NCBI RefSeq assembly: GCF_037042905.1
Contig: NC_087245.1
Span: 25,732,001 to 25,796,000 of the forward strand
Reading direction: 5' to 3'
Origin: Lytechinus pictus
Lineage: Eukaryota
Length of the DNA stretch: 64,000 bases
Shown here: positions 1 to 64,000 of the stretch, one piece after another
How positions within the stretch are numbered: the first letter of the stretch is position 1
How the letters are laid out: each line of letters begins with the position of its first letter
Notes under the pieces: generated by a model
Seen by the model: only the letters and a program-made list of their open reading frames with translations
The model's database searches: none
Told to the model about the DNA's origin: nothing
Made by a program: the position numbers and the translations under genes

Positions 1-13500: not shown

Positions 13501-16455
13501 TGCATTCAGTGACCAGTGCTTTTGTAATATTGTAATGTTCGATGGTGCTCGAGTATAGTTCACACAACTGCCTCTTTACCATAGTTAAAGGCAGATTTTA
13601 AAGCCTGTCCTTTTTTGTTAAAGGGATGAAATTCGAAATTAAACGTTTTTTTTTCAAAGAGCCCAATCCAAAATCAATAGCTTTTTTAAAATCTAATCCC
13701 TATATGTTCCCATAGTCCGGAGGTTATGTTTTAAGCATGTTCACGATTACAAAATGTCCCGTTTTCAGGCCAATAGATTCAACATTTCAACTTGCATGCT
13801 CTTGGTGATCGTTCAGTGAGATACGTATCTTGTTATTGAATGTCAATTAAACCGTACCACTTTAAAATCCTTTCCGACGGGGCTGTTGAAATCTAAGGTC
13901 GCCCATGTTACGAACGTACAGAACCTCTATTCCCAGCATGGCTGCCTCAACTTCCGATCTTCAAAACTGCACTCATGCCAAATTGTAATGTTCGTTCTAC
14001 TATTTTTAATTGACCCTTATCAGGACTACCGATGACCTTTAACTCATCCATTTTCAAATAAATATATATATTCTCGTGTACTTCAACCTATGTGCATTTC
14101 GAATCAGCCCTGTCTCATATAAAGCACACTAGACCAGATAGTCAGTATCCATTTACGTAATTCTGTAATAACATACGTCCAAATCATGCAAGTTTGATTT
14201 CAAAGAAACGCATCAGAAGATTATTTATGTCGATCTATAACTTGTTATCTGAATTTACCCACCCTCATTTCTATTTGTCTTTCTCTTGTATGTTTTTGAT
14301 GTACACATACTAGTCATACATTTTCTTTCAACTTTGCATTAGCCTACTCTCATGATGAACATGTCAATCGTCTTTTCTATTACGTGATTTGATGTATATA
14401 GGCTACGTGTCGTACGTCTTTTCTGTCAAAAGTTGTCTTTTGTTAGTCTTTATTTTAAAGGAGCTAATATTAACTGAAATAAAAATCAAAACAATGTCGG
14501 ATGCGGTGGGCAGCTTCCTCGACCGCCAAACCAGGGAAAACACGGCCATTATGAAAATGTAAATATCCATTTTATATACTGATTTGGGTTTTCTTAGCGG
14601 TTTAGCTGGTAGCACCGCATTCCGCATTTGTGAAAAAATGTAAAATATATTAACTTTATTCAAGTTCCACCTGTAGTAATAATTATTCTCTTAATTGCGT
14701 TCTGTGTGGTTTTGGGCACTCAACTAAAATAATATTCCACACGTATTTTTTTTTCTTCAAATATTAGGTACAAAATCGTTATAAATTATGTTCATTCATA
14801 GGATAGAAAAGTATGCAACATCTTGGCTAATTGTTAGTAAACTTATTATTTATCCTGGTCAAATAACGTCCTTGAAAAAAACATTACTGTACTCTACTGC
14901 ATAGTCAACATGTCTAATATGCGAAGAAAACACAACGCGACTTTGCCAAGAAAAGTAGGCTATCCTTAAAGAGGTGTGCTTATTTCACACTTCGTAATGA
15001 AACCCTTTTTTCTTCGTAAATTACACCTTGTTGAATACAAAACATTTATTTTTCTATGACTATAGATTAAACTGTATTATGTAACTATTGACTGTTGGTT
15101 ACCACATGACGATAATGGCGTACCCTTATTTAATATTTCAATATATCCCCAGCCATTTTACCGCAAGACAAAGGCATATGGGGGGATACTATGCTGCAAA
15201 GAATCTCAGAAAAACACTCTAAGATAATTTTGCCCCCACACCCTCTTTGAGGTTTAATAAGTTGTAAAGAATTAATTTTGCATAATTTCAGCTAGGGTGT
15301 CCACTAAACGGTTGAAACTTCAGATCACATTGCATTTAATTAATATACAAATAGGGTTATTCCCAGACAGTTGTATGATGCATCAATTTATGTTTCACTG
15401 GCATTGAAGACACGCTTACTTTGGTTTGTTTGTTTTCGCACAGGTGTTTTTTTTTTCCTTTTCTTTCTACAGAGATAACAATCCTTTTATTACGAACCAC
15501 TTTAAAAAAATAAATTGACGAATCAGATTACGCTTCATTTCAATTAGAGACAACAAGAGTACCCAAGAGATATTAACTTTAAAAGCGAGTTTTATACCTT
15601 GCCCCGAGGGGGTAAGATGACAAAGCTGCAAGCAACTTCCAACGGCCAATACGATCGGTGAACTGAAAATATCTAGCATATAATTCAATTTGCTGAAATG
15701 GTGCAGATAAAAATATGCATGGGTAAGGAGATCTCCTTATCGAATTTCAAAATGACGGAATCATGGATGCAATGCGATTCAGAACCAACAACCAGTTCTT
15801 TCTAATATGTTTAACGTGCCTGCATTGTTAAGCCCAATTTATGCCAAAGAGTATGCTTGCATATTCCATATTTTTATAAACGATATAGGCCTTTATTTAC
15901 ATATATATTTATTTTAATTGTTGTTTAACATTGTAATAGGAAGTGAGAGTACAGTGGAATTGGCCGCGGAAGTTAAATATTTGTCGAGCTAAGGTACTTG
16001 CTGTTTTTACCACCACTGCATATTTATGATTATAAGGTAAATGGTTTAAATTTTGTCACAGGGAGTTCAGTTCGGAAGTAAAATTGTCAGAAGTAGTAGT
16101 ACAGACAGTTGCATCGTTTTCATATTGGCACAGGAAGCACATTTTCATCTATGGTACAGGAAGTGAAACTGTTGCCATATTTGGTACAGTGATAATAAAG
16201 TTATGTTGACACATTAGTATTATGTTGAAAACGAAGTGGGATTATGGTTGCATTGTGAGTCGAAATAAAACCGGATATACATCGGCCTATAGTTATTGCT
16301 ATTGTTTAACTTTTCTGTTAATTCAGGATTTGTCTCCAACTTTCAGCAATGTAGCACACTAATATTAACAAATATATATAGAAAAACTATATATATAACA
16401 GTGCAGCAGAGTAATAGCAGGGAATATATTTCTGCCGGCAGAGCAGATACGAGTG

Positions 16456-17032
16456 CACTGTAAAAACGCTGTTTAAAATTTTAAGCACGTTGTTTAAAGG
16501 TATTGTTTAACTTTGTGAGCAGCCGATTAAAAAAATTATCAAACCAACATGAAACATGTGTACAAGTGAATGTATTAGAACTAATAATCCCTGAAAACAA
16601 CCATTATTGAGAATGAAAAGCTAAAACTACAAGGCAAACCCCGATTTTGTAAATAGGCGTCTTATAGACGCCTAAATAGTACACATAAGTATATGGGATG
16701 ACATTAAGATGGTGTTTTCGGTCACTTTATATTTCAATTTTTGAAGCACTATATAATTATTTTCGAACGCAATTTTTTTCTGGGCTTCATTTTTGTAACA
16801 TATCACAGACACAGGTGACAAGTGTGACCTTCTAGCGCAGATTTTTTAAAAGTCAAACCAATGTTAACCAATCACTTTAAGCCCGTCACTCTAACAACTA
16901 TTGTTTAGACTTTTAAAAAAATGTTAAAACTGTTGGAACAAGTTGTTAAAAAAGTTAAAACCATTACAAAAAAGTTGAAACAACTTGTTGCTAGAGTGAC
17001 AGGCTTAGATAACGTGCTATTTTTTTTACTGT
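16456..17032. mobile_element. CACTGTAAAAA-type palindromic MITE containing a nested insertion
   Basis: Arms CACGTTGTTTAA|GCCCGTCACTCTAACAAC and TTGCTAGAGTGACAGGCTTAGATAACGTG rejoin once the insert is removed. Confidence 0.6.
16498..16876. mobile_element. Kolobok-like element, TTAA TSD
   Basis: TTAA|AGGTATTGTTTAAC ... GTTAACCAATCACT|TTAA. Confidence 0.7.
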
Positions 17033-17779
17033 TTACGAACAGGGTTATAAATCACGTGCATGGCCAATGGGAGGATGGTGGCTCCACGCAGTATCCCGAA
17101 TTCCGGGGTAATGGATCCCCCTACACAATATCTGATTATCCGATAATCTGGGCCCCCCCCCCCCCCCCCCCCCCCATCGCTCACAGAGCTCTTGGCCATT
17201 CTTCACCCCAGGCAAAAAAAGACACTCATGTTATGTATACTGGACACCAACGACCTTTGAAAACCAAACGACCAACCAATCACAAACTTAACAAACCCAT
17301 TGATCCGACCATGAGTATAAATGCAAGCCCAACCGAGTCAAAGTTTTTAACAAGCCCAACCTTCAAATCAATTGAAGACGCTATATAGAGCCCCACCAAC
17401 CAACCAATCAAAATTTAACAGCGCGACTATCCAACCAATGATTACACAAGCCCTGCCAACCAAACAATCGAACCTACAAACTAATCCAACCAGCAAAATA
17501 ATAATAAATCGAAAATCACGTATATACTTAAGGTGCAACCATAATTATAGTTCGGACTATTCATGCCCATAGATCTACAGGCTATCCCGTCTTTCTTTCT
17601 TATTCCAAACGACGGTAAAATGAGTGATTGTATCAAAGCAATCCACAAAATTCTTATCAAAACACGTCACTCAAACCAAGGAAGAAGGAGTGGGTTATGT
17701 GTAAATAAACTTCCAACGGAAATTTGAAAGTAAACGACTCAATTTGCACAAAGCATGGAAAATAACTGCCGATATCGCT

Positions 17780-18386
17780 TTCATTCTTATGAAACCCGGT
17801 TCTGCCAATGACTTTCATTTTCCAAAGGTTCGAACATCATATGCTAAATCCACTCTTTTATTCACTGGCCCTAAACTGTGGAGTTCCTTACCAAAAGAAA
17901 TTAAAACTCAGTATCACTCCATTCCTTTAAACGTAATTTCAAAAAGTTCCTGATTGATACAAATTTAACAAATAACAGTAGAGCTTAAAAATCAAACTTA
18001 TCTTTTCTTTTTTTTGTATTGTTTATGTCATTACTCAAGTTATCATTCTAAATTCTTTTCCCATACGTAACGCTATTTGATTTTTTTTAATGAATGTGTT
18101 GATTTTTCTTAACTATTATTTTGAAAGTTATGAATGAGAGCCATATTCACATGCTATCGTTAAGAAATGTCTATTTCGATAGCACTTATCTGCTTATTTT
18201 ATGTTGGGTGCCTGATTTTAAGACTTATTTTGTCTTCTTTGGCTCCCCCACAGTAATGTACATTTCTTTGTATTATTTTTGAACGACTCGGTTCACTTTC
18301 CTTTTCAATAATGTTTGTTTCCTATTTTGTACATATTTGTAATGTTTTTTTTTATATTACTGTGGAAATAAATGATTTGATTTGAT
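17780..18386 (+). mobile_element. 3' fragment of a CR1/L2-group LINE
   Basis: FHFPKVRTSYAKSTLLFTGPKLWSSLPKEIK is a typical ORF2 C-terminus; the 3'UTR ends AATAAATGATTTGATTTGA. Confidence 0.8.
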
Positions 18387-20524
18387 AGTACGCTATCGGA
18401 AGTAACGGTATTGACTGCGCCCCCTGGCATACAATGCATGGTGGAGCGCGATTGGACCGACACAAAGGATAAATTTGACCTTCTTCTTAAGAGCGAGAAC
18501 TTTGATTCGACGGCTAATATTTCTCATTATAATTATCTAAACAATATTTACGATATGTTGTGAATTGTAGGAATATACAGTATATCAAGAATATTAGGAG
18601 TGCACAGGTATCGATCGCTGGTGTCTCACTGCTTCTTGCTGTCCAGCTACCAGTTCAGATCATAAAACAAGAAAGCCCACGTACCAGTGCACTACAAGTG
18701 GAGTTTGAAAACTGCGTGTGAACAGGACTTGCGATCAACGAAACCAATACCATACAATCATGATGAATGGATTCTGTATGATCTTATGATCTTAATATCT
18801 ATATGACATCATTTACAACCCGAATCATCACTTAAAATTGGCATTACCGAGTCCCATGTGGGCTAAATTGTAGATTTATTTATAGAAATCGTTTTGAATT
18901 TCGATGTTCAGATTTATCATTGTCTTACCATATTCCTCTTTTGATGGCATAATAATGTATATTAGAAAGCGGAATCCAGGCATTTTAAAATAAGCAAATA
19001 GAACAAGAATTCGTGACCTCTTTGTTGGTTTTAATATCGGCAGCATTATTCATTTTAATATTTTGTTTACAACGAATTCATTATAAGTCTACGATCTCAT
19101 CCATTCCACAATCAAAAACATTATATAAGTTTATTGTTTTTTATAAGAATTTTTATCTCTGCGATATCTAAACTAATATTCGTACAGTAGTCGCCATCAT
19201 AAAAAAATAAGAAGTCGAAAAAAGGAAGAAGGAGAAGAAGAAGTAGAAGAAGGGGGAGGAGAAGAAGGAGAAGAAGAAGAAGAAGGGAAGTGAAAGAAGA
19301 TAAAAAAGAAGGGGAAGAAGAATAATAAAAAAGCAAAGAAGGGAGAGGGAATGATGATAAGAGGAAGGGGAAGAAGAAAATTAAGGAGAATGAGAAGGAT
19401 ACGGTGAAGGTCTATTGAACAAGTTTCGATATATCGGATATAACCATGGACCTACAAGATATACCACAATGATAAAATCACAACAACAAATACACTTTCT
19501 GCATTTTGGATGGGGAACCGTAAGTTACGAATTCCTCATTATTATAATTAATAATATTCTAACCCATAAAGTATGAATAGAGACCCTCATCAAGAGCAAT
19601 CTCTTAAAATTGTGATGAGGAGTCATTCTCTTTTTATTCGTGGCCAAGTCAAGGCAGGGTGCAACATGGAACATTAAACGATCAGCCTAAAATCATGTAT
19701 GGGTATCAGACCATGAAGAAAGACACTTCGTGTGTTCTTACAAAAGCAGGGAAATATTTGCGATTAGGATCCTAACGCAAATGGGGATTGTCCTTGAAAA
19801 TAAAGTACATGTCCATTTGTAGCAATGCTACTTTGGGTACAGTTATGATGGAATAAATGGATAGCATAGATTTATTCCAGTTGACAATCAATCTATTCTT
19901 CCATCCCTGCAAATGGTTTCAAATGGCCACTGTTCGAATAGCTCTGTCGTTGACGTACAGACACCGTCAAAACCTATCCACATTTTAGCATGAAAGTGAA
20001 ATTATCAAATAGAACTTGATGTTGGACTGGAAAATCTCCGGGTTATTATGGCTATACCTTCCATGGAATGTGCCTTTCATCTATATACAATTCCATCTAC
20101 TACCATCATCACCATCATTATGAAATAACTTGATACACTCTAATTCAGAAATAACATAATTATGGCATATAGAATGTTTCAATCACATCATAGAGATATC
20201 TGATATCACATATCCAAAAGTATATCAAATACAAGGTAAGGTTAGGATTTCAAATGCAGCAATAGTCGTCCATCCGCTCATGTTCGTCTGCACTGATACA
20301 CTAATCACGTAATATCCTTGAACATAGGCAACTTTTTTCGAGTGCCCGGTCACATCGGCAAACCTGACTCCATACTGAACAAAGCTATTATGTTATTTTC
20401 AATAATATGCATCGGTCGAATTGGTATCGTTTTCGTTGGTTTGGCTGTGGCATTTACATAGGCTCTCGGCCTTCGACCTTATTCCGATCACCAAGAATTA
20501 AAAAAATAAAAAAAAACAAAAAAA

Positions 20525-20670
20525 AGTGCACACCTAGTTACAAATAATGCGCAAAGCATTTCCTTTTATTTAAATGCAGGATAAAGAGCATAGGTCTCGT
20601 AGCTAGGGATCGAACCCCGGACTTTCCATGTATAGCCAGGCGCCTTAGACCACTCGGCCACGGCACGGTG
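20525..20670 (-). mobile_element. tRNA-derived SINE fragment
   Basis: Reverse complement GCCGTGGCCGAGTGGTCTAAGGCGCC...GGGTTCGATCCC has A/B boxes but a broken anticodon arm and acceptor stem, followed by a non-tRNA body. Confidence 0.7.
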
Positions 20671-21099
20671 TTGAATAGAAAAAAAATCGATAGACATTGT
20701 TAATGCGTTTATGACGCTCTCTGCGTTTAATGCAAAGGGAATCGGAGCAAAATTACTATCAGGTAGATCCATACGATCTATTTTGGGTAATCCTGAAAAT
20801 ATGACTGGTGTCTGTTTCCATGTTCTTTAAGGTATAATGTAAAACTTTGAGAAATAGGCGGCGATCCCAGGGGAAGGGGTACGTGCTTGCCCCTTCAATC
20901 TTTGAAGGGTTGATCGCCCCCCAGCCCTGCATTAAGGCTTGAAATTTAAATCATATATATATTTTTTTTAATTTAGGAACATTTTTGTAGAATTTTTTAA
21001 TAGATAGTACTAAAGCAAAGCAAAACAAGTCAGCATGTTCAAATCTTAAATAGATAACAAACAAGTGGAATTATTTAGGCAGTATTAAAGTGGTAGGGA

Positions 21100-21302
21100 C
21101 GAAGAAGAAGAAGTAGTAGTAGTAGTACTAGTAGTATTAGAAGTAGTAGAAGTAGTAGCGAAGTAGTAGTAGTAGTGGAAGTAGTAGTAGCACAAGAAGT
21201 AGTAGAAGAAGACGTGGCAGAAGTTGTATTAGTAGTAGTAGTAGTAGTAGTAATAATAGCAGTAGTAGCAGCAGCAGCAGCAGTATGAGTAATAGTAACA
21301 GT

Positions 21303-21334
<32 letters not shown>

Positions 21335-21380
21335 TAGTAGTAGCAGTCGTAGTGGTGGTAGTAGTAGTAGTAGTAGTAGC

Positions 21381-21435
<55 letters not shown>

Positions 21436-21491
21436 ATATCAGTAGTAGCAGCAGCAGCAGTATGAGTAATAGTAACAGTAGCAGCATCAGC

Positions 21492-21566
<75 letters not shown>
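21100..21566. repeat. (AGT)n/(AGC)n microsatellite
   Basis: Direct; explains the poly-Ser and poly-Leu ORFs. Confidence 0.97.
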
Positions 21567-24065
21567 TATACCTGTTTCAATTGATATGGAAATGAATTTA
21601 ACCTGTGAAAATAATCTTTAGTTTTACAATAGAATAGCGCAGGGAATAATGCTGTATATTGCTAAAAAAAATTAATGAGCAACTTATGTTAGAGGAATGA
21701 GAAGAATTAACCTAATTGAAAGGAAATAATCTACCGTAATCGATTGAAAAGAAAATAATCATTAAGAGCTGGGCTAACACTGCCGAGCACTGCATTATAC
21801 TGCATAATATAGAGTTGAAAACAGAAATGCTGCCATCAATCTAAGAAGATAGAAAGTAAGACGGGTATATTAAGGTGAATAGTCCTTGAAATTACATGGG
21901 ACACATCTGCACTTTACAGCAAACATTCACGCTAAAATGATTTCAGTCTTATTCAAGTGTCGAATCAAGATCATTTCCGAAGAAGACATGAATAGTAACA
22001 CCTATCTCCGCACTGATGATGGGCACTCATCGGACAGAAATAAAAGGTTTTTGTGAGGTCAGCTAGCTGCCGGTCATGTCGGTAGGCGAGTCTGAGGATG
22101 ATACGATACCAAGGTGTGTGTGTTTGCGCGCGCTACTTCTTCCCTTTAAGAAAATAAAAGACCTTAGACGCCGAAAACCTCAGACGCCTCAAACCTCATA
22201 CCAACCGAACCTTCAAATCTTGGCAGCACGATTGCAATGATTTTTTTTTTTACCTTGATGTAACCTTCAAGATTGAATAGTTGTTTAGTTATTACATGTC
22301 TGAAAAAACCAAGTTCGTTTTTTAAATTACGCTATATATGCTTATTCATTCGTGCTATCTTTGATCTTAATCAGTGAATAATGATTCGGAAAGGGCAAAT
22401 TTCGGTATAAATACTTTTAAAATAATTCAAAAAATTCGCTTAAAATGCACTTTCAAAATTAATTCATTATGAATTTTGTTGATAACTTTGTCAGCGACGT
22501 CATTACAACAAAAAAAAAAGTCTTCGACGAATTTACTTTGACCATTGATTAAAAACGTCGTCATGAAGTCGTGAATTCTAGCTTAAAATTCAATTTTTAT
22601 ATGATTTTTATCTTAAAAAATTGTGATAGTACATGTATTTTTGGTCTCACATGCAGGTACAAAATCATGCCAAATCTCGGAATCACGTACCCTGACGTCA
22701 TAAATGTGGTCTCAGGAGATGTGCGAGGCTTAAAAAACGTTGGTCCCATCGAGAGCATATATATAGCGTTAGAAATTAATTACGAAAAAAAAATAGTAGG
22801 GGAGGCTAAATCAGCCCAAAATCTTTTAACATTGGCAAACTTGGCTTGAAGTCTTAGGAAAGACTTCGGCCTTGGTGGCTGAAATAAGCGTAACAAATGA
22901 CCGATCATTTCAAAATAACATGTTAAACATTTCTTCTCATTGAGTGTGTCGAAACACATTAATCAAAATCTGTGTAATTCTCCAGTACATTTTGTTTACT
23001 CTCAGTGAATTCATGACGTCACTAATATATTATCAACATGGACATCCTGAATATTTTACATTTGAGCTAGCGTAACGCATGCTAACACAAGTCAGGGCCA
23101 CCGGGTGATTTGCTATTCCAATCGTAACATCGGGTAATTGTCATTACTTGAACGAACATGTGGATCCCTTTGAATAGCTGCTTTGCCGAAAGGGCTCTCC
23201 ATCCTATGACAGAGAAAGAATAAGTAAAATAAACAACTGTGAAAATTTGTTTAATTTCTTTTTTATATATTAAGTATTATCCATTGTGGTACTCATATTT
23301 CTTCAATTTATGAATACTGAATAATTAATTTTCATTTATCATTTCGCGGAAAACGATTAAATCAGCTAAATAGGTTTGACCTTCAAAGGACTTCAACGGA
23401 AAATTACTAATTGAGCCTTATTATATCCCGGCTGCTCGGCCATTTTTCCTCACCAGCTATGAGGTGGTCCATTCATTTACCTGTTTGCTCCTGTCATAGC
23501 GTAAAAGTAAGTAATAACTGCAGTAATAATATGTCGGCATAACATATAAATAAATGCTTCGATATTAATGAAAATGAATCAGCTTAAAATAATTTAGAAA
23601 AAAGACAATTGATGAAAACAAATTACCTCGATTTCTAACATTATCAAAACTATAAAAACAGCTATACAGGAAGAGTATGTCAGAATATCCAATACAATCA
23701 ACTATGTACACAGAGCTTGACAATTTGCAATCTGTGGCCCTTAAGCAGTTGTATTATTCATTGACCAATTGGTATACAGTAGATCATATAATAATGATTC
23801 AAGATAAGCGTTTCTTTTGTTTCTGATTTATTGGCCATCTGTTATCTATCAATATCCTGTCATTAGGTCTACTGAAGTGCATTATTAGATAAAATGTTGT
23901 TCATGAAATGTATTTGCCCATCATAGCAAGCATGTTTTCTTGACATTATGAGGCAGCGTATTATATAACTAGAAGGATACAATTAAATGTAAACGGGTAG
24001 TAAGGTCTGAGAGGTTGTTCCGATGTTCGTTTTAGTTATTTGTTTTGACATTCGACATTCATTCC

Positions 24066-24252
24066 TGGGGGCCGTTTCATAAAGCTGATCGTAAGTTAAG
24101 AGCGACTTTAGGAAAGACTTGTGATCCTTTCTTGTGGTAAATGATATTGACCCTTGAATGTTCATTGGTGCTTTTTTAGAGCGTAAAAAAGTTAACAGGT
24201 CGTTTTTAAAGTTGCTCTTAACTTACGAACAGCTTAATAAAACACCCACCAG
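24066..24252. mobile_element. Palindromic MITE
   Basis: GGGGCCGTTTCATAAAGCTGATCGTAAGTTAAGAGCGAC ... GTTGCTCTTAACTTACGAACAGCTTAATAAAACACC. Confidence 0.75.
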
Positions 24253-24419
24253 TTGTCTAAATCAAATACTTTCTTTTGTTTCAATTTCAAGGTATTTTGT
24301 CATACCTCACACCAAACGTGACATTTGACATGACCTCTGTGTCAGTTGTTATTAAAAATGGATTCCAAGACGAGGGTTCGAAAGGCAACCAGAGTTTTGA
24401 AATTTTATCATTCCTGCCT

Positions 24420-24977
24420 GGCAGCGAAATTATTTTGCCCACCAACGTTCTGGACCCCAAGTCTACATGATATGAATATTCATGACTTACGTTTTCGGAA
24501 TAAGAGTACGTATGCGCGTGTACTTCTTTATTGCGGCGAGGAAAAGAGTCTCCCGATCAAAACAAGTGTGCAATTTTTATTACCTCGTACCAAAATCGAC
24601 ATAGAATTTCAATTTAGCATATTGTATTTGAATAAAGAAAGGCATTTTCGGACGATCTCTTTCTTTGCCGATATCGCACAGGTTAGCGTATTTTGATTAC
24701 TTATCGCTTTTGCGTCAAAATCATGCAGAATAGCGCCATAGTCCAGTCATTATCGTCAGAGTTTACATAATCTAGTGCAACGTGTACAAAGTCAGAGGAG
24801 TGCAGGGTTTAGGAGCGCCGCACGAAATTGCCGAATCTCTATAAGTTTCCTCTGCTTTTAAGTCCACGCACATAGTCCACGCAAATGCGTTCTCTTATTC
24901 CGAAGACGCAGGTCATGGATGTTCATATCATGTAGACCTGGGGTCCGGAACTATGGTGTGAAAATAATTTCCCTGCG
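24420..24977. mobile_element. TIR element with ~65-bp inverted ends
   Basis: GAAATTATTTTG...GGACCCCAAGTCTACATGATATGAA mirrored at 24910-24971. Confidence 0.65.
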
Positions 24978-25689
24978 GACGCTCAACATCCCAACCTTGC
25001 TGCATCATGTGCTTTCCCCGACCTTTTAAGGGGTCAGGATATTGGCTCCAAAGAGGAAACCCTGTTCTAGAGCATGGGTGGGGAACATTCCTTAATCCGC
25101 CCCCTGTTTGTAATGTGAATATTATGGCAAGTACGGTATCGCCCAAGCTGCTCACCATGATGTTACGTTACGAAATCGTTTTATATCGATGACGATGTAG
25201 AAAGTTTTCATGACAGATTATGAAAAAAAAAATGCACTGTATAAAATATATGAGATTTTGTTCATTCCAGTGTGGCATATACATGTACACGATTAGCTTA
25301 CATGTATCTTCAGTGATTTTGAGATGGAGACATAGGTATCTTGCAAAGTCGACTTCTCATAAGCTACATGACATGATAACGTCAGTTATCATGACACGAC
25401 GACTTTCTCGAAATTACATGGCTGGGGCTGTAGAACCTCGGGCGGTTGGGGGCGCCTGCCCCCCCCCCTCACAACACCAATTTTATCTTTGTCAATAAAC
25501 GTCTAAACAATGTTAAGTGACCATCTGATCTGTATTTCTTTTGGTTCGGTCAGCCACCCCCCCCCCCCTCCCTCCTTCACCCAACCACCACCATCACGAC
25601 TTCAAAACCGTTCCGCGTCCTACTTATTTTGATACCTATCTCAATCTATAAAAAGACTCATATTTCATTGGTATTAGTGAGCTATCCTT

Positions 25690-26063
25690 ATCCTTATCCT
25701 TAGACCCCTTTGAATATAACATTTAGTTGAAATTGGACATCTACATTTACATTTAGTGCAATCATTTTCAATTTGATAATCCCTATTCATTTTCTGATGC
25801 GATTATTTTCATGCAAATTTTACCAGTATATCCAGTGCATCGGTTGGTTGGGCGGAGGGACCATTAGGTCACAGTGATTAAGTTTGCTCTCCTCTTCCCT
25901 GGCCACCAACTGATGCACTGGACAAACTGCTATCAAATATTGCACGTACCTGTATGATTTTTATGTCATTTTATGTAATGTTCGATATTGCTTTGTAAAT
26001 TATCTTAAATATGTTTGAAGTGCCGAATAAATAATAAATAAATAAATAAATAAATAAATAAAT
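25690..26063 (+). mobile_element. Probable LINE 3' end with a UTR hairpin and (AAAT)n tail
   Basis: Hairpin CCAGTGCATCGGTTGGT/ACCAACTGATGCACTGG (25832-25921); AATAAA followed by an (AAAT)n tail. Confidence 0.45.
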
Positions 26064-26069
26064 CTCCGC

Positions 26070-26920
26070 TTGAACGTGACAAAGCGGGATACTAAATCAT
26101 TTAGCATGTTTGCATCACGCAATAAAAATGTGATTGTTATTGCGTCACAGCTCTGTGCACCACCGTCCTTAGCTACCAGCGAGCCACAACAATATTTTAG
26201 GCAATTATAAAGAGATTCAGTAATGTGGCAATTTACATCAATTATGCCACCATACCATCGTACCAAGTCTATTGAATGGTCTTACTAAAATGTACTGAAG
26301 GATGATGAATCATGACGTAGATGAGAGTTTGTGCAATCATCTTCAGACTTGGAGGAGAGATGGGAGGTTTTTAGATGTAAGTCGGACGTGGAACATGATT
26401 GATGATAGAATTATTGGCGGCTTATTACCCAGAACATATCTTCCATTTCCATTCTATATTTGTATGTGTGATCCACTCTGTCATTTTCAGTTATGGTTTA
26501 ATCCCTTTTCTCTCTCTTTCTCTTCCCCTCCATTCTTAACATATCTCCCTGTCTGTCTCGCTCTCTCCTCTCTCCTTATACTTAATGTCCCGTTGCCATC
26601 CCCCATCCACCATCTCTATGAACATGCTGAATATCTGATTGTAGCCATGATGACGTCAGTAAAAATAATGAATGAGAGCAGGGAGTAGAAATTGCAGAAA
26701 AAATAGATGCATGTAGGGTCGGACCATGTTTTTTTTTATTCCATTCACACTTTAGAGGTTTGAAAGTGTCAGAGGGAAACGATTGATTAATTTAAAATAT
26801 GTCACTTTCATAAATTTCATTCTTTTCCTTCATTATTTTGATAAATATGGGCAAATTTATAATTATCATTATCATTTAGTAACATTAGTAATATTAATAG
26901 TGAGTAGTAGTAGTAGTAGT

Positions 26921-26954
<34 letters not shown>

Positions 26955-27700
26955 CTGGTAGTAGTAGGCGGTGGGGGAGGACTTATAGCAATATTATTAG
27001 TAGGAGTAATGCAAAGGGGAGAAAAATATCCTATTTGATATGTTCACATCTTCAGTAGATGACAAACCAGTAGAAAATAATTTATAACTTGGACCGAAAG
27101 TGATAGAATACAACCCCTTACAAAAATATATCGATTTCACCTAATTTGCAAATGTCACCGTGCCAAATGAATTTATTGTCACAAAGGCCATCCCCCAAAA
27201 TCACTTATTCCCCCAGATTTGGCGACAAAGATCACCAAATGGAAACACTGGACACACATGCTTGCGTAATGTTGGAACCTACATATTCTAAACGATCGAT
27301 CTGATTCAGAGCAAGACCTTTCCAGCTTTGCTGGGAGCATCGTGAGGGAATGATAAAAGTAATGTTAGATTTTGGGGGGGTATTGGGGGTGCAAGAAAAA
27401 TAGGTAAGCCCTAAATTAAGATGTAAACATATGAAATAAGTAGGCTGTGGAAATTAGATCCTTATAGCATCCCATCTATTTCTGCACGGGGATATTAGAT
27501 ATCAATAGTCTTAGAGGTTTGACGATGAAGTGGAGATGGAATACCTAGCTGCTCCCAATCAATCACACGATTTTAATTCGACTGTGATTGAATTATTCGC
27601 AGCTTTGCTTTCTATAACCCCAAAGTAAAATGCGAGCGATCCCCATATTCATTCATCACGCCCTACCGAGTGGAACATGATCGTCATATTGATTTTACCT
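26070..27700 (-). pseudogene. Decayed Mab-21/cGLR-like gene, copy 5
   Basis: MNEYGD (~27640); HSIDLV (~26262-26280) running into CCGSLVAK...ITITFLLRDANMLNDL (ORF 26000-26266). Confidence 0.5.
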
Positions 27701-28249
27701 CATTGGATTGTACCTTTAATAAATTAATAAATGAAAGGTCATTTACATTTATGTCTTAGATTTGTTTTCGAAACCAACATAGCTCAGGATGAAAATTTTC
27801 TTCGGAATAAGTGACCAATACATGATCAGTTCAATTACTAGTAACTTTGAATAAACTCTTGACTTGCAAAAAATGTATAGGAATCAAGTGTGGAAAATGC
27901 ATGAGATGATTTCTGGCACGCAGGGACGGGTCGAGAATCTAACAAAATAGGTAAGGCGCACCACTGGAGAACTCAAAAAAAGATTTCAAATGTTGTGGCA
28001 TTTATAGTTTTTAAAAATAAGGTTTTTGTTGGCACAAAAATATACGTCTCTGTTAGCGAAAAATTAATTGACGAGAAAATAAAATCACCGCTTTTGGTGA
28101 ATAATCCAGGGGAACGGATCCTTCCCCCTAAGATGCATCAGCCTGAATGTGTAAGGACCAGAAATGAAAATCCTGGCTATGCGACAGGACTTGTTGGAGG
28201 TTTACTTGTTTTTTTATGCTTTTGGATCATTGCCGATTTTGTGCAACTG

Positions 28250-28520
28250 AACGTGGTCTCGGCAACTATTATGGAGTTCCAGATCGACGTTGCTGCTTTG
28301 AATGCCTAACAAGGCAGCAGCAACTCCCATCTTTAAAAATCCATCAACATGGGTGATAATTGATGGGGTAAAGTATAAAACGTGAGAAACTTTTGACCAA
28401 TCCGAAACATGTGATAGGGATTATCCGCAGATGGTACCTTAAAGAAAAGCGCTGACCGGCGTAAAAGTCTTGATAATGAACCGAATATCAATTATCAATC
28501 ATACTTTATGGCTGCACGAA
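28250..28520 (-). pseudogene. Possible C-terminal remnant of a further cGLR-like copy (copy 6)
   Basis: FIIKT and IGQKFLTF..L..L in different frames; weak. Confidence 0.25.
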
Positions 28521-29251
28521 TAGATGATTTCACATAGTTGGGTCTATTATATTGTTTTGCGGGAAACTAATGAGGTAATCTTTGTTAGAATAAATGACCT
28601 GACGGTCATAATGCGTGTAAGAAAGCATAATTACTAAGTCATCTTTCACACTAGCCATTTGGTGAAAACCTATTGCCTTTTTTTAAGCACTGTTCAGAGA
28701 TATTTGCAAACGCATAATCCGTGAGTGAAGTGGAGAAATAGCCCAAAGACGATATTCTATTTTAGAAATTTTATGTTTCTTTGGAAGTAGATCTATATAT
28801 AGCACAGGTTCAAATAACGAAATAAACTGAAAATGAAATAGATATGATTCTGATGCAAAGAGGAAAATGATAGAGAGGATTAGAGCGTACAATGGGACAC
28901 GGTCAATGCTCTCCTATATACCGCTGGCCTCAGGGGCCTGTTCACGATGTCAAACTGCGCATCAATGATTTATTTCTTATATTACATGGTATTCAAAGCT
29001 TGGTTACACACTGTGTTTTGGGTTAACCAATTTCTTTTCTTGTATTTCAAGTATAACTATTTATTTGTGTATTTAAGGATTAATGGTTTATTTGAATTTA
29101 ATCAAAACAACAAACACAAATCTAAACACAGGACAATCATTGACAGGTCATTCATAAACATGTTTCATAACCTCAAGTCAACATTTGTCATTCTCGAATA
29201 ACTCCAAGTGAACTATTTGAGAATAACTAAAACTCCAGGTCAAGTTGACAC

Positions 29252-29385
29252 CAGGGGCCCGTAACACAAATTTAACAATGATCGTAGAACAATTTTCTAC
29301 GATTGAGTCGATTGACTACAATGTACAATCAATCTTGAAAATCAAGCGTACGATTAATCGCTAACCTTTGTGTTACGGAACCCAG
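29252..29385. mobile_element. ~135-bp MITE, three copies in the window (also 38527-38663 and, inverted, 40035-40169)
   Basis: GGGCCCGTAACACAAA ... TTTGTGTTACGGAACCC with a shared interior. Confidence 0.85.
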
Positions 29386-29820
29386 AATGTCCATGATACC
29401 AAAGGTTCTTATTTAAATATCTGATTTGAAGCCATTTTAATCTTTTCAAAAGCACATCCTCCAACCCCTTGAAAAAAAATGGTAAGATGAGAAAACGTTC
29501 TTTAAAGGTAGGCATAATAACTTCATGTTAACTACTCGCATTCAATGAAAACTTGAGGTTAATTATTAGACAATAACAGCTCCAGGCCATATTAAATCTA
29601 GATTTCCTATTACATCTAAGACTTTTGTCACATGTACTCTACTCATAGCATTTATCAATGCTATTATTTTTGAAGGATATGCAATGCACGCCCTTCCACC
29701 CACATAAATAAAAACAACGGATGGTCCCATAAAGCATGTATATCCTTACTCAAATTCATCTCTTCTCTTTCAATGATTAATCCATGTCAAATATTTGATA
29801 ATACCAATAACTATATGTCA

Positions 29821-30236
29821 AGTAGCTTATGCAAAGTCTTCATAGCCTATTATACAAGATCATTTATTTTGGAAATAAGGATAACAGTCATTACAGCTCC
29901 AAGGGTGGAAGTTGTTAATTATAGTACATTTCCTTAATATTATTATTTTTCTTCTTCTTCTAAGTTTGGACTAGTGGGCTACAAAGTTCGAGTGAATTAA
30001 TCGTTGATGGTTTTTCCCCCAAGTAGCTTATACAAAATCTTCAGAGCCTATCATATATTAAAGATCATTTGTTTTGAAGATAAGGATAACAGTCATTGCA
30101 GCTCCGAGGCTAGAAGTTGATAATTGTATTTTATTTCTTTAATACTATTATTTCTTTTTATTCTTCATCTTCTTCTTCTAAGTTTGGACTAGTAAACTAA
30201 AATGTTCGAGTGTCTTAATCTTTGATGGTTTTTTCC
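29821..30236. repeat. Two-copy ~200-bp tandem duplication
   Basis: AAGTAGCTTAT...AAGGATAACAGTCATT...GATGGTTTTT at about 29821 and 30021. Confidence 0.85.
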
Positions 30237-30805
30237 ACTGAACCTTCACCAAACTAAGTTTGGCCCATTGGTAAATTTTAAAAAAGCGAAGTCTCATGTC
30301 AAATATTTATCCAGCCTTGTTGATAGTTTTGCTCTAAAGCAATTTCGTTCTTGAAATTCAAAATGGCCGCTATTGCTAAGCTAGTTTTTACTCTCTTGGA
30401 TCGCAAATAACTCCGAATGGTAATGTCTGTCATGATTTGAAAGTAAACAATGTTTTATTATTGGGACGTGAGTCATTCGCCCGACTAGCTGTTTATTTCT
30501 GTAGGCCTCCGTATGTAAGCTTTTCAGAAAGCAAAATGAAGCACTTAAGACTAGGCCTTCTCTTTATATATGTTTATGTATGTCAATTACTGCATGGACT
30601 GTTAGAGCCTATAGATCTAATGCGAATTATGAGTATGCCGCTATATCGGAATACCAGATGGCTACCTGGGGAAATTGTTTAAATATCTTGGCACATAATC
30701 AAATTACATGACTGGTATTTATGTTCGCATTCCGGAAAATAAAGAAAGCATGTTATTGTGAGTAGAGTTTAAGAGTACACCTATAATTGCATATGTCGAC
30801 TGCTA

Positions 30806-32493
30806 AAGCCCCTTTCACAATTGACGTACAACCATTTGCGACCTTTTGGTCGTGCGACAGGCTGCAACAGGCATCAATCGCTAGTCATCTCATAAGATTG
30901 CACAGAGGCTTTCACAAATGCAACAGCTGTCGTACGACACAAACAACCTGTAAACCCTGTTGCACGAGTAAGTGGCATATGCTCTTATTGTGCTCGTGAG
31001 ATCACATGCGAGTGTTGCACGAGGGATTGCGAGTGGAACGGTTGCATACATGCAAATGCAACGGTAGTGCAATGTTGTAAGCCGTGTTGCGATCGGTCTT
31101 GCAACAGTCTTATGGCCTATATATTATCGCACCCAGTCGCAAGACTGGTCTCTACAGTGCGTATAAAAAAAAAAGTTAACACTTTGAAAAAGCCCTGGGA
31201 ATTAAAAAATATACATTATGTGGGTATTTTTTTCACATATAATCTTGGGTTTGGGTCTCATTTATCCAATGAAAGTAAAAGTTTTGACAGAATGTCACAC
31301 TTGAGTGAGCACTGTTCATTTTTGTAAGGCTCGCAGAAATCTGTTTGCGCAGAAATGCTCGTTTTCACGATGTGTTAAGGGGAAAGGGCGAAATCAAACT
31401 TACCCTGCGAAACATTTCTCATACATTACCCTTGCACTTTTAGTCAATAGAAATAAAACGGATACATTCAAGCATTTTGTAACAATTTTGCCACCCAAAT
31501 TGAAATTTCAACACTTAGTAAGCACAACCTTTACCTTTTTTGTGCCAGCTGGATCTCAGGACATAACTGAATCTGAACAGAAGTTTATATCAGACATCTC
31601 CAGCATTTTTTGACTAAGTTTTTATCATTTAAAGTAGGTTTACATTTTATTTTTCATTTAATACTTGTTTCTCCACACTTTTCCCAAGCTTGACAATGAT
31701 TAACAAAATGAAAATCAAGCCTAAGCCACTTCATGTAAATCACAGCTCAGTGTAAAGCAAATATCGTCACGATGGCCTCGGTGTGTGGGGGAGTGTGGTA
31801 GGGCGCAATGCACTCTTCGAAGTGTTTTGGGCAAGGAAACAAGTTTAAAAAGGTAAAAGATATCTTCAAATCAATTTTACTAGCTAAATTCCACGTGTTC
31901 TTCATGATTAAGGTCTACTTTTATTCGCATAAATATTTCAAAGCTTTGCGCAAATCATTTTTCACTAACTTTTCAAAAGTAAGTGGTGCTCACTCAAGCG
32001 GAAATATTTTTCGACAGTTATATCGTCATTTGCTTAAATGGATCTTTACCAATGTTAAAGAGTGGAAAAATCTTCAGGATATTACAAATATAAAATTTTA
32101 CAGGATTTTTTCTAAGTGTAAACTTTTTTTTGATACGCACTGTATAGGTCGCTAGCACATGTGCAAGTGTTGTACGACCTCCAGTCGACTAAATGCGACT
32201 ACTTAGTTGTGCCACCTCTCGCATCAAGTCATACAACGGTGAACAAAACTTACACGATGATCTCCAGACCGATGGTATGATCTGATGCGAGTGAATCGAT
32301 CGTATTTGATCGCGTTTGGATTTTGAACATCTTCAAAGTTCAGATGCGACCAGTCACGACCACCTCGAGTTCGTGCGATCGTCTACAACGACTGCGAGTG
32401 CTCGCAAGACACCAAGAGATCGATCGTGCAACAACAGGAAAAAATTGTTGCAGGCGGTCGTAAACAGGTCGTACGTCAATTGTGAAGGGGCTT
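30806..32493. mobile_element. PIF/Harbinger-like non-autonomous element hosting a Tc1-like MITE
   Basis: TIR AAGCCCCTTTCACAATTGACGTAC / GTACGTCAATTGTGAAGGGGCTT; TSD ambiguous. Confidence 0.75.
31155..32142. mobile_element. Tc1/mariner non-autonomous element, TA TSD
   Basis: TA|CAGTGCGTATAAAAAAAAAAGTTAACACTT ... AAGTGTAAACTTTTTTTTGATACGCACTG|TA. Confidence 0.9.
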
Positions 32494-35012
32494 TTACCAA
32501 AGGTATGTCGCCATGGATGACACAGGAAGTTCTGTATTTTTTTAATAAGCATTGTTGAACGATGTTTAAGCCTTGACGGCAAGTCATAAAAACTGTGACA
32601 CAAAATATCTTAACTTCTCCATGCACTGGGAAGAATAGTGTCTCAAAGTGTGTGCCACAGTATGTTCACAGTATGGAACACACTATGAAATCACCTTCGC
32701 ACTGTTAAAATTTGAGTATTCCAACTGTGTGGATCACATATTCACATGGTCGACCGTGTAAACAAGCTGTGAACAGTCGCATATCCAGGTGTCCACAGTG
32801 TGAAAATATCTCCACATTGTTGAAATTTGTTATTTTTACAGTAAACGAGTAGCAAATAGGCATGAGTGCGATGGTGCGAGATTTCGCATAAGATGAAAGA
32901 AAGATGCTCTATTCACCATGGACCTATCAGAGATGGACATCAATCGGTTAGATAATAAATTCACTAACCGTTGACTATCATTGTCATCTGAAATCCGCCA
33001 TTTCACACGGTACCAAAATAGTAATTTGAATGATGATTCCAGTGAAAAATGTATTTTAAGGACGAAATTTTAGCACGTGTGAAACCGAAGTAGAATCACG
33101 AACGCTAATCACAATCCCGAATTCAAATTCTACTCGGGAGGTGCATTCCAATTAAGTTTCACTCAAATTACGGTGCGGATTTTACGTCTGAAAGGGTTGA
33201 CCTCCAAAACATCTTTTGAGGGGCGGAGCTTACGTGACTTTTCAAGCACTTCCTTAGATCATGCACTCATCGTAGTTTCTTTTTGCGTTGCAGTGCTTTG
33301 ATTGGGTTTCATCGACAAGTCACCAAGGACACAATAGCGCCCTCGCTCAGGAATTCGAATTCGAATTCAAATTCAAATCACAGTTTTCGAGTGAACGTGT
33401 GAATGGTACAATGATTCTAAAGACGAAGTGCAATTATCATTACAATGACGATTCAAGATTCTCGTCTAAAAAGGCCCTAACATTCTCTTCATATTAGTCA
33501 AATGGGTGTGCATTACAAGACTACAATGCTGAGAATATTGCATTATGGGATAGGAACCTGACCAGATATGAGTAATAAAGGAATTGAGGTGGCTCGTGGT
33601 TCGTATTTGCTTCAATAAAGTCATTAAAACGTAGAGATGTATGTAACATAGTTCATATACATGCACATAATGGAGATGTGCTAAAATCTGATTGAACAAA
33701 TAATAAAAGCAAGCTAGAGAAAATGAAAGATACACGAACTCTCACTCTACAAGATGAAGGTATAATGAATGGCAGGAAAATGAGCTTAAAGGCCACTTAA
33801 TGATGGACTTAATCCTGTAGGAGTATTCCAAATTTTGAGAACCCTCGAAAATGTAAATTTTGTGAGATTGGCACTTTTTTAAAGAGTATCTACCTTCTTT
33901 CATGTCCATGAACATTTTCCTTAAATTAAAGTTTGGTATGAAACTACTTGGAACGAACTTTGATAACACCAATACAATATCTGTCATTTTCAAAACCTTT
34001 TTTTTCTGTTGTTTGTCTTAAAAAAGCACCCCCTCTTCAAAAATCTTTCCAAGGGTCTGTTACAACAACTTTGGCAACTCTTTTTATTTAAATATGTTGT
34101 GAAGGAAATTGGGATATAGAATATATCCCAATTATATTATATATATATATAAATAATATATATATATATTGTAATGCCTCCAATGACAACTTAATGACTA
34201 CTAAAACAATAATAATGACTAAACACATAAATATGTAAATTATTATGTAATTGATTTACAAAGTGTTTTGTCCCCTGATACGCTGCATTCCACCCAATTA
34301 ATAAAAAAAAACGATGTTAGTTGTGATGAAGATAAACAAGTTATGGATCAACACAGCATCTCCTTTCACTACAGTATCTTTTGGGTCTATTCTAGGCTGC
34401 CTTTTACCAAGCCGAAATGCATTTGTCATGGCATTGACGTTGGAATAAATGAAAATTGATAATGGGTTTTGTAAAATCACAAACACATATTTCAGTAGGC
34501 TTTTGATTGTGCGGGATCTGGTTGGAATTGAAAACAAGTTCTTGAAAGGTCAAGTAATTCTTCACGTCCAGCAATGTTTTATGGCTTCATCAATCGTTAC
34601 ACAATTCGTGGCAATATCTTACCGTAATTATATCAGTATCTTCATGAATAGCTTTATGCGTATCAGACTATGGAAACGATAACAATTTTTTCTATTTTTT
34701 TTTGTCTGAAAGAGTTTTAAGATAGTGTATATGACGGCTTAACATTTGACTTTGTCACACTTGGAGGGTCGTTTTTATACATTTATTAATGTAAGCGATA
34801 TTTTGTAGTGTATGGTAGTATTTTCTTGCCATTAGTAAAACTACTTTGATAATGAAAACAAAAAAGCATCGTACATTCTCTCCACACGATGTGTTTTCGG
34901 GAGCATACATCAGTGGTTAATACACGATGATTGAAAAAAAATATTATGTAGTGTGATTGGTTCTTTCGTTCGTGCCTTTTTAAAAAAGGGTATCAATTGA
35001 GCCCTTTATATA

Positions 35013-35067
<55 letters not shown>

Positions 35068-35383
35068 CAATATTACAATTAATCACCCAAAAATACTGCT
35101 GTTTACATGCAGTAAGTTGTAATGAAATGAAGGGAATTGAAAGTGCTATTGAAAGACCCCAAAGACCCAGGTAAAATTACCCCACATTAGATACATATAT
35201 ATTTATTTGTATATATTTGTCATGTTTGTACATCATATGTGTATGTTTGTGTATATGTACATATGTATGTATATATATGTATAAGTGTATTCATGTATAT
35301 AGATATATATGCGTATGTGCATGTATGTATTTCGGATTAAATTGTGGTCTACAGCAACGTCAAATCGTCTTGTCATTTTTTCG

Positions 35384-35433
<50 letters not shown>

Positions 35434-35561
35434 ACAGCTTTGGCAACTCTTTTATTTAAATATTGTAAAGAAATGGATGAAGAGAACAATGGTAGGCGTA
35501 GCTTAAATCAAGGTCCCCCAGAGCTATCTACCCTTTGGAAAAATTGGTGATGCCGAAAAAA

Positions 35562-35633
35562 TGTCTCTGCCGGGAATCGAACCCGGGCCCCCAGCTTTGA
35601 TCGCCGGTGCCTTAACCACTAGACCACAGAGAC
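35562..35633 (-). tRNA. tRNA-like gene, anticodon TCA, copy 1
   Basis: Reverse complement identical to 36098-36169. Confidence 0.7.
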
Positions 35634-35966
35634 GGGTTAGTGGCTAGGGCGACCCCGATCCGATTGACCGTCAGATAGACAGATTTTCGACACTATACCA
35701 ATTATAATTTCCTTTGTCGGGTGAAGGTGGGTTTCGAACAATGACAAGCCGCCATGCTTCAGCTGGATCAAAGCTATTGCTTTGATACAGTACACGTATG
35801 GGAGAAAGTATACAAATGTGTAAAGTTATACATGTACAACAGCTTTGGCAACTCTTTTATTTAAATATTGTAAAGAAATGGATGAAGAGAACAATGGTAG
35901 GCGTAGCTTAAATCAAGGTCCCCCAGAGCTATCTACCCTTTGGAAAAATTGGTGATGCCGAAAAAA

Positions 35967-36038
35967 TGTCTCTGCCGGGAATCGAACCCGGGCCCCCAGC
36001 TTTGATCGCCGGTGCCTTAACCACTAGACCACAGAGAC
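35967..36038 (-). tRNA. tRNA-like gene, anticodon TCA, copy 2
   Basis: Reverse complement identical to 36098-36169. Confidence 0.7.
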
Positions 36039-36097
36039 GGGTTAGTGGCTAGGGCGACCCCGATCAATCGGATCGGGGTCGCCCTAGCCACTAACCC

Positions 36098-36169
36098 GTC
36101 TCTGTGGTCTAGTGGTTAAGGCACCGGCGATCAAAGCTGGGGGCCCGGGTTCGATTCCCGGCAGAGACA
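36098..36169 (+). tRNA. tRNA-like gene, anticodon TCA, copy 3
   Basis: GTCTCTG TG GTCT AGTGGTTA AGGC A CCGGC GATCAAA GCTGG GGGC CCGGG TTCGATT CCCGG CAGAGAC A + T6: full 72-nt cloverleaf with non-canonical G32/A33. Confidence 0.7.
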
Positions 36170-36502
36170 TTTTTTCGGCATCACCAATTTTTCCAAAGGG
36201 TAGATAGCTCTGGGGGACCTTGATTTAAGCCACGCCTACCATTGTTCTCTTCATCCATTTCTTTACAATATTTAAATAAAAGAGTTGCCAAAGCTGTTGT
36301 ACATGTATAACTTTACACATTTGTATACTTTCTCCCATACGTGTACTGTATCAAAGCAATAGCTTTGATCCAGCTGAAGCATGGCGGCTTGTCATTGTTC
36401 GAAACCCACCTTCACCCGACAAAGGAAATTATAATTGGTATAGTGTCGAAAATCTGTCTATCTGACGGTCAATCGGATCGGGGTCGCCCTAGCCACTAAC
36501 CC

Positions 36503-36574
36503 GTCTCTGTGGTCTAGTGGTTAAGGCACCGGCGATCAAAGCTGGGGGCCCGGGTTCGATTCCCGGCAGAGACA
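36503..36574 (+). tRNA. tRNA-like gene, anticodon TCA, copy 4
   Basis: Identical to 36098-36169, followed by T6. Confidence 0.7.
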
Positions 36575-39439
36575 TTTTTTCGGCATCACCAATTTTTCCA
36601 AAGGGTAGATAGCTCTGGGGGACCTTGATTTAAGCTCCGCCTACCATTGTTCTCTTCATCCATTTCTTTACAATATATATATATATATATATATACATAT
36701 ACATAGCGCTTAATACATCGGAAAGACATCTCTAAGTGTTCTACTTACATAACCCTAACGGATATCCATTAAGCTCACCTGAGAATGGCAAATGTATATC
36801 AATGCTTTTACCAAGGAAAATAGCGTCACAGATTCAAACTCTGAAATTGTATTTTTTCAGTCTGGAGACATTATTATGATATCATGGAATACGAAATGAT
36901 AGTTGGTGTGTTACATCGTTAGGTCCGTATTTTACGTAATGCCAAGATGGGCAGTCTGACGAGCTATTTTCAAAGGAAGCTCAACTTAGAAAATATCATA
37001 ACTTTCTTATTTCACATGAGATTTGGGTGGATTTTCCAATGCGTTGGATATCCGACTGTTTGTTCGAATCAACTTCCTGTGGGGTTGGGCGTGGCCCTTT
37101 CACAATTAACCCTCGGAATAGGCTTTATACGCCTACTGTTGTTTAATATTACTAACATTAATCTTATTATCAAAAAAATAAAAACAGGCCGTGTTGGAAA
37201 CTATCCTGTTTTATTTCACTTTGAAATATCTTCATCAATAATACCGCTTGCTTGAGAATTCCATTTAAGTGCCGAATTTTACTATTCAATGAGTAATCCC
37301 CTTGTTTGTGTTACACTTTTTCTCAAAACCAGACCTATATGAAGATATTTGTGAAAGTGGGTCATGTGTCAGATTTCATAAATTTGACATAGAGATCAGA
37401 CAATACCTCTCAAATCTTTACCAATGCAGATGTGTGCTGATCCAAAGACTAGAGCCCATGAGGCTGATGAAACAGTGTTTAGCCTCGGGTATACACCGAG
37501 GATCATTCATCAACTAAAGATCAGTTGCACTTTACCCAAATCAACTGTCTCTTTCATTTTCGCTCTCTTTTGTGACAGAGTTGCCTACATACTATTCACT
37601 TGATATAAATCGGTTCAATGGGCTCTAACTTCCGTTATTCTATGCAATGATAACCCGTAATCGTCATTTTGCAAAAATCCAGAAAGAAAATGATCTTTCA
37701 TTTACAAACATTTAACCGATAGACTTATCAGTCATGATGCTTCACATTGTCTACCGTCAGTTTTATTTGACGACGCTGTGTTCATGACTTATCACGGTTA
37801 TTTTTTTTTCTCCTACACCCCCCCCCCTGGTTACATGATTATGAAGAAAAAATAGAAATGACAAAAAAATCCAACGCTTCGCCGCAAGGTTGCATTAAGT
37901 CTGCATTACATCACCCCAGATTTTCAACAACTTCGTTATCTCCAATAAAACAACTGATTGTCTTAAAGATATTGATATTAGGATTGTCTAATGTAAAAAT
38001 TAGGACCTGCCATACAATATTCGTTGACATAATTTTGCTTTCCGTGAAGAAACCTTTTTGCTAGTTGTCAAAATCCTTACAACCTCCTCTCTGGTCCAAT
38101 ATCATTTCAACTGAGAGTAATGGATTATATCATAGTCACGTGTCAATCCCACTGACATTACAAAACTGCATTTATTTGATTCTCACTTGTTCTTTCTATT
38201 CACTTACTTCTGTTGTCATCCTGTCTCCTCTCCTCCTTTTCCTAATACAAAAACGAGTAAAATTTATCCCAATATTGGGTAGTAAGGCAACATGCATGTT
38301 TGCTGGGTCCTTTTTTTTTACCCCATATTGGGCAAAATGCATGTTTAAAGGGTAAATTTCAACGCAACATTGCGTAAAATTTACAAAATATTTGGTATCT
38401 TTTTATCGAACCGACAAACATGTTCCCATTTTATCCAATATTGGGTAAACCTTTTTTTTAAGAGTCACGTCATGTTCATGACGCTGCACAAAATGCTACG
38501 TCATTGCCATTTCTGCATGTATTGACCAGGGACCCGAAACACAAAACTTAGCAAATCATCGTAAAAACATTTCTTTACGATTGATTGCATTGACTACAAT
38601 GTGCAATTAATCGTCAAAAGCAAGCGTATGATTAATCGTTAACCTTTGTGTTGCGGGACCCAGGTGACTTCAAATCATCTTTTAGGGTGTTTAGAAGGAG
38701 TGTCTGGCAGACCTGGGGATTAGTTTTTAACTCAATCTTCATACAAAATCAGCCTGAATATGTTATTTTCCGTGAAACGACATCGAGAGAATCGAATACT
38801 TCGGTGTTTCGAAAATTAGACGTATTGGAGGTCATCGTCGTTGCCATGGAAACGTATCTAATATCGTCGTAGTCTGCTAACGAGATTACTAATGTGTGCT
38901 CTCACTAGTCACTGTTGCATCTTCCTCTTCTTGTTTTTAAATATAAATATGGTGACCATTTATTTCCAATTTTGAAACCCTTATGAAATCTAAGAAGAAA
39001 AAAACAGAGACTCGCTATTTTTATCAATACTAACCATTCCCCTTTGACAGCGTAGAGCTTTTTCAGAATCCCGCATTGCTAATGTATCTCAGCCCAGAAA
39101 CCAGGGCTAAACATGTCACATGTTAGAATATCAATTTAAACTTATATGTAATGAAGAGTCTATTTGCTTTCTTCGTCAAATGAGACAAATAAAAATAAAC
39201 TATTTTTATGATCATCATCAAAATTACCATTTAGAATAAAATTGATAATGATGATGGTGATAATAATGATGTTAATGAAGTTGTTATTGTCATTAAAGGT
39301 ATCGTTATTGCATCGATGCCAAACCTAGGTTAGTCTGCAAGCACAAACTCATATTTCACACTTTAACCAATAAAGGTCTAGAGTGAAATAGACGCCTAAG
39401 GTCACACGGGCCTAACTACAACTGGCAGGCCAAAGATAT

Positions 39440-39840
39440 TCATTCGAGCCTACCCATTGCTCAATTTTGAAATTTGATATTGCTGATTGACAAAAATTAA
39501 TGAATATGATTGACAATCTAACACTGATTCTAGGGAGGGTATCTACTGAACTTCTTTTTTCCAAATTGGAAAGATATATCGCTACTTTGGAACTATTTTT
39601 TTACTGGCAGAAGAATTAAGGCCATTTTACTCTCTCAAGTTGAATGAATGAATTTGATCCTGTCAGGTGTAGTCTTCATAAACGCCGATTTATTTTTAAA
39701 ATGAGCCAGTCGAGGTACCCTTTTCTGGTCAGATATGGAATGTCAGACATATATCCTGTCCACTGGTAGTAAACATTTAACCCTCGAATTTCCTCATTAT
39801 TTTCTATGAATTTTTTAAAGTGCCACTTTAACACACGAGT
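39440..39840 (-). pseudogene. Decayed Mab-21/cGLR-like exon, copy 8; nucleotide paralog of 11060-11430
   Basis: HI*PEKG (WP motif) and KIVPK*RYIFPIWKK; aligns by eye with copy 2 including the intron flank. Confidence 0.55.
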
Positions 39841-40354
39841 CTAAATGAATTAGGTCTGTGATACCCTAAGGATCTGTCTGTGTCAAATAAGTAGATCCAG
39901 CCACAGTCCATAACGAATCTAGTCTAATTCAGACTCTGCATTAAGCACTATACAAATTGCAAAAACCAAGGGTCTGTGCCTGATGTGAAGACTAACCCTA
40001 AGTCACGACTCTAGTGCATTTCTGACATGTTCTCCTGGGTCCCGTAACACAAAGGTTAGCGATAAATCGTACGCTCGATTTTCACGAGTGATAGTACATT
40101 ATAGTCAATGCAATCAATCGTAGAAAAACGTTTTACGATCATTGCTAAGCTTTGCGTTACGGGCCCCAGGAAATAAATTCATTTTATTCATAAAAATCAC
40201 TCATGCGTGACCATACAAATGCCATTTTGTAATATCACATCCATATCAAAACGGATCATTAAAAAATCAATTATTTTTACATCATTCGATTGCAGATCAA
40301 ATTTCAACGGGCCATGTTTTACAGGTCATGTAGACGTCACGGCGCGCGTGTTAA

Positions 40355-41493
40355 AGGGATGATCCGGGCTGAAAATATTTATAAAAAATATCTTAATACA
40401 TAAAATAGAATTTACTGAGCAAAATGCCGAAAATTTCATCAAAATCGGATAACAAATAATAATGTTATTGAAGTTTAAAGTTTAGCAGTATTTTGTGAAA
40501 ACAGCGTCATTAATATTTAATAGGTGGGCTGATGATGTCACATCCCCACTTTCCGTTTTCTTATGTTATTACATAATTTTTTTTTTTCATTACTTCATAC
40601 TTGTGTGAATAATATGTCTCCCTTATAATGAAATAAGTTGCGGCAATAAATATCTAATGCACTAATTCAGTTGTCAATCCACTTTTTCTAGTTCTTGGAG
40701 GAAAAAATTTGAATAAACCTAATTTCATATAATAAAATACAAAAGAACAGGTGAGGATGTGACCCCGGGGGGGGGGGGGGGGCACTCGACCAAAAAAGTG
40801 GTAGGGGTGTGCCGCGGGCGAGGCAAAAAACGGGGGCCTTGGAGCGGGCTTATTGTAAAAAGGAGGGTCCTCGGAACGGGCTTCGGAACTACAAATGTTT
40901 GTGAAAACGGGGGTCCTCGGAACGGATCTCCGTATCTCTGTGAGTGCGTATGCATCCCTATGGAACGGGCAATCGTGCATGACGCAGCTAGCGCGGCCTC
41001 CGCCGGCTGCGCTCGCGCTTAGGCGATGGTCGAAAAGCGCTCTACGGCCGCTTTTCACCAAAATTGTGGCTGATCAATGCGACCGGAACGGCGTAACGAA
41101 AAATATGCGACGCTTTGGAGCGGATTTCTTTCTTCTTTTTTCTCGATAAGAAGGAAATGCTATGCCTTGGAGCGGCTTTCTTTGTTCTTTTTCTCAATAA
41201 GACAAAAAATGCTATGCCTTGGAACGGAAATTTGAGCGTGAAAATGGGGGTCCCCTCCGCGGCACATACCCACTATGCATTATATACTGAGTGCCCCCCC
41301 CCCCCCGGGGATGTGACATCTTCAGCCCACCTAATGAATATTCATGACGACTGTTTTCACAAAATATTGCTAAAATTTAAAATTCAATAACTTTGTTATC
41401 TGTTATCCGATTTTGATGAAATTTTCGGCACTCTGCTCAGTGAATTCTACTCTATTTATTAAGCTATAAATACTTTCAGCCCGGACCATCCAT
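40355..41493. mobile_element. Palindromic Kolobok-like element (TTAA TSD) with a nested insertion
   Basis: TTAA|AGGGATGATCCGGGCTGAAA ... TTTCAGCCCGGACCATCCAT|TTAA; long inverted arms. Confidence 0.85.
40764..41309. mobile_element. 546-bp non-autonomous element with poly-G TIRs and 8-bp TSD (hAT-like)
   Basis: GATGTGAC|CCCG(n)CACTC ... GAGTGC(n)GGG|GATGTGAC. Confidence 0.9.
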
Positions 41494-42419
41494 TTAAAAT
41501 GAAATAAAAATTATAACGATCAATCAACTTCGAAAATAGAATACGTTTTAGAAACGCAATGCCTTTACACAATAATAACTCGATGTTTTTTCATGTCGCT
41601 ATTTGATTTATCATAATTTTAAGCAATTTCATGCTTAGTAAATTAAGAGGCTTTTTTTATAGGAGGAAATTATAGTTTGTTAACTAATTTTTCGGCATTA
41701 CTCCTATTTGTTTAAGATCAGTATGCTCGATCTGGAATGGAAATCATAAGATCATAAGTCAGAAAAAATTGGAACCAGTGGGATTCGAACCTGCCATCTA
41801 CTGCTTCATTTCATGCTTGTTCAGCTTTCTATTATCGTTATTAAGGAAATAAGCATCCGTATCATCTTGCAGCACCTGCACTCGCACTATCTCACCATAT
41901 AGGCTTGATATGGTGAAAAAAGTGGCTTTATGGCCAACAAACTCATCACAGCTCTTCAGAATTATAAAGTTTTATTTGACCCTCAAAAGTACTATGGCAT
42001 AATCAAAATTAAGTTTGAACTAGAAAATTACAAACACATCATCAACTTATCTAAATTGGACTCTAATGATAATAATATATACATGCTTACATCGCGTTTG
42101 TCACTTACTTTATCAGAAGTCCCTCGTTGCTCCGTAAACTCCGTATATATGGTTGTTTATTGTCTAATTATCGATATGTTGTAGCTGAGGGAATAATCAT
42201 GTACGTATTTTTTTATTTATATGATAACGTCGTTGCCACAAAATTACGATTTATTGAAGCGCCTCAATTTTTTTTATTGTGCGTGAAATCTTTATGGGAG
42301 ATGTCCTTTTTTTCAAAACTGGATTCTTCATTCATGATTTTTAGTAGCAATATCTTCATTATTTCCTGTGCTCGCTGAGATTAAATAAATAATTGTTGTA
42401 ACCAAGTCTGTGGGCCATT

Positions 42420-42611
42420 CACTGTAAAAAACGATGTGCTAATGTAGCACTTACAGTGCTTGTATATCGTAACTGCACTACGAGTGCTGATTTTCTAGTT
42501 CAAATTTAAACTAGAAACCAGCACTCGTAGTGCAGTCACTATACAAGCACTCGTAGTGCAGTCACTATACAAGCACTGTAAGTGCTAAATTAGCACTTCA
42601 TTTTTACAGTG
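42420..42611. mobile_element. Palindromic CACTGTAAAAA MITE with a small internal tandem duplication
   Basis: CACTGTAAAAA...TTTTTACAGTG; AGCACTCGTAGTGCAGTCACTATACA occurs twice. Confidence 0.85.
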
Positions 42612-43139
42612 TTGGTACATTTCCGTCATTTATTTTAAATCAAATGCCGGAATCATGCCAAAACTTTACTTGCAAAATATGATTTAAGATTGCTATCATG
42701 AATAAAATTAGCGTGAATAAATATAAAGACCATAGTTTATTTTCTTGAAAGACTTCTATATAAACACACAAGGAGCAATGTATGTCATTAAGTCCAGTTA
42801 ATATTGAAGAATCAGGCATGAAACTGAGACAATTACAACAGCAATTAATTTCAATAGAACTTGCCTTATACATTATAACATAAGAAAGTTCTAAAGGAAG
42901 AAGAGGAATAGAAAGAATAATAAAACCTTTAAAAAAACATGTTCACATCTTCAGTAGATGATGAGCCAGTGGTTGTGGGTGAAGTATATATAGTAGGAGT
43001 AATATTAGTTGGAGGAGTGGAAATCTGAATAGAAGTAGAAGCAGTATTAGAGGAGTATAGTTCAGTAGTCATGGTAGTAATAGTGGTGGTGATAATGTGG
43101 TCGTTGTTGATTGTGGTGGTGAAAGCAGTGGTTGTGATG

Positions 43140-43200
43140 GTATAAGTAGTAGTAGTAGTTGTGGTTGTAGTAGAAGTATAAGTATAAGTAGTAGTAGCAA

Positions 43201-43242
<42 letters not shown>

Positions 43243-43292
43243 CAGTAGTAGCAGTAGTAGTAATAGTAGTAGCGGTGGTGGTAATAGTAGCA

Positions 43293-43353
<61 letters not shown>

Positions 43354-43380
43354 CAGTAGTAGTAGTAGTAGTAGAAGAAG
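43140..43380. repeat. (AGT)n microsatellite
   Basis: Direct. Confidence 0.95.
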
Positions 43381-43564
43381 AAAGAGCATTATTAGAATTA
43401 GTAGGACTGTTATTATTATTATTTTCATTACAATTAATACTACTATCTCTATTGTAATCATCATCATTATTTCAATATTACTCTATCATTATTGTCATTA
43501 TTATGATTACGTTCATATCAAATATTGCTTTCGTATAAAATAGGTAGATTTGTAATTTTATCTT

Positions 43565-45830
43565 CTACAGTTTCATACATTCAAAAAAAATATAGAGATT
43601 AATGGTCTTGTGGTTTGGAGCAATGACATGTTTAGCGTCGTTTCGGTTCATAAATGTATTACAGTCTTTGGAGTGAAAGTTTTTGATCCCTAACGTTATT
43701 TCATTTGTTTTGCTTTTAGTGAATAACCAAGGGCATTCAAAATGCTTTGTTCGATAAGTTAACAAAGGTATATCTACTACAATATTCCACAGTGGGATCT
43801 CACGTTTTCTAATTGCTGATTTGATTACCATGATATAAAGTAAACATGAAACAAAGAGGGTTGAGTTTAATACATATTTCTGTCATTTTGGTTAGTTCTC
43901 TATGTCTGCGTCAGTGCTATATTTCACAGCTTCACTTCTGTGGCTCTAGGTCATTCTATCTCCGTTGCTACAGTGTGAAAATCATGGTAAGTGAATTATG
44001 GAAGTCAATGCTATCTATCGCTGTCATCATTTTCCGTTCTGGTTGCTTGCAGCTATTGTTGTCACAAGCAAGATCAAGGAATGCCTTTGGCAACCGACGG
44101 ATGACTTACCACAACGGATGTTGATCATCTTTCATCTCCATATACATTACCTGATGATCAAGGGTCTGTCCACTTACCAAGTCTCAATATTTTTTTTTGT
44201 AGAAAGGTGAAATACACCCCCCGCGCCCGCATTCTCGGTCCTTGGATAAAACAAATCGAAACAGACTTTGATTAAATGGAAAACAAGGGCTATCATGGCC
44301 AAAATAATATCGTTTGATCACGGATCCACCAGTGCATAATTTAATATTTCATCATTGTAATTATCATAACAATTATTTTTTATCATTATCACTGCTTTTT
44401 TTACTGTTACGATTCATTAATTCAGGATTATTATCATTCATAGTGTTATTGTAAAAATTGTGTTTTGATTTCGACACTATGCGAATTATGATAAATGCCA
44501 TCAGATGCGGAATATATCCATACTTGCCATATCACAATGTCGCACAGTGTCTTCACAGTGTGTTCTCTAAGTGGACACAATGAACATGCGATTTATAATA
44601 CTCAAATGTATCAATTTGAAGATAATTTAAAACTGTGGAAACCTCCAACTGTGTTTATTGTGTGTTCATTGTAGATGAATAGAGGAATTCGGAAGGTTAA
44701 TTTTAAGCGTTTAACGAAAAAATATCATAATTGTGTTCCACAATGTGAGCACACGTTGTAAGACACTGTGGGACACTCTGTTCTTTCGACCGGGGCTATA
44801 AGTACAATAATCCATTACCATAATTACTGGTCACGCATAGCCTGTATAAAAATAAAATGTATATTCTCGAATATTTTGCATATTTTTGTTCTACTTGACT
44901 CAATCCGAAGGTCAAAACAATATTAAGTCTTTATATACACGAAGTGTTAGCAAGAGAGAGAGAGAGGATGATTTGCTTGAAATTAATATATACGTGTAAC
45001 TCCTGACTAAAGCATGACCCTTTTATCGACTTATCAGCAAAGAAGATCGGGGTGAGTTATGCTTGAGTTGCTTGTCCAACGGGAAATAAGCTCCACGCGA
45101 CTATAGTTCTTTAAGGTTCCGATATTAAGCAGATAAATTTGCAGTATAAATGCATCAACCCTCTGCCATGTCTGTCGAATACATGTATAGCATTATTAAT
45201 TGGTTGCCTTCGTAATGTTCATTTTTATGACGTTTGTAATCGAGAACTCTCGATTGAGGTTAAAATGATAATTCAAATGGCATTAAAAGGGTTTTTAAAT
45301 AATCAAAGACTAAGACTTCCCTCGGAATCGGATAAAAAATAGTAGGTATGGCCGTGATTCTTGAGTTAAGTTTGCCTATTTCTCTGCAACAGCTCTCCGC
45401 AGGTGATCATTTATATGCAATGCGCGGGTTTGATGATCCAAGTTTCACCTTGTTTGTATTCTGAACTACAATGATTCTCTGTTCTGTTCAAAGAATACCA
45501 AATCACTATCCATTGCCCATTTATTTAATGAGATCATCTCTAACGTTTGCCCCCCCCCCTCCATATTCAGATGGCCCCTTCAACCGATAAAACAAAGTAA
45601 ATAGGCCTACTTTTTTACACTTGAATAGTATAGATCGGAAAAAAACTAAGAAGAAATTCTAGAAACCAACAATGAAGCAATGAAAAACGGAAAAAAAAAT
45701 AATATTAAGAAGACTTGTTGGCGACGAGATTAAACCTGTCTCTGATTATCGATACCGTAAACGCGTTAGCAGAGTATGAGGACGAAGCCTCTGGTGACTT
45801 TGTGATTCGTAAAGTGTTTCTTAGAATGAC
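43565..45830 (-). pseudogene. Decayed Mab-21/cGLR-like gene, copy 9
   Basis: WSLFPVG..A*LTPIFFADKSI (~45020-45100); AIRKREIPLWNIVVDIPLL (ORF 43565-43831, cf. C-terminal L..R.IP.YF...NLL). Confidence 0.4.
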
Positions 45831-46347
45831 ACTTATATCAACTGCCTGAGGGTGTATCATTAAGTAATAAGGATTTCACGCTCCTCAAGATGATCGCAGA
45901 TTACTTTTATGTAAATGCTATCAAGATGGATGTATTATACGCTTGTTTTAGATTAATTCGAGATTCTCCTTTTAAGTTGAAATTAAACCTACTCAGAAGA
46001 GATGCTCGGCGAATAAAGGTTTGGTGTTGTGCTTCAGATTATACATGCTTGCTTTGTCCAAATAGAAATAAGATAATATAAGGCGAAACATATTCGTATA
46101 GGAGACTGATTGATATAACTAGGAATAGTGTAAAACATAGAGAAATGAGCGTTTAAGGGGGGTACTTGGGCCTCCAACTGGTTTAGGATTAACGAGTAAG
46201 TCTTTATGCATTCCAACGAAATAGGAGTTAATATAACCAACGAAATATGGGTTTTTTGTGAAACAGTTGTATGAAGTTTAAAATAAAAAATATAAAAGAT
46301 GAGCTAATAAGTCAGCCCAATCCATCTTTTCTTATTTTCTTATTTGA

Positions 46348-48791
46348 TTTTTGTCTCACCTGCGAAGCAGAGTGAGACTATAGGCGCCGCTTTTCCGACG
46401 GCGCACAGTGGGCCGGGGCGAAACAAAAGTGCGCCAAAAGTCATTTTGGGCAATTTCAGATTTTTAATTTTTGTCATGCCCAGCTGAAAGACAACACTTT
46501 GAAGAATACTTCAGCAAAATATTTCATTCGGGAATTTGCATAAAGGTTGTTAATTTCCTACCTCAAATCGTAAAATGTGAAATTTTGCGAAATGCCGCGT
46601 GTATGACAACTTAGTTGAAAAACAAGCAATTTCACGGGAGGTTTTTCATGGAGGAATCTGAAATGGCACCCACATAATCCTGATATATTCTTTTTTTCGT
46701 GTGAAATGGTTCAAATTAGAAAAAAGACGATACCAGCTGCCCGTTTTTGCCCGTTTTCATGTTAGAGCCGATTTTACTTGGCACAACACCCCCAAAACCT
46801 ATTAAAAAACGGTCATTTTTATACCGCGCAGTCATCGCAGCGCACCGTGTGTGGTGTACATCGCCGTTCATTTTTGCACGGCGAGGACGATTCCCCCTTC
46901 CATTCCATGAAAAAGACATGAATTCCTGGCATAATGCAAACAAAATAAAAGTTGATAACGCATATAAGGGCTTCCCGCCCCTCTTCCAGAGATAAAATTT
47001 ACTTGTAGAATAATTTCAGCCAAAAGCCCTCCTCACAGTAAAACATTCGTGGTCCTATATACTCTGCGTTTTACCCAAGTCTACACCGCTTGATAAAGCA
47101 CGGTTAATATTTTTCAGATTTTTAAGTATTTTTTTAATCAAATGATCACTTTGATGCCATATAATTATTTTCAGGATCCCATACACACTTGTTAGGCATG
47201 TGAGAAGCATAAACCAACATTCACTCTGGTCAATCTTAAAGTAACACATAACACAAAGTTTATATACTACACATTGTTTAGCGTAATTTGTCTTTTCACA
47301 GATAGGTTTTAAGTAGCCAATCAAAATTTGGTATCAAAGTGACGTCATATCGGCTTTAAATTATGTTCAGTCGATTCTACGCCTAAAATTACCCTTAATC
47401 AGCATGTTTAAGTAAAAATATAACACGGAATATAATTTTGGCGCACTTTCAACTCATTCTGGCCCACTGTGCGGCGGCGGCGGCGTCAACGCCAAATCGT
47501 AACCCAAGGTTAAGTTTTTGAAATGACAACTTAGAAAGTATATAAACCTAGTTCATGAACTTGGACATAAGGTTAATCAAGTATTACTAAACATCTTGCC
47601 TGAGTTTCAGGTCACATGACCAAGGTCAAAGGTCATTTAGGATCAATGAACTTAGACCATGTTGGGGGAATCAACATCAAAATCTTAACCCAAGGTTACG
47701 TTTTTGAAATGACAGCATAACTTAGAAAGTATATAAACCTAGTGCATGAACTTGGACATAAGGTTAATCAAGTATTACTAAATATCTTGCCTGAGTTTCA
47801 GGTCACATGACCAAGGTCAAAGGTCATTTAGGGTCAACGAACTTAGACCATGTTGGGTGAATCAACATCAAAATCTTAACCGAAGGTTAAGTTTTTGAAA
47901 TGTCGTCATAACTTAAAAATATATATATATGGAATTAGTTCATGAAACGTGGAAATAAGGTTAATCAAGTATTACTGAACATCCTGCCTGAGTTTGAAGT
48001 CACACGACCAAGGTCAAAGGTCATTTAAGGTCAATGAACTTTGGCCATGTTGGGGGTATAATTTGAATTACCATCATAACTTTAAAAGTTTATGGATCTG
48101 GTTCAGGAAACTTGGACACATAAGTAATCAAGTATCACTTAACATCCTGTGTGAGTTTCAGGTCACATGACTAAGGTCAAATGTCATTCAAGGTCCATAA
48201 ACTTTGGCCATGTTTGAGATATTTGTGGAAATACCACCATTACTCTGTAAGTGTATTGGTCTAGTTCATAAAACTTGGACATAAGAGTAATCAGGTATCA
48301 CTAAACATCCTGTGCGAGTTTCAGGTCACATGGCTCAGGTCAGTGGACTTTGGCCATGTTGGTGTATTTGTTAAATAACCATCATAACTCTGAAAGTGAA
48401 TAGATCGAGTTCATAAAACTTGGACATAAGAGTAATCAAGTATAATTAAACATCTCATGCGAGTTTCAGGTCACATGACCAAAGTCAAAGGTCATTTAAG
48501 GTAATTGAACTTTGGCCATTTTAGAGGTAATTATTAGATTGCTGTCATAACTTTCAAAGTTTATAGTAAAGTTTATAAAATGTGGATGTAGGGGTAATCA
48601 AGTATCACTGGCGAGTCTTTGGTCGTATGATCAAGGTCAAATGTCATTTAGGGTCAATGAACGAAGTATTGTATCATTATATGAATGGTGTTTTTTGTGA
48701 ATAATAATTTTATAGTAGTTTTCAAAGTCAGCACTGCTGCAATATTGAATCGTGCGATGTAGGTGAGACTGTCAGAGGCGCTCCATTTGTT
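46348..48791 (+). mobile_element. Helentron-associated (HINE/DINE-like) element with a central ~180-bp tandem array
   Basis: SubTIRs GTCTCACCTGC / GTAGGTGAGAC, T-rich insertion site, (GGC)n tract, and 6-7 units containing GGTCACATGACCAAGGTCAAAGGTCA at ~47500-48665. Confidence 0.8.
46404..47471. mobile_element. Transib-type non-autonomous transposon with 5-bp TSD
   Basis: CGGCG|CACAGTGGGCC-N11-AAAGTGCGCCAAAA ... TTTTGGCGCACTTT-N11-GGCCCACTGTG|CGGCG. Confidence 0.85.
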
Positions 48792-48880
48792 TTTCTTGCA
48801 TATGTAAAGAAAAGTCCCCTAACTGAGTTTGAACATAAAAGTGCCATCAAACATCCATTGGTAAGTAAAGTTAACATATA

Positions 48881-49159
48881 GGCCCGTATTCTGAAGTCGG
48901 GTTTAACTTAAACTCAGGTTTAAAGTTGTGGATAGCCAATTGTTACATAAATCATTAACGGTAGAGATATCATATTTCAGCTCATTTGGCTCTCAAATCA
49001 TTCATAATTGCCTAAGAAGTATAAATAGATCGTTGTCTTCACCATCGATTTATCAGGAAAGAGCACAGTAAACATAAGAAACATAAAACTTGGCTTCCCA
49101 TAATTTTAGCACAGAGTTAGACCATGGTCTAAGTTAAACCTGACTTCAGAATACGGGCC
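48881..49159. mobile_element. MITE with 3-bp ATA flanks (Harbinger-like)
   Basis: GGCCCGTATTCTGAAGTCGGGTTTAACTTA / AAGTTAAACCTGACTTCAGAATACGGGCC. Confidence 0.85.
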
Positions 49160-49277
49160 ATAGAGTCTCACAAAGTTGTAAAACCATGATGTCAAATCCT
49201 GTATATTGTGCTGATAACTAGAGGTACGAAGATTATATAATTAGATGGTATCCAATCAGTATACGCCTATTTGAAAA

Positions 49278-49322
<45 letters not shown>

Positions 49323-49383
49323 AGGGTGTGTGTGTGTGTGTGTGTGGGTGTGTATGTGTGTGTATGTTTTGTGAGATTATACA

Positions 49384-49503
49384 TGCACAACAGCTTTGGC
49401 AACTCTACGGCATCACCAATTTTTCCAAAGGCCAGAAAGCTCTGGGGAACCTTGATTTAAGCTACACCTACCATTGTTCTCTTCATCCATTTCTTCACAA
49501 ATC
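49384..49503. repeat. Internally deleted relative of the 35.4-36.7 kb palindromic element
   Basis: Left terminus ACAACAGCTTTGGCAACTCT fused to right terminus CGGCATCACCAATTTTTCCAAAGG...CATCCATTTCTT; adjacent to (TA)n/(TG)n. Confidence 0.85.
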
Positions 49504-49873
49504 ATATATAATGATTTCCTCTTTAATATACAGACATAATACTTACTACACAAATGTGCTGATGCAAATCTTTCTTTGTCCCATATTTGGAACCACGTGA
49601 AGGTAGAGCGAAATTATCAACAATTATCTGTTGTCTCTCATTGACAGTGTGTTATAAATAGTTGTTCTTAATATATACCTTTGAGTTAAATATCAATAAT
49701 TAAGGAAATGAAATAGCATGTGAAGTTACTTATACAGAGAACTATTTCCAAATCTTGAAGAACCCTAAAATGTATAAAATACGTGACAGAGATATGTTCT
49801 TAAATACAAAGAGTTTTATTACACAAAACAGTACAGTATGAGCTTTCTATTCATAGATCTTTAGTACACAGAA

Positions 49874-50080
49874 TCATGAGGTGTAAGTTGATAAAATGTA
49901 TAGACATGATAGACGAAAGGAGATAACATACCAAAAGCAATATATACTCATGTAATTTAGACGCATGTTCCTACAGTTCACGCCTCTAGACTGACAAATA
50001 GAGACGAAAATCAATGTCTGTACACTGTGAATGAAGTTACGAGGTACGAGTCCTGTCATGGCATGGATGTTTTTATATTC
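49874..50080 (-). pseudogene. Possible cGLR-like remnant (copy 10)
   Basis: TGLVPR....QTLIFVS; a single weak motif. Confidence 0.25.
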
Positions 50081-52699
50081 ACTTGGAAATTCCTATCGAG
50101 CACAGTGAGCATGGTAAAGTAATGTTGAGACTATCATACAAATTAAATAGGGAGACTATTGATGTACAAATACTATGATGAAAATGAAGTTGAAACCAAA
50201 GTGAAAATGACAATTAACAATACAATTTTTATTATATTTAATAAAATAATTTCACAAACAAAATTTTAAAAAATATGCACAAGACATAATACCTATACAC
50301 GTCCTTACTAGTTAAAATAAGGCCCTGCCATTTCGAAATGGCAAAAAACATTGCATTCAATTAATATAAAATAATACGTTTTATAATTCGGAAAAATAAA
50401 GAAGAAGAAGAAAATTAAACAAACAACATTAAAATAAAAACCCGCACCCACATGGCTGATAATACTAACGCTCCTTTGATTGTTTGGATCGAAAACAAGA
50501 TGCCAACGAACTTTTTGAGAAATAGGCTAATCTAAAATTAGATATATAAAAATCGTAGAAATTTGTCAATACCATCCCATGAATATGGGATGAGGCACCA
50601 TTTGCTGCTCCAGCAATACACAGAACGGTGTATTTGAAATCAAACAGATAACTGGTGTATGCATAAAGTATTAAGACGCATAAAAACAGATATTTTAAGA
50701 GTTTCGTCGATATTTCTAAGTGTTAAACCAGGTCGACCGTATGCGTTGCTTTACTGAAGTGACGTCACTGGTGGGAATGGTAACGAATTTGATATGCGAA
50801 GAAAAACAGAGCAGAAAATACTAGATTTCCAACGAAAGATCACAGGAAGCGATATGTCATTACATTAATCTAATCAAAATCGGTATTAGGAAATAAATTT
50901 GTATTCCTTGTTTACTGATGTTTACTGAGAGTATATGTACATGTAGGCCTATATATTTCGGCGCTTTATTAATTGTTAATTTGTTACATGGAATTTGTTT
51001 ACGTGGAAATACGGTAAGTACAAGTAGTTAAATAAGATGCGAGTCTCAAATGCGTAAATGGCATATCGATATAAAAATCAATTCACCTGTCAGGGGCGAT
51101 GTAGGCGTATTACTGACGTTCAATTTACTATTCGTTAAAACAGAAAAAAACGCCGAAATCAATTGGAAAATGTACATTATGAATAGACATAGTACACAGA
51201 TGTGCGAGGAGGGTGGGTAAAACAATGAGAGATTGGGGAGTTAAAATGATTTTTTGTTCTGAGAAGGGAAAATCCGTCAAATATGTTTGTTTTGTCGATA
51301 TCTTTCAGGCAATTTTGTGTGCTTGCACGTACTAAATATATTCATTTATATTAATCATGTGAACTGAACAAGAATTACACTGATCTATACACTTTAAACG
51401 AGAATCGTCGACGCTTTATCATGTTAGAGACAGATGAAATATTGTAAAGCTTAGAGTCTTCTCTTTTATCTGGTGTAAATTATATGATTCCTTATTCATG
51501 CAAGGGTGTGAAACAAATATTCTGAAGAAAGGATGAAAAAAATATTTTGTGGACATGGTGGACGGTATTTGAGATTCAAAAGAAATATCACATGTCTCGA
51601 AATTTCCATATAAAAAAATCTTCAATAATCAAAGAAATGATCAAGGAATAAAAAGGTTATTTATGTTTTCATAAAATGATCTTGATTTCCAAAAAAAATC
51701 ATTAAATGTTTACAGATTATCTGTCAGACCTACTTATCACTGAGTTTTCGTTGACGATTGACCATGCATTGAGTATTTTGTTAACCATTTAAGGTGTACG
51801 TTTGTTATTCCATGGTAATTCCCTTCGATTGAGGTATTTAACTAATAACACTAATGTGAACATTTTTAGACATCTGATATGACTTTTGAAATTCAGATAC
51901 TGCCAACCAAGACAGTGATTTCAAATTATTATTCAAATTATTTTACTAACTCATTCCTGCATGATACAGCTTTTAGTTATTACTACGCGAAAGAAGAAAG
52001 GCTATGCTTTACGATTAATATTATTTATTTAACATAATCGATAAACTAAAGTGGAGGATAGTCCGGTTTAGTAAACAATTTTTTTTTTTACAACGGAGCC
52101 GTCCACGAATAAAAAATAACATAAACATGATAAAACAAATAGCAAACATATACATGGTAAATGAATTTATAGCAGAAAATGAATATATGATGAAATCGAT
52201 TACATACCATATATTAAAACTGAAAGTTTCGTCTATTGTATTTGTGATTGCTAAAGAACTTAGATAATTTACGGTTTCGTTTTTTTATCTGGGACGCACT
52301 GTTGTATAAGATCAATGCTTATTCTGAGCACTAACTATTTCATTCCCTATTTCTTGTAAAAACATTTCAATTAAACGTTGATTTGTTTTCTGTGGCCACT
52401 ATGCTCCTGTGATGCACCCCCTTTCATCTCTTAATAAGAGATTCGCATTTTCAAATGTTCATGAATTTATTTATTTAGTTTAGCTTGAAAATTATCAGTA
52501 TGGTGCTGCACTCGACCATGGTGTGTTCCTGGCAGAGATTTATTCTTTGAACGTGTGTATTAGATGCTCTGTTAAAGATCGGTTCATTGTGTTGTGTGAA
52601 ATGTAGAGCGTAAAGTAACATCTGTTACAATGTAAGTGTTATTCACATGCTAGTATAAGGCTCATATGTCAGAATACTTACTGTAATTATATTAAGCTG

Positions 52700-53640
52700 T
52701 AAGCAAACTTCAATTTTATTTTTAACTGAATGATGAAAAATGAATGTAACCAGTTGTAAAGCATCAATATGTTACTTTATACCAAAGTTTTCATAATTGT
52801 TCCAACTACGTTACTTCTGGAAATGATTTACTTAAAAATTTCTTGATGAAACATAATTTAAGCTATCAGTACTTTGTGAAATGAACAGCTTTATTGAAAA
52901 TATTGGTATTGTTCGGACACATTTCTTTCCATACTGCATGCTGTAATGGTATCGTACAAGTTGCAGTTCTTTGTCGAGCAGTTCTAGTGAACACTTAAAA
53001 ATAATCAGAATATCCAGTCACTGTTGACGTCATGTAATTTACATTTCGGCAGCAACCAATAGGCAACCATAATCGATGTCCATCCACGACCCTAGTTCCG
53101 TTGTATGACTTCCAAACCATTTTCGACATACCTTGGGTATTTCTTTTTTTACTCCGCTTGACTTTACTAGGAAAAGAAGATGCTGTAAAATTAAGCGCTA
53201 AATCGGTTGAGGTTATTTGGTAACCTCGTCTGGCTGAACAACTATCATTAGGGGAGTGAAAGAGTGTCGTTTGGTTTGAGCTGCCAGCAGTTGCATGAAA
53301 GGTGGAAACAAATCCAGAAAAGATTTGCCTCGGAACGATAACAAAATAGGGTCTGGTTGATTCCTCGATGTAGCACGTATGTTGGTTTGCTTCTACCCTG
53401 TTCATTTTGCTTCTCTGGCGTCCACAGGAAGAAAGCGCGCGCAAATGTGTGTACTTTGTGGTACACACGATCCCACATACACGTGGCGTTACTGACAAAA
53501 AGTAAGTTGGTTGGAAGAAAGGAGATCGTGTGGGTTGTATTCATTTGGGCGAGAGATAACTAGCAAACCAATTTTGATGTATAAGCGCCGTTATTCACCC
53601 ACGTCTCTATTGCAAAAAAGATTAATAAGATCCTGAATTG
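52700..53640 (-). pseudogene. Apparently intronless Mab-21/cGAS-like pseudogene, copy 11 (best motif retention)
   Basis: WVNNGAY, then frameshift to GLLVISRPNEYN (53534-53569; cf. MAB21L1 GLEVISPTEFE, cGAS KISAPNEFD); ITSTDLALNFTASSFPS (cf. ISVDITLALESKSSWP); LWLPIG; SLELLDKEL..KKCVR..IKLFI..LNYVSS; CFTTGYIHF. Confidence 0.7.
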
Positions 53641-55114
53641 CTGAATCAGTCGACCAAATTGCTATTGGTGAAATATATACGGGGAAATGTGATAGGACGG
53701 ATCAGTCAACTTTTATTCTTCATACGACTTCGAGTTTCGCGTTTTCTTGATACTCAGATTTCTTCAGATCTTAAATGGACAAATATTACCAAGGTAAAAT
53801 ATCGATTGGAAAATACATGGGCAGTACATTATTATGAGTTGGAAGTTGTGTTAACAGCTCACTTCTGTCGTTTGGACATATTTCTGCCACTGGTACTCTG
53901 GTATAACACTTTTTACAGAAAGTTTATGGGTGAATGCTAATTGAAAAAGGATCACTGCATTTGATTTCGCCGACTTTTCACCGAGTGGAGACAATCATTC
54001 AAGTACTTATTTATATAATCTTTTGTTCAGATTTTGAACTAAGAATTCTCTTGCACACTGGATGAAAGTTTTAACGGTAAGATCCTAATCCCTCTTATTC
54101 TTTCTACTTTTATATACTGACCTGACTATTCAGTGTAAATATCTTTGATATAAAAAAAGGAATTTCTCCAATACGTATATTCGGGAAAATTGTAAAGTCA
54201 CACATGAATTGCAATCTTGCTTTTCTTTATGTATTGTACTATTGTTTTCTTCCTTTCACCCTTCGAGAAAAACTTTTAAAACTGATAGTCATTGAACACA
54301 ATACTCCCTTATATCATTCTCTTTGCCAAAGTTCCAGGTACTTTGCTTAAGTAATTGTCATTTGTTTCATCAATTTCAAAAGTAGAATCCAATTTAGAAC
54401 ACCTTGCTATTTTTTCTCCCCAAATTTCGATTTTTATCTTGCTATTGTCATTATGGGGATACACTCTGCTCGGGGGCTTCCGTTGTTACACACTAGATCA
54501 GCCTTAAGGTAGCACACTTTAAGACTTGTAACTTAAGGATGATAGATCTATTTCTGAGGCACTTACCCGAAGGTATATGCAGTGAGTTGAAGGTATCCAA
54601 TTTGATGTGCTGATAACATTATAAGCATGAACATAGCAGAACAATATCGCAGTGATGGACCAAAAAATCTTCAAACATACATTATATCCTGTGAATAAAG
54701 TTTCGATTTGGAAAGATCTACATTTTTGGTTTTCTTTTCATCTTTTTCCTCTTGTTGTTTGGGGTTACAGAGTCGTTTTTGACAAATGCCTTGCTCATGG
54801 ATATAAGTGCCTTTGTCAGTGTTTTAACTTTGGACCATCGTGTACATAATCAAAGCTTCAAACTAAATATCATCTGCTTTAATTAAAACCATGGACAATC
54901 ATATTATTAATTTCTTTGAAATTATGAAATTATATTACAATAATAATGTCATTTCATCAACTGGTGACGTATGAAGCCAACTTTTCATTCCATCATTATA
55001 ATTAAGATTTTATCACCGCTTTCTGTTCAAAACAATTAACGTTTATTGTTCAGATATCGTTGTAATAAATTTAGTTCCCCAGTAATCAATTTTCAGTGGG
55101 AAATAGCCAAAGGA

Positions 55115-57459
55115 TTATTTAAAGACTCCTGATGAATCAATATAATACTCAATATATCCAAGGGACATTCCTGGGAATAAATTTCGACACCAGGTTCTTG
55201 CAAAAGACGTGCTGTCTAATAAATCTTTGGATTTTCCAGTGAACTTGGTAAATGTTCGAGGCTGTCTTAACACTTCAATCATCGCCAAAAGTAGTCTGCA
55301 ACAAATGATATATGCTTAAGCTAGTTTTTTTACGGGACCGTACATATATCTTACACATATGGACAAAAAGGGGGAAACCGTTTAGTTACAAGAAAGACGT
55401 GTGTAATATTAAAATCATATAGACCGATATCATGTTTACCAATACTATTACTACTACTACTACTACTATTACTACTACTACTACTACCTGATATTATTAT
55501 TATTAATATTATTGTTATCATCATTATGTCTTAATGTCTTACCTTTTCCCCTTGTTTTATACTCCTCACTCCATGTAATCATGATAATACACATTAATCC
55601 CTATATCATAAGGAAATCGAACATCATAATGTATTTGGGATTATTGCTTTATTCCACCTACGGTAGAAAAGGCTGGAACAAATCTCGATATTTCATTAAT
55701 GCTGAAACATACATAATTCTTAATCCTGTAAATATCAACGTCTCTCATAGTGACATGTATTTACTCAGTCATGTGAGGCAACTTTTTTATTTTAGGGGGA
55801 AAATTGGTGAAGCTGGGTGACATTATATGACTTTAACCCCACCCATAAAAAACCGAGTCCAAGAAGTACTGTTTTTAATGTGGTTTGTGTTGAAGAGAGT
55901 ACATTTAACGTCCTTAAATCCACATTTTAAAGTAGTAATTGATTCTAGTTTATCGGACTATTTAGTTCGATAATGTCTTTTTTGGTTGTTAATATTAATC
56001 CAAATGGTATTTAATACATCTTGTTAGAAATCGTTCTTATTTTAATGAATAATTATTGAGATGAAGTTTTTACCAATTTATGATCAATACGATAAGCTGG
56101 TGTTTACTATCTAAAAAGGTGACATATATTAACATTTTATTCAATTAAGACCCTCACTGATAATGGAAGATGTAACGCGAAGACATTAACTCTAAGGTGT
56201 TAAATCCATCTCCCTGGTAATTCGCAGACAACTAAAGTGAGAAAAGACTAAGATAAATCCCACAGGACAAAGAAAAGAGAGAGAATGACTTATAGGCAGC
56301 TTGTTGTACATCGGTACATAATATAATATAGTTTGACCTTGGTTATCTTGACATGATTCTACTTCTCCCAAAGGTTGCGTAAGCCATGGCATATTAGTTT
56401 CCCTGCGGGCAGTTGCCATTATTAAGTTGAAGTGACGTACGATGGAAATCAGCAGGTCGCTAGATAAATAAGAATATTATCATACCGATTAGATTCTCAT
56501 TATGATAATATTCCGGGCATGAAACATTCGCATGGACTCGAAAATGGACAGGCATGGAGTTTTTGTAAATCATTGCAAGTATTTACTTTAAATAACAATA
56601 TTTTAATGAAAAATTGAATTAAACTATTTTCCATCTGATTTTCCAAACATTTTATTAAAGATTTTTTTTTCCCATATCAGTGAAAAAATAGCTATCAATA
56701 TTATTTTTTTTTAATATTATCAGTTATTAATTCTTTTTTTCATTATTATTATTATTATCACCATTATTATTATTATCACCATCATTATTACCATTATCAG
56801 TGTGATTATAATTATTAAGACTAATCCTGCTGCTGCTACAACTGCAAGTACTATTACTTACACTGCAACCATTTCTATATCCCCTTCTATGTTTTCTACT
56901 AACACTATTATTATCATGTTAATTATCGTTCTTATCATTATATTGATTTGCCTAGATATGTTACATCTATAATACCTACATTGTACGACATGTGTGTATA
57001 TTTCGTGGGCGTGCATAAATGTAAATACATGACTTTATCTGCAAACTCCAATTTGTTCCATAACTGTGAAGTGTTTAAACACCACAATCATAACTCTGAC
57101 CAACGGCAATGGTTTTATATTTCCAAACGAAATAAGATAATAATGATGCGACAAACAAAATACTTCATGACATTATTGAATTCGTCTTCAGCAAAGACAA
57201 AACCGCTGGTAAATCATGGAAAGCTGATTAAAAGCCAAGAATTTGGCGTCTGCAAGTTGATTGTAGTTGTCATCATCATTATGCATGGGGGATATGACCC
57301 TTTGCCACGCAGATTTTCCTTACTATTACATACCAAGAACGAAGGAGAGGGTACTCCTGACTGGAGTAGGTTCCACTCTGTGATCTGGAGAGCGTAACCA
57401 CAATTTTTCTCCATTCGACGAGAGAACCTTTCCAATAAGGACGCTAAGAAGAGCTCAGT
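55115..57459 (-). pseudogene. Five-exon Mab-21/OAS-like NTase pseudogene segment, copy 12
   Basis: GT-AG exons 57459-57334, 57249-57164, 56459-56338, 56231-56158 and 55295-55115; phases join except for a +1 at the exon 3 end; in-frame TGA at 57214-57216; FTSGFVFAEDEF..LISIVRHFN and LLLAMIEVLR..F..DLL. Confidence 0.65.
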
Positions 57460-58084
57460 CTTTAAAAAAAATGTTTGGAGTAGTCAAGGGACATACATTT
57501 TCCTGCATTGTGCAACAAGCATTACAATTGCATTTCAACAAAATTACTAGCGTATGGAAAATGACAAATGGAAAGGAATGGTATAAATGAATTAATTATT
57601 CGTATGGTAATGGACGACCTTGATTGAAATGCGTAGTGAATATGGAGCTGTTGGGGGAACAAATGACGAGTCACCAGACGATTCCGAAATATTCATTTTT
57701 AAACATGCAAGGATTTCCACAAAAATGGCCAATGGATAACATACTCCACAAGAAAATTAATTTTCCATGGTCTTGAACGTGGCTCTTACAGCATTCTGCA
57801 ATGGGTTTACTGATTTTTCTCATCGGAATCCCCAGTACATAATTCCAATTAATTGCAAGGAAGTACCGGTATTATTTTTATCATCTTCTCTCTTATCAAA
57901 TGGACCAAGACGTAAATAAAAAGTTTAGGGTACGGCAGATGACGAATCTCATTTCTGAACACTATGAAATTCGGAAAACATTTTTTTTAATCAAAATGAT
58001 TCATTATGACGTAATGAAGTATTTTTATTACCGAGTATTCTCACGTCGCAACGTGTTATAAGACTATTGACAAGCGCAAATTTA

Positions 58085-58420
58085 AAATACGCCCAATATT
58101 CAAATAAAATCTTCGTCTAGAAAGTTACCTCATCAATATGAATAAAAGAATCACTTTTTGTAGATTCCGTTGTGGTAATTATCGGCTTTCTAATGTCTCA
58201 TGAAGATATGAAAACCGTCAAAGAAACATGAGGCTTTGTACATTATGCAACCTTCAAACAATTGATGATGAATTCCACTATCTATTCATTTGTCCTTCTT
58301 TTGCTAAAGATTCACCTTAAAAATATTACACTGAAAGACCGAATACACTAAAAATGAATTGGTTGTTTAACCGTGAAAAATTTTCAAGAAAATTATGCTT
58401 CGTTTCTTAATAAATCTCGA
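58085..58420 (+). mobile_element. LINE ORF2 C-terminal fragment (RTEX-like CCHC region)
   Basis: LESYL..RITFCRFRCGNYRL ... RLCTLCNLQTIDDEFHYLFICPSF. Confidence 0.8.
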
Positions 58421-59400
58421 AATTCAATATTTTGAGCTATTGATTAGTGGTACAACAGCCATGCAATGATATGCTGATGCCATTACCTGCCTTCTGTTAG
58501 ACATAATATTTACATGCTAATTATAATTTTAAAAGCTGGGTTTTTTTTTTGCTTCGGGGCATTAATCCATTATTTCAACTGTAGGCCTAATTTTCAAACT
58601 TTTTAAACTTTGTTACGCTCGAAATATAGTATTTTTAACTTCTTAATTGTGGTACAATAGCCAACGATATGATGATGCCGTTACTTGCATTTTTTCTCTT
58701 TCTTTAATCATATGTAAATTTTGATTACATTTTTAAAGCTTCTGGGTATACTATTTCAACCGTAATTATCAAATTATTTTAATGCTATTTTTCTAACATT
58801 TATAAAATGTACTCTAAATGATTTGTAAATTACATGATGAAATACTATTGATGATTTTGTACATCTGTATGATTGTTTTCTCTATGGGTGACATAGGAAT
58901 AAATGTCATTGTCATTGCGTTGAGGACGATTCACCTTATAATGGCTTGCATCTCTATAATCTCCCTAGTCATGCTTTTAATGACAAACTGATCCATGTAA
59001 TAATTATATTTATGAGAACGCCATTTCTTTCACAGTAATGTAGGAATCAGCAAGGATTAACTTAGGCATATATCCTATCTTGTTGCATTATATCAAACTC
59101 ATACTTTTTGAAAGAAATATATAAATAAAACAAATGGCTTTCACTGCAAATTCATGAATGCTTTTTAGGGGAATTATATTGAAATATATTTTAACCTACT
59201 TGCAATTTTGAATGTTGATGATATTATTCTACTTGCTGAAAGTGCGGATTTACCATAGAATAGTTTCAATCGTCTTTCTCCATAATGACAAATGTGGCAT
59301 CCATATGAACACACTCGGGAAGGGGTTTGTTATTTTTCTGTTGAAAAAAAAACCCCATACATCTTTTTATTTACTACTTTCAGAATGAGTTATTGACTTA

Positions 59401-59618
59401 GGGGGTGTTGCAAGAAAATATTTGCTATCAATTGCAAATATTCTGTTGCAATTTTACAACTGATAGATCAACGTAAGTTATAGCAAATCAGATTAAACTA
59501 CTTGTTTCAAGGAGCAGATTAACAATTAATCACTAATTTGCAATTAACTGCAAGACATTTGAGTGATTAAGGGACCAAAAATAGACTTGCAATTGATCGC
59601 AAGTTTCTTGCAACACCC
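59401..59618. mobile_element. MITE
   Basis: GGGTGTTGCAAGAAA / TTTCTTGCAACACCC. Confidence 0.8.
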
Positions 59619-60419
59619 TATTAGTGTGTCGATTATATTTATCCAAGATCAACTTTCACTGTGCGCCTCACACACACACAAAAAAAGAAACATGCCGTTA
59701 GAGTAAGTATCTCAACAATTAGATATGGTTCGATCATAACATTTAATATTTATCGTAATAATGGAATCCCTTCCTTGATTCGAGACAAAAATGATCACAG
59801 AATCGTTCACAAATTATAGAGTAAAAACAATAAAGTCTTAGGCCTTTCACGACCGATTTGTGGAGAAACTCACACGTGAATCAGCACCCTATAGAACTAG
59901 TAAAAAGAAACTTAACAAAGAACACAAGACAATGCTCTTGCGCAAGGTCGTTGCACCCTGAACAGATCTTGACCATTTTTTCTGCGCAAACTTGATTTTG
60001 ACTTTACATTTTCATCTATGCATAAACTTTTTTATCATCATTATTTTGTATCAAATCAATGTTAATGAAATATCATAAACCGTTTGGGTGTGTTAAATAA
60101 GTAACTGTAAATCCCGGTTTACTTTTTTGTGGGAAGCACTGTATAACATGTTCAAGGCACGCCACAACGGCGAAAGTAGTCCATTTAAGCCCCTATTTTC
60201 ATATTTTGAAAATTATTTCATTCACCTTTATTCAAGAAAGGCCTTACACCTTTCCGAGAGAGAAAACAAACTAGATAATTCTAAATATAAGATGCACTAG
60301 ACATATAATAATGAGGGATTCGGTCCTATCTTGATATTAGGGGGGGGGCGCTCTGTACAACGGAATACAGAAATCATCTAGAGTACTAGTGTCATTCGTG
60401 TTAATGTAAAAGTGTGAAA

Positions 60420-61680
60420 AGAATTGTAGGTCAATGAATTGGTGTAGTTCGATAAAATGGTACGAAATCGGATGTTCTTCATGGACAATAGACTATTTTG
60501 GTGTCGCTTAATTGAATTGGATTTGCACGTACATTCATGAACATGATATGGGTGGGACTACAATGCCCTACGGAATGATGCGTTTCGTTGATGGTTGAGC
60601 GATTAAGGAACATCCTATTTCAATATGACTTATGAGGTACGTGGTGGGAAGGCGCTGGAGACCGGAGCGAAATTGGTTGAGATTAACTAGAGTGGGACAA
60701 ATTGCAATGTGCTTATTAGGCAGTGAAAAACCCCCGGGTGAAATAATCGTGTTGATAGGACACCAGCCAGCATGAGTAATACGCATCCGATTTTTGCTCT
60801 TCGCATTTTTCTTCGTAGGATAAGTGTAGTTATGAAAAGCATAATCAAACAACTGATGATAAATGCCAAAATATATAAACATATATGTTTAAGACAAAAG
60901 GTCGCAAGGTATGGGAATTAAATAACGTTTACCAATGCCTATTCTCTCCACCTCCCCCCCCCCCCCCCCCCCCCGCCCACGCTCCCTTACTTTCCTTTCC
61001 TTTTCGTCAATATTGTCATTGCATTTAACTGTAATATCTTAATCACAAAGACTGGTTTCGTTGGTATGAAACAAAATTAAATGCAGATCTAATACGATAA
61101 GCACATAATGCTATATTAAAAAAATAATATTAATGAGATTGTCGGTTTGTAATCATTTTGCTAAGTACAATGCAAATGCACATTATCTACATAATCCTCA
61201 TGTAGAATTCAAAGATCCGAATAAGTGTTGTAGATTAATTAAAAAAAAATCGAACCACAACTCAGATTAAAGTTGATACAGTCATTTGATGACTTATCCT
61301 TAATATCAAGTGTTAATCTTAGGTGTACAATGATAAAACATTTATTTTGGCATTATCAACAATTGGTAAATACTTAGCTGTTAAATCGGAATCTCAATTG
61401 TTTTTATCCCCACCAGTTAAAAAATAAAGATGACCTTGTGTAATATAAATTACTTTTGAAACAAGCATGTTGCGTAACCTGAAGATAAACTTCAAGAAAC
61501 CCCACCCTTGAGAGGTTGGCCACGAGCTTAGTCAACACCTACATCTGATTCAAGGATAAAAATCATATGGATTCTTATTACCTTACAGATACCATATGAA
61601 TGCTAAAGAGCTAGATTTCAATGTCAGATTGCATCACCATAGTGCGTCAAAAAACGCGATAGCATTACCATTCTGAACAT
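60420..61680 (-). pseudogene. Decayed Mab-21/cGLR-like gene, copy 13
   Basis: MLSRFLTHYGD (~61633-61668); exon VLTKLVANLSRVGFLEVYL (~61454-61538); RLPTTYLISHIEIGCSLIAQP (ORF 60568-60882, cf. WP...I..I...GCHLVPK); HPISYHF (~60455-60476). Confidence 0.5.
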
Positions 61681-62880
61681 CAATGGAAGAGACAAAAGTT
61701 GGCGAAACATTAATAATACAAATCAGTCACAGCACAATCGCTTAAACTACTAGCTGTACGCAGCCAAACCGACCTTACTGAGAAAAAAATATAGACCCTT
61801 CTTTCCCTTTCGACAAGTTCCCATTCAAAACTACATCGGAATGATTAGTTTCACTCACTCTTCCGTACCTTATGAATGTTAGTTCAAATGACTGTATATT
61901 TTTAATACAGTTGATTTTGTTTTTCCTTTGTCCGTGGCTTCGGTCCTTTGATGGGAATAGTAATGATTAAAAACACTATCATGATTACGAATCATCAGAT
62001 TTCTACAGAGAAGCATCAGTCTAGGATGAATTTGGGTTATCAAGGTTGGTACGTAATTGTAAAATCGATTGCAACTGTCAACCTGAATTACTGCTATGTT
62101 TACACCGTGTTTTCGTCTTTTATGCTTCCTACAGTGTGCAAAAGAATAATTAAATTTAGAAAGTTATCAATTAATCGATGAGGACATCAAATATCGATAT
62201 TCAAATAGAACAGGATGTATCTTCTTCCCTGCGTGTTTGATCAAGATCAATATATACTCTGCTTATTAGATTACTCTCACGGCCGAAATGTAAAATCTAA
62301 TTATTGCTCATTACGTCCAATGTTAATCATCTTATGTTACGATTACAGAGATAAGTGAGTGACCCAATTAGGTCTTTGGTCTGTGGCGCGCAAGCATCAT
62401 ATAAATATATATTATAAATATACAAATATATATATATCAGGTTCAAGACAAATAACATGTTCGATCGAACGCCCTTTTTCTCTTTGTAAATCACTTGCCT
62501 TTCAATATTTTCACATCCATTTAAATATAAATATATGTACATGTATATCATATCCGACAGATCAATATAAACAACACAACATAACATATTGATAAACAGT
62601 AAATATATACCAACTGCTTTACGTTTCTAAATGTTATTATTGAAAGTATTTGAAAAAAAAGGGTTTGAAGAATAAAGGACATATATATTATTCCAAAGAT
62701 TTAGCACATTATGAAATGAATACATAATAACATATAAATAAAACATAACACTATACCATGGCTCAAATACCATAGTAATACCAACAACATCTATAATAAT
62801 TATACTAATAACTGTTATTTACCCAAGGTAGCCACTTAATCTATTTGCTGATTTTTAAACGGTCCCTGTATAACATAATA

Positions 62881-64000
62881 CACTACTCAAAAAAAGTTAA
62901 GGACCACTTTTTAAAACGTACATAAAGATTTTATACAAGGTGTTTTATTTCTGGAAATACCTCAGTACAACTGTCCTAAATGTCCTTAAACACGCTGTAA
63001 TCAATTTCACGCATGGGTGGTTTCAGTTGTTGCACAATGTCTCTCGCATCACTGCACATCCTGAAAAGTGGGCCCCGAGGGGTATCAGCTACCGACATGA
63101 AGTGGTAAAAACGAATATCTGAGTGTCTTTCAGGCAGTTCAGTAACGAGTGTGACCACCTCCTGCAGCAATAACGGCTTCACAGCGCTGTCTCATGGAGC
63201 TGATGAGGCGATTGATGTCTCTGACGTCCAGTGCATCCCATGCAGCCTCCAGAGCCACACCCAGCTGCTGCAGTCCAAGTGGATGGGCTTCGAGCTGCTC
63301 GAGACTCCTCCCCATCATGTCCCAGACGTGCTCTATCGGGTTTAAGTCCGGGGACCTCGCTGGCCACTCCATACGCTCAATCCCCTGGCCCTCAAGGAAC
63401 TCGGTCACCACCCTAGCTCGGTGGGCACGGGCATTGTCATCCATGAAAATGATGTTTTGTCCCACATTTTCTGCAAATGGCACCACTATAGGTTCAAGGA
63501 CCTCATCCCTGTACCTCACCCCTGTCATTGCTCCCCCTGGGACCACGTAGAGACGAGTACGGTTGGCGTAGGTGATGCCTCCCCACACCATGACGCTGCC
63601 TCCCCCATAACGGTCATGTTCTGCAATACAGGGGTCTGCAAATCTCTCTCCTGGTCGCCTCCAGACTCTCGAACGTCCATCATTGTGGTCAAGGGAAAAT
63701 CTGCTCTCATCTGTGAACAGAACTCTACGCCATTGCTGTCTGGTCCATCTGACATGCTCCCGGGCCCAGTTGAGACGAATTCTTCTGTGAGCAGGGGTGA
63801 GTGGGACACACTGAGCTGGCCGTCTGGCATGCATATTGGCTCTGTGAAGTCGGTTACGGATTGTTTGAGTGGAAACAATCACGCCAGTTGCTGCAGCGAA
63901 GTCATCGTTGAGGTGGCGTGCACTGTGAAAGCGGTTGCGGAGGCTGAGATTCGTCAAGTAGCGATCATCTCTAGGGGTTGTCGAAACTGGTCGGCCACTG
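62881..64000 (-). mobile_element. Tc1 transposon, 3' part (truncated by the window)
   Basis: TA|CACTACTCAAAAAAAGTTAAGG TIR ~260 bp after the transposase stop. Confidence 0.9.
63139..64000 (-). CDS. Tc1-family DD34E transposase (5'-truncated by the window)
   Basis: Open to the window edge: SGRP..., VLFTDESRF, VMVWGGI, FMDDNARAH, WPARSPDLNPIEHVW; 34 residues between the second D and E. Confidence 0.97.
   Translation of the reverse strand, partial: SGRPVSTTPRDDRYLTNLSLRNRFHSARHLNDDFAAATGVIVSTQTIRNRLHRANMHARRPAQCVPLTPAHRRIRLNWAREHVRWTRQQWRRVLFTDESRFSLDHNDGRSRVWRRPGERFADPCIAEHDRYGGGSVMVWGGITYANRTRLYVVPGGAMTGVRYRDEVLEPIVVPFAENVGQNIIFMDDNARAHRARVVTEFLEGQGIERMEWPARSPDLNPIEHVWDMMGRSLEQLEAHPLGLQQLGVALEAAWDALDVRDINRLISSMRQRCEAVIAAGGGHTRY

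Follow-up and report, generated by a model that had tools for sequence, protein, structure and literature searches.

A 1.2-kb palindrome at a (TA)n tract of Lytechinus pictus, probably the insertion of a non-autonomous Penelope-like element with an internal tRNA-like gene

We analysed 64,000 nucleotides of the Lytechinus pictus genome (NC_087245.1, positions 25,732,001 to 25,796,000; the whole stretch is called the window). A mirror-image stretch of 1.2 kb in it is most likely one recent insertion of a small non-coding mobile element. Probably, though not with certainty, this element is non-autonomous and was mobilised in trans by the reverse transcriptase (RT)-endonuclease of a Penelope-like element (PLE). 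Its geometry, the reuse of both its start sites in an older copy, its tRNA gene and the lack of an intact ribozyme were seen in the assembled sequence, and the internal tRNA-like gene is its most distinctive part.

The palindrome and its flanks lie at 35386-36705. Two 606-bp arms (35460-36065 and 36071-36676) are reverse complements of each other with exactly two mismatches in the assembled sequence, and they are separated by a 5-nt fold-back loop, AATCG (36066-36070, plus strand), which is native to the right arm. The direct period is 405 bp, as 35427-35660 recurs 405 bases further along with no mismatch. The left arm, in which the tRNA sense is the minus strand, contains a full 405-bp unit (35428-35832) and a second, 5'-truncated unit of 233 bp that forms a pseudo-LTR (35833-36065), or 1.58 units (638 nt). 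The right arm, on the plus strand, contains about 1.5 units: an inverted, 5'-truncated unit (36071-36303) and an inverted unit of 373 bp without the tail (36304-36676). TA runs are found at 35386-35428 on the left (target tract 35386-35427) and at 36673-36705 on the right, where the first 4 nt are common to the unit; a target duplication is not readable inside these (TA)n flanks. The preliminary description had reported a 1.2-kb palindrome with these arms, mismatches, period and flanks, and about 1.5 units in each direction around AATCG, and our analysis agrees with it on all of these points. Only the left arm carries a 32-nt tail (35428-35459, minus strand), which is the 3' end of the element; its length is 32-36 nt if 4 nt (ATAT) may be shared with the TA tract on the right. 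Both arms run across the unit junction.

Arms that are 99.7% identical could also be a fold-back artefact of the assembly or the library, and inversions of PLEs are known to trouble assemblies (PMC8557442). Moreover, the two mismatches (35499/36637 and 35905/36231) occupy neighbouring positions of the unit, 72 and 73, and lie in the right arm in each case; they could be a systematic read error. However, the mirror ends 32 nt before the end of the element and never enters the left flank, and the right flank is different DNA. A second, independent family member (copy B, 49377-49503, minus strand, with a TA-rich flank) consists of a tail side (unit -7 to 23) and an inverted piece (49408-49500, unit 128 to about 33-36), which are 29/30 and 87/93 identical to the unit, about 7% diverged. 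Its start lies no more than 8 nt from the left start of the main copy and its end no more than 3 nt from the right start, and it runs 7 nt beyond the unit junction. Since this diverged copy has the same start and end sites, it argues against an assembly fold-back, to which we give only a very slim chance. There is also a decayed relic of the tail region (34061-34115, minus strand) that adjoins a TA run; the family comparison covers three members, all in the window. Neither these two older relatives nor the tail appeared in the preliminary description.

Alternatively, a resident tandem copy could have been duplicated by a fold-back at the DNA level, through a replication template switch or breakage-fusion at a native hairpin. 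The centre of the palindrome is indeed the loop of a 5-bp hairpin that is native to the unit, and homologues of this centre lie at a 19-nt deletion (36466-36480, plus strand, and 35656-35670). Such hairpins are common in the unit, however (14 are listed, some overlapping). Furthermore, a DNA fold-back leaves unexplained why the inverted arm ends where that of copy B does, and the inner junction of copy B is elsewhere. We therefore regard this event as remote.

The insertion resembles those described for the PLEs Naiad, Hydra, Neptune and Poseidon, which show a partial tandem, an inverted 5'-truncated copy, a tail of 30-40 bp at one end, a (TA)n target and no readable duplication (PMC8557442, PMC11167929). 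The Hydra elements of one sea cucumber also prefer (TA)n (PMC8557442). In the main copy the 233-bp truncated unit adjoins the full unit, the inverted copy is 36071-36676, the tail is at one end only (32-36 nt; 32-42 nt in copy B, depending on the placement of its left end), and (TA)n lies on both sides, with TA-rich flanks at the two older copies. A PLE protein has been found in vitro to cut and extend both strands of AT-rich DNA and to start at two internal RNA sites, whose spacing equals the tail; hammerhead cleavage was not required and unprocessed RNA was used (PMC11167929). The ends of the palindrome, which copy B shares, match the use of two such priming sites.

We propose that a tandem copy elsewhere was transcribed into a long tRNA-sense RNA of at least 1.6 units, and that a PLE protein cut the (TA)n tract on both strands. 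Each cut end would then prime cDNA at one of two internal RNA sites about 32-36 nt apart, possibly aided by short TA-like pairing. Both cDNAs would be about 1.5 units long, and their 3' ends would be joined via the stem of the native 5-bp hairpin, giving a head-to-head palindrome with the tail on a single arm. Two cDNAs primed from the two target strands would account for both the inversion and the single-arm tail, and therefore the template switching that had been suggested as the source of the palindrome is not needed. Of the 405 positions of the unit, the left start pairs best with (TA)n (7 nt with one wobble), and the right start is among the five best exact (TA)n-pairing positions. PLE priming without target homology has been reported, unlike the TA pairing here, and this counts against our proposal (PMC11167929). 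A stem-loop at the priming sites, comparable to the AC-rich stem-loop of PAc, was not significant (equalled by 92, 188 and 137 of 200 shuffles). The window contains no autonomous partner, which also counts against the proposal. The tail motif gave three loci in metagenome contigs, all of which match the 20-21 nt motif alone and all of which are chance matches, and the supplement text of PMC8557442 contains neither of the 12-nt tail motifs.

Every reading frame in or across the element is shorter than 100 aa, and no scanned frame has a Pfam match above the cut-off. The element thus has no RT or endonuclease ORF, and the earlier reading of it as a young, non-autonomous, Penelope-like pseudo-LTR insertion without an ORF, targeted to (TA)n, is borne out. 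The same reading had placed the element in an intron of a cGLR-like gene (copy 7), which is unsupported, as no Mab-21 or cGLR exon was found near it. Mab-21 and other host domains were absent from 176 of the 177 stop-to-stop frames of at least 62 aa (the remaining one repeats an element frame that was scanned) and from 118 of the 134 frames of 38-61 aa between 27.5 and 44.5 kb (the 16 dropped are microsatellite frames or duplicates inside the element), a search that could overlook very short exons. There was no nucleotidyltransferase motif in the six reading frames and, among 486 frames, no paralogous coding ones. The only Pfam matches above the cut-off belong to a Tc1 transposase at 63142-63999.

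Each unit carries a 72-nt tRNA-like cloverleaf directly followed by T6, a module that the preliminary description had passed over. The palindrome contains four cloverleaves (ARAGORN), at 35562-35633 (nominal anticodon TCA; Rfam tRNA 52.4 bits, gathering threshold 29) and 35967-36038 on the minus strand, and at 36098-36169 and 36503-36574 on the plus strand. The T6 runs, which resemble Pol III terminators, are at 36575-36580 (plus strand), 35556-35561, 35961-35966 and 36170-36175. In the unit, the tRNA occupies positions 200-271 and T6 positions 272-277. None of the 21 stem pairs is broken, the B box is intact and the elbow residues are conserved, whereas the anticodon loop has drifted: positions 32-33 are GA, in contrast to YT in 13/13 fetched tRNAs. 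A 12-nt A-box regex did not match the cloverleaf; the cloverleaf has an 11-nt form in common with 13/13 fetched tRNAs, by way of the search pattern itself. As to the parental isotype, among loci with both arm motifs 9/13 are Glu and 4/13 Gly tRNAs, and the cloverleaf is identical to them at 42-52 of 72 positions, the top one being a Gly, in a set without the host's own tRNAs. In viral contigs, the T-arm motif had two matches, both ordinary tRNAs, and the pattern with both arms had none. Four of the five ARAGORN tRNA calls in the window are element copies, miscalled as UGA-reading. They are not tRNA-Sec, which requires a long variable arm and a 9/4 fold, as they have 72 nt, a 7/5 fold and a 4-nt variable loop. 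A functional UGA suppressor or decoder is also ruled out, since G32 and A33 stand where a pyrimidine at 32 and U33 are required. Judged by its A box, B box and T6, the likeliest reading of the module is a self-contained Pol III unit inherited from a tRNA-headed ancestor of about 200 nt. T6 should stop Pol III, and this counts against our proposal as regards the promoter of the long RNA.

A tRNA with A and B boxes also heads the 206-nt right half of the unit, as expected of an ordinary tRNA-derived SINE (tRNA head, 134-nt body) that was inserted by LINE twin priming and later duplicated in tandem. Twin priming yields inversions. Nevertheless, we consider such a SINE very unlikely, because T6 directly follows the tRNA and a poly(A), other A-rich, simple-repeat or LINE-type tail is absent from the unit. 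L1-type twin-priming arms copy different parts of the RNA, whereas the arms here overlap for 606 bp. In addition, the mobile unit extends 199 nt further upstream than the tRNA, and the unit junction is crossed by both arms. The unit also begins with TG, ends with CA and has short terminal inverted matches, and with its A and B boxes it could be taken for the tRNA-bearing LTR, in tandem, of a Helenus/TRIMp3-type element (cf. PMC10886601). This possibility is close to nil and already largely refuted. The units abut with no internal region and no polypurine tract (PPT) before a TG, and the primer-binding site (PBS) matches are at most 5 nt to the limited set of 15 tRNA 3' ends. Truncation affects the right end as well as the inner ends, the flanks are (TA)n and not a 4-5 bp target duplication at intact ends, and the TG...CA symmetry follows from the unit being itself a palindrome.

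The mirror alignment of the two halves of the unit had a score of 217, which was reached by 0/1000 shuffles and 0/82 GC-matched windows, and by 16/614 windows of any composition; under stricter scoring, 4/1000 shuffles reached the score of the unit. The symmetry is significant only once the tRNA is included: with the tRNA left out, a first test gave a score of 20 against a null of 18.6, and, taken by themselves, the outer parts of the alignment did not reach significance (418, 335 and 484 of 2000 shuffles). The unit palindrome is centred on the 5' end of the tRNA. Directly upstream is a decayed antisense copy of the tRNA with the 19-nt deletion (36448-36501, plus strand, and 35635-35688, minus strand). 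The leader-versus-tRNA comparison gave a z of 5.4, while 14 real tRNA genes gave -1.9 to 1.5. An 8-bp hairpin (36350-36370, plus strand, and 35766-35786) has as its 3' arm a 10-nt complement of the anticodon arm; four CAAAGC 6-mers were not significant (30/300). From these alignments, the most likely origin of the 405-bp unit is a head-to-head pair of the ~200-nt ancestor, formed in an earlier round, one half of which then decayed. The mirror mismatches are not enriched in G-U pairs (3/20), and thus the pairing does not look selected. The unit RNA is highly structured (z about -5.5). In the predicted fold of a long RNA, the antisense leader beats the cloverleaf (-47.3 vs -29.4 kcal/mol), and the whole-unit fold also goes against the cloverleaf (-137.3 vs -114.4 kcal/mol). 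By this prediction, the cloverleaf of a long RNA would be masked by the antisense tRNA relic.

No ribozyme family was present among the 48 Rfam matches (to E 10), and Rfam searches of the whole window (to E 10 and at gathering), regex and descriptor scans found no ribozyme. An intact hammerhead core is found on neither strand, CUGANGA being absent from both, in agreement with the earlier inspection by eye. Post hoc, we noticed two candidate relic halves, one with a CTGAAG core, the 3' strand of helix II and GAAAC (36374-36405, plus strand, and 35731-35762, minus strand), and a tRNA-antisense one with an ATGAAGA core and the 5' strand of helix II (35477-35491, plus strand, and 36645-36659, minus strand). 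They may be a hammerhead relic split between the unit halves. The preliminary description had invoked a circular or multimeric RNA. A template longer than one unit agrees with our data, but a circle is not needed, since no ribozyme was found and a PLE used unprocessed RNA in vitro (PMC11167929), and a linear multimer suffices.

Alternatively, the cloverleaf might replace the hammerhead of a PLE parasite, with RNase P and RNase Z cutting multimers into monomers that are perhaps circularised and copied round. This comes nearest to the circular RNA first suggested. Several features would fit it: the conserved stems and elbow next to a drifted anticodon loop, the 5' end of the tRNA as the centre of the fossil palindrome, an inner break in copy B just 3' of T6 and about 6 nt from the RNase Z site, and a weak Rfam match to mascRNA (20.7 bits vs a gathering threshold of 42.5). 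We find it improbable, however, because the antisense leader beats the cloverleaf in the predicted fold of a long RNA, and because neither arm ends at a tRNA boundary, both stopping 27-34 nt upstream of it. Cleavage by RNase P and RNase Z leaves a 5'-phosphate and a 3'-OH. Such ends are unlike the ribozyme-type ends used by RtcB, the ligase that circularises retrozyme RNA (PMC7229834).

As a probable PLE-mobilised insertion, the element can be compared with several known systems. Unlike the PLEs named above, it has no RT or GIY-YIG ORF, and it has an internal tRNA-like gene and a 405-bp unit that is itself a decayed palindrome. Naiads, as far as they are described by Craig et al. (2021, PMC8557442), also have no canonical hammerheads. 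Non-autonomous Chlamys elements such as MRC1, of a clade that is mostly hammerhead-free, are similarly non-coding, with pseudo-LTRs, multiple head-to-tail copies and microsatellite targets; they differ in being green algal and in having no tRNA module in the account given there, and their 3' ends resemble a known autonomous partner (PMC8557442). Animal non-LTR retrozymes share the tandem non-coding units and structured RNA (Cervera and de la Pena 2020, PMC7229834) and have been proposed to be PLE parasites (Li, Clavereau and Pollet 2026, 10.64898/2026.07.22.740005; PMC7229834), and 405 bp fits their tandem-unit range of ~150-450 nt. They are defined, however, by a type I hammerhead per unit, of which our element has at most a decayed split relic, they are further marked by circular RNA in tissues, and they are not described there with the tRNA gene that it carries. 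Helenus/TRIMp3 is also non-autonomous, with an internal tRNA-derived Pol III promoter, and is likewise miscalled as a tRNA gene, suppressor-type calls included (Kojima 2024, PMC10886601). Helenus has two LTRs, a PBS, a PPT and 4-5 bp duplications, none of which is found here, and the RNA structure predicted for it speaks against a tRNA function, whereas our cloverleaf is fully paired (PMC10886601). Compared with tRNA-derived SINEs (PMC10886601), the A and B boxes are shared, whereas the mid-unit position of the tRNA, T6 directly after it and the PLE-type ends are not.

Judged from sequence comparison, the element appears to be a variant among non-autonomous PLE derivatives not seen before in the literature searched, and what is new is that its unit itself looks like a decayed palindrome centred on the tRNA 5' end. 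The combination of a hammerhead-free PLE parasite and a tRNA cloverleaf was not found in that literature, although Repbase/Dfam or the supplements of the 2026 preprint may contain the family. On the evidence of this element, such a parasite can spread without a hammerhead while bearing a full tRNA cloverleaf. Since ARAGORN miscalls each copy as a UGA-reading tRNA, counts of suppressor and Sec tRNAs in the genome would be inflated. In a non-coding element, the palindrome offers natural genomic support for two-site, both-strand PLE priming, so far known from one protein in vitro. The fossil palindrome hints at the origin of such units and at the reason for the rod-like form of their RNA. A broader and tentative reading, which we hold to be rather unlikely, is that a retrozyme, after the loss of its ribozyme, started anew as a palindrome of itself: a ~200-nt ancestor with a hammerhead and a tRNA would have been inserted head-to-head and become the new mobile unit, its decayed antisense half acting as a switch. 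If so, a perfect cloverleaf would form in short Pol III transcripts, whereas the long template RNA would take the shape of a rod in which the cloverleaf is hidden from RNase P and RNase Z, and would remain uncut for copying by a PLE. PLE inversion would then be a recurring generator of structured-RNA parasites, and this locus would be its second round.

The palindrome at about 35428-36676 lies between (TA)n tracts. As the preliminary description had stated, its two arms, 35460-36065 and 36071-36676, are inverted copies of each other around the loop AATCG, differing by two mismatches, and the direct period is 405 bp. Read on the minus strand with the tail at the 3' end, the element consists of an inverted copy, a 233-bp truncated unit, a full unit, a 32-nt tail (35428-35459), and (TA)n. 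The right arm lacks this tail and passes directly into a TA tract. Both arm mismatches (35499/36637 and 35905/36231) are in the right arm, at adjacent unit positions 72 and 73 in different unit copies; they may stem from read error of a systematic kind, from a hot spot of RT errors, or from variation within the family, and if they are read errors the arms are identical. AATCG is the right arm's native sequence and closes a 5-bp hairpin that is itself native to the unit (36466-36480). To form the centre junction, two cDNAs would have to pair at their 3' ends over just 2-5 nt. Fold-back of a single cDNA from the right end could not have added the tail, and fold-back from the left end would have left the complementary loop.

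An assembly fold-back artefact is unlikely, since the mirror does not run on into the flank and, mainly, because of copy B, an older family member at 49377-49503 on the minus strand (87/93 and 29/30 identical). Copy B is built like the main copy with a different inner junction. It begins 7 nt past the unit junction; the inverted piece stops at unit position 33-36, where a TA-rich flank adjoins. Its ends are within 8 nt (one end) and 3 nt (other end) of those of the main copy, a coincidence whose chance is by simple arithmetic ~17/405 x 7/405, or ~0.001.

The ends of the element match those of a Penelope-like element (PLE) insertion. According to Craig et al. (PMC8557442), PLE insertions target (TA)n and contain partially tandem units, a 5'-truncated copy in inverted orientation, and a tail of 30-40 bp at one end; from algae they describe non-autonomous relatives arranged head to tail. 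In the in vitro experiments of Frangieh et al. (PMC11167929), a PLE protein cleaved AT-rich DNA on both strands and extended both, began copying at two sites inside the RNA that lie one tail length apart, and did not require hammerhead cleavage. From such two-site priming on both strands one expects a head-to-head pair of cDNAs shifted by one tail length, which matches the element. While the protein primes without homology in the assays described there, the starts of our element are TA-pairing sites: of the 405 positions, the left start pairs best with (TA)n, and the right start is among the five best exact ones. A decayed relic of the tail region (34061-34115, minus strand) is followed at 34110-34175 by a short hairpin that looks perfect, then by a TA run, and then by 9 nt in forward orientation that match the unit from the second start site onward, which may be chance.

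ARAGORN and Rfam identified four identical 72-nt tRNA-like cloverleaves in the element (unit positions 200-271, tRNA-sense). The cloverleaf scores 52.4 bits in Rfam, compared with 58.9 for a host tRNA-Leu gene; its 21 stem pairs are all intact, its B box is an exact match, and a T6 run comes directly after position 73. Its anticodon loop departs from the norm in having G32 and A33, positions occupied by a pyrimidine and U in all 13 fetched tRNAs. By established tRNA rules, the 7/5 fold and the 4-nt variable loop rule out tRNA-Sec, and a decoder tRNA is not likely. Loci with both arm motifs were Glu (9/13) and Gly (4/13), with 42-52 of 72 positions identical to the cloverleaf. Most likely the tRNA is a Pol III unit that descends from an ancestor of 200 nt. 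An 8-bp hairpin (36350-36370 and 35766-35786) contains a 10-nt complement of the anticodon arm (2/2000 shuffles, post hoc), which the mirror alignment described below does not explain and which may explain the odd anticodon loop. The host tRNA-Leu gene (8144-8226, minus strand) is single and apparently genuine, has a long T run behind it, and adjoins a 255-bp AT-rich palindrome (8246-8500, 82%). Nine fetched loci (L006, L007, L009, L010, L012, L013, L014, L016, L018) are tRNA-Glu genes starting with TCC in bacterial genome records, several of them on very short contigs. They look eukaryotic in type and possibly represent host contamination.

Judged from its sequence, the 405-bp unit is itself a fossil palindrome. 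Numbered in the tRNA sense, positions 1-198 align over their full length with the 3' half in reverse complement, with a score of 217 (null 123 +/- 17; 0/1000 shuffles, or 4/1000 under stricter scoring), a score reached by 16 of 614 windows of any composition and by none of 82 GC-matched ones. A centre scan peaked at the 5' end of the tRNA and at the unit junction, which is its equivalent. The signal is strong in 145-198, an antisense tRNA relic with a 19-nt deletion (0/2000 shuffles; z 5.4, versus -1.9 to 1.5 for 14 real tRNA genes), and the outer mirror segments alone are not significant (418, 335, and 484 of 2000 shuffles). The fold-back hairpin of the main copy is located at this deletion. 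The unit is predicted to fold into a stable rod (z -5.8, or -5.5 in 60 shuffles with the tRNA held fixed); the rod and the TG...CA ends follow from the unit symmetry. The symmetry also predicts that in a long RNA the leader outcompetes the cloverleaf (-47.3 versus -29.4 kcal/mol), and a transcript with a short leader retains three of the four tRNA arms in its best predicted fold, both being equilibrium predictions only.

No convincing hammerhead core had been noticed by eye, and this was borne out: no ribozyme family was among the 48 Rfam matches to E 10, and CUGANGA was absent on both strands. In one unit half, 8 nt follow a hammerhead near-core; the mirror half carries a near-core as well, together with the complementary 8 nt and GAAAC. 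Combined, the two halves form a helix II of 8 bp that starts with G-C, like the minimal PLE hammerheads presented in PMC4209133. A split helix II of this length was found in 0/4000 shuffles, in a test set up after the candidate was seen. Helices I and III and the cleavage triplet of the candidate were not recoverable, and the motif in the tRNA-bearing half is antisense to the template strand. Whether the pair is the relic of a lost, split hammerhead is an evenly balanced question.

We consider it quite probable that a long tRNA-sense RNA from a tandem copy would be bound by a PLE protein, that both strands of a (TA)n tract would prime at two internal sites, and that the resulting cDNAs would be joined by their 3' ends. 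The T6 run speaks against this RNA arising by simple Pol III read-through. The circular template proposed earlier is possible but not needed. The main rival, in which RNase P/Z processing at the tRNA replaces the ribozyme, would fit the inner break of copy B just after T6 and the fossil palindrome centred at the tRNA 5' end, but the masking fold in the long RNA and the break points in the main copy speak against it, and we regard it as improbable.

The element had also been placed in an intron of a "cGLR-like copy 7", which our searches did not support. Pfam detected neither Mab-21 nor any host domain in the frames searched, which were 176 of the 177 with at least 62 aa and 118 of the 134 shorter ones near the element. 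The consensus nucleotidyltransferase motif was not found in six frames, and no paralogous coding series was present among 486 frames. Elsewhere in the window, a Tc1/mariner transposase frame (63142-63999, minus strand; DDE_3 E 2e-19, HTH_Tnp_Tc3_2 E 1e-18) continues past the window end, and 163-191 bp units with the motif GGTCAAAGGTCA form a tandem array at 47494-48662. Other palindromes or inverted-repeat pairs (42420-42611, 40351-41497, 24421-24976) are 75-86% identical and MITE-like. A dispersed repeat of ~140 bp has three copies (29250-29385, 38525-38667, 40031-40170), 83-87% identical and in both orientations, and there are old tandem duplications of ~420 and ~200 bp at 6381-7201 and 29819-30236 (77-79% identical).

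A conventional SINE identity was rejected. The element is outside the retrozyme definition given in PMC7229834 and preprint 10.64898/2026.07.22.740005, and it is not of the Helenus kind as outlined in PMC10886601. In the literature searched, mainly outside subscription journals, no description of such an element, joining Penelope features with tRNA, SINE, or Pol III ones, was found. Five of six features of a non-autonomous PLE derivative are present, the sixth being a 3' end shared with an autonomous partner. The element appears to work like such a derivative. We regard it as a real, young insertion of PLE type with an architecture already known, and it is the content of the element that is a new variant.

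Follow-up and report, generated by a model that had tools for sequence, protein, structure and literature searches.

A tRNA-like gene with a UCA anticodon as a module of a mobile 405-bp unit in Lytechinus pictus, probably a passenger of Penelope-like elements

The tRNA-like sequence at positions 36098-36169 (+) of the window, by which we mean the whole analysed stretch of 64,000 nucleotides of Lytechinus pictus DNA, is a module of a 405-bp unit that is dispersed over many contigs of the genome. An earlier note on this DNA, made from the letters alone, had regarded the sequence as borne by a mobile repeat, and this holds. We consider it probable that the tRNA head belongs to a young non-autonomous retroelement which travels as a passenger of Neptune-like Penelopes resident in this genome. 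The head is probably not a working suppressor tRNA.

The tRNA-like module and the unit that carries it

At window positions 36098-36169 (+) ARAGORN calls a 72-nt cloverleaf with the anticodon TCA, and Rfam RF00005 scores the same stretch with 52.4 bits compared to a gathering score of 29, with zero non-standard pairs marked. The module contains A and B boxes, an acceptor stem of 7 bp (GTCTCTG/CAGAGAC), the discriminator A, a 4-nt variable loop and the anticodon loop GATCAAA, which includes the local variant A33. Directly 3' of it lies a run of six T at 36170-36175 (+) that resembles a Pol III terminator. The complete cloverleaf with standard pairs throughout and the TCA anticodon followed by T6, both claimed in the earlier note, were thus recovered with independent tools. 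The same is true for the four identical copies: both ARAGORN and Rfam find further heads at 36503-36574 (+), in the second unit of the right arm described below, and at 35967-36038 (−) and 35562-35633 (−) in the left arm. These four heads are parts of one insertion and not four independent genes. Taken alone, the 72-mer folds moderately better than its shuffles (z −2.0), and the D-stem is open in the minimum free energy structure.

The head carries the same UCA anticodon as tRNA-Sec (RF01852) and opal suppressor tRNAs. It is nevertheless not tRNA-Sec, as had been argued before, because it is too short and because the genome possesses a separate, real tRNA-Sec of 86 nt (76.9 bits) at two loci elsewhere. 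While tRNA-Sec has about 86-95 nt, a long variable arm and an extended acceptor/T fold, the head measures 72 nt, folds as 7/5 and has only a short variable loop; with 53 candidates scored, the 35 listed RF01852 matches include no family head.

The insertion in the window spans 35429-36673 and consists of two head-to-head arms of the 405-bp unit, which are 99% complementary over 613 nt. It is located between a left (TA)n target microsatellite (35386-35428) and a right one (36673-36705). The left, inverted arm of about 1.6 units (35429-36065, −) has its outer 3' end in the long “tail” class, after ...GTTGTACA and about 34 nt beyond the short end. The right arm of about 1.5 units (36064-36673, +) terminates at the short end A (...TTCTTTACAA, followed by TATA), and the two arms meet at 36064-36065 with an overlap of 2 nt. 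Further features were located downstream of the T6 run of the first unit in the right arm. The sequence GATAGCTC at 36203-36210 (+) is one mismatch away from GAAAGCTH, the 3' half of the minimal hammerheads of local Penelope elements. The site of the family motif GCTACGCC at 36229-36236 (+) reads GCCACGCC in this unit and is intact in the left arm. The region with two preferred 3' ends extends over 36260-36327 (+), with end A at about 36268 and end B at about 36319-36327, and at 36352-36502 (+) the tRNA, lacking its anticodon arm, and the ~90 nt that follow it are repeated in degenerate, inverted form.

Throughout the 812-Mb genome (174 pieces; 39 matches scored out of 1,247 candidates) the unit has matches of 97-100% identity on many contigs. 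We counted 1,661 heads with exact-flank patterns or 1,775 with shorter flanks, both numbers being lower bounds. The units are arranged as dispersed monomers, as tandem runs and as head-to-head pairs in (TA)n. Long arrays occur as well, for example about 25 units in a 10-kb stretch of contig C28 and about 45 consecutive heads on contig C2, and unequal crossover probably acts in the very long ones.

The window also contains older, 5'-truncated fragments of the family without tRNA at 49377-49500 and 34061-34107. The former contains the rare GAAAGCTC variant and represents a small insertion of the inverted type next to a (TA)n/(TG)n run. Other observations from the same stretch are an apparently ordinary tRNA-Leu(TAG) gene at 8144-8226 (−; 58.9 bits), which is followed by a long T run, and a tandem repeat at 47494-48609 with periods of 191 and 163 bp.

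Insertion ends and the Penelope-like elements of the genome

The ends of the insertions were mapped for 82 clusters from 69 loci, with one pair being a segmental duplicate. The loci were taken from the best BLAST hits, the A33 set, a small number of long arrays and the first pattern hits on contigs C1 and C2. We found that 101 out of 114 outer 3' ends fall into two classes: 48 lie at site A, about 99 nt 3' of the tRNA, and 53 belong to class B, which lies 30-60 nt (mostly about 50) further downstream. Three of the remaining ends share a minor site and 10 lie elsewhere. Sites A and B both represent TA-like microhomologies. The 5' ends (n=118) are scattered, and insertions start anywhere in the unit. 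No pile-up of 5' ends was observed at the tRNA start (13 out of 118 compared to 10.8 expected, p 0.28, with short undetected pieces allowed for).

Inverted arrangements were found in 33 out of the 82 clusters. Among them 23 combine an A with a B end, one has two A ends, one has two B ends and eight contain another end, so that A and B are paired in 23 out of the 25 inverted insertions with both ends classifiable (p about 1e-5). The inversion point differs each time, and the outer ends are unequal. A simple repeat is present on both sides of 48 clusters, on one side of 25 and on neither side of nine; 73 out of 82 therefore touch one. Genome-wide, 262 A ends and 283 B ends on the + strand directly adjoin TA runs, the counts for the − strand being left out as multiple matches inflate them. 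Neither a fixed terminal inverted repeat nor a target-site duplication was seen in the flanks inspected. The earlier suggestion that the tRNA might act as a self-encoded primer is not supported, because the 3' ends point to priming from the TA repeats of the target, 100-150 nt downstream of the tRNA.

A search of the genome for GIY-YIG domains yielded 59 matches, and 30 of these loci were examined. Penelope open frames reach up to 1,026 aa, and each of the three that were scanned contains a reverse transcriptase (RT) as well as a GIY-YIG domain at the C-terminus. The proteins carry CxxxxCxxC/H before the nuclease, and the elements possess minimal hammerheads and TA-flanked ends. This cysteine motif is presented as a feature of Neptune and Nematis in the account of Craig et al. 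2021 (PMC8557442), and “Neptune-like” is used here on the basis of domain order and cysteine motif. A pattern for the minimal hammerhead, a motif type as portrayed in PMC4209133, gave 820 matches compared to 33 in the controls. Downstream of the inferred cleavage site, five Penelope families have a short end at 46-54 nt and a long one at 82-111 nt. In the autonomous element L107 the inverted arms differ, one having the short and the other the long end, and both ends are also present in L108. Neptune-like Penelope families that combine long open frames with minimal hammerheads and a choice of two 3' ends are numerous in this genome (L106-L110, L173-L202).

A further hint towards a partnership arises from a short motif. 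With at most one mismatch, GCTACGTC occurs in 9 out of 19 hammerhead representatives, several of which are related to each other, 17-32 nt after the cleavage site, compared to 0.9% of shuffles. It recurs in Penelope 3' regions and may be a protein-binding site. The GCTACGCC of the unit matches this motif. It precedes end A by 32 nt and follows GATAGCTC by 18 nt; from GATAGCTC itself the distance is 58 nt to end A and 109 nt to end B. The probability of finding the motif at the matching place by chance is 0.6% alone, 1.3% for GATAGCTC alone and 8e-5 for both jointly, where one must keep in mind that both matches were noticed post hoc. In the light of this likeness, also noticed post hoc, GATAGCTC is a possible remnant of a hammerhead.

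The unit and the sampled autonomous Penelopes have this short motif in common, but not a long 3' stretch. BLAST of the unit against the 30 GIY-YIG loci revealed no direct similarity except for embedded unit copies. The best alignment of the unit to a hammerhead 3' region reaches only z 4.2 among 30, and GAAAGCTC is rare. For these reasons a single partner family was not identified among the sampled Penelope loci. Several candidate connections were considered and rejected. GAAAGCTC as the ancestral state was discarded, its exact form being present in only 14 copies and in 0 out of 8 more diverged rows. Locus L177, considered as a hammerhead-bearing ancestor, turned out to consist of an old unit copy to which the 3' end of a Penelope is joined. 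A link to the selenoproteins of Naiads was dropped as well: the potential partners have C-terminal nucleases and long open frames, and there is no element with an N-terminal nuclease in the 30 loci examined out of 59 GIY-YIG matches. Unit copies fused to Penelope fragments without a TA run were observed at L056:1094-1306 and L177, and could be template switches or nested insertions. The window contains no remnant of a Penelope protein, a relative of the Penelope protein was not found in the PDB, and a literature search for a mechanistic Penelope paper returned nothing relevant.

We propose the following mechanism for the passenger. The RT/GIY-YIG protein of a Neptune-like Penelope is predicted to move the non-coding unit in trans. 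Its endonuclease would nick a TA microsatellite, and the freed TA ends would prime reverse transcription on the element RNA at the two TA-like sites, one per target strand. Such priming from both target strands at A and B could lead to the inverted insertions with unequal ends. Copying would pass over more than one unit, starting from a circular or a multimeric template, and joining would occur at microhomologies. The distribution of rare variants within 78 clusters can be compared with this scheme. Thirty-eight variants are common to all units of an insertion, 25 to some units, and 157 are confined to a single unit. The first group fits repeated copying of one template, be it a circle or a multimer, while the excess of single-unit variants over all-unit variants counts against the scheme.

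The tRNA module itself is predicted to provide the element with a Pol III/TFIIIC promoter and possibly with a processing site, too. A Pol III/TFIIIC promoter of this kind has been proposed for Helenus in the account given in PMC10886601. The T6 run is a difficulty for the promoter role because full-length RNA would require that it is read through, or bypassed via Pol II read-through transcripts. The intact acceptor stem and T6 also exceed the needs of a promoter, which counts against our explanation.

RNA reads of the unit were found in two raw RNA-seq runs (organism B), with 1,842 and 1,291 reads out of 12.9 million each. They are mostly 90-99% alike, occur about equally in both orientations, and cross the T6 run and the unit junctions. 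The level of 143 and 100 per million compares to at least 830 expected from the genomic share, given a similar copy number there, and the reads look like read-through of embedded copies. The junction-spanning ones are explained by tandem DNA copies. No pile-ups of starts or ends were seen among the unit reads of these two ordinary cDNA libraries, a library type that is blind to a 78-nt RNA and to an unpolyadenylated circle. An RNA holder was not listed among the indexed runs.

Alternative explanations

A first alternative, which takes up the processing signal named in the earlier note, refines the passenger model and is compatible with it: the cloverleaf could have replaced the hammerhead, with RNase P and/or RNase Z cutting multimers at the heads into unit-length RNA, which would then be circularised and copied by rolling reverse transcription. 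We regard this as possible but doubtful. The unit has no hammerhead; none is among the Rfam matches up to E 10, and the hammerhead core pattern is found neither in the window nor upstream of end A genome-wide. A split or variant hammerhead (CTGAAGC ... CGAAACCC facing GGGTA) was considered and rejected, because its GAAA form is confined to one subfamily. The linked alternative G281/A304 is present in 97-100% of the RNA reads and in X19 contigs, and both forms keep the hairpin paired.

The state of the acceptor stem is another argument for processing. RNase P and RNase Z require the acceptor and T stems, not the anticodon. The sampled host tRNAs Glu(TTC), Gly(TCC) and Gly(GCC) tie as candidates for the parent, with 50-53 identical columns out of 73-75, and in comparison to Glu(TTC) or Gly(TCC) four out of the seven acceptor pairs of the head differ on both sides while all still pair. 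Either selection has held the stem, or the donor was a tRNA outside the sample. A shortage of shared variants in the tRNA relative to the body was considered and rejected: variants shared within insertions affect 3 out of 72 tRNA sites and 25 out of 267 body sites (p 0.23); none is located at tRNA positions 1-62 (0 out of 62, p 0.007), a boundary picked afterwards. Host clusters of tRNA-Lys, Gly(TCC), Glu(TTC) and Gly(GCC) genes were noted at C4:9.70-9.74 Mb, C13:22.08-22.16 Mb, C16:2.59-2.60 Mb and C3:30.19-30.34 Mb.

The fold of the unit can be read in two ways. The reason why the unit folds far better than its shuffles (z −6.1) is that the tRNA and the part following it recur, inverted and degenerate, in the last 150 nt (score 109.5, compared to 96 for the best of 200 shuffles). 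In size and rod fold the unit is similar to the circular RNAs of retrozymes as pictured in PMC7229834, and the 38 rare variants fixed across the tandem and inverted units of short insertions are likewise in agreement with this alternative. The rod is, on the other hand, predicted to hide the cloverleaf in the monomer, with part of T6 pairing with a downstream GAAAA: the circular monomer prefers it with −135 kcal/mol over −112 kcal/mol for the forced cloverleaf. The sense strand folds better than the antisense strand (z −5.8 compared to −3.7 with 40 shuffles, which is not a formal test). An excess of G.U over A.C is absent from the rod (13 compared to 11), giving no signal of strand selection. 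The rod may therefore be a fossil of an old inversion rather than an adaptation of the RNA.

Three further observations argue against processing at the heads. The 5' ends do not accumulate at the tRNA start, and the 99 nt from the tRNA 3' end to end A are about twice the spacing between hammerhead and end. In addition, RNase P and RNase Z leave 5'-P and 3'-OH products, which are not the ends that RtcB joins. It is RtcB that joined retrozyme monomers in vitro in the experiments outlined in PMC7229834.

A bolder version of the same idea is kept alive by the intact acceptor stem. In this version a tRNA gene would have taken the place of the hammerhead altogether, with transcription by Pol III, cleavage by RNase P/Z, a built-in antisense leader alternating between the two folds (cloverleaf and rod), and copying of the monomer by a Neptune-like RT. 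We think this unlikely. If it were true, any mature UCA tRNA set free would turn a selfish repeat into an origin of UGA read-through.

A tRNA-derived SINE of the ordinary kind, mobilised by a LINE and secondarily amplified in tandem, would also contain tRNA-related sequence with A and B boxes and would show fixed 3' ends together with variable 5' ends. We consider this origin very unlikely for several reasons. The insertions do not have the tRNA as their 5' end but begin at any point of the unit and continue through the head; the tRNA is directly followed by T6; and two alternative 3' ends exist which are paired in inverted copies. The ordinary SINE-like family of this genome differs, having a single head with a broken anticodon stem. 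This separate family with its tRNA-related head is represented by L092, L096, L098 and L099 (within L092-L099).

Returning to the anticodon, the earlier note had raised the possibility of an opal suppressor. According to this explanation the heads would be transcribed by Pol III as pre-tRNAs, matured, charged (with Trp as the least unlikely amino acid) and used to read UGA, be it as a by-product or for the benefit of element or host. On the evidence of the copies compared here this is highly improbable, although part of the reasoning had to be revised in its favor. The note had argued against efficient decoding on the basis of A33 and G32. Both are indeed found in the window copies, but as a family trait A33 does not hold: among 1,661 exact-flank heads only 16 have GATCAAA. 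The loop typical of the family is GTTCAAA, in which U33 is normal (61 out of 67 insertions with readable loop, 70 examined), T33 is read in 485 out of 490 and 295 out of 299 RNA reads, and G32 is the sole oddity of the loop across the family. The combination of U33 and a UCA cloverleaf is thus a family feature that is absent from the four window copies.

Further points in favor of a suppressor are the full cloverleaf, the A and B boxes, the T6 directly behind and the retention of TCA in 1,744 out of 1,775 heads genome-wide. Random anticodon loops and broken stems in other copies, which the earlier note had named as evidence against its view, were not encountered; stems, T-run and TCA are kept in these 1,744 heads. 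This uniformity is due to the youth of the family rather than to selection. The anticodon varies like its loop neighbors: its three sites account for changes in 31 out of 1,775 heads (0.58% per site) and the four remaining sites of the loop for changes in 50 out of 1,775 (0.70% per site), a weak test given a young family with non-independent tandem copies. TCA is accordingly the anticodon of the founder, carried along without extra constraint in a young family whose tandem copies are not independent. Single diverged copies at L104, L156:2057-2250 and L186 have the anticodons TCC, TGT and TCG, consistent with drift.

The spread of A33 also speaks against a suppressor. The 16 A33 heads lie at 10 loci, and this change arose on several subfamily backgrounds. 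In three out of four multi-head A33 insertions, both arms in the window among them, every head has A33, and therefore templates with a broken U-turn still spread. G32 is atypical. C34 is reportedly a major identity base for yeast TrpRS, and this position is U in the head. A73 and G1-C72 do fit features of yeast tRNA-Trp given in PMC2965240. The long Penelope frames that were read are open without read-through (a TGA was present in one broken copy), a tRNA-Sec is encoded by the genome itself, the reads described above gave no evidence of a discrete RNA, and more than 1,700 active suppressor genes would presumably be costly.

Least probable is dispersal at the DNA level, in which a foldback element or MITE, or a rolling-circle satellite with arrays formed by unequal crossover, would carry the tRNA as passive cargo: the window copy does resemble a 613-nt inverted repeat and very long arrays exist (C28, C2), but 49 out of 82 clusters are not inverted, the 33 that are have varying inversion points and unequal outer ends, 5' ends are scattered, and the inspected flanks lack the terminal repeats and duplications expected of such elements, so that this explanation is largely refuted.

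Comparison with known systems

The unit falls outside retrozymes, as it lacks the hammerhead, and likewise outside SINEs, TRIMs, MITEs and tRNA-Sec. By analogy it would appear to work like a non-LTR retrozyme or a non-autonomous Penelope element.

Among tRNA-derived SINEs (SINE2) the likeness consists of tRNA-related A and B boxes and of false “SeC/suppressor” calls by tRNA finders, whereas the head studied here is internal to a permuted tandem unit, keeps its acceptor stem and is followed straight by T6. The present family explains well over a thousand potential false calls of this kind in the genome. Helenus/TRIMp3 (Kojima 2024, PMC10886601) and Cassandra are, as characterized there, LTR elements that possess a PBS and a PPT, show target duplications of 4-5 bp and are moved by Gypsy/Copia. 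The unit in contrast has variable 5' ends, two 3' ends, TA flanks in accordance with microsatellite targeting, and no internal non-repeated segment.

The non-LTR retrozymes of animals (Cervera & de la Pena 2020, PMC7229834; Li, Clavereau & Pollet 2026, bioRxiv 10.64898/2026.07.22.740005) are closer. As depicted in these sources they are non-coding, strongly structured tandem units of about 400 nt that occur as monomers to multimers, and they are proposed to be non-autonomous derivatives of Penelope-like elements, as we read our unit. With its 405 bp, non-coding tandem organization and dispersal, the unit corresponds to the range of about 170-400 nt given for retrozymes. The type I hammerhead is treated as defining there, while the unit has a full tRNA-like gene with T6 instead; the term “tRNA” has 0 occurrences in the main text of the 2026 preprint.

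Penelope-like elements (Neptune/Nematis-type, Naiad, and Chlamys with MRC1) show the same pattern of truncation, tandem arrangement, inversion, one-sided tail and (TA)n flanks. The relevant parts of PMC8557442 mention 5' truncation, partial tandems, an inverted 5'-truncated copy and a one-end tail of 30-40 bp; (TA)n targets are stated for Naiads, and non-autonomous head-to-tail families are known for Chlamys (MRC1). The unit shares the 5' truncation with tandems and an inverted copy, the tail on one end and the microsatellite targeting. It differs in having no open reading frame, a tail of about 50 nt rather than 30-40, and the tRNA-like module. No description of a tRNA-bearing Penelope passenger was found in the literature searched, which excluded Repbase/Dfam and most subscription papers.

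Non-autonomous elements that borrow foreign machinery are known from other classes, with SINEs borrowing from LINEs and Helenus and Cassandra from LTR elements. The unit looks like the missing counterpart, a passenger of Penelope-like elements that bears a small RNA gene, and could reveal, as a test provided by nature, which features Penelope proteins require in cis. As it keeps the two 3' ends and the GCTACGTC motif in the absence of the hammerhead, the role of the ribozyme becomes testable.
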